A DNA stretch of 61,372 nt, filler included, from Trichosphaerium sp. ATCC 40318 (lineage: Eukaryota; Protista; Tubulinea), in assembly GCA_038496445.1 (NCBI GenBank). It is 3 parts of 3 records of this genome, joined end to end, with 100 filler letters (N's around TTAATTAATTAA, not from the genome) between each part and the next. Parts side by side here need not be neighbours in the genome. Positions count along the whole stretch, not along the records: positions 37,497 to 61,372 come from JALMLS010000425.1; 2 more parts are not named here. One strand, 5' to 3'. Positions 1 through 61,372 of the stretch are shown in pieces. The notes beneath the pieces were generated by a model that did no database searches, was not told the DNA's origin, and saw only the letters and a program-made list of their open reading frames with translations. The number at the start of each line of letters is the position of its first letter. Positions within the stretch are counted from its first letter, which is position 1. The position numbers were made by a program, and so were the translations under genes.

Positions 1-684
1 GTAGCACGGCCACTGCGAGGCGAGTTTGTTTTTGGATCTGTGTATCCACAGTACGGTAAATTAATTATGCGTGGTATGATCATATCTTCGCGCTTGGAGC
101 TCAGCATAACGCCTGATAGTGTTTTCGAAAAAGTCACTCGGACATACATCTTGTGTCACAACGTCACGAAAAAATGGAAAAAGCTCATTCAAATTTATGT
201 CCTATAAAAAAAGGTGAGGCTTCATTCACGTGCTTTTTTAACCCTTTTTGACGCCAAAGAAAAATGTGTTTTTGGGTTGCGTTTTAGATTGGCGTACGCG
301 TATAGATTGCGCCGTACCCTAGTGGTAGGACACCTTTAAGTTTCGGAAACTTTGCGCCCATGATATCTACATTTTTGTTATCTCTTTGCGGTTTTTCTAA
401 GCGAAAGGGCCTGTTCTACCTCGCGTGGAGCTCATAAGAGACAATAGCTCTAAAACAGCTGGATCAATGCCCATAACGCCCAGATGGCGTTTATCTAGTC
501 TGTTTACATCCCTCAAGAGGTTGACGTGGAAAGCTGCAAACACGTCAATAAAACAATCAAGACCTAACGCTGATAGGAAGGACGCGAGCGAGTGGGTCTA
601 TAGTTGAAAAAAAAAAAGTGGTTAGATAACAATTTTGTCGTTTGGTAGTTCTCCGGGTACGTTGTCAGTATTGGTGTTTGCCAT
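1..684 (-). CDS. 5' part of a duplicated SAM-LRR gene, continuing beyond the window
   Basis: Mirror of 7946-8631, with ATG at 684 on the minus strand. Confidence 0.6.
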
Positions 685-837
685 GTGTTTGTTAACGAAT
701 GACCATGGGATGGCGTTAACCTGCTGTGCGTGTTTGACTGTTTGTTAAAGTAGATTTGGCGTACATTTCAATGAACATAGGTTTCCAGGCGTTTTTTTTA
801 AAAGAAACTAAAACAAACAACACAATATTCGCAACAA

Positions 838-1912
838 ATGGTGCGTTCGACTGCTGGCGTTTGTTTTTTACAAGTTAGCGAATAGGCTAGCACCAATTTA
901 CAGCTAAAGCAACTCAGTTTGGGCGCTATATGCGATGTATGTGACTTTCCTATCTTTGGCGCTCGCTACAAGTGTATGAGCTGCGATGACTACGATCTGT
1001 GGTGCGTATTTGCCTGTTTTATAGTATTCATCCACTAATTCGTGTTTTATAGCGAATATTGCGAACAAACATACCTAGAGTGCAAGGCACATGATGAACG
1101 GCACTTATTTATGAAAATAATAACGTAATTTTATTGTACTACTTGAAGTGCCACCACTTACTCTGTTTAGGCCCATACCCAAGCGCAATGACAGGTGCTA
1201 AGTTCAATATGGCCTTTTTAGTACTCACAGTGTTTGCTCAAGGCCAAATTTGCAATTTGATATCATGTGCTCCAATATTGACGACACAGGCACGTGTTCT
1301 GATCCCCAACCACACGTACAGCAAGCGCTACAAAAAGACTCTCTATTTTTCATTGAAAACATTGTCAAGTCTTGTGTTAGCAAAAAACCACGTGGCTACT
1401 TTTGCATTGCCATTACATTTTTTTTCTGCCAAAACTTGTTGGCGTCGGTTTTGTTCAACGTTGTAGCCAACCGTTTTGGCTTATTTTTTTGTAGAAGACA
1501 AAGAGCTTGTGCACAAGGGAATGTTATGTTCGTTATGCCAACATCCTGTAATTGGTGTGCGATACATGTGCCTTAATTGTAAAGACTACAATATGTGCCA
1601 AAATTGTGAGCGTACAAAGCGTGATTCACATCCGTTGTCACACATTTTATTAAAAAGTACGTTTTGTCACATGATACTTGTATTTGACGTATTTTAGTGT
1701 CGCACAATGTTCCAGCGCAGTACTTGCGGCTTTGCCACTACCGCTCTCTGTACGATAAAAAAGTGATGTTTGTAGCATGTTTGTTAAGTAGATTGAGTAG
1801 GTAAAGTGCAAGGAACCACGCCTTGGTGAAAGTACTGAGATTTTTTACACATATAACACAATAAATAAGATAATCACCGCCAAGTAATGATATACATGAA
1901 CCCATGAAAGGC
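838..1912 (+). pseudogene. Truncated duplicate of the ZZ-ZZ-GNAT gene; both ZZ fingers present, GNAT domain absent
   Basis: Spliced exons give [28 protein letters not shown] and [28 protein letters not shown]. Homology to the intact copy stops at AACCCTAA (1913-1920). There is a 1-nt exon deletion near 1720 relative to the other copy. Confidence 0.8.
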
Positions 1913-4074
1913 AACCCTAATGGATAAAACTATAAAATAGAAAAAAATATTTATTTGCTATCACTACTAAATACCATGATCATTTAGAACCAAATCATTG
2001 TTATTTCTATGTAGCTACAATATAATACTTTATAAAAATATATTGTATGATAACATAGCTGATATTAAAACTGTTATTTACATCATTTTTTAGTACAAAT
2101 AGCATTTTTTGCATGTTGACATTGAGAAAAAACCTTTATTTTAGCACTAAGATGATATATTCTTTTATAAAAGGTATGTTATATATCTAATAATCAAATA
2201 TAAAAACAATTATGTATGTTATTTTAACATAAGTGGCCTTGATAGACATATATACCATAAAAAAAAATAAAAAAGCTATAATTCTCAATAAAACATCTGT
2301 GTCGCTGCATTAAAAACATCTATTGTATTCATGTTTCACAAGTCATCGACCACCATGCTTGAGATCATGTATGTGCAATAGATTGCAAATATATGATATA
2401 AGTCCAACAAAATAGATGAATTGCATAAACACACACCAAAAAAATTATTGGCACTATAAAAAGCTCTATGCCAATATAATTTTACACTCATGAAAACATC
2501 TCCAAATGGATAGAAAGTAGCCATATAACAAAGATGTATGGCATCAAGAGGTATCATGGAGGCAAAGCTGTTTTTGGCAAAAATGGCATTTTTTTGGTTT
2601 TTTTACCATAAAGTATGATTGTAGGTAGCTTCATCAAGATCATTTATGTATATATAATAAATTACAAGATGATGCCATGATGTTTGTTAATAGGAAAATG
2701 AAGAATCGCACACCATAGATAATATATGGGGGGCTTGGTGCATCAACGAACAATGTCATCATTTTTGGCCAAAAAGGGCACAAACTCAAAATGCTTCTAA
2801 GCCTTCAAATCCAACCATCATTTTTGTTTTTATATAGGCTTATATAAAGCATATAAAAGTGGCATAACATTTAAAGTAAATATTCATAGGGGGTATGGTG
2901 GATGACCACTAAAAAATGAAAAAATGGAGGAAATTTCTACATTTCCTTGATTTTGGATCGCATATATGCCACCCCATCAAATAAACTATATACCTCTTAT
3001 TATTGCTATGCTAGGCACTATATATCCTCAGTCGCCATCGATCCATCATGTTGTTGGCCGTGACCATTTTCAAAAACATGTGCTATAAAAGGTAAAACAT
3101 ATAAATTAATTAATAACTATTCATGATGGATAGGTATGACAAAATAGATGAATGCATTGGATTTCTTGAGCAAAATGGCATACATGTATATGCATAAATG
3201 AATTATAGGTGATCATGTAACTGCGGCCTCCAAGCAAAGATGTGTTCAATTTTTTGCTAAAAAAATCCCATTGGAAAAATCAAAAAAAATCCAAAAATCA
3301 AAGAATGGCTCACCAAATCGACGTATACTGCTATAAAATCCTACAAACCACCAGCAATTGGGTAATTTATGCCAATATATAAGGTACAAAAAACGAAATT
3401 GGCTTAAGCGATATGTTAAGGTATGTGGTAATGCATGGTTCAAATTAAATCCCTAAGATTATTTTATATCTCATAGTCATGAATAGATATGAAAATAAAC
3501 AATATCTCATTATGTTGCCATGTATGTATAGATATGAATTTAAATTACAGTTTAGCTACACATGATATACTAAAAACTTTGTGTATATGAGAAGTGTGCA
3601 TACATATTTTTTTTGTAAAAAAAAAGCCAATTACAAACTCAAAATTGCTTACATCTATATAACTCATCACTATGGATACCTACAAATCAATTATTGCTTG
3701 TACCATGTTTATATGGCCTAATAACATATATGTACATACATAAAGTAATTAAAAATACATTTGTAAATGCAGCCTCCAAACGCAACTGCATGGTAAAAAT
3801 ATTTCAAAATTTGCAAAAAAAAAAAGTTTGCATGTTGCTCACAGGCCATGTAGTGCACGAATATCATTTTCGATGCTGCACACCATAATAATACATGCCT
3901 GTGCCTAGCAGCACAGCCATGAAAGTAGCAAAATCTAATAAAATCGAAAAAGTAGAGGTTTAGGTAACCTTAACCCTAAACCCTAACCCTAACCCTTCCA
4001 CTTAATTTATCAAAAAACCCTACGCGTTCTTAATTTAGCGTTTACAAACGCATTAATTATTGTTCAGGCTCTCA
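1913..4074 (-). repeat. Repeat family A, longest copy (non-coding, CpG-depleted, telomeric-repeat-associated)
   Basis: Reverse complement of the copies at 9079-9892, 10612-12210, 13374-14238 and 14489-14974. Contains (CCCTAA)n at about 3972-3995. Confidence 0.9.
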
Positions 4075-4473
4075 AAACCAAATGCGATCAAATTACTTCT
4101 TTCGTTTATGAAGACACGATGTATTTAACTTATACGTGTTATTTAGGATGTTTGTATTTTGTAATGATCAATAAATAAAATGATGTTGCATTAAATCTGA
4201 ACCAAAGTATCGAATAATATTTTGTGTAATTTATAAAGTATTTTTTATTGAAATCTACAAAAAATACATTAAGAAATGCTATAAAGAATACATAGAGAAT
4301 TCTATATAAAATACATACGCAATTCCAAAAGTAATACTCTAAGAATTCTATGAGTAATACTTACGGAATTTCATATAAATTCAATGGGAATTAAGGAAGA
4401 GTTTTTCCGTCTACTTTTCCCATAGGAAAACAGGGTGGATTACTTAAAAATTCCCATTTTTATTTTACTACTG
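4075..4473 (-). mobile_element. Truncated DNA-transposon end starting CAGTAGTAAAATA after a TA (Tc1/mariner/pogo-like), with degenerate ~23-24 bp subterminal repeats
   Basis: The same end sequence recurs at 12211-12368. It sits at the TA at 4474-4475 and interrupts the gag ORF. No transposase was seen. Confidence 0.6.
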
Positions 4474-4739
4474 TATTGGGATGCTTCCCAATTACCAAAA
4501 TTACTAATGGAACGCAGTTTGTCTAACCAATCTTCAACACTGATTTTATCAACTAACCGATCACCGGTGAACACTCGCAGTGATCTCTTAGAAATAGACG
4601 GGTATTTTGGTGTAACATATACTGGTAGTTTATTTTCAACTAACGGACCACCTTCATTATTGAGTGCCTGTGTCGGCGCCTTAAACGTTGGTTTATACAA
4701 CTCTACTGCTGCTGCGATGTCTTCTAACTGATCTAACAT
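4474..4739 (-). pseudogene. gag: N-terminal fragment of a Ty3/gypsy-type Gag
   Basis: The motif FTGDRLVDKISVEDWLDKLRSISNFGNW resembles retrotransposon Gag (F.G...EDWL..F....NW). It lies downstream of a PBS and LTR. Confidence 0.7.
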
Positions 4740-4840
4740 AATCTCTTCTAACTGGTATACGGCACAGAAACTCTTGGCTGTGAAAAACTTAACGGAAACA
4801 GATGAACTTAAATGAGAATATCAAACAGGTAAAAATCTGA

Positions 4841-5634
4841 CTGTGTCGCCAAATGTTATGATGCTAATATAAAGCAAAGCGTAGTTTTATTGAGGTTTGG
4901 ACAATTACAAAAGGTACAAGTAGATAACAAATATTGTGGGACTTCGGTCGATAGTGTTCAGTGAAAGGTCTAAGGATATCTTCAGTGAATATTAAGTACG
5001 TAACTTAACAATGCATTTCACTGTGAGGTTCATATGTACCGCTTCGCTAAATAATGCATTCCACTTTTAAATATTGCAATTCTTATTTCACTACAATACT
5101 TTGGATTTCCTCATTTTTTCGTATAAAGCGCTTCGCTTCAAAATGCATTCCACTTTGAGGTTTATACATGTACCGCTTCGCTAAATAATGCATTCCACTT
5201 TAGGTATTATATTTTTTTTCTATTATAATATCTTGGATTTTTTCATTTTTTTCACATGAAGCGCTTCGCTTCAGAATGCATTCCACTGTAGGCACCGCAT
5301 ATGTGCCGCTTCGCTGAATAATGCATCCGATATTAGGTGTCGCATGCGTACCGCTTCGCTACAGTATCTTAGATTCTTTTAATTTTTTTTTCGCATTAGG
5401 TTTTGTAATATGGCGCTTCGCTTCAAAATGCATTCCACCATAATCTTTGCATGCCTACCGCTTCGCTACATAATGCATTCCACTTTAGGTCCTGCATGTG
5501 TGCTGCTTCGCTACAAATTGTTGAATTCTATGAGTTTTTCGCTTTTTTGTTGCTTCACTACAGAATGTTGTCGTTGTGACCCTATAATATATTGCTTTGT
5601 GATATATTTCTATACAGTGCTTCGCACTGTTACA
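4841..5634 (-). mobile_element. 5' LTR (4854-5634) and primer-binding site of an LTR retrotransposon; the LTR contains tandem copies of CGCTTCGCT...AATGCATTCCAC
   Basis: On the minus strand the LTR reads TGTAACA...ATAACA, followed by tt and then TGGCGACACAG (PBS). AATAAA lies about 30 nt before the LTR end, and gag follows. The 5634 boundary is less certain than the 4854 boundary. Confidence 0.7.
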
Positions 5635-5698
5635 TAGTACTATATGTATAAGTATCGGCAACATACGTTGCCTACATGCTGTTTAGCAACAACATAGA

Positions 5699-5892
5699 TC
5701 CTAACCCCTAACCTTTAGGGTATAACCCTAATTATTGTTATTGCTGATTAGGGTTAGGGTTAATTCATAGACCCAATTAGGGCTAGGGTTAGGTTTACAA
5801 CCCTAATGGCAAATAGACACTATACAACAGCTAGGGTTAGGGCTAGGGTTTACTATTTACAGGAAACCCTATATTGTTTTAGGGTTAGGGTT
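5699..5892. repeat. Degenerate interstitial telomeric repeats in both orientations
   Basis: CCTAACCCCTAACC and AACCCTAA at 5700-5730, followed by several TTAGGG/CTAGGG runs at 5748-5892. Confidence 0.85.
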
Positions 5893-6125
5893 ATGATTTT
5901 TGCTTTTTTCACTTTTGCCATTAATTTTATTCTACATATTTCTACTGTGTGCTGATTATGCTTAAACAACGACATTGAAATTATTATTATTTATTGGATT
6001 TTTATGGTATTTATCATTTTATAAACATTACACCAACATTTAAGTATGTATCAATTTGTAAAGAAATAAATGTTTACAGAATTACATATTTTAATAACAG
6101 AAGTTTGTACAAAACAATACTAAAA

Positions 6126-7795
6126 TTAATTGATAGAGTCCAACTCTTTTATCATCACCAAAGCATCGGCATAGCTATCTTCTGGAGTTGAGTAATACTT
6201 ATAATCCCATTCCTTAGTTTCAAACCCAAACTTTTTATACAAGTTTTGTGCTGGGAAGTTATACACGCTTACATGTAATGTAATCTAAATACATTAACCA
6301 TTACAACTAACAATAAAATATACCCTTGCACAACCAAGAACAGGTGCAAATTCTACAATGTGACCTAGCAACATAGACGCAATACCTCCACCACTATACT
6401 TTTTTTTTATAGCCAAAGAAATAAGTTCCATTGTTCTATATCTGCGCATACCATAGCAACAATACCCTATAAGCAGTTACTCAATGGTTTTCTTTCAAAT
6501 ATAAACATACCAACAATATACGGAATATTATCTACATACACCTCAGCTACCAAGCATTGACACTTTTTGGAATAAACAAACTTCAAAAAAGTGTCATAAT
6601 CATAAGGTGTAGCAAACGCCTCTTCTTCTATGTCTAATACTGCATCAATATCACCTAAATCAAGCTCTCGCATGGTTGCTATCAATATTAATACTTACAC
6701 AACAGCAAATACAAGCACCACACCTTTAATGGGTTCACGTTTCTTCCTTGGCGGTGCAATTGGCTTTTCACTGCTGTTATAGTGTACAAAAATCTCAGTA
6801 CTTTCACCAAGGCGTGGTTCCTTGCACTTTACCTACTCAATCTACTTAACAAACATGCTACAAACATCACTTTTTTATCGTACAGAGAGCGGTAGTGGCA
6901 AAGCCGCAAGTACCTGCGCTGGAACATTGTGCGACACTAAAATACGTCAAATACAAGTATCATGTGACAAAACGTACTTTTTAATAAAATGTGTGACAAC
7001 GGATGTGAATCACGCTTTGTACGCTCACAATTTTGGCACATATTGTAGTCTTTACAATTAAGGCACATGTATCGCACACCAATTACAGGATGTTTGCATA
7101 ACGAACATAACATTCCCTTGTGCACAAGCTCTTTGTCTTCTACAAAAAAATAAGCCAAACGGTTGGCTACAACGTTGAACAAAACCGACGCCAACAAGTT
7201 TTGGCAGAAAAAAAATGTAATGGCAATGCAAAAGTAGCCACGTGGTTTTTTGCTAACACAAGACTTGACAATGTTTTCAATGAAAAATAGAGAGTCTTTT
7301 TGTAGCGCTTGCTGTACGTGTGGTTGGGGATCAGAACACGTGCCTGTGTCGTCAATATTGGAGCACATGATATCAAATTGCAAATTTGGCCTTGAGCAAA
7401 CACTGTGAGTACTAAAAAGGCCATATTGAACTTAGCACCTGTCATTGCGCTTGGGTATGGGCCTAAACAGAGTAAGTGGTGGCACTTCAAGTTGTACAAT
7501 AAAATTACGTTATTATTTTCATAAATAAGTGCCGTTCATCATGTGCCTTGCACTCTAGGTATGTTTGTTCGCAATATTCGCTATAAAACACGAATTAGTG
7601 GATGAATACTATAAAACAGGCAAATACGCACCACAGATCGTAGTCATCGCAGCTCATACACTTGTAGCGAGCGCCAAAGATAGGAAAGTCACATACATCG
7701 CATATAGCGCCCAAACTGAGTTGCTTTAGCTGTAAATTGGTGCTAGCCTATTCGCTAACTTGTAAAAAACAAACGCCAGCAGTCGAACGCACCAT
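6126..7795 (-). CDS. Protein with two ZZ zinc fingers and a C-terminal RimI/NAT-like GNAT acetyltransferase (multi-exon)
   Basis: Two CxxC..CxxC..CxxC..H..H ZZ motifs. GNAT motifs: [41 protein letters not shown] and [19 protein letters not shown]. Stop at 6126. Confidence 0.85.
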
Positions 7796-7945
7796 TTGTT
7801 GCGAATATTGTGTTGTTTGTTTTAGTTTCTTTTAAAAAAAACGCCTGGAAACCTATGTTCATTGAAATGTACGCCAAATCTACTTTAACAAACAGTCAAA
7901 CACGCACAGGTTAACGCCATCCCATGGTCATTCGTTAACAAACAC

Positions 7946-9089
7946 ATGGCAAACACCAATACTGACAACGTACCCGGAGAACTACCAAACGACAAAATTG
8001 TTATCTAACCCCTTTTTTTTTTTCAACTATAGACCCACTCGCTCGCGTCCTTCCTATCAGCGTTAGGTCTTGATTGTTTTATTGACGTGTTTGCAGCTTT
8101 CCACGTCAACCTCTTGAGGGATGTAAACAGACTAGATAAACGCCATCTGGGCGTTATGGGCATTGATCCAGCTGTTTTAGAGCTATTGTCTCTTATGAGC
8201 TCCACGCGAGGTAGAACAGGCCCTTTCGCTTAGAAAAACGCAAAGAGATAACAAAAATGTAGATATCATGGGCGCAAAGTTTCCGAAACTTAAAGGTGTC
8301 CTACCACTAGGGTACGGCGCAATCTATACGCGAACACGCCAATCTAAAACGCAACAAAAACACATAATTTTTCTTTGGCGTCAAAAAGGGTTAAAAAAGC
8401 ACGTGACTGAAGCCTCACCTTTTTTTATAGGACCATAAATTTGAATGAGCTTTTTCCATTTTTTCGTGACGTTGTGACACAAGATGTATGTCCGAGTGAC
8501 TTTTTCGAAACACTATCAGGCGTTATGCTGAGCTCCAAGCGCGAAGATATGATCATACCACGCATAATTAATTTACCGTACTGTGGATACACAGATCCAA
8601 AAACAAACTCGCCTCGCAGTGGCCGTGCTACAAGCATTGTATCAGCGGTCATTGGCATGTCCGGAGATCAAGTTGCGCGAAAAATAAGTTCCTGGCTGAT
8701 GACCAGCAATGGCGTGCTCAATATTAACTTACAACACTCACGTCTCACTGGAGATGGACTGGGTAAGATGAAATTCTAAACTTAATAGCAAACAGTGTCA
8801 CATCCTTATAGGTGAACTTGTGAGTGCCATTCAGAATTCTCCAACTAGAAACACACTCCAACAAATAGACCTTTCGCACAACGGAATAGACGACGCTGGT
8901 ATCCTTATTATAACGCCTCTTATTTACCACACGCCTTTACGCAGATTGTATTTATCACACAATCTCATCAAGAGTGGCGGAGCCAGTTCAATATTCAATA
9001 TGGCAGCGCAAATGTCGGATGTTATCCAACTAGAATTACTTGATCTTTCTCACAACACTTTACTGGACAGTGAGTCACTGAGAGCCTGA
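7946..9089 (+). pseudogene. SAM-domain plus RI-like LRR protein, 3'-truncated by repeat family A at 9079
   Basis: Exon 8031-8209 reads SLASFLSALGLDCFIDVF...LDKRHLGVMGI (SAM-like). LRRs include LQQIDLSHNGIDDAG, LRRLYLSHNLIKSGG and LELLDLSHN. The stop codon is supplied by repeat sequence. Confidence 0.7.
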
Positions 9090-9892
9090 ACAAAAATTAA
9101 TGCGTTTGTAAACGCTAAATTAAGAACGCGTAGGGTTTTTTGATAAAAAGTGGAAGGGTTAGGTTAAGGTTACCTAAACCTCTACTTTTTCGATTTTATT
9201 AGATTTTGCTACTTTCATGGCTGTGCCGCTAGGCACAGGCATGTATTATTATGGTGTGCAGCATCGAAAATGATATTCGTACACTACATGGCCTGTGAGC
9301 GACACGTGAACTTTTTTTTTTTGTAAATTTTGAAATATTTTTACCATTCAGTTGTGTTTGGAGGTTGCATTTACAAATGTATTTTTAATTACTTTATATA
9401 TGTACATATATGTTATTAGGCCATATAAACATGGTACAAGCAATAATTGATTTGTAGGTATCCATAGTGATGATTTATATAGATGTAAGCAATTTTGAGT
9501 TTGTAATTGGCTTTTTTTTTACAAAAAATATGTATGCACACTTCTCATATACACAACGTTTTTAGTATATCATGTATAGCTAAACTGTAATTTAAATTCA
9601 TATTTATATATACATGACAACATAATAAGATATTATTTATTTTCATATCTATTCATGACTATGAGATATACAATAATCTTAGAGATTTAATTTGAACCAT
9701 GCATTACTGCATACCTTATCATATCTCTTAAGCCAATTTCGTTTTTGTACCTTATACATTGGCATAAATTACCTGATTACTGGAGGTTTGTAGGATTTTA
9801 TAGCAGTATACGTTGATTTGGTGAGCCATTCTTTGATTTTTGGATTTTTTTTTATTTTTCCAATGGGATTTTTTTAGCAAAAAATTGGATAC
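9079..9892 (+). repeat. Repeat family A copy starting at the TGAGAGCCTGAAC terminus
   Basis: Colinear reverse complement of 4074 back to about 3245. Confidence 0.9.
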
Positions 9893-10090
9893 AGACTTAT
9901 AAGGAATTATACTTCAAATGCATACTACAAGATCGTACTTGTGTTGAGGTACGACTATCTAGTTTCGTTGCTACATATGTTTATTGTTTTGATTCAATAG
10001 AAACAACAAGTACTTTGTACAAACACCAAATGAAAACTTGTGTGATGCAGTAAAGGGTATAAAAGAGCTGGATGACTACTGTGCAAATTC

Positions 10091-10297
10091 GGGTTAGGGT
10101 TAAGGTTACCTAAACCTCTACTTTTTTGATTTTATTAGATTTTGCTACTTTCATGGCTGTGCCGCTAGGCACAAGCATGTATTATTATGGTGTGCAGCAT
10201 TGAAAATGATATTCATACACTACATGGCCCGTGAGCGACATGCAAACTTTTTTTATTTGCAAATTTTGAAATATTTTTACCATGCAGTTGCGTTTGG
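10091..10297 (+). repeat. Short family A copy bounded on both sides by TTAGGG seeds
   Basis: Starts GGGTTAGGGTTAAGGTTACC and ends ...GCGTTTGG, followed by TTAGGGTTAGGG. Confidence 0.9.
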
Positions 10298-10611
10298 TTA
10301 GGGTTAGGGACTATGTGATTTTTATTCGCCGAATATCGTCCTGTACGGGCCATCGCGGGTAGGTGCAGAAATGCCAAAGACATTTTTGTGCTTGAATTAA
10401 TATGGCGCTTCATCCTATACTATGTTGCATTAAATACACACATAAAATTATGCTAGGGTTGTGTTGACATTGTGTATTTTTTTCCTTACAAGTTTACAAT
10501 TGACTACTATTGAGCTAGGGTTAGGGCTAGGGTTGAGTTGACATAAGATTTTTTTTTTTTACAAGTTACATTACTGATAATTATTTTATTCAAGGGCCAT
10601 CACAAGTAGGT
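10298..10611 (+). repeat. Repeat family C copy 1 (starts TTAGGGACTATGTG; contains CTAGGGTTAGGGCTAGGG)
   Basis: Near-identical to about 12697-13008. Confidence 0.9.
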
Positions 10612-12210
10612 GTAGGGTTAAGGTTACCTAAACCTCTACTTTTTCGATTTTATTAGATTTTGCTACTTTCATGGCTGTGCTGTTAAGCACAGGCATGTAT
10701 TATTATGGTGTGCAGCATCAAAAATGATATTTGTGCACTACATGGCCTGTGAGCAACATGTGAACTTTTTTTTTTTGCAAATTTTGAAATATTTTTACCA
10801 TGCAGTTGCGTTTGGAGGCTGCGTTTACAAATGTATTTTTAATTACTTTATGTATGTACATATATGTTATTAGGCCATATAAACATGGTACAAGCAATAA
10901 TTGATTTGTAGGTATTCATAGTGATGAGTTATATAGATGTAAGTGATTTTGAGTTTGTAATTGGCTTTTTTTTTTGGTAAAAAATATGTATGCACATTTC
11001 TCATATACACAAAGTTTTTAATATATCATGTGTAGCTAAATTGTAATTTAAATTCATATTTATACATACATGGCAACATAATGAGATATTATTTATTTTC
11101 ATATCTATTCGTGCTTATGAGATATAAAATAATCTTAGGATACTACTACAGAGGGTTAGGGATTTAATTTGAACCATGCATTATCACATACCTTAACATA
11201 TCGCTTAAGCCAATTTCGTTTTTGTACCTTATACATTGGCATAAATTACCCGATTGCTGGTGGTTTGTAGGATTTTATAGCAGTATATGTTGATTTGGTG
11301 AGCCATTCTTTGATTTTTGGATTTTTTTTGATTTTTCCAATGGGATTTTTTTAGCAAAAAATTGGATACATCTTTGCTTGGAGGCCGTAGTTACATGATC
11401 ACCTATAGTTGACTTATGCATATACATGTATGCCATTTTGCTCAAGGAATCCAATGCATTCATTTATTTTGTCATACCTGTCCATCATGAATAGTTATTA
11501 ATTAATTTATATGTTTTACCTTTTATAGCATATGTTTTCAAAAATGGTCACAGCCAACTACATGATGGATCGATGGCAACTGAGGATATATAGTACTTGA
11601 CATAGTAATAATAAGAGGTATACAGTTTATTTGGTGGGGTGGCATATATGCGATCCAAAATCAGGAAAATGTAGAAATTTCCTCCATTTTTTCATTTTTT
11701 AGTGGTTGTTCACCATACCCCCTATGAATATTTACTTTAATTGTTATGCCATCTTAATATACTTTATATAAGCCTATATAAAAACAAAATAATGGTTGGA
11801 TTTGAAGGCTTAGAAGCATTTTGAGTTTGTGCCCTTTTTGGCCAAAAATGATGATATTGTTCATTGATGCACCAGGCCCCCCATATATTATCTATGGTGT
11901 GCGATTCTTTATTTTGCTATTAACAAACATCATGGCATCATCTTGTAATTTTATTATATATATATAGATGATCTTGATGAAGCTACCTACAATCATACTT
12001 TATGGTAAAAAAACCAAAAAAATGCAATTTTTGCCAAAAACAGCTTTGCCTCCATGGTACCTCTTGATGCCATATATCTTTGTTATATGGCTACTTTTTA
12101 TCCATTTGGAGATGTTTTTATGAGTGTAAAATTATATTGGCATAGAGCTTTTTATAGTTCAATAATTTTTTTGGTGTGTGTTTATGTAATTCATCTATTT
12201 TGTTGGACTT
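10612..12210 (+). repeat. Repeat family A copy
   Basis: Colinear with the reverse complement of about 2400-3978. Carries a short insert ending in GGGTTAGGG at about 11140-11162. Confidence 0.9.
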
Positions 12211-12680
12211 CAGTAGTAAAATAGAAATGGGAATTTTTAAGTAATCCACCTTGTTTTCCTATGGAAAAAGTAAACGGAAAAACTCTTCCTTCATTCCCAT
12301 TGAATTTATATGAAATTCCGTAAGTATTACCCATAGAATTCTTAGAGTATTACTTTTGGAATTGCATACAGTACTAAAATAAAAAGAGGAAAAATAAAGG
12401 GAATCCTTACAAAAAATCAAGGGAATTTTAGACCACCAATCCCGGGGTATTTTATCCTAAATAGATGAGGAAATTTCCTTAAAAATCCTTGGGGTAATTC
12501 TTTCAAAAATCCCTAGTGTAATTTCCTCAAAAATCCCTGGTGTAATTCTCTCAAAAATCCCTAATGTAATTCTCTTAAAAATCCCCAGTGTAATTTTCTC
12601 AAAAATCCTTGGTGAATTGCATTAAAAGTCGTACACTAAAACGCAATATTTATTAAAGTTTTACATAGTAATTACAACTA
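12211..12680 (+). mobile_element. Two stacked CAGTA-type transposon ends (12211 and 12369); the second has a 24-bp tandem array at about 12470-12620
   Basis: CAGTAGTAAAATA at 12211 and TA|CAGTACTAAAATA at 12369. The unit CAAAAATCCCTRGTGTAATTYYCT is repeated about 6 times. Confidence 0.6.
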
Positions 12681-12681
12681 T

Positions 12682-13350
12682 TAGGGTTAGGGCATAGGGT
12701 TAGGGACTATGTGATTTTTATTCGCCAAATATCGTCCTGTACGGGCCATCGCAGGTAGGTGCAAAAATGCTGAAGGCATTTTTGTGCTCGAATTAATATG
12801 GCGCTTCATCCTATAATATGCTGCATTAAATACACACATAAAATTATGCTAGGGTTGTGTTGACATTGTGTATTTTTTTCCTTACAAGTTTAGAATTGAC
12901 TACTATTGAGCTAGGGTTAGGGCTAGGGTTGAGTTGACATAAGATTTTTTTTTTTTACAAGTTACATTACTGATAATTATTTTATCCAAGGGCCATCACA
13001 AGTAGGTGTGAAAATGTTAAAGGCATTTTCATATTAGAATCAATCAATAACTTCATTTTATGCTATATTGTATTAAAACCACACATAAAATTACATTAGG
13101 GTTGTGTTGACATTGTGTATTTTTTTCCTTACAAGTTTACAATTGACTACTCTTGAGCTAGGGTTAGGGCTAGGGTTGTATTGACATTAAATGATTATTC
13201 ACCGAACCCACCTAAGCCCTTAGCTGGCTTCGGCGAATATCTTTCGGTGAAATAATAATTTAACCAATAGTATCCAAAAGATAACACAAATTTAATGATT
13301 ATTCGCCGAACCCACCTAAGCTTCAGCGAATATTTTTCGACGAAATAATT
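12682..13350 (+). repeat. Repeat family C copy 2 with an internal partial duplication and two ATTCRCCGAA...TTCRGCGAAT hairpin units
   Basis: Matches 10298-10611. Segment 13010-13185 repeats about 12760-12940. Hairpins lie at about 13197-13238 and 13301-13331. Confidence 0.85.
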
Positions 13351-13373
13351 GTGTATTTATTTCAAGTGAAAGG

Positions 13374-14238
13374 TTAATTTGAACCATACATTACTACATA
13401 CCTTATCATATCACTTAAGCCAATTTCGTTTTTTGCTCCTTATACACTAACATAAATTACCCAATCATTGATGGTTTGTAGGAGTTTATAGCAGTATACG
13501 TTGATTTGGTGAGCCATTCTTTGATTTTTGGATTTTTTTTTGATTTTTCCAATGGGGATTTTTTTTAACAAAAAGTTGAATACATCTTTGCTTGGAGGCT
13601 GCAGTTACACAACAGTCTACATTTCACTTATACATATACATGTATGCCATTTTGCTCAAGGAATCCAATGCATTTATCTATTTTGTCATACCTATCCATC
13701 ATAAATAGTTATTAATTCATTTATATGTTTTACCTTTTATAACATATGTTTTCGAAAATGGTCACAGCCAACACCATGATGGATTGATTGCAATTGAGAT
13801 TATGCAGTATCTAACATAGCAATAATAACAAGTACATAGTTTATTTGGTGGGGTGGCATATATGTGATCCAAAATCAATAAAATACAAATATTTCCTCTA
13901 TTTTTTCATTTTTTACTGGTTGTTCACCATAACCCCTATGAATATTTACTTTAAATGTTATTATATATTTATATACTATATATAAGCTTATATAAAACAA
14001 AAAAATGATGATTGGATTTGAAGGCTTAAAAGCATTTTAAGATCATGCCTTTTTTGAAAAATGATGATGTTATTGTTTGTTGATAACAAGCTTCCACATA
14101 TTATCTATAATGTGCAATTCTTCATTTTTCTATTAATAACCATTATGAAATCATCATATAAATTTATTGTATATACATAAATGATATTGATGAAGTTATT
14201 TGCAAGCATATTTTATGGTAAAAAACCAAAAAAATGGC
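13374..14238 (+). repeat. Diverged (older) family A copy
   Basis: Colinear with 11165-12025, with many C>T and G>A changes. Confidence 0.85.
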
Positions 14239-14488
14239 AGTAACAGTGAAAGTGAAAGTGACAGTGTTATTTTTTTGATAATGAAGATTTTGTTTACAAA
14301 AACCTGTAAAAAAAAAACCATTTACTAAACACAATCTTTAAATTGATTTATTAGATATTAAGTAAAGAGTATTAAAAGTTGTTGTGTATGAACAAACAAA
14401 ATTACCATAGTTAGTGAAAAAAAGGTTTTTGTGTATTTATTGGTTGTTTTGTTAAAGTGGAATTAGGATAAAGGTAGTGTAAAATAGA

Positions 14489-14998
14489 GTTAGGGATTTA
14501 ATTTGAACCATGCATTACCGCATACCTTAACATATCGCTTAAGCCAATTTCGTTTTTTGTACCTTGTACATTGGCATAAATTACCCGATTGCTGGTGGTT
14601 TGTAGGATTTTATAGCAGTATACGTCGATTTGGTGAGCCATTCTTTGATTTTTGGATTTTTTTTGATTTTTCCAATGGGATTTTTTTAGCAAAAAATTGA
14701 ACACATCTTTGCTTGGAGGCCGCAGTTACATGATCACCTATAGTTCACTTATGCATATACATGTATGCCATTTTGCTCAAGGAATCTAATGCATTCATTT
14801 ATTTTGTCATACCTATCCATCATGAATAGTTATTAATTAATTTATATGTTTTACCTTTTATAGCATATGTTTTCGAAAATGGTCATGGCCAACAACATGA
14901 TGGATCGATGGCGACTGAGGATATGTAGTGTCTAGCATAGCAATAATAACAGGTATATAGTTTATTTGGTGGGGTTAGGGTTAGGGTTAGGGTTTAGG
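14489..14998 (+). repeat. Family A copy starting at an internal TTAGGG and capped by (TTAGGG)3 TTTAGG at 14975-14998
   Basis: Begins TTAGGGATTTAATTTG. Homology ends at TTTGGTGGGG, where telomeric repeats begin. Confidence 0.9.
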
Positions 14999-15313
14999 AG
15001 TATGTACCAACCGTATTTTTTTGTACACTACTCTACCCTGTTGTAAAATTTTTTCGATTTTTTTGGCTTTTTTTTATGTTTTTTGCACATACAATCTCCC
15101 TGTAGGGTTACAGCAAGATAGGGTTTTTTACAAACCCAAGACCTCATCAACAATCTTGCAAACTGTCAAATTCTCATTTTTTTCTTACTTTTTTAAAACA
15201 GGCGAAATTTCCGGTGCACATTTCGAAACACGAAATATTCCTGTCTATTTCTCAACGCGCTTGTTGGGGAAAAAAAAGCCTCATTTTACTTTTTTGACTT
15301 TTCATAAATCAAG

Positions 15314-18300
15314 AATGAGCTCAGATAAAGACCTCTCTCTCATAAATATTGAGTTTTCTGATGAGAATGAGCCCTCCAAAGAAGCTGATGGTAAGTCCAG
15401 GCTCAGGAGGAAAAAACTACTAGGTACTAACCTCTTTTTTTACTCTTTTTTTTTTTAAAACCCCCTTTATTAGTCTTATTTTAATTTTTAAAGACTAATA
15501 AAGGGGGTTTTTTTGCTTTTAAATGGTTTTTTCAAAGACCCTAATTTTTCAAATAAATTTCGAAAAAAACCGACGGTTTTTGTACACGGTTTTCATGTGT
15601 ACGATTTTTTCGTTACCATGCGTTTTTTTTGTATGGTAGAACCAAACTCAAACAAGGGGTTTTGTAACACGCAGAACGGTGTGCATTGTTTTTTGTTTGG
15701 TTTTGGTTCACACTGTTTTATTTTGCTTTAATTTTCAACAGCGAGCTCGCTGCGGCATTAAAACACGTATATCGCGTGTTCAAAAGTTGTGCTAGTTGGC
15801 GGTTGGTTTTGGTACACAATTAAATTGTGTACTTTTTTTTAAATATTTTTTTGTTGTTTTGCTTTTTTTACAGACTGCGAGCTTGCTGTACGATTTTAAA
15901 CACGGTTTTTATGTGTTCGTACATGACCGCGAGCTCGCGGTCGGTTTTTGTACACATAAAAAGTGTGTACTTTTTTAAAAACCGTTTTTTTTTGAAAGTC
16001 TTGCTTTATAACTGACTGCTTGCTTGGTATATGGTATACAACACATGTTTATTGTGTTCGTACCTGACCTCGAGCTCGCGGTCGGTTTTCGTACACATAA
16101 AAAGTGTGTACTTTTTAAAAAACCGTTTTTTTTTGAAAGTCTTGCTTTATAACTGACTGCAAGCTTGCCGTTGCGTACGTAACACGTTTTTAATGTGTTT
16201 GTTTCCGACCGCGAGCTCGAGGTCATATTTTTTACACGAAAAACCCGTGTTTGTATTTTCGTTAGTTGTAACCATTTGATGTGCCATCTTCTAATACTCT
16301 TTTTAGCTCCAACAAGCCCTGGTTGGATGGTTGTGAGTACCCATGGAAACCACAACACTGAAAAAAAAATTGTGGGTACTCTAATTGGAGAACACAGAGA
16401 TGTTATCTTTGGTTTTGAGTAAGTTGGTTTTTTTTTTTTTTTTTTTTTTTGTGTTGTGCATTTTTTTTTTTACCCATTTAATTTTGCGTTCGACGCAACA
16501 CGCGCGGCGCATGTTCGTAAACGTAGCTGCCATTTATTTTTATTTATTTTTTGTTTTTTTTTTTTTTTTTTATTTTTAATTCATTTCAATTAATTTATCT
16601 ATGTAGAGGTGTTATCATAGCCAACCAGTTGGTTTATGCTAAAACCATGCCCATCAAAAGGATGAAGAGATGCCTAAATGGGTTTTTTGCTGCCAGCTTT
16701 GATAATGTGTTGGAGTCCCAAATAACTCCTAACAACAAGCTGAAGGCAGCATTCAAGGTACGTTTTCCGATACATACACGCGTGGGCTGTGTTTGTTTTA
16801 TTTCGTTTTTTTTTTTTTTTTTTTTTTTTTGTTTTTTTTTTTTTTCTGATTTTTTTTTTTTTGATTATTTTTTGATTTTTTTCCTAAAGTATTCATAACA
16901 CAGTTTTCATGTGTCGAATGTGTGACCGCGAGCTCGCGGTCGTGTACGAACACTTAAATATCCTGTTGTAAAATCGTCGGCTTTTAGGTTTTTTTGTTTT
17001 TTTTTTAAATTAATTAATTTGTTTCTTTAGGAGAGATTTCCATTTGTTGAAGGAGTAGACCAACTGCAGAAGTTTATAGAAGATGTCAAAAAAATCTACT
17101 CCTCGGATGAAGAAAAGTGGTGGAAGCCGATGCACTTCGAAGGCAACTACACCAGAGATTACAAGGAGCACGAACCCATGCCGAGAGAACACGGAGATGA
17201 GGAATCGAAGGTAGAGGAAAAGGAGAGGAATGGATGGATTATAAGCTGCAAGTGGAGACAGTTGTATTGGCAGGTGCTACTTTGGACTGGCATATTCTAC
17301 ACAGCCATGGGACTTCATGTCACAGATTCTTGGTACTACATTGCCCTTCTTTTGGTCCATTTTAGAGATTCCTTGAGCTTTGGCAATGATTCAGATTTCC
17401 ATCTCTTTGTGGAGTAAGTAACAATTTTCGCGATATTTTTTTAACACGCGTTCTATGCGTTCGAAAACGAACGTTGTCGTTTTTTTTTTTTTTTTTGTTT
17501 TTTTTTTTTTTGTTTTTTTTTTATTTTTAACTTTTATGTAGCTACATGAAGTCAGGCACCAATAAATTGAATGGCTGCATCATAAAGTCATCAATAAAAA
17601 AGGCCTTGCTAAGAGGGATTGCTGCCAACTCTATCAACAAGAAGTATCTGAGAGTGAAGAAGCCCTCATTTTACAAAGGCCCCTTGGACATGTCACACAT
17701 AGCTTGTTTTTTGAATGTCAGAGGAGTCAACCCCAGGAACATTATACAGAAGATGCCTATTTATGAAACCTTTACCAAAAGGTTTGTGCTTTGCCCTATG
17801 CCTATTGTTTGGTGTGATGAGTACAATACAGACCCTATTGTTGGCTTTGGAGTTGGAGATGGAGCACACTGTCTTTTGACAGAGTTGGCGTACGTTCTCG
17901 AATATTTTCGAACATGTGTTTTACGTGTTGGTCGACCGACCGCGAGCTCGCGGTCGTGTTCGAACACGAGATTTTCCTGTCGTAAAAACTCGAACGACGA
18001 ATCAGTTTTTTTTTTTTGTTTTTCCTTATTGTTCAATTGTTTCTTACTTGTTTGCCTTAGACAAAATGCAGCTAAAACCTGCAAATTTGCAATCAAAAAT
18101 GTGGAGTGGATAAATCCTTTCGCCAAGATGCAAGCGATAGCGATCTACTGCACCAAGATCAACTTTTTGCAAAGTCTGACCACTCCAGACTCCAAGGTGG
18201 ATCGCTACCGCCACCTGTTCAAGATGTGGTGCGACGACGCGGGCCAGGTCTTCGATTACCAAGCGGAGGCGGGAGATATAGGTAAGGTGAATTTTGCGAT

Positions 18301-18375
18301 ATGGGGAGCCAGCAGAGTCAAACCTCAGCTCAGTCCTGCTGAATGGAAAGAGGTGAGGGTTGTTTTTTTTTTTAA

Positions 18376-18407
<32 letters not shown>

Positions 18408-18697
18408 CGCAAGTATTTTTAAACAGAAGTTTCGCGTGTCGTAAATCGCACCGCGAGCTCGCGGTCGCGTGCGAACACTAAAATACTCTGTTGTAAAACT
18501 GACGATTTTTAGTTTGTATTTTTTTTTTATTTGTATGTTATAATGATTGTTTTGTTTAGTTTTTGGTCAAGATGAATCTATACTTTCCATATGTGACCAA
18601 CTGGAAAGAAAGCAAGCAGTTTGTTAAGGCTGGCATGTTTTTTGAGCCATTAGACAGTGCTCTGATAGCAGAATTGGTTGCATCTGCTGAAAATGTG
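15314..18697 (+). CDS. Multi-exon gene with a ParB/Sulfiredoxin-like domain, 3' end lost in the gap; probably element-borne
   Basis: Exons at about 15314-15390, 16307-16418, 16607-16757, 17030-17413, 17541-17889, 18061-18351 and 18560-gap splice in frame via GT-AG. The segment PMPIVW...FGVGDGAHCLLTELA...AIAIYCTKINFLQSLTTPD resembles ParB (PI.V...DG.HR..A...N.....T..D). Confidence 0.6.
15739..16260. repeat. 141-bp tandem repeat in intron 1, each unit carrying the GACCGCGAGCTCGCGGTC palindrome or a variant
   Basis: Palindrome starts at 15925, 16066 and 16207 give an exact 141-nt period. Confidence 0.9.
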
Positions 18698-18797
18698 NNN
18701 NNNNNNNNNNNNNNNNNNNNNNNNNNNNNNNNNNNNNNNNNTTAATTAATTAANNNNNNNNNNNNNNNNNNNNNNNNNNNNNNNNNNNNNNNNNNNN
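18698..18797. other. Artificial assembly spacer (N run with the six-frame stop linker TTAATTAATTAA)
   Basis: 100 nt, identical in design to 37397-37496. Confidence 0.98.
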
Positions 18798-19414
18798 TTC
18801 ATCTGCTTAAAGGTGTTCATCATCGACCTACTCTGACTAGAGTGACTGATGAATGCTTAAAAGCTTTGGGGGTGTTCACACTATTATACTGAGGTGCACA
18901 AAAATAACAGATGATGGCATTCATGCGCTCAAACTTGTTCACACAATTGGCCTTTCAAATACAAGTGTAACAGGTGACTGTTTCTCTTCTTTGGCTTGTC
19001 CACACTATTGCTATTTCGAGTTGCCCTATTGCTACTGGTGTACAGAACTCAAAGGTGTTCATTCAATCTGCTTAGCTGAAAAAAACCATCACAAACAAGG
19101 ATCTATGCGCTCTTGCTGGTGTACATACCATTCACCTTACTGCCACATCAGTGACAGATGAAGGTATAAAAGCGCTTGCTGGAGTTCATTCTGCTACTCT
19201 TATTAATACATCAGTGACAGATGAAGGCATCAAAGCGCTTAAAGGTGTACATTGGATTAACCTCAGTGGTTGTACACAGATAACAGATTATGGCATCAAA
19301 GCATTAAAAGGAGTACAGGCAATTACCCTCAGTAACACACCAGTAAAAGATGAAGTCATTAAAGCGTTGAAAGGAGTTCATACAATTATCCTTAATCACT
19401 TCAGTGACATATGA
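18798..19414 (+). pseudogene. Frameshifted LRR gene fragment of the GVHTI.L...VTDEGIKAL family
   Basis: The same repeat as the F-box-LRR genes at 52994 and 55985, split across frames. Confidence 0.8.
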
Positions 19415-19505
19415 CGGTATTCAAGCGCTAGCTGGAGTACACCAACAAACCATAAAGCTAGCATTGCAACAATTATAATTTTTTTCGTATTTTACAAGAT
19501 TTTTG

Positions 19506-20946
19506 CTAGTGCCATATTGAATCTGTGTCAGTAGAACTTTTTACGTATGGTACAGAAGGATTTTCTTCCCTCCAGTTTTCAGTCGTAGACGAGTAGTATG
19601 TTGTAATAACCATATTTTCTAAGGTGCAAAAGTTACATGCTTGTAGTTAACAATTTAGGTTTTTGCTACATGATATTATTGTATTCGTACTTGGTTTGCA
19701 GCAACTGAAAACGTTTGAACCATACATAAACAAGAACGTATTAAATATTGGGAATAGGATATGTGGTATTGATTCAAGCACTTCAAGAACAAACGGCTAA
19801 AAAAGTGTATGAGTTTCGAGCGTGTTGAAAACCAGACGTTTTCTTTACATACTGTGTTTTCGTAATCAAGAAGCACGTAGACATATAACACTCCTGAGAA
19901 TACATAGCATAATAGAAACGCAAGAGGGTATCCAATAAGTTTTACAATAAGTGGTGCTAATAAATCCTTAGCACTGTTTACATTCATAGCTTTCTGGCAA
20001 AGAGGTTAATCGTGTAAACAAGCCAATAAAGATTGAACGTACTCTGAAGTTCACAACGAAAAATAGCTCGTATATTGACAATGCGTTGAGTACAGCAATA
20101 AATATGAATGAAATAAAGAACGGGAATACAGACACAAGCCCAAATAATCTATCGAGTTAATGACAGCGAGATATTGGTACAAACGTACAACTTATCTAAA
20201 AGAGACTGACCCTTCATGAAGCACCTATTAACAGCTGTTACTAACACCTTTTGATATCGCGTCACTTACCCGCCCCAAGGCTCTCGACCATAAGTTCTTG
20301 TAGCAAAAGGTGCCAGAGCCATGACAAGAGGAAACACAAAAATGAAGAATAGTATAAAAGGCTCCGCAACCACAACTGTTTTCCTTGTGCAAAACAGTCA
20401 ACTTAAAAAAACACGTTTATATTTTGGCATGTGCGAGCACGTGATTTTATACAATAAAAAAAAAGTACACGTGATTTTACATGTAAAAGGTTAAAAAAAA
20501 AGGATCACGTGATTTATGTACACCGATAGATAAGCGTACTTGTACTTGATACAGAAGAATATATTTACAGAAATTGCTGTGACGACGAAAAATACTGTCA
20601 AGTGAGTATAAACAGCGAAATAAGCTGCCAAGGAGCAAAACGGTTCTAAAGTGTCTTTAGCAAAACTTTCAGGCATTCAAGCAAGTATAAGTCTATAAGG
20701 TTGCTTGGTTTTGTGCGTACTAATAGTTTTTAGGGAGGATAGAGCGAATATTATTTCGCTAAGGCATAATACCCAATCTACAATCGATAAATACAATAGT
20801 AGACGCGTGGAAAAGTCTGTCATGTCTCTGTAGAAGAATAGAATCAAGAACATCCATGTTGCCAGTATTAAGGCTATGAGACCAACTACCACTGTAGAAA
20901 ATAGGAAAAACTGTTCTTCGCTGATAGCTACTAAGACTAACACCAT
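19506..20946 (-). CDS. 7TM GPCR, Dictyostelium cAMP-receptor-like (CAR/Crl) family, multi-exon
   Basis: TM2 RLLLYLSIVD, TM3 FCSLAAYF..AISVNIF, TM4 followed by YG..WG, and TM6 KLIGYPLAFLLCY. Confidence 0.75.
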
Positions 20947-21047
20947 ATTGATGGGGCAACCTCAGCCGCAGAAATTTATTTTCATGAATTTTTTTCGTGG
21001 TCAAACTTAGGTTCACAACCTTTTTGCGGATAGCGTGTGAGCACAGT

Positions 21048-23337
21048 ATGGGCAACTTCAAATCTAAAAAAAAGCCTCTAAATCAAAGACATCGTAAAGA
21101 TAATCAGAAACGTGTGCTACTCGTAGGTATGACAGTGGTAGCTATTTATAGATAGCTATACACAATTTTTGTTGGCTTTCGAAATAACATCAAAACTTAG
21201 GACCTAGCATGAGTGGTACTTGTTCAGAATCGTTTTAGAGTTAATGTGATTTACCGAAAACGTGTTTAGGGAAATCAAAGCTTCTGTTGCAGTTTAGACT
21301 CTTAAAAGAGGAAAAATTAACCCCTAGGGACCATCAGCATTACAATAACCTGGGTATATTATTTATACAGAGGTTCTTACGAGTTTTATCTGCACAACCT
21401 GAATTTTCAACTCTGGACAGCGTAAGATACATCTAAAGCACTAAATAGTAATATATGACATAAAATAGACGACACAAGATATGGTGAAGTCGTTTTTAGA
21501 TATGAATGATTACACATGGACACAACAACACATTGACGCTTTAAAACAGTATTAATATTTTTATTTTCTAAGTCAATCTCTTTGTGAACTAGGCTAGGTT
21601 GAAAGACAACGAAGAATTCATGAACATGATTTTGTATACTGACTTTAAATGTATCGTTTTATCCTGTAAGAAAAACATGAAAGCGTGAGTGGATTGTTAA
21701 CATTATGATACCTTTGTTTTAACTTTTTTTTTTCTAAGCTACATTGATTCAATTTGCTCTCAAACTGCAGATTCTTTCGTTGTGACTTATGAACAAAGGC
21801 TTAATTACCATATACATTCTGTCGGCATTTATGAGCTAGAAGGTGAACTTGATGGTACTGAATATAGATTGGGGGATGTTGGAGGTTTGTTTTTTAAAGT
21901 CTTTGTTTTCTTTTCTGCATATCAAATCCTTCTAGGAAGTCGTATGGAGAGAATACGGTGGATATATGTTTTAGATGGCGTGGATTATTTAATCTATTGT
22001 ATGTCTCTTGATAGGTGAGTGCATATTGTGTTATGTAATTGACCCTTCTCTCAAAAAAGTTACTTGTACTACGTTTGGGAAGATGATACAATTAATGCGT
22101 TTGATGAGTCATTGGAAATACTCAAAGGTCTAATACAAAGTTCAAATGTCAATGCTCCTATTGTCCTTGTATTAACAAAACTTGACTTGTTTGAGGAAGA
22201 GATACAAAACCATCCGGAAAAGTTTAGAGAGTTCTTCCCTGATTACAAAGGTACCAACCCGTTTACCCATGTAGCTTATACATATAATAGGAACAACAAT
22301 GAATACATATGATTGTGCCATGCACGTGTTCAATGTCATTTGTTCAAGACTAGATAACTCAGCATGTTTTCTTGGTGCTACTTTTACATCTTTGATAGAA
22401 AATCCTAACGCAATATCATGTGTTTTAAGGCTAACCTCAGGGAAAGGAGACGTCAGTAGTGACACAGGAAAAGAATTTTCACCATGTAAGTATAATATTA
22501 AACCTTTCATAAATACACTAATCATGCCATAGTATCATCCATCCAGCCTTTAATGTTTCCAAGAAAAACATCAACACTGTTACTTGATGTTGCAAAATTA
22601 AGCCAAGAAATATATGCCAACATGAATGCAGATAATGCCTTTATTTGTTCCATACGCAAATACGGAGCTTGTAAACATAAATCCAAACTTCTAACATCCC
22701 TCAAAAAGCTGTACAAATCAGAGACTCAAGACTTTGATATTAATACTGGCAAAGATTGTATTAAATGTCACAAGGTTAATCCTTACCTAATTTTTTGCTT
22801 CTACTTATGCAATTCAACTAGGCGATATTGATGTGCCGAGCTACATTTTTTGAAGGAGCTATTCTTTCTAATAATCTTGGGACGAATGGTGACGAAAATA
22901 CAAGCATTAGCTTAGAAGAAGATGTGTTCATTATCAAAACTTTTATCCACTTTGCATACCTTGATGACATACCTCCTAATCTTGATTTGGATACTCTATT
23001 AAAGCTCTTAAAATTCTCAGATAAGTATTGTATAGATTCCCTACAATCTGTTGTGATATTCTATGTTTTTAATCATAGTACACGTGATAAGACTACTACC
23101 AGCGACGAAGATTATTATCTTTCAAAAATGAGTGAATTTCTTGATTATGGATTATTGGGATGCAACTCGTTCATCATTAGCAATATAACTTCCTGGTTTC
23201 TCTGTCAGGAATCTAAAACGCTAAATAGGTTTCTTAACAAACACAAGGATACTATTGCAGTAAAACATCTCTTAGATCAAACTCTTCTGGTGCTACACGA
23301 CACTGATGAACCTTCAGCAAAGAACATACCCAAATAA
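21048..23337 (+). CDS. Divergent heterotrimeric G-alpha fused to a C-terminal BTB/POZ domain (multi-exon)
   Basis: MG start, G1 LLVGPSMSGKS, G3 DVGGSRMERIRW, VWEDDTINAFDESL and G4 VLTKLDLF. In-frame splicing continues to the BTB segment LKKLY..DFDI...IKCHKAILMCRATFFEG...FIHFAYLD...LLKFSDKYCIDSL. Confidence 0.85.
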
Positions 23338-23551
23338 GCGTACTGACAATAAAGCACACACACAGTAATTAAATTATTCGTAATGCAGCAGTACGCCAAG
23401 CTAAGGTGTATACTAAAAAGAGGCAACATGGTTTTTTTTTGGACATTTTTCTGTTGTCTACCAAGTTCCTAAATACACTTGAGAGGCTGAACGGGTGCTC
23501 TGCTTGGCTCTAGGAGTGGTTGTTTTGCGCTGTAAGCTTCTAACAATCAAA

Positions 23552-23623
23552 GCCTGTGTAGCTCAATGGCAGAGCAATGGCCTTCGAAGCCAGAGGTTGC
23601 GGGTTCGATCCCCGTCATAGGCT
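23552..23623 (+). tRNA. tRNA-Arg(UCG)
   Basis: Acceptor stem GCCTGTG/CATAGGC, D arm GCTC...GAGC, anticodon loop CT-TCG-AA and T loop GGTTCGATCC. Confidence 0.93.
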
Positions 23624-23930
23624 ATATTTCTTTTATTGCAAACCATAAAAGTGTGCTAAGTTGAACGGCTTCTACACTAGCAAGAATTGGGAGCTGTTGG
23701 TAATCGCAGAGGCAGAAAGGCAACTTTTTTATTTTTTACAAAACAGACGTCTGTCAAACTTTGTAAGTGTACTGAACTTTCGAGGTTTTAGGTATTATTT
23801 AATGTGGCCGTCTTTGGCCGTTGTTGGTAGAACTTAGTTGACCAATACGGCAAAAACTAAAAACACGTGTAGAGCCATTTGTTTAATCACCTTGCAGGTC
23901 TACCAACCTCAATAAAATACAGCATACCAA

Positions 23931-25385
23931 ATGGGTAATTCTACACAAACGTTTACGGGAGACAAAATAAATGCGAACGGTACTACATATATAGAGGCAA
24001 ATGAATTAAAGCATACTGGCGTATTTAAAGATAACATCTTCAATGGCAAGGGAGAGAAGATAGAGCCGGATGGAACAAAGTACATTGGCGAATTTAAAAA
24101 TTACAATTGCGATGGCAAGGGAGAATATACAGAGCCAAATGGATTAAAGTATGTCGGTGAATTTAAAGATAACAAGTTTCATGGCAAAGGTGAATACACA
24201 CAACCAGATGGACCAAGTTATGTTGGTAAATTTAAGAACAACAAACTTATCAGCGGAGAGAAAACATGGTCAGACGGGACGAAATATATACACATACAAG
24301 AAGACAACAACACTAGCTCTGGATGTGTTTATTTTCTTGATGGTACATTATGGAACCTCCAAATAGAAAAAAAAAGATTATCAAGGATTGCAAACTAACA
24401 CTTCCCTACAATAAAACAACAGAAGCTAAATGGATAGAAGAGGAAAACAAACTGATAACAGTTTTTGACGAGTACAAAGTGACCTTCAACCGATTCACAC
24501 GCCAGATTCCCAAAAAGGTATATGTTGGCAAAAATAAATCAGTGTTGCCATCAAATTGGACATGTGATCAAGTGTTACATGTTCTCTACGGGATTGAGCC
24601 AAAGATTGTTGATGTATTGAAGCAAAAACAATTAAGGTACAACCCAATACAATGATTTTTACTTTATTTACTTATAAAAAGTGGACAAGAGTTTTTGAAA
24701 CTAGACATGGAAACACTATCACAGTTTAAAGTACCTTCGGAATACAAGACAAAAATTCTAGAATACATCAAGGACTTGAAGCTAGGAACGAACTAAAAGT
24801 ACATGTAATTTTATGTTATATTTTAGACTTCAAGATAGGTAAGCTGGAACCAATACAGCCATCGGAATTAAAATCAAACCCAAACAACTTCTTGTCAAAA
24901 GCCTTGGTTGATCCGGAACATGAATATAAAAAATTTGGAGACACAGTCGAAGATATCAATATTGTTCAAGATGTTGTGGAGGAACTTAAAAGGCAACATG
25001 AAGAAAACAAGTTTATGAATTCACAGTTGTCACAAAAATCATGGATCAATAAACCAGACTTTTCAGTTGTCAATGTCTTGGTGCGCTTATTCTCCTACTT
25101 ATTTTGTGCTAAAACGTTCAATAGCCACTTTCTACTCTACCAGAGCACAATGACGAACCCATTGATCCTGCTCAGATACCAACAATACCTGAATCAGGAA
25201 TCGATTGGCATTTAGCACTGGTAAAAAGGGGCTTTTCAAGTGACAGAGCTCAACAGATTGGGTCTTTGATGAATGAAGCAGGGGTACAGCTTGCTGATAT
25301 TGACATATGTTTGTTAAAAGAACTTGGATTCACTGCATTAGAACGTGTTAAAGTAATCAAAGCCAAGCGAGAAAACAAAATATAA
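23931..25385 (+). CDS. MORN-repeat protein with SAM-like domain(s); apparent frameshift in the A-run near 24370
   Basis: Repeats of Y.GEFK...F.GKG.Y..P.G. The SAM-like segment reads PSNWTCDQV...LSGQEFLKLDMETLSQFKVP...KILEYIKDLK. Confidence 0.7.
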
Positions 25386-25785
25386 CTATCTATGGCAAAC
25401 AAATTAATAAAAGTAATGATAATGCTGCTCTTTAAATAGCACTTACAACTTCTCCAAACCCACAAATTTTATTTTAAGGTCTTTCGTTGCACCTTTTTCT
25501 ATCACTCATGTCCAATGGCACCAACAGACTATGTACTATTGATTTTTATTTTTTCACATTAGAATCTTACTATACAACTTTTTACTTGAGTATGTATCAG
25601 TCGCTTTCGTCAGAGATCTGACCCGCATAACTAATAACAACAGAAAAATTATAGGAACTTGAGCGTTATCATCTAATAATCCTTCTGTTTGAGCTGCAAG
25701 CTTGATACTTTAGACGTAGATTTTGATATCTATTTTGCCTTGATGTCAATTTCGATCCTTCCGATAAGGTGAGAAAAAAATACCT

Positions 25786-28700
25786 TTAGCCGAAAGGACG
25801 AAGGAGACAAAAAAGAGTTGTAAAATCTTGTGGATGGAGAAGCTCGAAAGAAGGTATATTGACTTCACAAAACAAATGACAATAAATGTATGTGGTGCAA
25901 ATAAACTTGCTTCGTTTTATAGAACAGTTGACCCAGGCATGTTCTTACTGATGCCTCTGCTATTTAGATGTTTCGAGCAAAGTATAGCTCCTCGTTGAGC
26001 CATGCGTACAGGTGATGGAATCGAAATAGGATCTAACGAAGAAAATAAGACAAAAAGTTGAAATACAAATTGATATGTGTTGTACTGTTCATGTTAAAGT
26101 ATAGCAAACAGAGGCCATATGTTAGCTGTACGATAACGTTTTGATCAAACTGAGCAATAGTAGTATCAAATAAAGTCTCATAGCGTGTTGGACGAGCCAA
26201 CTGCTTGGTGTCTTTAACCTACAAAAAAATTAAATTAGGCTTAGAAGCATCAAAACTCAAATAATAGCCGTACAGTTTTCCCAACGTGAGATTGTAGAAT
26301 AAATCCACGTTGTGGCCAATGTGTTATAGGTGCGACTAAGTTATCACTGTCTTCGCTGTCCGCTTCTTGATTTACCATAGCGTGAGGATCACCATCACTA
26401 TGTGTTATATTTTCAGAATATATACCCTCTTCAACTGCACGAAGAGATGCTTCTGGTGTAGTTTTCTCAACAAACAATGCATTTCGTATTTTGACCAAGT
26501 GAGTGTCTATTAGAGTGCCTGGTTCGAGGTTATCAACATTAGTTCCTAAAGAAGTACATAAGTATTTGTTACAACTGAAATTGAAGAAAAACGAAACTTA
26601 TTGTTTTTCACTCACCTCTTTGTGTAACTGCCATGATACGTGTTTTGATACGTGCAATGACGCAAATATACTGCATTGTTATAACTTGGTTTCCATTGGC
26701 AGTCACATTGTAAGTCTAGGAATCAAAGTGAATGATACAAGAAGAATCGAGAACACGCTTTACCTTTACCAGATTGGCAATACTATTAATTTCAGCATCT
26801 CTGCCTCTCACGCCTCCTTCACTATTTTTATTAGTGGGAACATGTGTGTATTATTATAGAAGCATACCGGTATATTATAAGGTATTTTGGATAACCTCCA
26901 GTAGCAGCTTTATGACCTAAGACAGCTTAACATTTCAAAAAAAATAGTGTTTTAATTTCATGCGTTCAAAGGCATTCTCAAACCATTCCTAAAGGTAAAA
27001 GGTATTAGCTAACTTGAGCGGATAAGCAATACATACCAATGAAACGTTTCCATCTGCTGCGGATGTGACTTGTTTAGAGTATACAACCTCACTTGGGTAT
27101 CCGCTGTCCCAACTTCCATACATCGTAAACCTAAAAGATAAGTGAGTTTTTCTGAACATTCGAACACCACGCACATGCATAACCACCGTTTACCGCCTGT
27201 ACTTGAACCAGCGATCCCGCATATTATCATACTAGATAAGAACTTGCTTTTGATACTAGGATGACCCCAGTCCGTTATCTTCCAAGGTAATCCACCCAAC
27301 TTTCTTACAACCTAGATAACAATTATCAATGGAGATTTGTTTAACGAAAAAGCGCCTCAGACGTGCCTGAATACATAACTTTTGTAGAGCTATATGGTTA
27401 AAGAGTACACTAAAAGGAACGATATATGAGCAAGAAAACTTTGATATAACAAAACCATGTGAAAGAAAATAGTACCTTGCATGAACACATTGAGAGACAA
27501 CATTGTAATGGTCAAGTTTTTCCTTTATGACTCTATAGAGGTGATCGTTATCACCTTTTCTACCAGAAAAAATAACGAGAACAAATCTGTATTTGGCCCC
27601 GCTGTCAAGCTCTTTGTTCAACTTGCCTTCTAATCTAAAAAAGATATCTAATTAGTATCTTTTTTGTCAAACTTTTTCTCTTACTCATTATTTTTAAACA
27701 CAACCACTTTAGTTTGGTCGTTAGCTATCATTCCATACTCTTTCATTTTTTTAAAAAAGCTATTCTCACTATTTTTAGCACGACTAGTGACAAAAACAAT
27801 CCAAGGATCTCTATAGTCCAATCCCCTCGAAACGGTGTTTTGATCCCAATGAGTTGTTTTGGGATCTACTCTTTTTGAATTACGTGGCGCCATCTCTAGC
27901 CTAGATACAAACATTATTGTTGTTGGTATAAATATGTGAACAATTTTAAGTAAAACGCACGTGATTGGGTTAATATAAACACCGTCAAACTGTACAGGAG
28001 CATCCTCAATGGTAAAGTTCCATTCATTGAGATCTCCTCCCTTTGATTCCCGCAACATATTTGCATTGTTTTTTATGACATCATATCTGTGACGTGCATC
28101 AATCTTTGTAAAACTATCCATTTCTTTTATATCCTGTGGACTAACACTCCAATTAGGTACAAAAGCAACACTATTCCCATTGACCATTAGCACGTACCTT
28201 AGGTTACCAATGATAGTGCATAATTGAGGTAGGTACCTCGTACTCTTGTCATTCTTTCTAGCTGGACTGCAAAAAAAGGTGAGAAAGAAGGAAGTGACCA
28301 TTGGTGTATTTTACGCACACTATCAATGGTTGAGTAACATCAATTTTTATTTTATATGTATTATAGTAGTACTCTTCAAAGGTAAGTGAGTTCTCATCCT
28401 CACTGTCAATTCTGAGTTCGTTCAATGGTATACGCTTGTGAAAGTCCAAGGATCTGTAAATCGAGAAGGTAAGTATGATAAGGCAAAGGTAAGAAAACAC
28501 GTACTCTGCAAAAAAAGATACTCTACGCTTGCCGTAGTTTGTCACCATTTGCTTATGAGAAATGAAGTCCCTCAATTTTCTGTTGTGAGGAAGGTCATCA
28601 ACCTTACCTATTGTATACAGTTAGCTTAAACATGTGGAAGTACAAGTACTAACCATATTCTTTGATTGTGTCCCACACAGTCTCTACAGGTAAGAAGTAA

Positions 28701-29899
28701 GTAACGTCACCTAGAGACAAGCAAAAAAAAAAACTCACGTGTTTTAAGACACTTGTAGATATTGTCAATAAATATTAAATCTACATCAGCGCAAACAAAA
28801 CCACGCCCGCGGTAAGGTGCTGTTGCACCTTCATAAATATCCATGTATCTCATTTTTTTCACTGGATTTTCCCTCAATTGGTCACGTCCTAATCTCAATG
28901 GAAATTTTTTGCCAAGCAGCTTAAACAAGAACAGTATTAGAACCTTATCTGCTCGTTAACTATGAATAAACGTACCATTCTCAGTATTGAGTTGATGATG
29001 TGGCTCCTAGCTGCAGCATTCGTATTAACATCAACTGTAGCTTGAACTCTAGGAAATAGTCTCTTTTTCCTGGGACACCTTTCAGTTGCGCATCTATAAA
29101 ATGAATGAGTAGAGGACATGTTAATGTAAAAAAAATGAAAGCAAAGTAAAGTAGTACAGCGTGACCCCTCTTAAAAGCAAATGTGGCTGATAAACGTACT
29201 TGGCAAGGTTGCATCTTCCTTTAGAAGATACAAGTTTCTACCACCCATTATCCAACTACAAGATAACTAAATACACAATATCTAACACTTGCTAATACGC
29301 ACGGGGTATTTGGTATATTGTTATTGATCCATACTGAAACCAAGATTGAGAGTAGTCTCATCGAATAGATCATAGGCTAAAAAAACGTGTTCATCAAAAA
29401 TGGATTAAACGATAACACGTGCGTACCTGTATTTCGATAGAATACATCTGTATTGCACATTTGGGCTTGATATGCACCTTGAATGCATTTGACACTAGCC
29501 ACACAGTTTTTTTTGGCTCACATTTATACAAAAACGACTTTTTTACTTCGTCTTCATCAACGTCATAATCTGAGTCGTAGTATGTATACTACATACAAGT
29601 AAGCAGAGAAAGACATTGTGTTCATTCGTACCTCCGGCTCATATCTTATTCGGTCATATTTACCTTTAAAAAAAAAGTACATGACATAAGGTGATGACTT
29701 AAAACTGTGGTTGAAAGAACACAAACGTACCATCCAAATCGAGAGGCGGCATTTGGTTTCTTCCAGGCCTTGGTCCTCGCCAACTGCCTCTACCACCTCT
29801 ACCACCTCGGCCGCCTCTGCCGCTTCTGGCACCTCTATCACCCCCGCCTCTCTCTGGAGCTCTTCCTCGTGGGGGGTAGGGTTCGAACCTACGTGCCAT
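25786..29899 (-). CDS. Piwi-like Argonaute with an RGG-rich N-terminus and substituted catalytic residues (multi-exon)
   Basis: RGG tail, PAZ (TFEEYYYNTYKIKI...QPLI...YLPQLC), MID (YRVIK...VVSQCV...RKLGGLPW) and PIWI (ARPTRYETL, QLTYGLCLLYFN, SIPSPVRMA). The last exon is inferred; an alternative stop lies at 25917. Confidence 0.92.
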
Positions 29900-30376
29900 A
29901 CTAATACGTTTTAGTGAGAAAAAACCGTTGGGAACAAGTTCACAAATTCGTACGTACGACTACCTTTTTGCTGTACACTTATTCCTGAACCTGTTTACCG
30001 TTGACTCTATCGCAAACAGTGAGTAGTACCTTTTAGCATTATGTCCAACGTACCTTCTTGTAGTGTGTTTCGCTCTAATACTGAGGTTTTGGAGACCGCT
30101 AGTAACAAGTTGTGTCACTAAAATAAACGGTTTTTGTTTACATAAGTCACTGTTAAGTTAAGGAGTACGTAACTTGTATTATACACTTCATAACAAGCTT
30201 CTGAGAGTCTAAACTAAAAAACGTGTTTCTTGAATTTGGAACCTGGAAGATTGTACTTGCTTTTTTTTTTGTTTATCATTTATTATTATTCTACAAAGTT
30301 GCTTTGTACATGAGAATTGGAAAATTTGCTTATTCAAGCAAGCAACAAGAACAAAATCCTCATGTTTTTTTTTGGT

Positions 30377-33300
30377 TTAATTGTATTTTTGCATAAACTC
30401 ATAGAAAGAGAATTCACCTGGAGCTAACCCGTAAGCATATACATACCGACTAGCTAAGTGAGCACTAAGTAGTGCAGCAATATAAGCTTCTGGTACACGC
30501 TCAACAACCTTATCAAGTCCAATAAGGTCAAGAAGAAGTTTTGGAATAGCTTCTTCAAGAACCTTTTGTTTTGTCTTAGGATTACTCCAAAGGGAAGACT
30601 CTGTTATTGTCTGGTTCAATGCATTAATCTTTGCTGATACAGCATCAGATAGTACACACATTGGGCGACCAGATATTTGGTGCTCATTCCAGATACACTC
30701 GCTAAAAGAACAAGTAAGAAAACAATCCGATTTTTTTGAAGGAAAAAAACAAAGAAAGAAGAAGAGGTCTTTTTGCTTTTCGGTTTGTGTTGAAAGTTAC
30801 TCGTACAATTCATCTCTGGCATTATCCTCAATACGTTTTTGTGTTTCTTTGACATAATCACCATAAAATTTAGGAGCGACACCATCCTTAACACACATAT
30901 GCTAGAGCAAAAGGTTAATACTTTTACTTTGAAAAACCAAAAAAAAACATACTTCTTTATGCTCTTCATCAATTAGCGCAAGCGCTGCCAATACTTCCAT
31001 TGAAGAAGATGTAACACCACCCTTATTCGCAGATGCATCCTTCAATACTGGAATACCTTGTTCTTCAATCTTAAGTCTAGCTTCTTGAGTCAAGAACAAG
31101 TTGGCGCCCTCAACAATATTACTAAAGAGAGGCTTTCCATTGTTTCCAGTCAACACCTTAACAACATACGTCAGTACACCCTCAAAATGAGTGACTTTGT
31201 AACGTACCTTGGAGACATTGTTGATGTTAATGGATTCAGGTCTACCGCCACAAGGAACGAAAAAGTCGCAAGCAGCGTATTTTGTCAAATGGAAGGTATT
31301 CCTCAAGGTCATACCGCTATGAACCTTTGTACCATCTGGTAGGGTAACATCCTTATCAGCAAGGAGTACAAGGAAACCATCTAGATGAATAAAGGTAAGA
31401 TAAAGGAGAAAACAATAAAAAAAAAGAGAACGAGGCTCTTTTTGACTTGCAAATTCTTCTCAAACAAGTTGTTCGTTTACGCTTTGTACGCACCTTTTGT
31501 TAGCTTGCTTCTGTCAAAGTGGTCAACCATTTGTCTAGCTTTAGCTAATCTAACGATTTCTTCCTTGTTGATACCTTGTGGATCATACAAGACACCAGCA
31601 CCATCAATGATGACTTTAGTCTTATCTTCTGATAACAAAATCTCATTTGAACCAAGATCTCCATCAGGTCCGCCTGTTTGTACTTTAAGTTGATCTTGTG
31701 CCTTAATACCCTTTTTGCGCATAATACCAAGAACATATTGACGGACAGAGCGTGTAGTCATACCTGTACAAGACAATATTAGAATTAAATAATTTTTTCG
31801 TTTTTTGATAAAAAAGTGACGACAGCGTCAACATACCGTATCTGTCATGTGGAATACCGCCAAGAGATTCTGATTTACCAGTGGTAAAGGCAGTCCAGTA
31901 TCTGTATCCTCGTGATTTAGCATGAAGAGCAGCCCAGTCCATGAGATCTAAATCAAAGTTGTCAGTTATAAAATCTTAAGAGACTTCTAGGATTTTTTTG
32001 GAACGCACCGGCTGTTCCTTCATCAGGTCCACAAAATACGTATTCGATTTTATCGTAGTGATTAACAATATCCTCATCACCATCACTCTCAGCGAGCAAG
32101 ATATCAAGTATACTATCAATATACTTACGGAAAGCAACAGTAGCCTTGTCTTGGTGTGCCATTGACAACAGAATTGTACCTACAGATCAGTTAAGTCATA
32201 GAACAGCTTAAATTGGGTTGAAAAGAAAAAAAACAACGAGTGTAGCTTACCCTTTGAACCACCTTCTGGGATATCCTTATTCTTTTTAAACTGAGTTAAT
32301 GCGAGATTGTAGTTCTCATCAAATACTTTCTCTACATTTCTCAAGAATTGATGCTCATTTCTAGATTTGATCATACGAATACCACCACGAGCAATATCAG
32401 AGAATCTAATATGGAATCCTCTGAATTCTGCACCAATAAATTGGAATACAGCATAAGGAACCTCTGGGTAGTCATTCTCAAGGAAACTTGGTTCGAATCG
32501 AAGCTTTTAAAGAGATTAGAGGTTGATTCTGTAGATTTTTGTAGATTGGCGTACCGAGAGTGCGGCTTTGTTTCTCTTGTAGAAATTCGTGATTTGTAAG
32601 TGAGAGTTGAGGGTTAGGAAAGCCTAACAGAAGAAATTAGAGAAAGTAGATACACATGCACTACGCACAGTCAAGATTTCTCTGTCTAGAACATCACCGA
32701 CTTCACGATTAATTTTAGTGCAGATCTCGTCATTCCAAACAGGTTTTGGAGGTGTTTCACCGTTTGCGCGTGGCTTAAAGTGGTGCTCGAAATCAGCGTA
32801 TAGTTCTTTAATCAGACCAACGTTGTTGAAGATAGCTTGTTTGCAACGACTCTACAAGTTCAGTTAATACCTCGTAGTTTAAAACAACTTATTCTATGTT
32901 ACCTCAGTTGCTGCTTCACTTCTGATACGCTTACGAAGGCGAATCAAGCGATCTTTGTATGTAGGTTTATCACTTAACTCATCCCAAAGCAACTTAAACT
33001 CATCAGATTGTTTGTTTAAGAAATGGTACGAGAATTTCCATCCGGCATAGGCGTATACGACCTTAAATAGTAGTTAGTTTAGTTGCTTTGTCTGTGAGGA
33101 ATAAGGGCATACCTCTTCAGGTTGTAGTTGACCACCTTCTAATAGAGGGAAGAGGGATGTCCTCGGTAGAATGAACAAGAAGTTGACTTGAGTCATAAAG
33201 TTATCAACAGCAGGAAGAGAGCTCTCATCTTCACACTCAATGTAAAGCATGTATACGGAGATATCATTAGAGAAGTTCTCAACAAACTTTGACCTTGCTG

Positions 33301-36300
33301 TAAGCCCGTTAAGCTCCAAAAGAATGGAGACAGAGGAGAATAAACTAAAATAACAGTTAATACACGTAGTGAAAGTTTTAAATAACAGTATACGCTTACC
33401 TGTGAGTGAAACCAGCTGGGAATGCAATGGTGACTGGTACAGTTCCTTTGTGAAGATTTACCTCTTCAATATTGGATCTGGTCACAACAGGACACATCTT
33501 TCCAATAGCCTCTTTGATAACATCTTCATATGTCTTTTGAGAGTCTGTTCCTTTATCACGAAGGAAAGCGCCAGTTGCAACACGTTTAAGAGAAGTTTCA
33601 CCTTCCTCAACTTCTACACAGTAAAAGTAAGAATAAAATAGACAGCACGGTAGGCGTACTTGGATTCAAATAAGCGTGTTTTTCTACAATGTAAAGTCCA
33701 ACACGAGGGCTTGTTGGTGCGCCATCAATAGTTGCCTCAGAGAGGAAGAAGCGCTAATAACAAAGGATAAGTATCACTTCTTTTGAAGATGTAATCAAAA
33801 AAACTACAAGAATACGTACAACTGAAGGTGCTAGTCCGTTTGTTGGCTTAGCAGACTTGACGTAACCAGTACCAAGATATTTAATCTCAATCTGTCTTTC
33901 AATAGTTTTACTGTGTGTAGTAGTAATGTAAAGAGCATGGTTAGCTTCTTCTCGAGCGTATCTAAACGTGAAAAATGAATAAAACGATGATTAATCGAAG
34001 AAAAATGGATTTAACTTCAAGTTCTCTCTTCCTCGTACCTAATGTTTCCACCAGTCAATTTAGCATATTGCTTAGCAGTAATCAATGCAACAACATGATT
34101 AGCAATAGTATGAGGTGAGTTGATAACGAAATAGTATGCTGGGAAACCAAGTTTGTTGAAAAAATAATTGACTTCCTTCTCAGTGACGACTTCACTGTAG
34201 GACCTAATCAAGGACATTAAAGACAACTCTTTGGTGTCAACTATACAACATACCCTAGGCGTAATACGAGATTGTATACAATCTTCATTTGATCGGAGTG
34301 ACCAGAGCCAACTAAACAACTTGTTAGCCATCCGAACTTTTCAAAAAAAAAAAAACGTAAATGAAGAATTCTTGCTTGTACTTACAACTGACAGTTGAAT
34401 CACTTGAGCTTAGTAGAGTAGATGTGATAGTATGATTAGCAAGAGCTCTAATTTTTCCAACAATCTACGTACAACGTCAACAATGGAAAAACGAAATCAT
34501 TTTGTACCTCAGTTTGTGCAGTACGAGGTTTCAAATCTCTGAGCTCTAATACAGCGAGAATACGATCTCCGTAACGGATTGGAACGCATAGTAGGTTCTC
34601 GAATTTAACAATGATACCAACAGAAGCATCTTTGCATTCCTCCAAAGTGTACTAAACAAAAAATGAGTCACAAAAAAAAGATTGTATACATTACAAAAAA
34701 CAACGTACACGTTCAATATCTTTTTGTTCAGATATCCAGACAGCTTCAGGTTTATCTACGCTGAAACCAACAGCTCCTTTACCATATGGTAGTGTTGTGG
34801 CGAGTTTAGAGTGGTACTAAAAAAGATATTAACATCAAACAAGTCCAAACAAACAAAATTAAAGAAGTTTTACGCTAAATAGTTATTTTTCAAACTCTGT
34901 CGTTATTTAAGTGTTCAAAATACGATTAATCGGTATAACGAACCTCTGCTAACGCGTTCAAGTCATCAGAAAGTGCATACCATAACCCAGGGCATCTTAA
35001 ATTTTTGTCTTTCTCGTTTGTGATCCACACAGCACCTACAGGGTGTAAAGATATCGAAAAAAATGATGAAAATATTATTGGAGTGTTTTAAAGAAAATTC
35101 AAAAGGAAAACAACTCCGAGTTTTATTTTTCCTTCTCACGTACCATAAGAAAACTTCATATCATCGCAGATAGTCACAATAAGCTCTTGTAAACTAGCCC
35201 AAAACTTTGGTGTACCCTAACCACTAGTTTAAGAACAACATACGGAGAAACTTCTAATCCAAAAAAAAAAAATTACCTTTATTGTGTCGATATTCTTGGT
35301 CTGTAGAGATCCACTGCGAGATATGAGATCCTTAACAGTGTTATGTTGTCCTCTATTGGCATCTTGTAGAGGTGTATTACCCCACCTAAAAACTTCTTAA
35401 CTCACAAGTTCGGAAAAAAAGGCCAACTTTTTGTAGTTTTATGTTTTTCGAAAAACAACTTTATTACGCTAAAACCAAAAAAGAATTTTTGTTTTCGAAA
35501 TATAACTTTAGCACTCGAGTGCTTAATTTAGTGTACATACCTATCAACAACGTTTACAAACGCTCCATTTTGAATTAAATGATCTACAACCTCTGTTTGA
35601 CCAGTTAAGGCTGCGCGATGCATAGCTAGAGCATTTTAGACAACAAATTAGGAAGGAGCTAAATGTACTAGCTATTTTTCCGTACCTGTGCGACTATCGT
35701 AATCGAATGCATTTACGTCTACACCACTCTTAATGAGGCGTGATACAGCCTCCAAGTCTCCTTCTCTCGCTGCCTCAAAAAACTCGGGTTGCTGAAAAAG
35801 GTAAACACAAGTGTATGTCGCCATTAACACTATGAAGCGTTCTAAGGCGTATTTCAAGCCGTACCAGAGATTTTAGAGTGTTTTTGTTGGCTCCTTTACT
35901 AACTAGATAACGTGCAACCGCAACGTGCTTGTGACGAGTAGCATCGCTTAGTGGAGTACCGCCCCACCTGAACTTACATCAGCAAAGTGAGGTGAACCAA
36001 AATTTAACGTTACAGTTTTTGTAGTTTAAGAAAACGTCAATAACAGTGCTACGTACCTATCTTCGGCGTTTACGTCGGTTTTGACGGTTTCAACTAAAAA
36101 CTTTACTGTTTCGATGTGCCCTTCCGCAGATGCAAGATGGAGAGGTGTGCGCAAGTCGTAATCGGGTTTACTTAGGTCCCAGCTTTTCGCGTGGTAACCC
36201 TAAAAAGGGGTGTTGAAAAACATAACTCATACTAACTGTTTTATACCTTTAACTCTTCAAGCGCTCCTTTGGATGCTGCTAAGATTACTTTGAATGCGTC

Positions 36301-36360
36301 AGCGTCAAGAGAAGCCAAGATCATTGGCATAGACGGCTTTTTAGCAAGTTCAGATGTCAT
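30377..36360 (-). CDS. Large NAD-specific glutamate dehydrogenase (GDH2 type) with N-terminal ankyrin repeats and a GAF-like domain (multi-exon)
   Basis: GDH motifs KNKDIPEGGSKG, GPDEGTA, AFTTGKS..GGIPHD, QTGGPDGDLGSNEI, PCGGRPE, IVEGANLF and DASANKGGVTSSS. Ankyrins DYDLRTPLHLASAEGH and DRWGGTPL. GAF-like LPYGKGAVG...LLCVPIRYGDRILAVLEL. Confidence 0.9.
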
Positions 36361-37396
36361 TTTTTATGTATTATGACTGTAATTGCCGTCTCTGTAGAAA
36401 TTTATGTATCTGGCTGGGGAAGCGCAAAATGAATTCTCGTGACTTTGCAAGTTTGGGGTGAATTTGGGTCGTGATAACACGAATGTCGCAATTTTTCGAA
36501 AAGGCGTATTTGCGCGTGCTCGTTCCTTTACATACGCGTTTTCGCTACTCCGAGCGGTTTGAACATCATATGATGTTCAATAATGTGCTGTGACCTCCAT
36601 TTACATTTTATAATGTTCTGTAAGCAAGCTCAAAACACCGAACAGCAAAAATGATGCTTTTGCTAACGAAATTCTTGCTGCCAAACCGTGAACTGTTCTG
36701 TTAAATGAAGTATAGGATTACTACACGCGCTAGTAGCACATTGGTGGGTTGAAACCATAACTTTGGTCCTTCTGTAACCGTATCAAGTACACTGTACACT
36801 TCCTGCGTAGTTTGATGAAGTAGAGAATACTTTAAGAGCTGTGGTTGTTATTTGAGAGTGTTAGAATTTTGATTTTGGGAACAGAAAGTAGTTTTTTCAA
36901 CTTAACGCACTCACAACCTTGCCTTAACGCCCCAGGACGCTGTTCTTGCTTTGTATCCGGTAATTCAGACAGCGGTACAAAAGACCGCGAACTTTGGGAA
37001 CGTACTACCCTTCTGTGGTACATGCAGTCAAAAATAAAAAGCATTACTTGCCTGTCATAATCCGCTTGTACCTGACGCCTGTTCAAGTGGCTGGCGTGTA
37101 CTACAAAGTGTAAACAAAAAGGTTAGTTCAACTACCTTTTGGGATTCCCAATGTATTGGTCTAGGCATCGCGTACAGTAGCAAAGCACTTCCAACTTGTT
37201 GAACTTGATATTTTTCATAATGCCGCTCGAAAGATGGGTTAGAGTCGAAATGACTTTGATACACTGTCCTTTTTAAGGTTTGCATTTTAGTCTTTTTTTA
37301 AGGTCGTTATAACATTGTAGTGATACTACAGAATCATCTCTTCGTCGTGACATAGTTCAATAGTTTAAACCAAAAAAAGCTTGAAAAGATCACGGT

Positions 37397-37496
37397 NNNN
37401 NNNNNNNNNNNNNNNNNNNNNNNNNNNNNNNNNNNNNNNNTTAATTAATTAANNNNNNNNNNNNNNNNNNNNNNNNNNNNNNNNNNNNNNNNNNNN
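37397..37496. other. Artificial assembly spacer
   Basis: N run with TTAATTAATTAA. Confidence 0.98.
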
Positions 37497-38480
37497 CTCA
37501 ACTATTCATACAAGTCAGTACAATGTAAACTGAAGAACGGCTGGACTACTTACCACTTGGCTCAACTGAATGAGAATTTGTGTTCTCGGATTCTTTTGCT
37601 ACCTGGTCTTCTTTTTTGTTCCAAGCTAGTAGTAATATTAACGTGGCAGCACAACGTCATTCTCGTACTCTGTATAAGTGCTGCTTGAGATCTTCTTTTC
37701 TTCTTTTTCTTCTCCTTCAAGTTTGAGACGTTGGAACGTTTTCGAGCCATCTTATAGTCCAAGTTCCCTTCTGACGCCATTAACTGTGAGAAGGAGTTAG
37801 GGTAAGCTTGTATAAAACGTAAACTAAAGGCTAAGCGTACTCTCTTGGTTTGCAACGCTGCTTCTTCTTCGCTACTTGATTCTCTTTTGGGTATAAGCGG
37901 TTTCTCGTTTCAGATGGTGCGTACGTGTCGGTTGTATCTCGCTCGCTGAACTCAGAATCATCTACCAAGTCACCTTTCTAGAAGCAACATATTAGCACGA
38001 GGCCTCGTATTTCAAGGTTTCGACGAAGGAATCTGAGAAACCGTTACAACAAGGCGTACATAACTCTCTTGAGACATAACCTACAAGGCTATAAGCGTAT
38101 GCATTTAATCAATCGTGAAGTACCTGTGGCGTCTTATTACTTGTCCGTCTAGAATCACATTTTTCGTGTAGATGGTTTGGAATGTGTAGCTTTCCTGAGC
38201 AGAACAAGTCGAGTTTAGATTGCTTACTCTTCGCTAACCCATCTTCCGCTGATGGCTGTGAAAATATGGAATCTTCTGTTCTCACGACAGGTCTTCGTGG
38301 AAGTGTATCCGTCATTGCAAGTCTAGAAGGCTTAGGTTTTATTTTTCTCCTTGCGTATTTCTCATTGTCAACGTGAATGCCACGTCTTTCTCTACATCCA
38401 TTGCACAAAGATTTACGTTGCTTCCAAACAAGTAAAACAACGGCACATGTAAGGGCAGCAGCGAATATACATAAAACACC
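37497..38480 (-). CDS. Exons of a probable single-pass membrane protein with a low-complexity charged tail; upstream exons unresolved
   Basis: The exon GVLCIFAAALTCAVVLLVWKQRK is a TM segment with a basic stop-transfer, followed by K/R/S/E-rich sequence. Confidence 0.4.
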
Positions 38481-40694
38481 TTAAACGAGGTAAGAAAAAA
38501 GTGATTGAAATGCGTTTATTGTTTTGACGAAAAAAAAACTAGTTTTACCGTTTGGCGGTATCAAACGACACAGTCGCTTGAAGGACCTTAGGTTACGTAC
38601 TTAGGGAGATACGGTATGCTAGCAATGTTTTAGTACTAGTTTCCCCGTTATTTTGCCTGCTATTGTCTCGTGGTGTGCTCGTCTAACGGTTTTAGCTGTA
38701 AAAACGTTATTTTAGAGAAATATGCAATTACCTGGCATAAAGCAATTAGCGGCAGTAATAAAACTACTACGAGTAGCTTTAAACTATACCCCCAGATACG
38801 TTCGGACATAAGCGAAGCGGTTTACTAGTTGCTAAATTGAAAACAAGGAAATTTCTTTTTTTTTGGTTCTTTGCTATCTCTATTACGTTTGGTAGCTTAA
38901 AATCTGAGGAAAGTACTATTGAACCTTGGATTTGGCCTATATCTGCAGTAATTGGATTTCAGCGTTGAACCGAGAATTCCTCCGCTACACCACTCTGGAC
39001 GCTCATAAAATGGTTTTCCTACGCAAAGAAGCCACTTTGAGGTGTAAAGCACAAAACTACTAAAAACAAAGCACAAAGAGGAAAAACTCCAAAACTAAGC
39101 CAAGAATTGCGACTATAAGATTAAACGTTGAGTGAGAATGTTTGATCATTCTTCAGCGGTTTAAGATGGTCAAAGTTGTTTGTTTTATCATGTTTTTCGA
39201 TGTACTTTAAACGCGCTGTTACAACGTATACACCTATGATGTTTGTAGTAGTTGCTTGTGATGAGAAACTAAGTAGTTTTGTTGGATGACATCTCATTCT
39301 CGACTGCAGCAATTTGGCGAAGTAAACTAGGTTTACATGACGTACCACAGTTTAGTCTAACAATGACTTGTTCTGGTTAAATGCAGGATGTAAAAAAGTA
39401 TAGAGACATTTGGTTGTATAGTCTTTGATCGCCTGCCAGGCCGGTACCGGACCGTTGCCAGTTCTATGTGTTGCTAGTGGTTAAAGATATGTTAGGTACC
39501 GTATTCATTGGTAGAAAAGCTTAGTATGCTAGTAACTGTATTGTATTTTAACTTGTTAAAATCATTCATAGAAATGTCTCCTAGTCCACGATTTTAGGTA
39601 GGCTACTTCGTATAAATGGTAGAGTATTGTGACATAGATTCCAAGGGAAGGTTAGGTTCAGGAAGCGATACACGTGATTTTGTGTTCCATATTTTTAAGC
39701 TTCATGCACAACAGGATAGCGTGGGAAGAAAATAGAAAAACTATTAGAACACACCATTGCAACTTGCAATTTTTATTCATTGCAAGTATGTTATTACGTG
39801 AATTACCCTTTTACCGCGAACCGCACGTTTTCAGGAAGAACAAGGTATTGTTAAGTCGTGGTGTATTCAATTGCTCACAAACAACCACCTGTATACTATG
39901 ACTCTATGCTGGGAGAAGAAAGACGAATGCTGTCTTATTTGGTTGACAGCATGTCCGCTAGTCTGGAGCTTTACTGTTTTTTTGTTGGCTGTAACCATAA
40001 TAATTACGGCAACGTACGAAGAGATGTTACTTTAGCACGTGACTTCAACAGTCCTAAACGTCGCTACAAAATTTGGTTAGAGTATTTACCTATTATTTAG
40101 TACATGTAACATAAGCGATCCACGTGCTATTTGTAACCTTTCAAGTACAAATATTGAAGAGTCAGTATGCTGTGATATAGTCTATTGTAATTGTACACAA
40201 CAGTAAGTGTATTTAAGTAAGAAACTCTGACACCTAAAGTAGTGGTAATTCTGTTCCCAGTTGTTCTTATATGATTTCAGTATGCTGTACTATTCATGTC
40301 TTTGTCGCTCACTGACTTGTATTTTATAGAATAAGTCTGTTGGGGAATGCATAAACGAAGGTAAATGTTGTACACTACTACTTTAAGTTGTTGACTTGTT
40401 GAACATGAATAGGTGGTGATTGTACAGAAGAGAGGAGACAAATTTGTCAAGTGCAATGCCATACTTGCTGGGTTTTTGAGGCTAGAGTAAGACACTAAAT
40501 TATGAACTTTACACTTTTGTACTAGTATAAATGCGTTTGGGAATAGACTGACACATCATGCATGTGAAAAGTCACTTGTATAGTTGTATACAAGAGTTTC
40601 GCATTGATCTAATGTGTGGTTTAGTGGAACTATACTTGCTTGTATAACAAAGATGACGTGTGTTGCACTAGTGATAAAAACCGCTTTTTAAAAA

Positions 40695-41577
40695 ATGAAA
40701 CTTTTAAAACATACGGAGAGTCAGTACTACCTCAAACTGACTACAAGGTAAGGCTTTAGTTTTTTTTTGCTAGCCTATTATCTTTAAGTTTGACTAAACG
40801 TGAACCAAGATAGGTGAAAACAGAGTATGCTACTACAACCCAAGCGATTGTTCTGAAATATCTTTTTCAGGAGGTACGCTATCTTGTTCTATTCCTGTTC
40901 TCACGTGTGTCGCGGACAGGTATACCTCCCGGTGCATGGGTTGTAATAATCATTCTATTCTTTATAGTGATGATTATGATGATATCAAGCTATTTGCCTT
41001 GCCAGTATATATACGTACATAAACATGTGACGGTACAGTTGTATGCAATTTATTCTTTTTTATTGAATTCTAACAGGAAACTATGTCGTACGCTTGTGGT
41101 TTGGTTTTTTGTTGTAGCATCATTACTCCACTTGTTATATTTCTTCCAGTACTCCTTCATGCCAGTAAGACTATCATCACACCAATAATACAACATGTTT
41201 TCACAATAGCGGCATTCTTCTTTGCCGGTGTTGGTGCAGGGCTGGTACCGGTGATCACGTGTGATGATATCTACAAACTCCAAAAAAAGTTTGAGATTGA
41301 CCTTTCCAAAACCACGACCACCTCTCTTGTTATCACGCTGTCATTTACTCAGCTTTTCTTACCTATCAGTGTTACAGCGCCAATAGCGTATATCAGGAAA
41401 TCAACAGTATTTACAATTGTTACATGCTTGTTATTAACAGTACCCCTACTATTGGAAGGTGCCATATTAAGCTGGTGGTTCACGCAGAGGACGAACAGGG
41501 AAACATCTACCAGTAATATAAAAGAACAATCAAACACCAAGGATGACAGCAACTTTGAACAGGAATCTAGTTTATAA
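40695..41577 (+). CDS. Hypothetical multi-pass membrane protein (spliced)
   Basis: Several hydrophobic segments in ORFs 40814 and 41083, plausible introns, and AATAAA after the stop. Confidence 0.55.
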
Positions 41578-43599
41578 ATACTGAGTATACTGAGCGTAAG
41601 AAACAGTGACACTATTAATAAATACCGTTTCTACACAAATAAAAGGTTGCTTAATGAATCTCTCAAGTGAGAATTTGCCATGTTGTCATGCACAAGGTGC
41701 AAAGTAACTATGTTTTTGGATTAACACTAGCAAGTGTACCTGATATTACTGTAATGGAGTGTGATATTACACTTTGATACTTCTGCCAAATGTTGCAACC
41801 TTGAATGATATGACAACAAAGCCAAAATGGAAAGTGTGATTCAAACTATCTTATCTCTTTCGCATAAAATTCTCATTTCAGTCCCATATATTTTGCTGAT
41901 TGGAAAGTTTACGCAGTTTGTAGCTGGATAATCCTGTACCACAACTGCGAGCACTAATTATTATAGATGGTTATGCATGTAGAGAATAGATCGTAGTATA
42001 CAAACATCAAACAACAGAAACGAAAGGGATTGGAATGTAAATGCCTTTTATTTTATATAATAGATATCTAGGTTTTCAGTTAAAGAAGTAGCTACTCCCT
42101 ACTTTGGTTCGCTTATATTCAATGTATCAATAACATTAGTAAACTTTTCCATTGTCATTGTCCAGTCTTTTTCTTCTTCCTCCTACATTAAACATGTTAT
42201 TTCCGCTAAAAACTATTGAACACAACTTACAGAGTCTGATAATGAATCGTATCCATCTTTTTTACGTTGTCTGTTTACCTTAGTCCTATCATTCATATTT
42301 TTCAATGTACTTGACATCTGTCCAAATGCGCCAAAGAATGCTTTTATCAGCTGAAGTAAAATGTCAAATACAATGCTATGTTAAAGTGTCAAACCTCATT
42401 TTCATTGAAACCACTTGTTTGATTTCTTACGTTATCATTGGGATAATCATTAGATCTTGGACGCTTTCTAACACTTGTTTAGCCTACTGAAGAATACTAA
42501 ACAATGTACCTTGGGATGTACCCTGGTTGACTAGTAAATCCAAATTGACGTGTAGGGAGTTTAGTTTCCACGTGAATAATGACAGAACCAAGTCTATTTT
42601 CAGGTGTATTGTAATACAAATTTACCTCGAATTTGCCCACATGCGCAAACTGAAGGTAAATAATTGCCTTAGTTTGAGCATCGTTAGTCTGTTGTTCGCT
42701 GCGAAAAAGTCTTTCGAAAGCTCCCGTTTTGAAAGCTTCGTTCCACTGAGCGGTATTGAGGCCCTTGGCGTATTTCCCTATGCGAAAATTAACCCCAAAT
42801 CAAGCCAATGGCTCTAAACACAAAAGAACTTACACAAGCACGTGATGGAGAAATAAACGTCATTCCAATTGTAAACACCATCGCTTGGTAAGTCTACAAT
42901 GAGAGGATTATCCTCTGGTATTGAGTCCTTGAAGGCATACGCCTTGCTTTGTTAGTGAAGGAACTGATCTTTGATAACTTCACCGTACCTGTTCTTTGCC
43001 ATACCGAGCGCCTTTAGGCATATAGATCTCTTTGACGTTAACTCTAAAACCATACAGTAGGTTGTAGCCTAGTTTACAATAACACACGTTAGTACACTCA
43101 GAGACAATAAAACATGCTTACCAGGCTCCATTTTGCTAGGAGGAACTCGTTTGTGTTAAAAAAATACAAAGTTGTGACAGGTCAAGAATATTCTGAACGG
43201 GCGGTTTTTCGATATTCATTTCTGTTGTCACGTGCTGTGGTCATTGTTAGTAATGGATAGTCAACAATTGAACATACACTCTAGTTAGCTTGAGTTATGA
43301 CAGCATCATTTATTTTTCAACGTGATCGTTGGACTAGTGCAGAGATAGTATACAAGCTAATAGGTAGAAAAAAGTAGGCCTAGGATTAGTACAGTAGACA
43401 TGTTTGGATGGTTATTGTAATACTGAAAATATTGAAAGTAATTTACCAGTAGTTCGATACTGTGTTGGCAAGATATGCCTTTTTATAGAATGGTGTCACA
43501 GTAGGGTACAAATATTGGGTGTACAAAAACTAAACTATTTTTAAGTAACATGTTTATTACAGAGAGTTACAAGAGCATTACATAAAAGTCAAGTTGCTT

Positions 43600-44679
43600 T
43601 TACATGCTTCTACTTCTTTTTCGTTTCATCATGAGACTTTGATGGTTGCTGAATGTGACTGTCATATGACCTGAATTTGATGTGTGTACTTGATAGTAAT
43701 GCATTGTAGCAAAGCGCTCTAAGCTTGATAATGACTTGAGTGCTTGAAAGCTAGTTTGAGCATAAACTGTTTTCACTTCAACATTTCGTATTTTTTTCCA
43801 ATTGTTGATTATAGGTGATAGAAAATCTCCATAAGTATCACTAAGTGATGTGAACATTCCTCTAAAGTAGAAAGTTTGGATATTAGGAATAGATTTAAGA
43901 AGCCATGAACAAGACTTGCAAACATCAATACCATTAACTTTCAAAGAAAGAAATGTCACATTTTCGAAAACACGATCATCCATCGCTATAAAGTCAAAGC
44001 CATCTGTTTCATCGATACTATTTTCTTCTATTCTAATATATTCAACATGTGGCGATTGTTTTAATATCTCATAAAGGCAATATAGAGCCCTTGTATACTT
44101 AAAGTCTACCCTTGTTAGATTGTTTAATTCGACAGTAGTTACAGCCTTTAAAACTGGTCTTCTAAAGCCACCAGTTAGGTATGAAACACAAAGCCACTGT
44201 AAAGAGTTTGGTGTAGCTATTAAAATATCTTCAAGAGGTATAGAACCAGTGCTGATCATAGCTTCTGGATTTTCAAGTGAAAAATGCGAAAAATTCCGGA
44301 TAGAAAGCTTTACCATTGGTTTGAAGAGCGCGCTTAATGTTGACTTGTATTTTGGGTCTATGTGCGCACAAACGTAGTCTACACACAAAGAAGTGTTGTT
44401 GTAGCTTTCCTCTTCCTTTACAATATCTCTAAGGTTTACAATGCGTTGAGGCTTTAAATAATAGATAGAATACCATTCTTTACATACAATACAAGATTTA
44501 GCACGTGTTCTAAGCGAAAAATAATCCAGGAGAAGATAAGCAATTAATTTGCTTGGTTTTCTCAAAGAAGTATCGTATTGAAGATTTGCAGTTAACCTTG
44601 CAGAATAATACATCGTTTGTGTTATGGGTTGGGGAACATGTACTTGACCTATACTGACTGAGTATGTACGACCTGACAT
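43600..44679 (-). CDS. Intronless F-box-like protein with degenerate LRR-like C-terminus
   Basis: 359-aa ORF. PSKLIAYLLLDYFSLRTRAKSCIVCKEWY matches an F-box pattern. Confidence 0.65.
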   Translation of the reverse strand: MSGRTYSVSIGQVHVPQPITQTMYYSARLTANLQYDTSLRKPSKLIAYLLLDYFSLRTRAKSCIVCKEWYSIYYLKPQRIVNLRDIVKEEESYNNTSLCVDYVCAHIDPKYKSTLSALFKPMVKLSIRNFSHFSLENPEAMISTGSIPLEDILIATPNSLQWLCVSYLTGGFRRPVLKAVTTVELNNLTRVDFKYTRALYCLYEILKQSPHVEYIRIEENSIDETDGFDFIAMDDRVFENVTFLSLKVNGIDVCKSCSWLLKSIPNIQTFYFRGMFTSLSDTYGDFLSPIINNWKKIRNVEVKTVYAQTSFQALKSLSSLERFATMHYYQVHTSNSGHMTVTFSNHQSLMMKRKRSRSM

Positions 44680-45098
44680 AGTGCTATTTTATGCTAGTAC
44701 TTAGCTTATTGTTTAGAACGGCTCCTCATTTGGCATGCTTGTGATTTTCTGATCTTACGATCATGTTAAGTACTCTGATAGTGTCACTAAAGCATAGTTA
44801 CAGAGTCGCCCAAGGGCTACCATCCACGTAGCATTCAAAAAACAACTAAGCACTAGTATTAAATTAAAGCTATGTCAGGTCATATCTAAGGCATTTTTAA
44901 ATACTCTTCAAGGTCATATTCAGTATGTTACTTTATTGTTGACAGATTATACATTCTGAAAAATGTAAGTAGTTAATAGCTATTCCGGATTCAATGTTTA
45001 AGAGATGTAGCTGTACGATATAGTACTATCCTTGTACAAGTCTTTTCACCTGGTCTCTTGACTTCACAAAGAGCTTCTCTGTATTTTGTTTTTCATGT

Positions 45099-45740
45099 TT
45101 AACAATAAAAACTTAGGGGATACTCTCTACATTCTTCGAGTACACCATTGACATAAGTAAATTGCTTCCATAGTTTGCCATTGTAATGCCACTCTTTAAA
45201 CTCTCCTTCAAGCTTTCCATCATTATAGTTACTTATCTTATACACCTTGCCATCTTCATGCCACTCTTTACACTCTCCTTGAAGTTTGTCATTGGCATAG
45301 CGACAAAACTTGCATAGTTGTCCATCCCTGTACCACATTTTGAACTCTCCGTCTAGTTTATCACAAACATAAAAGCAGTGCTTCTTAATATTACCTCCAG
45401 GATACCACTCCTTATACTCACCATTGTATCTACAATTAAAAAACCGGCAATGCAGGAGCAATTGACCTGAATCATACCAACACTTGTAATCTCCATTCGC
45501 TTTACCATGAATGTAACGAATTTGACTTACAATTACAATCCTAGATTTAGAGGTTCTCTTATATCGTGACCACTTGCCGTGTTTGTTCAATTCAATATCA
45601 AACCTTGTTGTAGCCGCTGTGTACCTTGATAATAGAGGCCATTTAATATACGATTCGCCGTCTGTGTCTATGATATCAAGGTGTATCTCAACTGGCAGTT
45701 GAAACAAATAACAGCTATTTTCATGTACTGACGTATTCAT
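45099..45740 (-). CDS. Intronless F-box-like plus MORN-variant (YwqK-like) repeat protein
   Basis: LFQLPVEIHLDII, then repeats of GE(Y/F)K.W(Y/H)..G.L....Y..GKL. Confidence 0.85.
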   Translation of the reverse strand: MNTSVHENSCYLFQLPVEIHLDIIDTDGESYIKWPLLSRYTAATTRFDIELNKHGKWSRYKRTSKSRIVIVSQIRYIHGKANGDYKCWYDSGQLLLHCRFFNCRYNGEYKEWYPGGNIKKHCFYVCDKLDGEFKMWYRDGQLCKFCRYANDKLQGECKEWHEDGKVYKISNYNDGKLEGEFKEWHYNGKLWKQFTYVNGVLEECREYPLSFYC

Positions 45741-46436
45741 CTACTCTCTTTGTCAGTCACGTGACTTTTAAACTAAATTTGTAACAATAATATACCGGTG
45801 AATCAATGTGTCGCTTTGTAAACGATGCCATCGTTGTGGCGGCGTTGATAAACAGAAATTACATTCAAAGAACTATCACTGTATTGTTATTTTTAGATCA
45901 TTTTCATGTAATCACCGCTGTTTGACACGGGCTAATACACTAATTGTGTTTTGCCGATTCATAGAACTCAAATGATAGTATATTGCAATTGTATGTTGTT
46001 TTAGAATGATATCTGTTAAAGTATTTCAAAAACATCAAAGAGACTATGTATAATGTTCGTTTTTATCTTTGCCTTCATGTGTAACCTTCATATCAGTTTT
46101 TAACAGTTGCTGGTGTTCAATGAAACGGAAGTTTCAACCCAATGCAAAGACACTACAACATACTAAGTACTTTACTTTTATTTGTCTACCCGCCAGGACT
46201 GACCCATTCTTAAGCAAGCCTACATTGGTGCTCACTAAGGGTTGACATTTGGAGTTGCACCAAACCAATCTTCCACGTGTATATATGACTAGGACACCAA
46301 CTACTTGATGGACCCAAAGACTCAAAATACAACCTTGTCAAATAAATTCAGACCTCAAAAAAAAATATCAATCAAGAAGGACACACAATAAAATTATGTT
46401 GTTTGCTGAGCGCTAGTGCCCAGAGTAAAATTTAAA

Positions 46437-46655
46437 CACTTTAGGTGTGATATGGCACATTACGCTCTTATACATAATAGCGCTAGTTCAAGGTACTAAA
46501 GCGCTTATTTTTACATAATCAATCACGTGTTTTAGAGTGATTACGCTTTAGGTGAGGTTATTGACGAAATTACGCTATTACACAGAACAGCGCTGGTGCG
46601 AGGTATTTAAAAACGCTATTTTCGCTTATTTGATCTCACGTTTTAGAGTAATTAC
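46437..46655. repeat. Two diverged ~108-bp tandem units upstream of the nuclease-like gene
   Basis: CTTTAGGTG...ATTACGCT...AGCGCT.GT...AGGTA...TTTTAGAGT.ATTAC occurs twice. Confidence 0.7.
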
Positions 46656-46707
46656 ACAGAGACCACAGTCCGAGGGTCGTAAGTATAATATTGGCTCACA
46701 GTTATAA

Positions 46708-48864
46708 ATGGACTTATCACGGACTCGGTCTAGAGTTAAAAAAAAAGTAAGTTCGGACAGGACCCTATTATTATTTGGCACCCTGACATTTTTTTTTTTT
46801 TTTGCAATAAAGGACTGCGCTGGTCCTAACTTTCTACCAGGTAAAAGAAACAAGTCAGCACCAACATCAACTTCCACCAAGAGACGCACAGTGACACCCA
46901 TCAACGAAAACTCTCCAAAGAGAAGGAAGATGGACCCTGAGTTAGATGGTAAGTGTAATCATATAATTTTCGTTTATCAGACTCGGACCCTACAGTAATC
47001 AATCTAATGTGGACACAGGGACCCCAAAACACCCCTGTCTAAAAGGATGTGGACACAACCATAAGGAACACACTCTCCAAAGCGAAATAAGTGGTAGTGA
47101 TAGCACCAAGATGGAAGTGTCTTATTGTGATGATGAAGGTAGGCTTTTTAACTAAATAGATATCTGTAAAAAAAATCAATCTAACAACTAAAAATAGATG
47201 ATTTTGAGCTTCTGTCCCCTTACCTCAAGCGGACTCAGGACCTATCAGAACCAGTAGGTATATATGACAGACACATATACAGGCGGACAGGGGCGCCTAA
47301 AAGTAGACCTGTCCTTCTGTTAACACACCTTACTTACTTTTTGTTTAAATAGTTGTTGATTTTGATGATGACAGAGATGAAGACTCTGCAAAGAAGCCCA
47401 CCAATCTCTATGAGCGCAATAACTGTTACACCAAAGGAAAGGGAATCTATGAGTACGAATTGTTTAAGACAGGGGTGTTTTAGGTGTCCTTTGGTCCTTC
47501 AAAACCTCTTTGTGTGACACAATAATCTTAACATATGTCTTTAGGATTCCACTGTATTTATTGTATTTGTACAGTGTCCTTGCATTTCGAAATGTAGATA
47601 TCAAGGAAGAGTTCTATAAAGAAGGTCCTTGCCTGCATGTTAATGCACCTCTCAAGTTTGGCAGATACTTTCAAATCAAGCAATCATCTAAAGGCTACTA
47701 CAGGTTCTTTATACAATCAAGAAGCGTTCCAATGCACACTCTTTTTACTTTTGGTAAACACTTGGTTTACCCGCCAGAGAAGACCCAGGCTGCCCACATT
47801 TGTGGTAAATGCTGTATATGTCACTCTCCATATTTTGTGTCTGTGGAAGCCAACAACAATCAGAAATATTGCTCTGTTTCGCTTATAAAGGATGATGAAG
47901 GTATGAAGGACCCACAATTTTTTAGTTAGGTCTACTTTTTGGGAAACAAGTCCATCTCCACAACTCAAGCGTACTATATTGACCCACACTGTAGGTGTGT
48001 TGAAGCTAAAGAACAATTGCCTTGGTAGCTGCGCCAATGTTGCCTGCACTTACATTAGCAACATCAAGGAGAATGATTCAGGTCTTGAGGGTGATGCGCT
48101 CTTGGCCAAGTTGGCTGAATTTCCTGAATTTTGCAAATCAGAATATGACCTTCCTCCTGCTCTCATATCTCTCTCTGATGTACCTGGATATACTAGATTG
48201 TACCCATCATGCTTCATCTGCAATACAGGATTCTCTACATTCGGACAAATGGTTAGACATGTTTATGAAGAGCATGCAAATGAATCAGACAAGACCATGT
48301 AAGTTATTTATTATTATTTTTTTTTTGGGACCAGTTTTGTTGAGACAAGGGTGTTTTTATGAGTCCCTGGTCCTTTTGTAGTGTTTTTGAGTCCCTGACC
48401 CTCATTGTAGGTATATTGCTATTCGAAGGCTCAAGAATGCTATTGAAAATGGAGACACTGAAATACACCAAGAGGTTTGTATGAGTGAATACAAGTCATT
48501 TAACTGTCTTTTTGTTGAAAAAAAGGGAATTCCATCAGTTACTCTTACATTTTTGAGAGGCCTTGCCCAAACCCGTAAAAAGACTGCAAGAAGGCGGTTG
48601 TCTAAATTGCTAACAGGGACACAGTGCAAACTCAAGTTTTGTAAGTTTTGTAGTGTACATTGCACTCACTATTACTTTGTTCACTGTGTGTTTGTTAAAG
48701 CATTTCCTGGATATGATATTATTGATGGAGTGGCAACAATGGCTGCAATGAAGACTATTTTAGAACAACCAATACCAACAGACACTGCGCTTTTCATTAA
48801 GGAGTTTAAATGTAAATACTTTGAGATAACTGGTAAAAACCTTGAGGATGCAGACTTTGAGTAA
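46708..48864 (+). CDS. Multi-exon protein with an NLS-like N-terminus, a His-Cys-box (I-PpoI-like) endonuclease domain and a C2H2 zinc finger
   Basis: The spliced product contains PKRRK, HTL...AAHICGKCCICHSPYFVSVEANNNQKYC...CLGSCANVAC and CFICNTGFSTFGQMVRHVYEEH. The start exon is uncertain. Confidence 0.65.
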
Positions 48865-48912
48865 AATACTGCTAAATAAATAAATTTTTTTTTTATGAGT
48901 CCACAGTCTATG

Positions 48913-48923
48913 TAGGGTTAGGG
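48913..48923 (+). repeat. Telomeric seed TAGGGTTAGGG
   Basis: About 50 nt after the stop and AATAAA of the His-Cys gene. Confidence 0.6.
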
Positions 48924-49848
48924 TTTTAAGAGATGGACATTAGTACTTTGTTAGGTTAACTATTTGGCATTGAGTCCTTACAGACCGTACCAATGGACCG
49001 TAACAGTGAAGGAGTGACCTTCCGCCCTGTGCTTTTTATAGTATTATTTGTATGTATTATTTTTTAGGAAGCTCAACTGAGTTCCAGGGTTTGTTGTAGG
49101 AGACGAACCAGGGTCCCAACCTGGTCCAGGCCGCAAAGTTTTACCGGAGACTTACAAGCATACAACCAGGATTGAACCCGCGACTGACTAACCAGTCGGA
49201 CACTCAACCTTGGTCTCAACAACATACTATGATGTGCGCAAATTATAGATGAAGATGTGACATTTCAAGCAGTTTTTGAAGGACTAGACAAGGCTGACAA
49301 TACAAAATCAGACATGGCGAGTAGCAAACAATCAAAAGCTCCACCCTAAAATCCGTTTTTTGTTTCCAGCCTTTTTATTTCAAAAACATTGCAAATCGCA
49401 CCAGTTACCAATAAATCAACTCATGTGGCTACACCAGAGCCACTAATACTGAGCGTCTTTCCTCCCTTCATTTGGGTTTTTGTTAAAGTGTTTGCAGGTC
49501 TCTACAACCTTTTCGACATGTGCCTAGACTCAACTCATAACTATAAAAGATTAGGGAAGTGAGAGTTGTTTATGGTACAACCAAATTTTAAGGCGGAAGC
49601 ATGAAAGTGTTGTGAAGATGATGGGATAACTGTTTATATTTGTTGTGAAAGAAATACATCCTTGCAACTTCTCCGTCTAGACATTAGACCCTTGTGCACC
49701 CACGTTTACTTCAGTTGCGGTTATTCACTATATTTACTGTTCCTGGCAGAACACAAATTGTCTTTGTTAGAGTTTGCAGCGAAAAGTTGCTTGAACACGT
49801 GTTCATTTTTTGTGAGTTTAAAGCACAAAATCTCCTCATAAACGCAAT

Positions 49849-51646
49849 ATGGGCGTCAACACCCTCCTCTTGTTAATCACTATTGTGTGCTCTTCTGAAT
49901 GCGCAGTAAACGTATTATCAGGACCTAGCTTAGGAAGAAAAATACGTTCATCTCAATGGCAAAATAAGCAATCTTTTGTAAAACCAACAAATTACTCACT
50001 TGTCCGATATAAAAGTGGATTAAAAGGTACTATTTTGAAATTGTATAACACACCTTTTATCGCTCAAATTACCCAACACTAACTCAAAACATAACAGGTG
50101 ACGCTGTGTTACTTTTACACTCGGAGTTAAGTAGCAGATCGATAATAGAGTCTAGTAAAGAGTACAAGGCATTAGTATTAGCGTGGTCCAATGATTACAT
50201 GAGTCCTGGGTGTTCCATGTATTTTTTTTACGGTAAATGACCTCACGTGCTTGTTCGAACAATTTTGAAGATGTTCTAATTTTGGTTTCTAGAACAATCG
50301 TCACGTGATTTGACAGTACCAATAATAGAAATTAATCCAGATGAAGTTCCAGAGTTATTTTCGAATGATAGTGTTCTTATTACCATAACACCAGGTACGT
50401 AGCAAGTATCATATCTAAAAATCAGCCGTAAAAAGCTAAAAAGATTGGTTTTTTTGAATAGGCGAAAACAAATGCTACGAGTACTTTACAAGTGGTTGGC
50501 ATACATTTTTTCAAGTAACACTATCTATATTTTGCTTGAGTGTTGTGGGACTATGTTTGGTGAGGTATGTATTTCAGAAATAGTGTAACCTGATAACACC
50601 ACTTTACAACTTATCGTACATATAGATTGTACCAGCACTATGTTAATAGAGCTTGTGGAATATCTTTGGCTATTATTGCAATAAGCATAGAACTCTTTGC
50701 AAGTGCACGTGCGTATATTCTAGTTCTTTTTTGTATAAGTATTTACTAACAGAGCTCATTAGTGAAACTTATCAGTATTGTCAACTTTTTGGGATCTCGT
50801 CGTTTGTATCACTATCAAGCAGATACCTTTTTTCTTACACTAAGTACACCTTTTACTACAATCACAAATGTGATGATAACAATGTTTTGGTAAGGAAATA
50901 CATAACCTCCGTTTTCAGGAAGTAACAGTTTGTAATTAGGCATGAAGCTCTTGTTTATAAAGGAGTAGTTGTACACAAGTTTTTGCACTCAAGGCTATTC
51001 AGAGCACTCTTTATTGTATTATTCTCGCTGCTTGTTGTTATGGAACTCGTTGCATCTATTGCTCGTATAGCTACTAACCAGTCTCCTCGTGCTGTAACGC
51101 TGTTACCTCATGTACTTAATTTTGCTACTAATTTCGCCACATTGATCTACAGCACTTTCATCCTCAAGCATGTGCGTGATTTCTTCAATAATCCAAAGCT
51201 ATCTATGCTTAACTAGTGTATAGGTATATGATAAGGTTTCTGAAGGAACTAAAGACAAGCCGTCATCATCTGAGAAAATGATAAAAAAAGTACACTAGCA
51301 ATGATCTAAAATTAGCAAAGCCACCTAATCTGTTTTAGATACGAACACGTATGGTTGCCAACACAATACTACTGTCGTTACTTCTTATCGTTATTGTAAT
51401 TTTAGCTATACCTCCACCAAAGAATACAGCTGTTATTGCAACAACGTTGAGTACAGGTACACTATATGCTCTTCAAATGGGATTGTCTTTCTTACAGGTA
51501 AGAATGTACATTGAGTATGTGTTCTAACTTGTTGTGAAAAGGTGTACTCATTCCAAGCCCCTATAAAACCTAAGAAGGCAACTGAACAGTATGTGGCGAC
51601 AACTAAGAAACAAATGAAAGAATCTATTGACAATACAGATGATTGA
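49849..51646 (+). CDS. Signal peptide, ectodomain (possibly PA-like) and about 7 TM helices; GPCR-like, multi-exon
   Basis: Leader MGVNTLLLLITIVCSSECA, segment LTVPIIEI...VLITITPGEN, then successive hydrophobic exons and a charged tail ending at TGA 51646. Confidence 0.65.
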
Positions 51647-52993
51647 ATGTTACTACACTGTAAAATCTGATTTGGTTTTATATCGGAATAGTTTCTGTAC
51701 CTACAAGATTATTAAAGCTTGAACTGTAAACCCCACAGAATATGTTGAGCGCAACGTGTCAAAGCCCCGCAGCGTATTTGCACGGTGATAGTTTTGGTCT
51801 TGTTGAAGCACCCCACACCCAACAAGACTAGTTAATGTTCACTGAACGCCTGACTTGAAGTAAGTAATTGTTAACTGCAAACGCACATGGAGGTTCCTGT
51901 AGAAATTTGGCATTTTATTTTTGCGCTATTGAAGCAATCTGTTGTGGATCAACGTAATTTGGTAAATACATGCAAGTTTATAGCTCAAGCGATGCCATCT
52001 TTACAACCACGTACAGAAATACACGTAATAAAACGAGAGGTACCGTAATCATGTTTTCAGCCTCCGTACGTCTGTCAATAAACAAAACGCACCTAGATGA
52101 CATATTTGCGCCCTGACGACCGCGAAAAGATGCTGAATGGCCTAAAAACAAGCCATAGGTTTGGTTTATATACTCTACCTTCCGTTTCAAGGTTTTTAAA
52201 GCGATTACTTGTAGTACGGCATTCCTCGTTCCTAAACTGATCTAATACTTATCTTAAGAGTACCAATGATGAACGTACTCTTGTATCAATGCTAATTAAG
52301 CATCATTACGACACTTGGGACTCAACAAAATTCAGCGCAAAGGAAATTTTTGGAGAAAAAACAATAAGAGTTTTAAAGGACTGGGTTGCTGTTGGTACTG
52401 TGTCTATTGATAGTATTGAATCTTTTATTGATTTAGCCAATACTGATAATATATCTTGGAATGCTAGATTGTATATATTGGAATGGATTAAGAAAGAACG
52501 CAGGCAAAAATTGCTTGATGAATAAACTTTTTTTCCTTTTTATTTCTTACTATTTTTGATTGCTATGTCCGATGCCTCTAGTTTCTTAATTGGTACGAGA
52601 ACAGTTCCTGCAATCCCGTTTGATTTTAATTTGTTTGTTTGGTTTTTTTCTGTTATTGTATGTTGTAATTTAGTAGGGATGGTGGGTGGGTGATAATCCG
52701 AAGAGACGATGCAATCAAAGAATAAAAAGGGCTAAAAAGAGAAATACAATTTCGTATTTTAAGTCTTGTAACAATAACTTCAATAGTCACTGCTACACAG
52801 GACAATGAATCATAACTGACGAGATAACAAGTGTTATATAGGTATTAATAAGTAAGGTTTGTATGTATACATAAGTTATGGGTAGCTATAGCGTTATATC
52901 CGGAGTAGTACTAAACAACACTTAAATTATTGGAATTTTCTCTTGCACGACATGTGCGAGGTTCAGGTTTTATTTGTAAGTCAACATAAACTG

Positions 52994-54055
52994 TTACTTT
53001 TTACGAAGTAAACGGTCAATAAAATCACCTGAAGTTTCGTCAAAAAACGTTACAGAAGGAACACCCTTCAATGCTTTTATGCCAGCTTCTGTAACTTGTT
53101 TACAATTATCCACAACAATAGTATTAACTCCAGTTAATGCTTTGATACCATCATTTGTAACACTCTCACAATGCCATAGTTTAATTGTATGAACACCAGA
53201 CAATGCTCTGATGCCATCGTCTGTAATATGTGCCATGCTTAAGTCAATTGTATGAACACCTGCTAGTGCCTTGATTCCATCATCTGTAACAGAGTCACAA
53301 TAAAATAGTCTGATTGTATGAACACCAGACAACGCTTTAATACCATCATCTGTAATATGGTTGAAGCTTAAAGAAATTGTATGAACACCCAATAATGCTT
53401 TGATGCCAACATCAGTAACATATTTACAACTGCACAAAGAAATTGTATGAACACCAGCCAATGCCTTAACACCATTGTCTGTAACACTACAGCCATAAAG
53501 TTTAATAGAATGAACACCAGCTAATGCTTTAATACCATCGTCTGTAACATTTGTACATTTGCTTAAGTCAATCGTGTGAACACCAGACAACGCTCTAACG
53601 CCCTTATCTGTCACATTTGCGTTCCATAATAAAATCTTGTGTACTCCAGCAAGTTGTACAAGGTGATCATCAGTAACATACTTACAATTAAAGAGGTCAA
53701 TACAGTTAACAATGTTGAGGTTTGTAAAATCAACCTTAAGCAAGTCCTTTCTCTTTAAACTTAGATCGTATACTCCTTGTAGATACTTTAGATGCTTTTG
53801 CTTGATGGAGAATCGAAGAGTAATACTATTGGTGTGTATGAGGTGTGGTAGTTTTTTGAAGAGCTCTTTCAGCTTTTTTGGTGTTTTAAGGACGATTTCT
53901 CTTGTGTTTACGTATCCCACGTGATTTATTGCGATATTTGATAAATGTTTGGATGTACGAACAACTGAGTGCATAGTTAAGAGCGAGACATATTGTAGAA
54001 TATGAACAATGACTTCAACAGGTATCTCATCAAAGAATGCGCTGTTTTGGTTCAT
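52994..54055 (-). CDS. Intronless F-box plus LRR protein
   Basis: FFDEIPVEVIVHILQYV, then about 10 GVHTI.L..C..VTDDGIKAL repeats. Confidence 0.92.
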   Translation of the reverse strand: MNQNSAFFDEIPVEVIVHILQYVSLLTMHSVVRTSKHLSNIAINHVGYVNTREIVLKTPKKLKELFKKLPHLIHTNSITLRFSIKQKHLKYLQGVYDLSLKRKDLLKVDFTNLNIVNCIDLFNCKYVTDDHLVQLAGVHKILLWNANVTDKGVRALSGVHTIDLSKCTNVTDDGIKALAGVHSIKLYGCSVTDNGVKALAGVHTISLCSCKYVTDVGIKALLGVHTISLSFNHITDDGIKALSGVHTIRLFYCDSVTDDGIKALAGVHTIDLSMAHITDDGIRALSGVHTIKLWHCESVTNDGIKALTGVNTIVVDNCKQVTEAGIKALKGVPSVTFFDETSGDFIDRLLRKK

Positions 54056-54645
54056 TTTTCTGTATACTAGTGAGAAGTAGTTTCTAAGCTAAAGCTGAAC
54101 GGTTTTAGGTAAACTTAAGCTTGCGATTGTATTTTTGTGTTAAGTCAAACCGCTGTACTTGATTTACAACACAACTATTGTCTGTCGCAGGCAAGTTTGC
54201 GGAGAAAACCAAGCCTGCTACCTAGCTTGTGCCTTAATATCACTGTCGCCTTGTTACAATTTGACACTTCTGTCAAATGGTGTAGAACTATCGCAATGTG
54301 CACTATTTGCCTGCCATTAATCACAATGCTGGCATCATAGTACGACGTACGTCCCTTAAGTGATAAACACATTTTTGATGTCAGCTTGAGCATTCCGCCA
54401 AACGCAGACGATGCCTCAAACACTATTTGCCGTTTATGTTTGCTTTAAAAATCAACGTACGCGTATATAACTTACAAGCTATACCTTTACCTACTCCACA
54501 CTAACAGAAGCGCTGTCGCAGCATTCAATAACAAAGCAGTTATATTGACATAAAAACCTCTCACAACAGTACCAACGTTGCTGTGGGCGCTGCTAGGGTC
54601 AATATGTTCGTAAAACTTTTCGGTAGATTTGTTAAATCATGTGAC

Positions 54646-55160
54646 CACATGCAAAAAATCATCGTAAACCATACTATAATAAGACTACTAGTGTTATTCA
54701 TGGTGAGTATAAGCGTTGGTTTGAAACTGGTCAACTTGAAGAACACTGCTATTTTAAAGACAGATTAAAGCATGGAGAGTATAAAGTTTGGTATCGTAAT
54801 GGGCAGTTAAGAATCCATTGTTTCTATGTTAAAGGTATAGCAAAAGGCGAATATAAAAGTTGGAACCTAGATGGTGTAGCTCAACATAGCTTTCGTTTAG
54901 AATGTGTAGAGCTATAAAGGAAATTTGGCAAATGTCAACAAAAAGGGTAGCCTTGGAAACATCATTTTGTTTAAAATCTTATGGAAAGCAAGACCTGACG
55001 TTTTATCCCACGTGCAGAGCCACAATAGAATCTTGTATCAAATAGTACATCACCTTGTGTTTTTTGTTGTACATGTTGTGCTTAGTTTTCGTCAATGGTA
55101 AAAAGTAAGGAGTACCTTAAATCAACACGTGAAGGAGATAAAAGAAAAATATGTATGTGA
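54646..55160 (+). pseudogene. Direct duplicate of the 3' end and downstream flank of the F-box-MORN gene (about 59233-59720)
   Basis: Near-identical sequence, for example aaagacagattaaagcatggagagtataaagtttggtatcgtaatgggcagtta, with no 5' part. Confidence 0.9.
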
Positions 55161-55984
55161 AAAACATAGTAAAGAGCATAATGGTATGCACCAGAATACC
55201 GGTTATAAGTCCTCGACTATTTTAGGAGCTGCACCAGCGCTTTCCAGCTCCAGGGTTGTCGACATGTCAGGAAATTGTATTTGTAAATGAGAGAAAATTC
55301 TGAAGGATCTCTGTGGTGACTAACGGTGAGCACTAGAACACCGTGGTTTATTAGTCTTTCATTACTTAGAAACTGCACCAGCGTTTTCCAGTTTCGTAAG
55401 TCTTAACATGAGTATGTATGTGTACTGAGAGATTATCAAATCGCTACATTGGAAGTAGAACCAAGGGTTTTAAGTTGTGTTTGCCCCTAGCTGGCTTGCC
55501 AGTTCGAGACATTAATCATCACGTGTATTTCCAAAAAAAAAACTCAACACGTGATAACAAGCAAACAAACAAAAAAAAAACCCTTCATCTGTAACGTGCA
55601 GCGTCACCATGTTCAGTATGCATTCTTTCCAAGTATTTCCACGAAGATATTCATAGCGAACTTTGACGAAATACACAATTGTATTCTCTGAATGTATTAC
55701 GTAATTCACTAATAAATAACGCTACTATCCTACAACTAAGGCCACGTCTCTCTTACACGTATTCTCATATTTCGTGTGCCCTTTAACGTTCAACATCACT
55801 TGTGGGACTGTAAAAAAAACCTAAAATCCAAAAATCATTCCCAAAATATTCGTTTTTTCTTCTTGTAGAAAAACCACGTGGTTCCCTGGTCAATCGCAGT
55901 TTTGCCGGCTATAATTACGCTCCCACTTACTTGAAGTTGTTTCTAGGCATATCGCCTGCTACCTGTAGTACTAAGGTGCACAAA

Positions 55985-57436
55985 ATGAACTCAGACAGCG
56001 CATTCTTTGATGAGATCCCCGTTGAAGTCATTATTCATATTCTACGGTTTGCTCCCGTGTTATCTATGCGCTCAGTAGTACATACATCTACATTATTATC
56101 CAATGTCGCGATACAACACTTGGGGTATGACGACAGGAGAAGTATACGAATGAATACAAGAAAAAAGCTTAGACGTCTATTCAAGGAAGCCCCATTCCTC
56201 ATAAAGAAACATACAATTGCCATTGACTACGCTATCAAACAAAAAGACTTAAAGTACCTACAAGATGCTTATGCCCTTGAACTGAAGGAAGTTAACCGAA
56301 AAGTTGATTTTACAGACTTTAATGTAATTGATGGCATTGACTTTTCTTACTGTTATAACGTGACCGATGATCATCTTATACAACTTGCTGGAATACGTAA
56401 AATTAAATTATACAAAGCATTTGTTACAGATGAAGGTGTTAAAGCATTAGCCGGTGTTCGTATGATTGACTTGAGAGAATGTGGTGGTTTCAAGCGTATC
56501 ACAGATGACAGTATTAAGGCTTTAGTTGGTGTTCAAACACTTAATGTACAAGGAACAGATGTTACAGATGATGGTATTAAAACATTGTTACTTGCAGGAA
56601 GCATTCACTCGATTGATATTAGTAATTGTAGGAACATAACAGATGGTTGTATTAAGGCGCTAGCACAAGCACGTGTTCATACCATTTCTTTAGGGCATTT
56701 GAAGGTTACAGAGGAATCTATCAAAGCACTAGGTGTAGCTGGAGTTCATACGATTAATCTTTGTAGCACAAATGTTACAGATGATGGTGTTAAATCATTT
56801 GCTGGCATTCACAATATTGATTTATCGAACTGTGATCTTGTTACAGATGAAGGTGTTAAAGCATTATCTGGTGTTCATACAATTAATTTAAATAATTGCA
56901 AGCGTATTACTGATGAAGGTGTGAGTGCATTGGGAGGTGTGCATGTAATTGATTTATGTGGTTGTTTTCGAATAACAGATGAAGGTGTTAAACCCCTAGC
57001 TGGTGTTCATACAATTAGTCTATCATATACAAAAGTTACAGATACTGGCATCAAGGCTTTGGGTGGTGTTCACACTATTCGTCTCTGGTATTGCAATGTG
57101 ACAGATGATGGTATTAAAGCACTGGCAGGCGTTCATACAATTGACTTGGGTGATTGTACTAAGATAACAGACGATGGAATTAAAGTATTAGCTGGAGTTT
57201 ACTCAATTAACTTGAAAGGCTGTACCCTTGTAACAGACAAAGGGGTTAAAGCTTTAGCTGGTGTTCACGAGATAGACGTGTCCTACTGTAATAATATTAC
57301 AGATGATGGGATAAAGGCACTGGCGGGTGTATATGCAATCAATATAACGAGTTGTATGCTTGTTACAAAAAAAGGCATCAAGGCTTTAGGTGATGCACGA
57401 ATAGTACGAAATTTGGGCGATTTGTTAAACTACTAA
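55985..57436 (+). CDS. Intronless F-box plus LRR protein, inverted paralogue of 52994-54055
   Basis: Starts MNSDSAFFDEIPVEVIIHIL and has about 15 LRRs of the same family. Confidence 0.92.
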   Translation: MNSDSAFFDEIPVEVIIHILRFAPVLSMRSVVHTSTLLSNVAIQHLGYDDRRSIRMNTRKKLRRLFKEAPFLIKKHTIAIDYAIKQKDLKYLQDAYALELKEVNRKVDFTDFNVIDGIDFSYCYNVTDDHLIQLAGIRKIKLYKAFVTDEGVKALAGVRMIDLRECGGFKRITDDSIKALVGVQTLNVQGTDVTDDGIKTLLLAGSIHSIDISNCRNITDGCIKALAQARVHTISLGHLKVTEESIKALGVAGVHTINLCSTNVTDDGVKSFAGIHNIDLSNCDLVTDEGVKALSGVHTINLNNCKRITDEGVSALGGVHVIDLCGCFRITDEGVKPLAGVHTISLSYTKVTDTGIKALGGVHTIRLWYCNVTDDGIKALAGVHTIDLGDCTKITDDGIKVLAGVYSINLKGCTLVTDKGVKALAGVHEIDVSYCNNITDDGIKALAGVYAINITSCMLVTKKGIKALGDARIVRNLGDLLNY

Positions 57437-57527
57437 TGTTAGTATGTTAACAAAAATAAAAGTAGTGTTACATGAATTTAAGTGTTTGTTGCGCACAGTA
57501 TGTTAATTCACACGAGTACAAAGCATA

Positions 57528-58082
57528 CACCTTGCTGTGTCTTGAACTAAACCCTTGAATACCATTGGTGTAAAAGAAATTGAACAACTTTGAGGACCAC
57601 AGTGATTTGTTTCAAATTTAGGGATTGTATTAATGCCCTTCCGTATCCACAAAATGGTTTATTTTGTGCGGTACTGGCAACTGGTCACTCACAAATCCAA
57701 ATCTTGACGGTTTGCGGCAAAAAAAGCGATATTTGTCTACCGGCAGCACTTTATGTGTGTAGTATTGCCAGATTGTCTACCTTAGAGAAGTACTAATGAT
57801 GGTTTTTTAATAACAACCTGCAAGCGCTATCAAATTTGTATGTGTGGGACTTGTGGGCGTAAGTCAATCCGTCAACTCGCAAACTTCTCGACCGTTTACT
57901 GTCAGGCAAATAGTATGAATAGTAATGAATGAATCTTTTTACTCATGAATATGTAAGGAAGTGGTCTTGACCGCCTTTTGGCGTAGCTGTAAGCTAGACT
58001 TCCTTACAAATACTGGCTGTATTTGAATATACGTAGTATTCATGAGTAACGGAAGGGCATTAGTGTGTATTCAGGCGAGGTG
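57528..58082 (+). ncRNA. Candidate large structured non-coding RNA of unknown class
   Basis: Nested long-range helices of 8, 8, 14, 13 and 11 bp plus a four-way junction. G-U pairs favour the plus strand. Confidence 0.55.
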
Positions 58083-58344
58083 CAAGATATTGTAACTAAA
58101 ACATGGCAGAAAGTGAGTAGAGCTTTGATAAGAATAACAGATTGTGATATTTGGAAGTATAGTCAAGAACTCACAAGATCGAATTCTTAGTTGTCTGATG
58201 GCTTTGTGTTGAATGGCTTGCTTGTATCAGAAGCAATCCCGGTTATTGATATTAGTACTACACTAACTACAAGTCACGTGGAGAATCAAACAGGAAACTT
58301 GTTGACCTTTAAGATTTATTGTTTTACTAAACGTTGTACGCAAT

Positions 58345-59485
58345 ATGAGCGATAGTAATACAAGTGAATCTTCCTTAAACGAACGCAAACAAGACTCAAC
58401 ATTGCTTTGTTTACCACTAGAGATCCAACATATGATTTTAAACACAGATTACTACGCCTTTATCAATTGGCCTCTTCTTTGTTTTCAAGCGGCGGAAACG
58501 AGCAGATTTAATGCAAATATGGACAAACACGGAACGTTTAGAAAATTCATGGCCGATGGAGCGAAACACGTTGAAACCAAGTTCAAAAATGGTACCACAG
58601 CTGGTTGGGAGCGTAAGTGGCACCCAAACGGCCAATTAGCAGTCGAACGGTACAACAGACATGGTAAAAGAAGAAACAAAGGCTATCTCTATCACTACTG
58701 TAAATGGTATCCATCTGGAGCTAAATACAAGGAAGGGTTCTACAAACAGGGCGTAAAACATGGCAGATTCTCAGTTTTTCAAGCAAATGGATCATTGAGA
58801 ACAACAGGAATTTACAACAAAGGTAGAAAGAATGGTGAATTTTTGACTTACTCAGTGCATGATGGACAGATTCTAGAGTCTTGCTTTTACAAACAAGGTC
58901 AAAAAGACGGGTTATTGACCGTTTATAGTCATTGATAGTTATCAAATGAAGGAAGGAAGGATTTGTGGAGAGTGCAAGAAAATTAGGAAAAAAACCAATC
59001 AACTTGTTGTCCATTGTTTTGCAATGAACACAGGTTGTTGCCATGAAAATGTCCATAGATTTCAACTATACCATGGAGAGTATAAGAAATATGATGATTC
59101 AGGTAATCTAAGGAAGCATTGTTGGTTTAACAAGGGTGAGCCTGAAGGAGACTATATTTTATACAGATATGGCTTAATGAAAGTCAAGTATTCCTACAAG
59201 TGTTTTGTTGATACACCTGGTTATATACCACGTGCAAAAAATCATCGTAAACAATACTATAATAGGACTACTAGTGTTAGACATGGCGAGTATAAGCTTT
59301 GGTATGAAAATGGTCAACTTCAAGAACACTGCTTTTTTAAAGACAGATTAAAGCATGGAGAGTATAAAGTTTGGTATCGTAATGGGCAGTTACAAATCCA
59401 TTGTTTCTATGTTAAAGGTATAGAAAAAGGTGAATATAAAAGTTGGAACCAAGATGGTGTATTAGCTCAACATAGCTTTCTTTGA
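58345..59485 (+). pseudogene. F-box-like plus MORN-variant repeat gene split by a frameshift near 58930
   Basis: LLCLPLEIQHMIL and MORN-variant repeats continue across ORFs 58345-58935 and 58946-59485. Paralogue of 45099-45740. Confidence 0.75.
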
Positions 59486-60483
59486 ACCTTGGAAAATGTA
59501 ACAAAAAGGGTAGCCTTGGAAACATCATTTTGTTTAAAATCTTATGGAAAGCAAGACAGTGCACGTTTTATCCCACGTGCAGAGCCATTATAGAATCTTG
59601 TATCAAATAGTACATAATCTTGCGTTTTTTTTTGTTGTACATGTTGTGCTTAGTTTTCGTCAATGGTAAAAAGTAAGGAGTACCTTAAATCAACACGTGA
59701 ACGAGGTAAAGAAAAATATGTCGTGGTTTCCTTGGATTGTTGGAACATCGATTTCAAGTTCTGCCTTGTATGAGGTCTATAATGCTCTGTACTTGGTTTA
59801 GTAATTGTTGTTCTCCTTTAATTTCATTGTATACTTCCGCATTGGTGTTGGAGAAATAATGCCTATTCTGTTAAGGATTTTCTGTATCCTGAAGTTGCTC
59901 GTTCATTAAACACGATAAAACAAAAGAATAAAATAAGAAACGACGTCCACAATAAGTTAAACTAAACAGAATCTAGCTTTAGTTACGTGGCCTGCTCCAA
60001 AGCTATTATTTTTGTACCTTCTCCAGACCACTAAATATAAAGGTATACAATGCAAATATAACCAATTTATCTAATAGCGTAAACGTTGTCTCAGTCTTGA
60101 AATAAAAGTTCAAAAAAAACAGTTCAAGTCTGTCAGAAATCTGCTTGTGTAATCTCCTCTGAGTTACATCTCTTAATTGGCGTTATAGTAACCATTCCTT
60201 GGCGGTGAGCGTTATTCTATGCACTGGCTGACACCCTCAACAAAAATAGAATTCAGCAAAAAAAAGTAGAATAAAAACACAACATGGCTGTTGACTATCA
60301 CGGGATGTAGCTTTACAGCACGTGATCAGTGTAGGTTAAATTTGATTTTGTTTGAAGACCAATAATTAAGAAACTTGCCGGCACGTGATAGTCAACAAAA
60401 ATGTTTTGTTTTTTCACATTCTGGTCTACCTTTTTTTTTTGTGCTAATTTCTATTTTTGTTGAGGACACAAGAGAGCCACAAA

Positions 60484-61256
60484 ATGATGGCTATACATAA
60501 AATAGTAGTACTAGGAGAAGGCGGGGTTGGAAAATCGTCAGTTATCTTACAATTAGTAACAAGCAAGTTTGTTCAAGACTGCGACCCTACATTGGAAGAC
60601 TCGTACGCGTTTTAAATCATTTTACGCAAATTATAGTGTATTCGATTGTAATAGGCCAAAAGAAAGCTAAAACCTCTCTCAGGTACCGCCACATGTGTGT
60701 TATTGATGAAAAACCTGTTATGTTGGATATTCTAGACGCAACGGGCAGAGGCGAGTTTTCTGCACTTCGTGATCAAGTACGTAAACAAACTGTACTTGGG
60801 AAGTGTCATTCTAAAACAATGTGACCAGTGGATATCTGAAGCCGAAGGATTCTTGATTATTTATTCTATCACAAGCCGTGAGTCATTTGAGCAGGCACCA
60901 CAGTTTTTAAATAAGGTCTTAAGGTAAGAGGAAGCACGTGAACAACGACAAAAGTTTCCTTTCTTTTTTTTTTGATTGAAACATAAAAAAGTTATTTTCA
61001 AAGAATTGAACAGTACTCAACGTCTTACTTGTTTTTTTGAAGGTTGAAAGATGCTGAATCAATTCCTGTTGTATTAGTAGGTAATAAAGCTGATTTAACC
61101 GAAACAGATAGAAAAGTTGGTGAAGACAAAGGACAAGAACTAGCAAAAAAATACGGCATACCTTTTTTTGAGACTTCAGCTAAAACACGTGTCAATGTTG
61201 TAGAAGCGTTTTATGAACTTGTGAGAGAGATACGAACTAGAAATGTATCTAAATAA
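60484..61256 (+). CDS. Ras-family small GTPase (4 exons) with atypical switch II and no CAAX box
   Basis: [45 protein letters not shown] and ETSAK; ends ...[10 protein letters not shown]. Confidence 0.93.
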
Positions 61257-61372
61257 AAAAAACGGTCGTGAGTGATCACAGCCTGCAATTGTAAGCGATA
61301 GCAGTGCTACAAAAACGACTTCACCAGGGCTTAGCCAAAATCACTGCAACACCTGCGCTAACTCAGGCACAA

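Follow-up and report, generated by a model that had tools for sequence, protein, structure and literature searches.

TelKO addition in N. castellii starts from a short ITS (PMC6778800), the TALT blocks of C. elegans are flanked by telomere-like sequence (PMC4595603), and BIR is found in Magnaporthe TERT knockouts as well as at MoTeR arrays (PMC7367193). The locus described here resembles these systems and yeast Y' in that ordinary DNA lies between short telomere-like tracts of about four units or fewer, a short interstitial tract appears as the initiation point, one orientation holds across many ends, and truncated blocks are re-capped. In contrast to them, the assembly is wild type and not from telomerase mutants, the number of unrelated donor blocks is at least six instead of one, and stubs of 16-100 nt are numerous. 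Two groups of retroelements also invite comparison. Like the EN-deficient Penelope-like elements (Athena, Coprina and Terminons, PMC8557442; Mycosphaerella, PMC4522978), the blocks are telomeric, share one orientation, carry the telomere-repeat complement on their centromere-facing end when read antisense, and have distal truncations capped by 1-4 telomeric units. Like MoTeR/FoTeR (PMC7367193, PMC12857005), they form arrays split by one or two TTAGGG units, in which telomere repeats cap the truncated copies and non-autonomous partners are present. Which of these likenesses reflects the origin of the locus? Our analysis indicates that the window most likely records seeded recapture of chromosome ends and not a new telomere-priming retroelement.

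The window, a stretch of 61,372 nucleotides (filler included) from the 70-Mb genome of a small eukaryote, Trichosphaerium sp. ATCC 40318, is the repeat-rich subtelomere of one chromosome end at the start of contig C161. TTAGGG is present 32 times against 6.7 expected, and its dimer seven times against none expected. Two arms of opposite polarity diverge at ~5712, and the G-rich strand of positions 1-5711 is the minus strand. At all 19 large-contig starts that bear modules the G-rich strand points outward, and therefore the chains are subtelomeric; the G-strand also runs toward the contig end at 4/4 large contig ends of known length. The original prediction had regarded the chains as now interstitial, a view that is not supported, since all of them face outward at a distance of no more than ~13 kb from a contig end. 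No long TTAGGG array was detected across the whole assembly, and for this reason no true terminus was observed. Human subtelomeric duplicons are reportedly bordered by degenerate TTAGGG islands, and there, as here, end-oriented interstitial telomere tracts mark block borders in patchworks common to several ends, although the blocks at this locus are considerably smaller, from tens of bp to 9 kb, each end carries many more of them, and they start at an exact base.

Six module families (A, B, C, F, H and the 9.4-kb unit E) each have one fixed first base. Genome-wide, 25/28 matches to module B begin at query base 1 and their ends spread from 53 to 1055 on a 1055-base query, while B copies in the examined loci end anywhere from 47 to 1857 on the full 1857-bp reference. 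The same holds for module A (30/34 matches beginning at base 1-3, ends 66 to 541) and module C (18/21 beginning at base 1, ends 60 to 501), the two families whose copies the original prediction had proposed to tabulate, and 21 of the 23 long matches to unit E begin at base 1. Stubs of 16, 47, 56 and 62 nt, each starting from base 1, are present in the window and examined loci, and stubs of ~60-66 nt are among the genome-wide matches. Across the window and 18 further chain-bearing loci, a telomere-like seed of 5-26 nt stands immediately before 61 of 65 module starts (background 0.34%). Under a strict pattern, a seed follows 18 of the 53 module ends in the same loci (background 1.1%); by eye, about two thirds of the ends are followed by one, and the higher count arises because the strict pattern misses the recurrent A(519)-TTAGGG-B junction. 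The recurring starts after TTAGGG and the variable ends with fresh TTAGGG that had been noticed are thus both upheld, the latter also at the individual junctions TTTGG/TTAGGG (10297/10298) and GGTGGGG/TTAGGG (14974/14975). The three start types likewise recur where they had been placed, with TTAGGG followed by ATTTAATTTG at 11156 and 14490 and by ACTATG at 10304 and 12700, save that 10091 and 10612 mark the preceding seed and GGGTTAAGGTTACC itself begins at 10097 and 10615.

Could such junctions be chimeras produced by assembler jumps between repeats? Contig C512 is ~100% identical to the first part of C161 over 5.6 kb, forks from it at 9078, and has two outward-pointing arms with an inverted copy at its edge, so part of the contig architecture may be an assembly path and not one molecule; moreover, every contig ends inside repeats and none is telomere-terminated. 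However, many independent contigs carry junctions of the same types at 3-15% divergence, the polarity and seed rule lie far beyond chance, and TTAGGG at this proportion of block starts is not expected from an assembler. We therefore consider an artefactual origin of the junctions very improbable.

Table 1. Coordinates of features in the window (counted from its first base)
Feature	Position	Strand	Details
G'	1-1911	-	inverted 98% copy of 6723-8631
Module B copy	1909-3450	-	bases 1-1531 of 1857-bp reference
Single TTAGGG seed	3451-3456	-	recurrent A(519)-B junction
Module A copy	3455-3973	-	bases 1-519
Telomeric seed before A	3974-3994	-	22 nt, about 3.5 units
Module X	3995-4473	-	479 bp
Module H	4474-5699	-	starts after seed at 5700-5713
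Cluster of short TTAGGG, CTAGGG and CCCTAA motifs	5715-5890	+	inner border of subtelomere
Single-copy chromosome DNA	5891-9078		identical to C161:2419-5605
Acetyltransferase-like gene	6129-6694	-	within single-copy DNA 5891-9078
X stub	9079-9156	+	bases 400-479; joins 9078 without telomeric seed
Module A	9164-9680	+	bases 1-519, after seed GGGTTAGG
Module B	9685-9887	+	bases 1-204, after degenerate seed TTAGAG; end uncapped
Module A	10100-10297	+	bases 1-198, after GGGTTAGGG; truncated at TTTGG
(TTAGGG)2 seed	10298-10309	+	
Module C	10310-10613	+	bases 1-304
Module A	10618-11136	+	bases 1-519, after TAGGG
Module F stub	11139-11154	+	16 nt between two seeds
Module B	11162-12210	+	bases 1-1044, after GGGTTAGGG; cut by X
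Module X	12211-12365	+	bases 1-155
24-bp tandem array	12472-12627		after module X
Telomeric seed	12681-12705	+	(TTAGGG)2, CATAGGG, TTAGGG in order
Module C, long copy	12706-13200	+	internal duplication
Older B subfamily copy	13374-14236	+	85% identity, without seed
Module B	14496-14975	+	bases 1-477, after TTAGGG; truncated at GGTGGGG
(TTAGGG)3 seed	14975-14992	+	junction with E identical to that of C52
Unit E start	14993-18697	+	full unit about 9.4 kb

At the contig edge the minus-strand arm ends in G'. This collinear copy takes in single-copy intergenic DNA together with portions of two genes in opposite orientation (a ZZ-finger gene, intron included, and the first part of an LRR gene), and it joins module B through a 4-nt microhomology (CCTT) without a telomeric cap; the TTAGGG at 1915-1920 lies inside module B, where every long copy has it, and is not a cap. 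Farther in, module X has a fixed start, CAGTAGTAAAAT, without a telomeric seed and looks like the end of an ordinary transposon or MITE, and module H holds tandem repeats of 133 and 152 bp. The central single-copy DNA also contains the ZZ-finger gene (minus strand) and the LRR gene (plus strand), the latter cut at 9078, and the join at 9078/9079 is a second switch without a seed. In the plus-strand arm, the 16-nt F stub within the A-B junction at 11134-11161 is an aborted copy. The upstream context of the older B copy recurs on C614.

We favor, with rather modest confidence, the hypothesis that this patchwork arose by repeated shortening, re-seeding and DNA-templated re-copying from the interstitial TTAGGG seeds of other ends. 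A chromosome end would erode or break within a subtelomeric block, leaving a 3' end that is already G-rich or is given one to four TTAGGG units by telomerase. The G-strand tail would then pair with a short interstitial CCCTAA/TTAGGG seed on another end or its own, and DNA synthesis would extend the paired tail by break-induced replication or template switching ('telomere capture'), running through the distal sequence of the donor with its older junctions included. Later erosion would leave block ends at arbitrary points, and all acquired blocks would share the same first base because copying would start exactly at the seed of the donor. The A(519)-TTAGGG-B junction is found at no fewer than nine places with different upstream partners and with B ending at 62 to 1531, from which it follows that copying passes through old junctions. 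Unit E, with its ~9.4 kb, introns and genes on both strands, obeys the same start rule as the modules. A DNA template rather than processed RNA is indicated by the introns of E, the A-B composite, and the intergenic DNA and intron of G', which lies at the contig edge and, within the chain, reproduces single-copy genic DNA from a DNA template. The window's B477-(TTAGGG)3-E junction matches exactly the seed and E of C52, which may have been the donor. The TTAGGG units were presumably supplied by telomerase rather than by the seed of the donor, and the polymerase was probably of a replicative, BIR-like kind and not a reverse transcriptase. The option of break, heal and template-switch cycles offered by the original prediction is this same hypothesis, and the seeds, the block-wise composites and the G' copy speak for it. 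The seed homology of just 5-26 nt is short for classical BIR and counts against seeded recapture, as do the very short base-1 stubs, which fit a poorly processive reverse transcriptase as well. If seeded recapture is the correct explanation, the genome would be a natural, base-resolution record of more than 100 'erode, seed, recapture' events at ~20 chromosome ends, and priming from very short interstitial telomere seeds, a mode of copying described chiefly in telomerase mutants and one fungal pathogen, would shape normal subtelomeres.

An alternative hypothesis is RNA-templated terminal addition, in which C-strand transcripts ending in CCCUAA anneal to the G-overhang and are reverse-transcribed, and telomerase caps the incomplete cDNAs; the transcripts could come from non-autonomous Athena/Coprina- or MoTeR-like elements or from read-through of the arrays. 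The polarity is exactly that expected, in that the fixed start would correspond to the 3' end of the RNA and the scattered ends to 5' truncations, and the many very short stubs and the non-coding nature of modules A, B, C, F and H would also suit this origin. A reverse transcriptase could act in trans, given more than 150 RVT_1 matches in the genome, and a weak match to the TERT RNA-binding domain suggests that telomerase is present. However, no reverse transcriptase was found in the window, in agreement with what had first been noted for it, in ~160 kb of chains, or among ORFs of at least 180 aa in 18 chain-bearing loci, and C512 has no RVT_1 match. Among ~57 module-bearing contigs, RVT_1 lies near modules on only C441, where it belongs to an LTR gag-protease-RT, and C1. 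An Rfam scan of both window strands gave no hammerhead ribozyme at E <= 5, GIY-YIG has a single match genome-wide, and no tRNA-like part was found. Moreover, five unrelated module starts have only TTAGGG in common, composite junctions were copied as units, and E and G' stand in the same chains with introns kept and genes on both strands. We therefore regard RNA-templated addition as unlikely.

For the same reasons an Athena/Coprina-like telomere-priming family is disfavored: no reverse transcriptase was found in the chains examined and no hammerhead in the window, and E and the composites follow the same rule as the modules. Of the Penelope-like polarity that had been recognized at this locus, the fixed starts and re-capped variable ends stand, whereas neither a reverse transcriptase in the window and the chains examined, nor a hammerhead in the window, nor a start sequence beyond TTAGGG or a 3' region common to the modules was found, so that the proposed telomere-priming retroelement family is not supported. 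Unit E also departs from a Terminon in that its genes have introns and the main one lies on the 'wrong' strand. Unlike MoTeR/FoTeR, the chains have no RT or REL-endonuclease gene nearby, and the distal ends of the modules lack a variant-repeat tract of the TTCGGG/TTTGGG type, B and E having mixed TAGGG/CCCTA instead. A fixed start after TTAGGG with a variable, capped end is therefore not by itself diagnostic for telomere-priming retroelements, which calls for caution in genome scans.

Does unit E itself move the blocks? Its G-strand carries a multi-exon gene and its C-strand a convergent gene whose introns are kept in the copies; the part within the window holds the plus-strand multi-exon gene, and the C-strand gene lies past the contig end. 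About 21 copies with the fixed left end stand behind at least four distinct truncated partners (full-length B variants, B477, C130 and C244), and the distal part of the unit is observed only on C438 and C610. The C-strand protein has the motifs GG-x-RRQ, RH/RR and KYYN, and among named clusters it lies closest, by protein-language features, to ResT/TelK, NDC10_II, DUF3504, DUF3435 and Phage_integrase (scores 0.88-0.92), all tyrosine-recombinase kin. These features hint at a tyrosine-recombinase-like protein, which in this genome is confined to these chromosome ends. Such a protein could recombine TTAGGG-type sites and join module starts to pseudo-sites inside other modules, and unit E would then be a TTAGGG-specific Crypton-like element that inserts itself and shuffles neighboring blocks, in place of BIR or reverse transcription; the chains would then have been left behind by site-specific recombination at telomeric repeats. 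The top Foldseek matches of a weak homologue model are XerH, Cre, the Tn1549 integrase and topoisomerase IB (best E 0.047, probability 0.90), and inverted TAGGG...CCCTA motifs at the distal ends of B and E would suit a core site. On the other hand, sequence searches of Pfam, NCBIfam and PDB with this protein gave no match, the structure models are of low confidence (pLDDT 33 and 47), and the first catalytic His is replaced by Ser, Phe or Trp among E, its paralogue E2 and four database homologues, in which the Arg box, R-H and KYY motif are conserved. A seed length that varies from 5 to 26 nt is more readily explained by telomerase or slippage than by a fixed crossover site, truncation points share little besides a few G or T bases, and the B-G' and 9078-X junctions are without any TTAGGG. 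For these reasons we judge recombinase-driven shuffling by a Crypton-like unit E to be decidedly improbable. The unit resembles Crypton-type DNA transposons in its recombinase-like protein, its diverged paralogous family and its left boundary fixed at a short direct repeat (TTAGGG), and departs from them in the tentative identity of the recombinase, the restriction of its copies to chromosome ends and a right boundary seen in two copies. The recombinase-like gene at chromosome ends is nevertheless the most novel lead and is worth separate study: all of its copies lie on chain-bearing contigs and always on the C-strand, and the two-gene unit is conserved as the diverged paralogue E2, with amino-acid identities of 33% and 67%.

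Bases 1–18,697 of the window make up the entire contig C512, from an assembly of 70.3 Mb in 642 contigs, and they are AT-rich (26–42% G+C) and contain spliced genes with short introns. There are 32 TTAGGG hexamers where 6.7 would be expected, and 7 dimers where none would be. The repeat modules were delimited by self-comparison and by comparison with 18 other contig ends, and they form two oppositely oriented arms, which diverge around position 5712. All of the junction sites named in the original prediction were found within a few bases of the positions it gave. The TTAGGG at 1915–1920, with which its stated range opens, is not a cap; it lies inside module B and is present in every long copy.

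Modules, genes and smaller features of the seed-bounded chains. Positions are those of the window unless a locus is named (L029, C609; L030, C438:3571–10000; L048, C441:7001–15000; L032 and L033, further loci read); a number in brackets after a module is the last base copied; match counts are genome-wide.
Feature	Position	Size	First bases	Starts of matches	Ends of matches	Content
Module A		at least 644 bp	TTAAGGTTACC	30/34 at query base 1–3	66–541	
Module B		1857 bp	ATTTAATTTG	25/28 at query base 1	53–1055 of 1055-base query	
Module C		at least 495 bp	ACTATGTG	18/21 at query base 1	60–501	
Module F			ATACTACTACAGAGG			
Module H		1226 bp	ATCTATG			
Unit E	14993–18697; L030	~9.4 kb	TTTAGGAGTATG	21/23 long matches at query base 1 (query = first 798 bases only)		two genes
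Module X	3995–4473, 9079–9156, 12211–12365	479 bp	CAGTAGTAAAAT			
Leftward arm	minus strand					seed, H, X, seed, A, seed, B(1–1531), G′
Rightward arm, inner part	plus strand; genic DNA 5891–9078	3.2 kb (genic)				motif cluster, then single-copy genic DNA
Rightward chain, first half	plus strand					X stub, A, B(204), A(198), (TTAGGG)2, C(304), A(519)
Rightward chain, second half	plus strand					16-nt F stub, B(1044), X, C, old B, B(477), (TTAGGG)3, E
G′ (inverted copy)	1–1911					copy of 6723–8631
G-strand gene of E	15316 onward, continuing in L030, L032, L033					multi-exon
C-strand gene of E	L030 plus strand, 3968–6447					three stop-free pieces
Palindromic intron elements	15928, 16069, 16210, 16927, 17941, 18452; L030	~90–140 bp				centered on CGCGAGCTCGCG
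Hairpin	15445–15550 (E query 453–558)	~100 bp				perfect hairpin
Tandem arrays	4250–4370, 12472–12627					23- and 24-bp repeats
TAGGG/CCCTA clusters	5700–5890; distal 120 bp of B (e.g. L032 oriented 3880–3990) and of E (L030 oriented 6190–6420)					includes palindrome TAGGGTTTAAACCCTA
Interrupted LTR RT gene	L048 3745–6670					~2.9-kb insert
His-Me finger ORF	L048 5334–6367					two exons

A fundamental question is whether the arrangement in this contig reflects a rule that holds throughout the genome. The tabulation of A and C copies proposed with the original prediction gives fixed starts and variable ends, the matches to B and E also begin almost always at the first base, and copies of B read against the full 1857-bp reference end from base 47 to base 1857. 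Of the 65 module starts (A, B, C, E, F and H) in the loci read, 61 are directly preceded by a telomere-like seed, compared with 0.34% of random positions. The fixed-start, variable-end chains are confirmed, and their regularity is striking. Seeds are 5–26 nt long, never exceed about four units, and are often mixtures of TTAGGG with TTTAGGG, CTAGGG or TTAGAG. After module ends, a seed is present in 18 of 53 cases under a strict pattern (1.1% at random) and in about two thirds when judged by eye. Module X always begins at the same bases, without a telomeric seed, as the end of an ordinary transposon would; it thus provides an internal control, and it probably represents the terminus of a DNA transposon or a MITE. 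Copies of X interrupt other modules as well as the recombinase-like gene in a diverged paralogue of unit E (E2), and tandem arrays accompany them.

The G-strand, defined as the TTAGGG strand, points toward the contig end in all 19 large contigs that carry modules near their start (C2, C3, C13, C26, C32, C46, C52, C66, C88, C92, C100, C102, C121, C161, C170, C237, C252, C263 and C289), and the outward polarity recurs at the ends of four large contigs whose length is known (C20, C59, C91 and C157). A few module copies are internal or inverted (C154, C159 and C51). Given this outward orientation, the chains are subtelomeric rather than "now interstitial" as had been proposed, although no true terminus was seen. 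No contig ends in telomere repeats, and the whole 70-Mb assembly contains 67 runs of three TTAGGG units and no perfect run of five or more; real telomeres are either absent from it or else irregular.

Positions 3473–9078 are collinear within 15 bp, at ~100% identity, with bases 1–5605 of the 146-kb contig C161, and the two contigs fork at 9078, inside an exon of an LRR gene. Two outward-facing subtelomeres only 3 kb apart are unlikely to exist as a real chromosome. More probably, the right arm is the continuation of the inverted copy G′, threaded by the assembler through the original sequence, in which case all of C512 would be one ~18-kb chain at the C161 end. The duplication shared with C161, the fork and the inverted copy suggest that this chromosome end carries an inverted duplication of fold-back type, possibly mis-threaded. 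The genome-wide seed rule is independent of this threading.

By what template were the modules added? The original prediction invoked Penelope-like elements of the Athena/Coprina type. Their defining features are an endonuclease-less reverse transcriptase (RT), a tract of telomeric repeats in reverse complement and, next to it, hammerhead motifs (PMC8557442); the chains share with them only the telomeric tract, the orientation and the capped truncations. Its statement that the window contains no RT agrees with an RVT_1 search of C512, which gave no match, and none was found among ORFs of at least 180 aa in ~160 kb of chain-bearing loci. Among ~57 module-bearing contigs, an RVT_1 match lies near modules only on C441 and C1. 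Rfam yielded no hammerhead ribozyme at E ≤ 5, ARAGORN yielded no tRNA-like part, the genome has a single GIY-YIG match, and the module starts have only the seed in common. These results lend no support to the Penelope-like interpretation. A match to the RNA-binding domain of telomerase, weak and barely over the cut-off, suggests that telomerase is present in the genome. Further candidates were rejected: the RT beside (TTAGGG)3 on C441 belongs to an interrupted LTR gag-protease-RT, that of C422 is of LINE/LTR type with RNase H (neither being a partner of the modules), hAT-like MITEs starting at TAGGG would require a matching inverted end that is absent and the seed length varies, and T runs in unit E, considered as stacked poly(A) retrocopies, are intron polypyrimidine tracts of the plus-strand gene. 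RNA-templated addition may, with a lesser likelihood than copying from DNA, have supplied the short non-coding modules, and the many stubs of 16–66 nt would suit a poorly processive polymerase.

Three features bear on DNA as the template. Unit E follows the seed rule, its first base being preceded by seeds of 12–26 nt and, before these, by at least four partners, namely several ragged full-length B ends, B(477) in the window, C(130) on contig C170 and C(244) on contig C3; truncated copies span bases 1–96 and 1–544. Besides its multi-exon G-strand gene it carries a convergent, intron-bearing C-strand gene, and in the copies on C610 and C616 collinearity extends across those introns. The A(519)-TTAGGG-B junction occurs at no fewer than nine places with different sequences before A, and B ends behind it at 62, 204, 334, 356, 437, 441, 1264 or 1531; its recurrence with varied flanks indicates that copying from the start of A passed through an older junction. 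G′ is a collinear, inverted 98% copy of DNA that is single-copy except in the allelic or overlapping contig C161 and that comprises a ZZ-finger gene including its intron, the first part of an LRR gene in the opposite orientation, and intergenic DNA. It joins B at base 1531 through CCTT microhomology with no added repeat, and at 9078/9079 an LRR exon is joined, seedless, to X base 400. Judged from the sequence, unit E, the A-B junction and the G′ joins are apparent marks of microhomology-mediated template switching on DNA. The alternative given in the original prediction, cycles of break, heal and template switch, fits the data best, the template being DNA.

We favor repeated cycles in which a chromosome end would erode or break, a very short G-strand seed would be kept or added, this seed would pair with an interstitial seed of another chromosome end, and DNA synthesis would proceed outward from the paired seed. 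The window junction of B(477), (TTAGGG)3 and E equals the seed plus E of C52, and a 3′ end in ...GGGG could thus have paired directly inside the donor seed. The steps of the cycle have each been shown elsewhere (PMC7367193, PMC6778800, PMC4595603): in MoTeR arrays interstitial tracts undergo breakage once they reach three units, and those that are stable contain no more than two (PMC7367193), in N. castellii short interstitial telomeric sequences (ITS) are the start point of TelKO addition (PMC6778800), and in C. elegans TALT blocks are flanked by telomere-like sequence (PMC4595603). The phenomenon is of a known kind, that of subtelomeric patchworks with interstitial telomere seeds at their borders and of TALT/TelKO-like capture, and the chains are an unusually clear natural example of it. 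Short TAGGG/CCCTA clusters in both orientations, spaced 20–40 bp apart beside a recurring TTCA-TGAA-like motif, could be candidate protein-binding or recombination sites.

Some 20 chromosome ends carry the conserved two-gene unit E, and E2, on C609 and C574, keeps both genes in the same arrangement, with exon-wise identities of 67% and 46% in the recombinase-like C-strand gene and 33% in its partner. The C-strand gene shows motifs typical of tyrosine recombinases that are conserved in E2, and within this genome it occurs only on chain-bearing contigs, always on the C-strand. It had no Pfam, NCBIfam or PDB sequence match; the E-gene exons, searched singly, had none in Pfam, a protein atlas gave no result for one of them, and neither the recombinase-like exon nor the homologue P0004 had relatives in a word-index protein search. 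An exhaustive profile search of 1.84 billion representatives gave five relatives at E ≤ 0.001, about four of them credible; the fifth, a large protein with fibronectin repeats, is probably a spurious match, and a C-terminal chromodomain is present in two of the remainder. In protein-language comparison, the closest named clusters all belong to relatives of recombinases. An AlphaFold model of the recombinase-like exon from a single sequence was of no use (pLDDT 33) and one with a 7-row alignment was still weak (pLDDT 47), and the first matches of a low-confidence model of P0004 were XerH, Cre, the Tn1549 integrase and type IB topoisomerases (best E 0.047). These several weak lines point toward a tyrosine recombinase as a lead rather than a finding, and this lead underlies the rival explanation, which we regard as improbable, that unit E shuffles the modules by recombination.

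A palindromic element with arms CGAACAC/GTGTTCG, usually adjoining a long T run, is present in introns of each of the two E genes; the window has six copies where 0.01 would be expected, and the element resembles a MITE or an introner-like element. The hairpin within E belongs to a short repeat dispersed over many contigs, and its Rfam matches to PK-repZ and CopA are weak and at chance level. C441, like C512, is an inverted duplication. The insert that interrupts its LTR retrotransposon RT gene has 125-bp inverted repeats at its borders, which take in the YVDD codons, and a two-exon ORF there, adjoining a copy of module X and a (TTAGGG)3 tract, has the zinc-binding loop of His-Me finger (I-PpoI-like) homing endonucleases (PF05551, 27.9 bits).

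Follow-up and report, generated by a model that had tools for sequence, protein, structure and literature searches.

The present analysis identifies in Trichosphaerium sp. ATCC 40318 a gene that probably encodes a single protein of 593 amino acids, in which a divergent, hydrolysis-impaired G-alpha-like domain is fused to a BTB domain. The gene lies on the + strand at positions 21048–23337 of the window, by which is meant the whole 61,372-nucleotide stretch of DNA that was analyzed, and its frame is read from 11 exons separated by introns of 40–74 nt, all ten bounded by GT and AG, such that retention of any single intron brings in a premature stop within 1–44 codons. It opens with MGNFKS at 21048 and closes with a TAA stop codon at 23335–23337; AATAAA at 23348–23353, 11 nt past the stop, is a possible polyadenylation signal judging by sequence only. 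The predicted protein would consist of four parts, namely a myristoylation-type polybasic anchor, a divergent G-alpha-type domain, a linker of ~70 amino acids, and a BTB domain with a helical tail. That the fused architecture is real appears likely from the frame and splice sites, impaired hydrolysis with nucleotide binding retained is suggested with moderate confidence by the motifs, and a role as Cullin-3 (Cul3) adaptor, proposed by analogy, is tentative. The G-alpha-like domain probably holds GTP and barely hydrolyzes it, which would make it a membrane-bound module for interactions, always “on” or else independent of nucleotide, as opposed to a timed switch. The BTB domain would dimerize the protein and may, as in RhoBTB, bridge it to a Cullin-3 ligase, with partners bound by the G-alpha-like domain then being ubiquitinated at the membrane.

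The G-alpha-type domain

The evidence for family membership is concentrated in the middle of the domain. Exon 6 (21739–21884), in which the helical domain ends and switch I, beta2-beta3 and DVG(G) follow, aligned ungapped with profile positions 145–191 of the Pfam G-alpha family (PF00503; E 0.08, 12.5 bits), and the PDB sequence search with it gave nothing beyond chance matches. Exon 7 (21936–22014; switch II, (G)SRMERIRWIYVLDGVDYLIYCMSLD) matched profile positions 194–216 (E 0.0038, 16.9 bits) and was aligned to R205-L227 of Galpha-i1 in the PDB sequence search, while exon 8 (22060–22250; switch III, alpha3 and G4) matched profile positions 222–280 (E 5.9e-12, 45.8 bits) and found yeast Gpa1 as its best PDB match (9sh6_E, E 2.5e-6), pairing LNKIDLFEE with LTKLDLFEE, with a further alignment to the NKxD region of Gi. 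These three matches are collinear and their rough exon-by-exon sum is 75 bits against a family cut-off of 48.8, which no single exon passes. Exons 3, 4 and 5 had no Pfam match singly, and exon 3 returned nothing from the PDB sequence search. Exons 4 (21469–21548, assigned by position only) and 5 (21598–21684) are placed in the helical-domain region. About 125 amino acids separate P-loop and switch I, the right size for a helical-domain insertion, and the spacing from one to the other (~130 aa) agrees with that in Galpha-i1.

At the N-terminus, exon 1 (21048–21126) encodes MGNFKSKKKPLNQRHRKDNQKRVLLV and the first base of Gly27. The sequence-only reading had noted a myristoylation-type MG start, and this is indeed present, with Gly2 and Ser6, which we take to be a putative N-myristoylation consensus, followed by a polybasic stretch. 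Only 26 amino acids stand ahead of the P-loop, and the N-terminal helix is ~13 residues shorter than that of Galpha-i1. The P-loop itself, GPSMSGKS (aa 27–34), is split across exons 1, 2 and 3: exon 2 is a 15-nt microexon (21201–21215) that supplies its middle, (G)PSMS(G), and exon 3 (21270–21421) contributes GKS and alpha1 and leads into the helical domain. By regular-expression search the Walker A spacing GxxxxGKS appears only when the microexon is included. Overall, a G1 P-loop of the form GxxxxGK[ST], a G3 DxxG and a G4 [NT]KxD occur in the right order and at the right spacing.

Residue numbering for switches I and II was anchored to Galpha-i1 through the exon 7 alignment. By this numbering switch I reads HIHSVGI (21809–21829), with His162 at the Arg178 position and Ser165 at the Thr181 position, and switch II reads DVGG|S (21875–21940, DVGG at aa 184), spanning intron 6, with Ser188 (21938–21940) at the position of Gln204. 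The G4 motif is TKLD (aa 252, 22175–22186) in place of NKxD. These motifs, the Gln to Ser change in switch II among them, fall where the sequence-only reading had put them and belong to one spliced frame. Both the catalytic Arg of switch I and the catalytic Gln of switch II of canonical G-alpha are absent, and together with Ser29, which occupies the Galpha-i1 Gly42 (Ras Gly12) position, three residues required for hydrolysis are replaced (Gly42 to Ser, Arg178 to His, Gln204 to Ser). Residues that bind phosphate, Mg and guanine are kept, namely GxxxxGKS, Ser in place of the switch I Thr, DVGG, and both Lys and Asp in TKLD, as are the equivalents of Arg205, Glu207, Arg208, Trp211 and Glu245 in the switch II/III framework; exon 7 also retains the Gly217 equivalent. 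The P-loop change to Ser had been passed over by the earlier reading. We also considered whether mis-splicing of switch II hides a canonical G-alpha, and this is ruled out, since neither a CAA or CAG codon nor another GT-AG pair yields an in-frame Gln.

Exon 9 (22291–22485) is expected to hold alpha4-beta6-G5-alpha5, and continues with a short helix-like stretch and a Gly/Ser-rich linker. It had no match to the Pfam G-alpha profile, to a PDB structure or to an atlas cluster; FTSL (22383–22394), placed by eye, stands where the G5 motif FTCA would be expected. The C-terminus of G-alpha proteins normally inserts into receptors. Here the alpha5 C-terminus is not free and the chain runs on into the linker and BTB domain. 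The link to GPCR signalling that was proposed from sequence is hence doubtful in its classical form, because the alpha5/C-terminal region is both unrecognizable and not free, and receptor-driven exchange would be unlikely for a domain whose alpha5 and C-terminus have been reshaped in this way and joined to the BTB part. A gene for a divergent seven-helix (7TM) receptor-like protein, modelled manually, is positioned head to head with the G-alpha-BTB gene, the two start codons being 101 nt apart. One could imagine a self-contained receptor-to-ubiquitin module, in which the hydrolysis-dead G-alpha-BTB protein would be recruited through its G-alpha-like domain to this receptor-like protein or to G-beta-gamma and would bring a Cullin-3 ligase to the membrane via its BTB domain, with protein degradation as the output in place of a timed GTP cycle, as an independently arisen heterotrimeric-G-protein counterpart of RhoBTB, and we consider this a long shot.

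The BTB domain and its possible partners

The BTB domain begins in exon 10 (22533–22774), which encodes a linker of ~55 amino acids with no family match and then, from ~22703, the first ~24 residues of the domain; after intron 10 (22775–22821; 47 nt, GT..AG) exon 11 (22822–23337) supplies the remainder (to ~23052), a predicted helical tail of ~94 amino acids and the stop. Pfam run on individual exons found no BTB match, because intron 10 splits the domain. On the joined model a BTB family HMM (A1) aligns with aa 399–499, crossing the exon 10/11 junction, as does the phmmer alignment with the BTB protein P0001, so that a full-length match to BTB/POZ (PF00651) is obtained by profile and by sequence. 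P0001 was the single match of exon 11 among 1.84 billion proteins (phmmer, E 4.2e-4), hhalign of exon 11 against profile A1 gave 90.9% (E 1.1e-6), and the named matches of exon 11 in a language-model atlas were BTB clusters only, the top one RhoBTB1-like. AlphaFold with exon 11 as a single sequence reached a pLDDT of 55.6 and its Foldseek matches were meaningless; with a BTB alignment pLDDT rose to 66 overall and 81–91 across exon 11 residues 31–90, and BTB/Skp1 folds ranked first in Foldseek, none significantly, a ranking that is circular because the input alignment consisted of BTB proteins. The tail after the BTB domain is predicted to be helical at low confidence by AlphaFold, with no significant Foldseek match.

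Many BTB domains do not serve as adaptors for Cul3, and in those that do, phi-x-E is the motif in contact with it. In this protein the corresponding column reads N-L-G in the P0001 alignment or L-G-T in the HMM alignment, where relatives have M-V-E or M-x-E, such that the Cul3-contacting Glu is replaced by Gly or Thr in both, and Pfam found no 3-box or BACK family match for the tail in exon 11. The sequence-only reading had invoked Cullin-3 recruitment, which went beyond what these residues support. They would suit a protein in which the fusion is real and BTB serves self-association or partner binding only, i.e. a dimeric membrane scaffold, and we regard this as a possible explanation, though not the leading one. 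It has against it that both sequence and profile place Cul3 adaptors of SPOP/BPM type closest among BTB proteins, that the top atlas cluster is RhoBTB-like, and that the BTB domain, like that of Cul3 adaptors, is followed by a predicted helical extension.

Transcription, the exon 9/10 junction and relatives

The proposal that the frame runs from the G-alpha part into a BTB domain is borne out by frame and splice sites, the BTB domain being complete but divergent. Transcript evidence comes from the 3′ end of the gene. Two spliced contigs from public run X1 have the 47-nt intron 10 removed, showing that the BTB exons are transcribed, and read-like contigs cover only 22634–23352, the latter being the end of the X1 contig. 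Among the run X1 contigs no reads fall on the G-alpha exons or intron 9, and coverage gaps there prove nothing. Since no read spans the G-alpha/BTB junction, the case for the fusion comes from the reading frame and the splice sites. Intron 9, at the junction (22486–22532, +), is 47 nt in length, the same as introns 3 and 10 and the commonest intron length in the gene, and if retained would produce a stop at 22530–22532.

It is conceivable, if unlikely, that there are two products, a G-alpha-like protein ending at this stop through retention of intron 9, or by earlier polyadenylation, and a separate BTB protein starting from the ATG at 22553. Contigs confined to the 3′ part with nothing upstream would fit such an arrangement, as would the open frame that begins with this ATG and an exon 9 tail so little like G-alpha that a natural end there can be envisaged. 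Yet a cDNA-type data set as small as this one (13 Mb) would be expected to cover the 3′ end only. Intron 9, of the commonest length, shows a consensus GTAAGT donor, CACTAATC near its 3′ end, a branch-like CTAAT and a TAG acceptor. Moreover, the ATG at 22553 is the only one available to a separate BTB protein and sits 20 nt past the retention stop, thus leaving no room for a promoter.

An alternative explanation to the functional fusion that we favor could be a young, fast-drifting, lineage-specific gene, formed from a duplicated G-alpha and a captured BTB exon pair, with little or no conserved function and perhaps decaying. The protein itself and any close relatives are missing from the protein collection, because the exon 11 search gave one match only; a word search with exon 8 found nothing, scans of metagenomes with exons 11 and 8 gave pattern matches without a confirmed relative, and tblastn of the gene model against the rest of its piece of the window (18798–37396) found no paralogue. 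Searches of the protein and metagenome collections and of the gene's own piece thus yielded no orthologue or paralogue against which to test conservation of the fusion. A drifting gene is consistent with this lack of detectable relatives of exons 11 and 8, and with half of the G-alpha exons being unrecognizable. It is consistent also with expressed diverged copies of the BTB part, where 20 non-synonymous and 9 synonymous changes, a ratio indistinguishable from random (p 0.13), indicate weak constraint. Nevertheless, these copies contain no stops and their sole indel is in frame, the gene is expressed and spliced, its frame is intact through 11 exons and 593 codons, and the motifs for nucleotide binding and the framework of switch II have been retained, and we thus hold a drifting gene to be improbable. 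That the frame is open merely by chance, or that assembly has chimerically joined a G-alpha gene to a BTB gene, might be suspected in a window stitched from pieces, and is highly improbable given that the gene lies well within one piece, that independent contigs match 22634–23352, and that ten consecutive in-phase GT-AG introns are beyond chance.

Comparison with known systems

The predicted protein resembles canonical G-alpha, as in Galpha-i1 and yeast Gpa1, in its MG start, P-loop spacing, DVGG, RxERxxW and xKxD motifs and the spacing between motifs, and differs in replacement of Gly42, Arg178 and Gln204, in TKLD for NKxD, in an alpha5 that is unrecognizable and not free, and in a shorter N-helix. 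Loss of catalytic residues from a G-alpha-type domain has a parallel in the plant extra-large G protein XLG2, which still works: G-alpha-like and lacking residues for hydrolysis and nucleotide binding, it can bind partners in a nucleotide-independent manner (bioRxiv 10.1101/795088; review PMC8584482). Plant XLGs, however, have a long Cys-rich, NLS-bearing N-terminal extension and no BTB domain, whereas here the 26 residues before the P-loop make up no such extension, the added part lies at the C-terminus, and both DxxG and the Lys/Ser of the P-loop remain. Heterotrimeric G-protein subunits are coupled to Cul3-dependent ubiquitination by BTB adaptors in the KCTD5/KCTD2/KCTD17-Cul3 ligases (PMC10348674), but there a separate protein with a T1/KCTD-type BTB domain binds G-beta-gamma, while in this gene the G-alpha-like domain is in the same chain as a BTB domain closest to the SPOP/BPM type. 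The literature that was searched does not describe a G-alpha+BTB architecture; mention in the 2011 survey of G-alpha architectures by Anantharaman et al. is possible. The finding is of limited value so far, being one gene of a poorly sampled eukaryote with no known orthologues. A GDH exon was no more than 59% identical to any sequence in the protein collection, and its few named matches were chytrid and Entomophthora sequences at about 51%, which indicates no close annotated relative and possibly a fungus-like affinity. If true, the G-alpha-BTB protein would be a natural G-alpha with an output not governed by GTP hydrolysis and, like the plant XLGs, could help to tell apart those functions of G-alpha that depend on nucleotide and those that do not.

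G-alpha proteins are thought to derive from an ARF-like ancestor. Independent gains of BTB or F-box domains have occurred in several protist ARF-family proteins, described as a recurrent recruitment into ubiquitin circuits, and the BTB fusions among them are a precedent for the joining of a GTPase to BTB; the survey describing them excluded G-alpha proteins, and no G-alpha+BTB case was reported in it (PMC8358228). RhoBTB is another precedent for a GTPase+BTB fusion (PMC10413933), and binds Cullin-3 and delivers substrates to it (PMC10413933, PMC13437954). In RhoBTB1-3 and Dictyostelium RacA, as here, a GTPase with substitutions at hydrolysis positions is N-terminal to BTB. These have a Rho-type GTPase and two BTB domains, in contrast to the G-alpha Pfam match, helical-domain-sized insertion, lipid-anchor motif and only one BTB domain found here, and a sequence relationship to RhoBTB is shown only at the level of the common BTB fold. 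GTPase domains have repeatedly been drawn into ubiquitin-ligase adaptors, and a G-alpha version, if true, would bring in the heterotrimeric branch as well. The protein is best labelled a convergent, RhoBTB-like variant whose GTPase part is a hydrolysis-impaired G-alpha.

Gene model and junction of the two parts

Translation of 20800-23600 in the three forward frames showed brief coding blocks with short AT-rich gaps between them, and setting the exon borders by landmarks produced a plus-strand gene of 11 exons (21048-21126, 21201-21215, 21270-21421, 21469-21548, 21598-21684, 21739-21884, 21936-22014, 22060-22250, 22291-22485, 22533-22774 and 22822-23337). The CDS is 1782 nt (593 codons and TAA), and its start and stop fall on the limits already proposed by the sequence-only reading, 21048-23337. 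All 10 introns start with GT and end with AG, measure in order 74, 54, 47, 49, 54, 51, 45, 40, 47 and 47 nt, and have 29.5% GC vs 35.1% in the exons; keeping any single one leads to a stop in 1-44 codons. Intron 1, in phase 1, splits the Gly codon ahead of the P-loop, a position where vertebrate GNAI genes are interrupted as well. Exon 2 is a 15-nt microexon encoding the middle of the P-loop (PSMS) between introns of 74 and 54 nt. The joined protein was used for local alignments only, with public searches run on single exons.

With ~15 billion proteins clustered at 50% and each cluster represented once, a search with exon 11 (171 aa) returned a single match at E<=0.001, P0001 (4.2e-4). Pfam identifies P0001 as a BTB protein (5e-24) and adds a weak SPOP/BPM BACK match. 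A profile of 21 P0001 relatives aligned by hhalign with exon 11 residues 2-86 (90.9% probability, E 1.1e-6), and named matches in a protein-language-model atlas were all BTB clusters, the top one (score 0.94) automatically named RhoBTB1-like. Because the phmmer alignment of the joined C-terminal half with P0001 and that of the family HMM (aa 399-499 of the joined model) both continue unbroken over the exon 10/11 junction, where KDCIKCHK and then AILMCRATFFEG stand opposite REEIKANKFMLMARSPVFAG, the BTB domain is complete, as previously claimed, and interrupted by intron 10. Supplied with the BTB alignment, AlphaFold modelled exon 11 residues 31-90 at pLDDT 81-91 and the tail as helical, at low confidence; Foldseek on the exon 11 models found no significant match.

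Part of the stretch was present in one public run only, X1, with contigs spanning 22634-23352. In two contigs intron 10, with its GT..AG ends, is missing to the nucleotide (47 nt), so the material derives from RNA, and both the expression of the BTB exons and their modelled splicing are confirmed. One contig enters intron 10 by 8 nt and then diverges. The contigs form a near-identical class (~99%) and a diverged class (90-95%), so the BTB part may exist there as alleles or paralogues. Among the differences listed, 9 are synonymous and 20 non-synonymous, one more is an in-frame ATT insertion after 23110, and none is a stop; the copies are fast-evolving yet open.

It is quite probable, judging from the gene model, that the G-alpha-like and BTB parts are fused in one gene. 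X1 contigs have zero coverage of the G-alpha exons and intron 9, and such gaps carry no proof. Keeping intron 9 would bring the G-alpha frame to a stop at 22530-22532, with the following ATG at 22553. Against such retention, the donor is GTAAGT, a CTAAT-type branch motif is present and the length is the usual 47 nt, like that of introns 3 and 10. A separate BTB gene beginning at that ATG would have only a 20-nt gap after the stop, too small for a promoter.

Retained and replaced G-alpha residues

Exons 6, 7 and 8 match Pfam G-alpha (PF00503) collinearly and without overlap at profile positions 145-191 (E 0.08), 194-216 (E 0.0038) and 222-280 (E 5.9e-12), each alone below the 48.8-bit cut-off and together reaching roughly 75 bits. 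Exon 7 corresponds residue by residue to Galpha-i1 R205-L227 in a solved-structure alignment and, since Ser188 directly precedes the Arg205 equivalent, switch II reads DVGG-S vs DVGG-Q in G-alpha. Mis-splicing of a switch II with a real Gln was ruled out, there being no other GT-AG pair or Gln codon there. By the ungapped Pfam match of exon 6, with the exon 7 alignment as anchor, His162 falls at Arg178 and Ser165 at the Mg-binding Thr181, presuming no Galpha-i1 indel relative to the profile across that stretch. Both catalytic substitutions of the sequence-only reading, DVGG-S and His at the Arg178 position, are thereby upheld. That reading had not singled out Ser29 of the P-loop (GPSMSGKS, aa 27-34, formed only with the microexon), which lies at the position of Galpha-i1 Gly42 and Ras Gly12. 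Ser29 is a third change of the kind that impairs hydrolysis, added to His162 and Ser188.

Kept residues include Lys33/Ser34 of the P-loop, Asp184 and Gly187 of DxxG, the switch II Arg/Glu/Arg/Trp framework, the Glu245 equivalent in "DES" and Lys253/Asp255 of TKLD, a G4 motif found in Rac1 as well. Exon 8 aligns at the NKxD region with yeast Gpa1 (9sh6_E, E 2.5e-6) as top structure, LTKLDLFEE standing opposite LNKIDLFEE. Since nucleotide-binding residues are kept and hydrolysis residues replaced, the pattern would suit a protein that binds nucleotide and hydrolyses it poorly more than one that cannot bind.

Other regions depart further from G-alpha. Queried singly, neither exons 3-5 (alpha1 and helical domain) nor exon 9 (G5 and alpha5) had a match in Pfam, PDB or the atlas, and the helical domain is backed by size alone, ~125 aa from P-loop to switch I. 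Exon 9 has FTSL at the expected FTCA place, then a short helix-like stretch, a Gly/Ser-rich segment, a linker and the BTB domain. The stretch N-terminal to the P-loop is strongly basic and has 26 aa, compared with ~39 in Galpha-i1; its MGNFKS start suits the N-myristoylation consensus (Gly2, Ser6), and Cys3 for palmitate is absent.

Neighbouring genes and relatives

Divergent from the G-alpha-BTB gene, 101 nt ATG to ATG, is a minus-strand gene at 19691-20946, manually modelled as six GT-AG exons (20946-20721, 20654-20522, 20383-20270, 20148-20043, 19993-19853 and 19796-19691) of 275+ aa and continuing 3'. It is receptor-like because seven hydrophobic stretches occur in order with only ~16 aa ahead of the first; Pfam searches exon by exon gave no match. 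A tRNA-Arg(TCG) gene (23551-23624) lies 214 nt past the G-alpha-BTB stop, between two protein-coding genes, and the next is a MORN-repeat gene (23931-24398, Pfam E 2.7e-14), which also has a myristoylation-type start, MGNSTQ. Farther along on the minus strand are Argonaute-like exons (27256-28575; a weak PAZ match, E 2.4e-4, and linker motifs by eye) and a large Gdh2-type NAD-glutamate dehydrogenase gene (30377-34331) with GDH2_N, GDH_2nd and ELFV_dehydrog matches. The source organism has no close annotated relative in the protein collection searched, since the top identity for a dehydrogenase exon was 59%, the few named matches being chytrid and Entomophthora at ~51%.

Exon 11 had no relative beyond P0001 in protein collections and none in metagenome contigs, exon 8 had none in either, and no relative of the model was found elsewhere in 18798-37396.

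Possible mode of action

The architecture, substitutions and retained motifs of the protein confirm what the sequence-only reading observed, and its interpretation is borne out partly. The protein would be tethered to the membrane and self-associate via the BTB domain, with a G-alpha-like part that may be GTP-bound or nucleotide-independent. The proposed role as Cul3 adaptor is possible, as SPOP/BPM adaptors are the closest BTB relatives; it is weakened because the phi-x-E contact Glu gives way to Gly or Thr in the two alignments and the tail had no 3-box/BACK family match. The proposed link to GPCRs is unlikely in classical form because of the alpha5 region. In canonical G-alpha a free C-terminal alpha5 goes into activated receptors; here it is, as such, absent, because the helix-like stretch of exon 9 is short and runs on into linker and BTB domain. 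The divergent receptor-like neighbour is one contextual point in favour of GPCR coupling.

A full-text literature search found no description of G-alpha with BTB, the G-alpha architecture survey of Anantharaman et al. 2011 being outside its coverage. Near precedents are RhoBTB, a GTPase with BTB (PMC10413933), ARF-family BTB/F-box fusions (PMC8358228), XLG2, a catalytically degenerate G-alpha (bioRxiv 10.1101/795088), and KCTD5-Cul3, which acts on G-beta-gamma (PMC10348674). The present gene would be the GTPase-BTB theme in a new form, with a putatively hydrolysis-impaired G-alpha-like domain as the carrier.

Follow-up and report, generated by a model that had tools for sequence, protein, structure and literature searches.

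To our knowledge, His-Cys box endonucleases occur almost exclusively in nuclear rDNA group I introns, and a nuclease encoded by KolobokP transposons in animals is the only described exception that we know of. The His-Cys box family (I-PpoI, I-DirI, I-NaaI and I-DsqI; PF05551; His-Me finger group 12) provides the closest known systems to a gene that we describe here from the window, by which we mean the whole 61,372-nucleotide stretch of DNA analysed. The gene shares with the family, in order and spacing, C41, the GY.R strand, H78, H98-x-C100, C105-x2-P108, E114, N119 and C125 (I-PpoI residues), and the fold predicted for its exon 6 appears similar to that of I-PpoI (Z 6.1–6.4). Whereas the family resides in rDNA group I introns, the present gene lies outside both (Rfam, 37497–61372). 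It also differs in its product size (~512 aa here, ~160–250 aa in the family), in having about seven introns, a C2H2 finger and further domains, in the replacement of S97, N107 and H110, and in a domain that falls below Pfam detection. Small spliceosomal introns are also found in some rDNA HEGs (PMC9548176).

The KolobokP nuclease (Kojima and Bao 2022, PMC9587614) likewise belongs to the I-PpoI group and is encoded in eukaryotic nuclear DNA other than rDNA. Its HHpred neighbours, I-PpoI 1A73 and I-HmuI 1U3E (PMC9587614), are the same two structures that neighbour exon 6. KolobokP nevertheless has a DDD/E Kolobok transposase beside the nuclease and is flanked by long terminal direct repeats, neither of which is present here, and its nucleases keep S97, H110 and E114, while exon 6 has lost S97 and H110. 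Smad MH1 and NFI are alike in being nuclear proteins that use a His-Me finger fold with structural zinc for DNA recognition; in contrast to them, exon 6 retains the catalytic His and Asn, and Pfam reports neither family. The I-HmuI/HNH_3 phage and bacterial endonucleases (His-Me finger group 2) have the core H-x-C...C-x-N-P-x-H-L...N in common with exon 6 but lack E114 and C125, both of which exon 6 has.

Gene structure and transcription

The locus at 46708–48864 on the + strand is a spliced gene with eight predicted coding exons. Counted from the ATG at 46708, exon phases agree throughout the model (1539 nt/512 aa), in which three boundaries were set by hand. The features of the locus, all on the + strand, are:

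46400..46707, + strand: 5′ leader, with GT..AG joints in contigs of runs X1 and X2
46708..46746, + strand: exon 1, predicted from the open frame that begins at ATG 46708 and is followed by GTAAGT at 46747
46813..46948, + strand: exon 2, basic and Ser/Thr-rich, with an NLS-like PKRRK at 46915–46929 (translation; 3′ junction in contigs)
47019..47138, + strand: exon 3, containing a small cluster of Cys and His, CLKGCGHNHKEH (translation; E2/E3 junction in contigs)
47198..47257, + strand: exon 4, predicted only, from GT-AG boundaries and phase continuity
47353..47452, + strand: exon 5, predicted only, from GT-AG boundaries and phase continuity, with an acidic stretch
47575..47900, + strand: exon 6, putative divergent His-Cys box/His-Me finger core (HMMs, hhalign, MAFFT, AlphaFold)
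47995..48298, + strand: exon 7, with CLGSCANVAC (48018–48047) and a C2H2 finger (48207–48275) (translation)
48411..48864, + strand: exon 8, 150 aa and Cys-rich, the last of the coding exons (P0001 gap-free; three contigs span the exon)
48875..48884, + strand: two overlapping AATAAA hexamers, poly(A)-signal-like, read from the sequence; the poly(A) site itself appears in none of the reads
48913..48925, + strand: telomere-like TAGGGTTAGGGTT, ~2.2 repeat units, with no other match in the window

The 5′ and 3′ parts of the gene, at least, are transcribed and spliced. Leader exons (at or before 46400 to 46492; 46552–46602; 46647 onward) are separated by two mini-introns (46493–46551 and 46603–46646), and the leader as a whole consists of two tandem units of ~111 nt each (repeat family D2). 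The start codon, exon 1 and the predicted first small intron (46747–46812) are uncertain because public contigs read unspliced through 46747–46783, within that intron; a second in-frame ATG, at 46930, offers an alternative start. The E2/E3 junction (46948/47019) is present in contigs of two public runs (X1 and X2), and the E7/E8 junction (48298/48411) in one contig and in the MMETSP transcript ORF P0001, which is 100% identical to the 3′ part of the gene across E7/E8 and covers exon 8 without a gap. The final 454 nt of coding sequence, up to the TAA stop codon at 48862–48864, form a single exon. Introns within exon 8 (48475–48525 and 48642–48701) were considered and rejected, since P0001 and three contigs are uninterrupted there. 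Pfam assigned no family to exon 8, and ESM Atlas queried with P0001 gave no usable lead.

Toward the middle of the gene, exon 6 is covered by none of the public reads or contigs examined. The sole assembled transcript across this region (an X1 contig) skips 47060–48163, so that the nuclease exon is lost and the frame shifted, and the start of the P0001 ORF is consistent with this form. Exon 6 may also use an in-frame alternative acceptor at 47544.

All of the sequence features named in an earlier note on this DNA are present, with exon 6 ending at 47900 rather than 47899; these include the PKRRK upstream, CLGSCANVAC and the C2H2 finger in the exon that follows, and TAGGGTTAGGGTT 3′ of the AATAAA hexamers. 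The exon 7 finger reads exactly C-x2-C-x3-F-x5-M-x2-H-x4-H and fits C-x2-4-C-x3-F-x5-L-x2-H-x3-5-H with Met instead of Leu. Pfam zf-C2H2 scores the finger at 14 bits (E = 0.07), under the 25-bit cut-off; low Pfam scores are usual for a lone C2H2 finger.

Relationship of exon 6 to the His-Cys box family

Family-specific profiles link exon 6, which encodes ...HTLFTFGKHLVYPPEKTQAAHICGKCCICHSPYFVSVEANNNQKYC..., to the His-Cys box nucleases. We scanned metagenomes with the published family signature and obtained a reference set of 120 loci. All eukaryote-type members of this set (45/45) carry PF05551, their profile matches I-PpoI in PDB (E 7.5e-19), and several of them lie inside eukaryotic SSU or LSU rDNA together with group I or GIR1 ribozymes. 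Against the custom family HMMs, exon 6 scored 18.6, 19.0 and 16.1 bits (E ~1e-7 at Z=1; E 8.5e-8 at Z=1 for the top score of 19.0 bits); the bacterial-type profile gave 16 bits and the eukaryote-type profile more. The best of 5000 composition-matched shuffles of exon 6 reached 9.4–12.0 bits, and none of the 239 other ORFs of the piece exceeded 5.6 bits. Using hhalign, exon 6 matched the family with 75.6% probability (E 2.4e-5, 69 columns), compared with 0.6% and 0.3% for two control exons, both Cys-rich and from the same gene. The best single matches of exon 6 are all eukaryote-type HEGs inside LSU or SSU rDNA, the closest being a HEG within LSU rDNA (L115; phmmer E 2.3e-6). Together, these comparisons support the reading, at the level of sequence, that exon 6 encodes a domain related to the I-PpoI/His-Cys box (PF05551) His-Me finger nucleases.

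General searches gave no such signal. Pfam reported no nuclease family on any exon, and PF05551 was absent from the exon-wise hmmscan even at E up to 10. With exon 6 as query, phmmer against PDB sequences did not find I-PpoI, HMMER against 1.84 billion representative proteins gave 0 matches at E ≤1e-3, a word-index search of 5.8 billion clusters returned nothing, ESM Atlas gave no usable lead, and the metagenome and viral contigs searched held no relative. The empty results from Pfam, PDB sequences and the 1.84-billion-protein search are what one would expect if an unrelated, Cys-rich zinc-binding exon fitted the motif by chance; the exon was moreover chosen by eye for the motif, the sequences of the custom profile were selected by that motif, and the AlphaFold result (below) leans on the family alignment. 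We nonetheless regard chance resemblance as highly improbable. The exon 6 score stands 7–10 bits above the best of the 5000 shuffles and 13 above every other ORF, and the two other Cys-rich exons stay below 1% with hhalign. Furthermore, both halves of exon 6 add to the score, that of the N-terminal 70 residues, which lie outside the His-Cys motif, being reached by only 0–2 of 3000 shuffles, and the C41...H78...H98 spacing is retained to within 2 residues.

Putative active site, zinc sites and predicted fold

Residues of exon 6 correspond to those of I-PpoI in the MAFFT alignment as follows:

47630–47632, + strand: C19, I-PpoI C41
47795–47797, + strand: H74, I-PpoI H98, the general base
C76: I-PpoI C100
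C82: I-PpoI C105
P85: I-PpoI P108
F87: I-PpoI H110, lost
E91: I-PpoI E114
47852–47854, + strand: N93, I-PpoI N119
47870–47872, + strand: C99, I-PpoI C125

Family positions are occupied by five Cys as well as by the general-base His, E114 and the metal-binding Asn. In MAFFT, H74, C76, C82 and P85 fall in invariant columns (those of H74 and C76 are invariant across 75 sequences), C19 and N93 fall in columns at least 90% conserved, and five family-invariant residues are altered (S97→A, N102→K, N107→S, H110→F and R122→K). E91 keeps the family's spacing from C105. Both MAFFT and HMMER place N93 in the N119 column, only after a 3-residue deletion preceding the Asn.

The first zinc site of I-PpoI is formed by C41, C100, C105 and H110, and the second by C125, C132, H134 and C138. 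In exon 6 the first site is incomplete, with C19, C76 and C82 present and Phe87 at the position of H110. Two extra Cys, C79 and C80, lie in a one-residue insertion (CCIC) and may stand in for the lost ligand. At the second site, C99 aligns with C125, and three further Cys open exon 7 (...NNCLGSCANVAC) after a longer spacer; these three, in CLGSCANVAC, could complete the site.

The structure predicted with the family alignment also appears to resemble those of His-Me finger nucleases. Modelled with the family alignment, exon 6 reached a pLDDT of 70.4 (core 77–87); both strands of the beta-beta-alpha motif were predicted and the helix was not, residues 99–108 having pLDDT <50. From exon 6 alone, as a single sequence, AlphaFold gave an unusable model (pLDDT 35). 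Of 48,161 PDB representatives, just two matched the family-aligned model at Z ≥5: I-HmuI, the top structural representative (Z 6.4, rmsd 3.0 Å, 80 residues aligned), and I-PpoI (Z 6.1, rmsd 3.6 Å, 92 residues aligned). NFI and Smad MH1 followed at Z 3.0–3.9; Foldseek E-values are weak (0.4). Since AlphaFold was given the alignment of the family itself, this structural match is in part circular.

These features bear on whether the domain still cuts DNA. Exon 6 could share the ancestry of the His-Cys box nucleases and be catalytically dead, serving as a sequence-specific DNA-binding module alongside the C2H2 finger. The altered family-invariant positions beside the active site (S97A, N107S and H110F), the deletion ahead of the Asn and the lack of a confidently modelled metal-ligand helix would all suit such a loss, and in MH1 and NFI, the next structural neighbours, the His-Me fold has followed the same course. 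The fused C2H2 finger and the NLS-like stretch would likewise suit a transcription-factor-like protein. However, H98, E114 and N119, the residues most closely tied to the chemistry or conserved around it, are retained in both MAFFT and HMMER, Z-scores to MH1 and NFI are only half as high as those to nucleases, and Pfam reports neither MH1 nor NFI. Loss of catalysis seems to us unlikely.

Genomic setting and possible origin

The surroundings of the gene contain neither rDNA nor recognizable transposon genes. Rfam detected no rRNA or group I intron in the 24-kb piece (37497–61372), and the neighbouring genes are of the MORN and F-box/LRR types. No transposase, integrase or reverse transcriptase ORF was found within ~9 kb upstream or 12 kb downstream, nor were long terminal repeats, direct or inverted, found flanking the gene. 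GGWCC is 10–40x richer in 46400–49300 than in the rest of the piece. Several short repeats were also seen: some are common to introns of the locus, the first ~35 nt of exon 3 are an inverted copy of one that occurs in introns 5 and 7, and a 14-nt sequence is repeated exactly, in direct orientation, at 46022 and 49376, two copies that may be due to chance. A tRNA-derived SINE downstream (B-box-like GGTTCAATCC, minus strand, near 49170) was considered and set aside, with neither ARAGORN nor Rfam supporting it.

We also weighed whether the nuclease gene is part of a mobile element, a KolobokP-like DNA transposon or another, rather than a host gene. KolobokP transposons do bear an I-PpoI-group nuclease (PMC9587614). 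Contigs of two runs share the 5′ leader and diverge after 46783, and one contig has a 1104-nt internal deletion, observations which point to further copies; the GGWCC enrichment, the short repeats among introns and the 14-nt direct repeat could be read in the same direction. Against this, the flanks hold none of the ORFs or long terminal repeats that we looked for, the two-copy 14-nt repeat may be chance, and about seven introns and a multi-domain product of 512 aa are unlike the small KolobokP nuclease. We consider a mobile-element gene improbable, and a transposon context was rejected for want of a transposase or terminal repeats nearby.

The telomere-like string downstream is only weakly above chance. 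TAGGGTTAGGGTT gave one match at ≤1 mismatch, at least one match arose in 4/100 shuffles, and the 13-mer is not located at a contig end. Possibly, it belongs to a short G/T-rich repeat that also occurs in the introns. A role in telomere healing was rejected on these grounds, a single 13-mer, equalled in 4/100 shuffles and away from the sequence end.

The earlier note had interpreted the locus as a free-standing, intron-containing gene for an I-PpoI-like endonuclease, domesticated or element-borne, that possibly makes breaks healed with TTAGGG. Part of this interpretation is supported: kinship with the family (custom profiles at 18–19 bits and hhalign at 75.6%, though Pfam does not detect it), a free-standing position in a 24-kb piece without rRNA or group I intron, spliceosomal introns (junctions in contigs and P0001), and a residue mapping in which the general-base His and metal-binding Asn are kept and the Zn-ligand His110 has become Phe (MAFFT). 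The proposed role in making breaks healed with TTAGGG, which rests on one weakly significant 13-nt string, is not supported, and neither is an element-borne origin, with no transposase and no terminal repeats nearby.

We favor a free-standing nuclear gene with a product of ~510 aa whose central domain is a highly divergent descendant of a His-Cys box homing endonuclease, and we judge this reading probable. The host would be a marine microbial eukaryote with a transcriptome in MMETSP. The central domain (exon 6 and the start of exon 7) would descend from endonucleases of nuclear rDNA group I introns, within a protein predicted to run from a basic NLS-like region through the His-Cys domain and one C2H2 finger to a Cys-rich C-terminal domain. 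Such a protein would presumably enter the nucleus and bind DNA through its His-Me domain and finger. Cutting would most likely be retained, by a one-metal His-Me mechanism in which the His would serve to activate water and the Asn to bind Mg2+. In our view, the endonuclease gene probably left its intron and was then either domesticated by the host or maintained as a free-standing selfish gene. That the protein is an active, nuclear-targeted, site-specific endonuclease, which escaped an rDNA group I intron and gained spliceosomal introns, a C2H2 finger and extra domains, is a more specific claim that we put forward only tentatively and hold to be doubtful.

Genes of this kind elude Pfam and billion-scale searches and surface only with a purpose-built family profile. 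If DNA cutting is retained, the protein would be a candidate rare cutter whose specificity is new. Should the gene indeed encode an escaped active endonuclease, it would represent a new rare-cutter architecture with relatives too diverged for any sequence database search, and could make programmed DNA breaks for its host or act as a free-standing homing gene. The fusion of a His-Cys domain to a zinc finger in a transcribed protist gene with several exons would be one of few instances in which a homing endonuclease has left its intron and been turned into a regular nuclear gene, a move of the His-Me fold comparable to that seen in Smad MH1 and NFI.

Relatives of the exon 6 domain

I-PpoI-group nucleases occur in KolobokP DNA transposons, and the supplementary alignment of that study provides a family signature, SHLC[GH]N..C..P.HL..E....N..R..C (Kojima and Bao, PMC9587614). 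A scan of metagenome contigs for the fixed-spacing core of this signature yielded 120 loci of two types, a bacterial/phage HNH_3 type and a eukaryote type with E114 and C125; 45 eukaryote-type segments were aligned (alignment A1). Because all 45 match PF05551, the eukaryote-type profile matches I-PpoI chains (E 7.5e-19), and several segments were located by Rfam within SSU or LSU rDNA of eukaryotes, together with group I or GIR1 ribozymes, we consider them a valid reference set. L007 (1326–1534) and L069 (1014–1222) are twin-ribozyme rDNA introns in which a GIR1 branching ribozyme adjoins a His-Cys homing endonuclease gene (HEG). In L027, a small PF05551 nuclease ORF (5992–6357) lies on a 7-kb contig without rDNA reported by Rfam, and may be another member that is free-standing or borne on an element.

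Exon 6 of the plus-strand gene at 46708–48864 scores 18.6 bits against the profile of all members, 19.0 against the eukaryote-type and 16.1 against the bacterial-type profile (E ~1e-7, single comparison). Top scores were 9.4–12.0 bits for 5000 composition-preserving shuffles of the exon and 5.6 bits for 239 other ORFs of the piece. Its first 70 residues alone, which lie outside the His-Cys motif named in the earlier note, were equalled by 0–2 of 3000 shuffles, and its last 38 residues by 5/3000 (eukaryote-type profile). With hhalign, A1 matched exon 6 at 75.6% probability (E 2.4e-5, 69 columns), compared with 0.6% and 0.3% for two other Cys-rich exons of the gene used as controls. Its best single relatives are L115 (LSU rDNA; E 2.3e-6), the pair L081 and L023 (adjoining 5.8S or within SSU rDNA), and L021 (LSU group I intron). 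Pfam, run exon by exon, returned no nuclease family; exon 6 had no relevant match among PDB sequences, no match in a word-indexed search of 5.8 billion clusters, among 1.84 billion representative proteins (E ≤ 1e-3) or in the Atlas search, and no relative in metagenome and viral contigs.

Active-site residues and predicted fold

Residues were mapped to I-PpoI in alignment A2, in which MAFFT placed exon 6 among 74 family members.

Exon 6 residues and their I-PpoI counterparts
C19, I-PpoI C41: column at least 90% conserved
A73, I-PpoI S97: changed
H74, I-PpoI H98: general base, invariant column
C76, I-PpoI C100: invariant column
K78, I-PpoI N102: changed
C82, I-PpoI C105: invariant column
S84, I-PpoI N107: changed
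P85, I-PpoI P108: invariant column
F87, I-PpoI H110: Zn ligand lost
E91, I-PpoI E114: spacing from C105 unchanged
N93, I-PpoI N119: column at least 90% conserved, 3-residue deletion before it
K97, I-PpoI R122: changed
C99, I-PpoI C125: kept

A one-residue insertion brings two added cysteines, C79 and C80, that might stand in for His110 as zinc ligand, and three more at the start of exon 7 could complete the second zinc site. Retention of His98, Glu114, and Asn119 favors a still-active one-metal nuclease. The same three residues weigh against the main rival reading, that the domain is a derivative that only binds DNA, a reading to which the changed residues neighboring the active site and the deletion before N93 lend support.

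Single-sequence AlphaFold of exon 6 was unusable (pLDDT 35). Supplied with A2, it reached pLDDT 70.4 (core blocks 77–87), predicting three N-terminal strands, one helix, and two hairpin strands; the final helix is absent from the prediction and residues 99–108 are unreliable. Foldseek ranked Smad MH1, I-PpoI, and NFI at the top, all weakly (E ~0.4). In VIA-align, the model matched I-PpoI with Z 5.9–6.4 (rmsd 3.6–4.0 Å, 91–94 residues aligned) and MH1 with Z 3.9. In an independent alignment to 48,161 PDB representatives, only I-HmuI (Z 6.4, rmsd 3.0 Å, 80 residues) and I-PpoI (Z 6.1, rmsd 3.6 Å, 92 aligned) reached Z ≥ 5, followed by NFIC (Z 3.1), Smad4 MH1 (Z 3.0), and then noise. Since the input alignment was the family itself, this match shows that the modeled exon 6 is compatible with an I-PpoI-type fold and is not independent proof.

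Gene model and transcripts

The piece (37497–61372) is eukaryotic, with GC of 33–42%. In a three-frame reading the gene model is phase-consistent and totals 1539 nt (512 aa), with three exon boundaries set by hand from intron ends.

Exons of the gene model
E1, 46708–46746, +, uncertain
E2, 46813–46948, +, 3′ junction observed
E3, 47019–47138, +, 5′ junction observed
E4, 47198–47257, +, predicted
E5, 47353–47452, +, predicted
E6, 47575–47900, +, predicted
E7, 47995–48298, +, 3′ junction observed
E8, 48411–48864, +, 5′ junction observed, contiguous in P0001

The E2/E3 junction was found in public contigs of two sequencing runs, and one contig shows the E7/E8 junction. When the last exon was used in a word search, the sole protein returned was P0001, a 167-aa MMETSP transcript ORF. 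It matches the window at 100% identity, with ...VRHVYEEHANESDKT followed by MYIAIRR...; it confirms the E7/E8 junction, shows that the final 454 nt of coding sequence are a single exon, and assigns the organism to the marine microbial eukaryotes sampled in MMETSP. No public contig covers 47070–48148, so E6 has no direct view in RNA. In one run-X1 contig, 47059 is followed immediately by 48164, so that 1104 nt are missing; the ends are non-canonical (CA..CT), with 4 nt of shared letters. This join drops the nuclease exon and puts what follows in another frame, which explains why P0001 starts at an internal Met, the first in-frame one past the join. Possible sources of the join are a paralogue with an internal deletion, non-canonical splicing, or a template-switch artefact.

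Splicing in public contigs also removes two mini-introns from the 5′ leader (46493–46551 and 46603–46646). The leader (46456–46660) consists of two tandem ~111-nt units with one mini-intron each (59 and 44 nt). Contigs of two runs track the leader, run unspliced into the putative first intron as far as 46783, and from there continue in a common sequence that differs from the window; in one contig, AGTT stands in place of 46679–46738. This divergence suggests at least one related second locus with the same leader.

The earlier note had described a free-standing I-PpoI-like endonuclease with a C2H2 finger and a telomeric seed, and every string it quoted is present in the window. E2 has PKRRK, E6 has the His/Cys stretch, and E7 has CLGSCANVAC and a C2H2 finger in exact agreement with the classical pattern (Pfam E 0.07); AATAAA is followed by TAGGGTTAGGGTT (48913–48925). 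The window contains no telomere-like string besides this 13-mer, which is equalled in 4/100 shuffles, leaving the suggested telomere-healing role without support.

Genomic setting and origin of the gene

The neighbors belong to two expanded families.

Neighboring genes
45099–45740, −, MORN_2-repeat gene, intronless
52994–54055, −, F-box/LRR_6 gene, intronless
55931–57436, +, F-box/LRR_6 gene, intronless
58345–58935, +, MORN_2-repeat gene, intronless
58946–59485, +, MORN_2-repeat gene, intronless

This intronless cluster (43600–45740, 52994–59485) adjoins a gene with about seven introns. Giant viruses and bacteria associated with amoebae typically carry families of these types, and the nearest relatives of the MORN neighbor protein are metagenomic YwqK-like proteins. 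A ~505-bp direct repeat (54644–55148 and 59227–59716, 4.57 kb apart, blocks 92–100% identical) encloses one F-box/LRR and two MORN genes, and appears to be a segmental duplication that took in a MORN gene 3′ end plus downstream DNA.

Short repeats also mark the locus. A ~40-nt element, GACARGGGTGTTTT then GTCC..GGTCC, recurs in intron 5, in intron 7, and at the boundary between intron 2 and exon 3, where its inverted copy provides the exon 3 acceptor site and first codons. A 14-mer of it occurs three times with zero mismatches (47026–47039, −; 47468–47481, +; 48344–48357, +) within wider copies at 47006–47058, 47458–47510, and 48334–48386; at ≤2 mismatches there are 4 matches against 0.4 expected, a count reached in 0/100 shuffles. 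It appears to be a short repeat, either dispersed or introner-like. In 46400–49300, strong enrichment of the palindromic word GGWCC sets the locus apart from the rest of the piece (GGACC 2.8 vs. 0.24 per kb; GGTCC 2.1 vs. 0.05), peaking in the introns. Intron 7 contains a tandem duplication (48356–48410) of a 28-nt unit (TTTATGAGTCCCTGACCC...), a looser third copy of which lies in the 3′ UTR (48889–48910), directly before the telomere-like 13-mer.

The piece has neither rRNA nor tRNA, and no Rfam family is represented in it. With no transposase-, integrase-, or reverse transcriptase-like ORF in the piece and no long direct or inverted repeats found flanking the gene, it is free-standing within the 24 kb examined; the diverging contigs and the deleted transcript hint at further copies.

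Small spliceosomal introns have already been found in some rDNA HEGs (PMC9548176). Most likely, this is a homing-endonuclease-derived nuclear gene: its His-Cys box domain would have departed its rDNA intron setting, acquired spliceosomal introns, and become one part of a larger protein, alongside an NLS-like stretch, a C2H2 finger, and an unassigned Cys-rich C-terminus.
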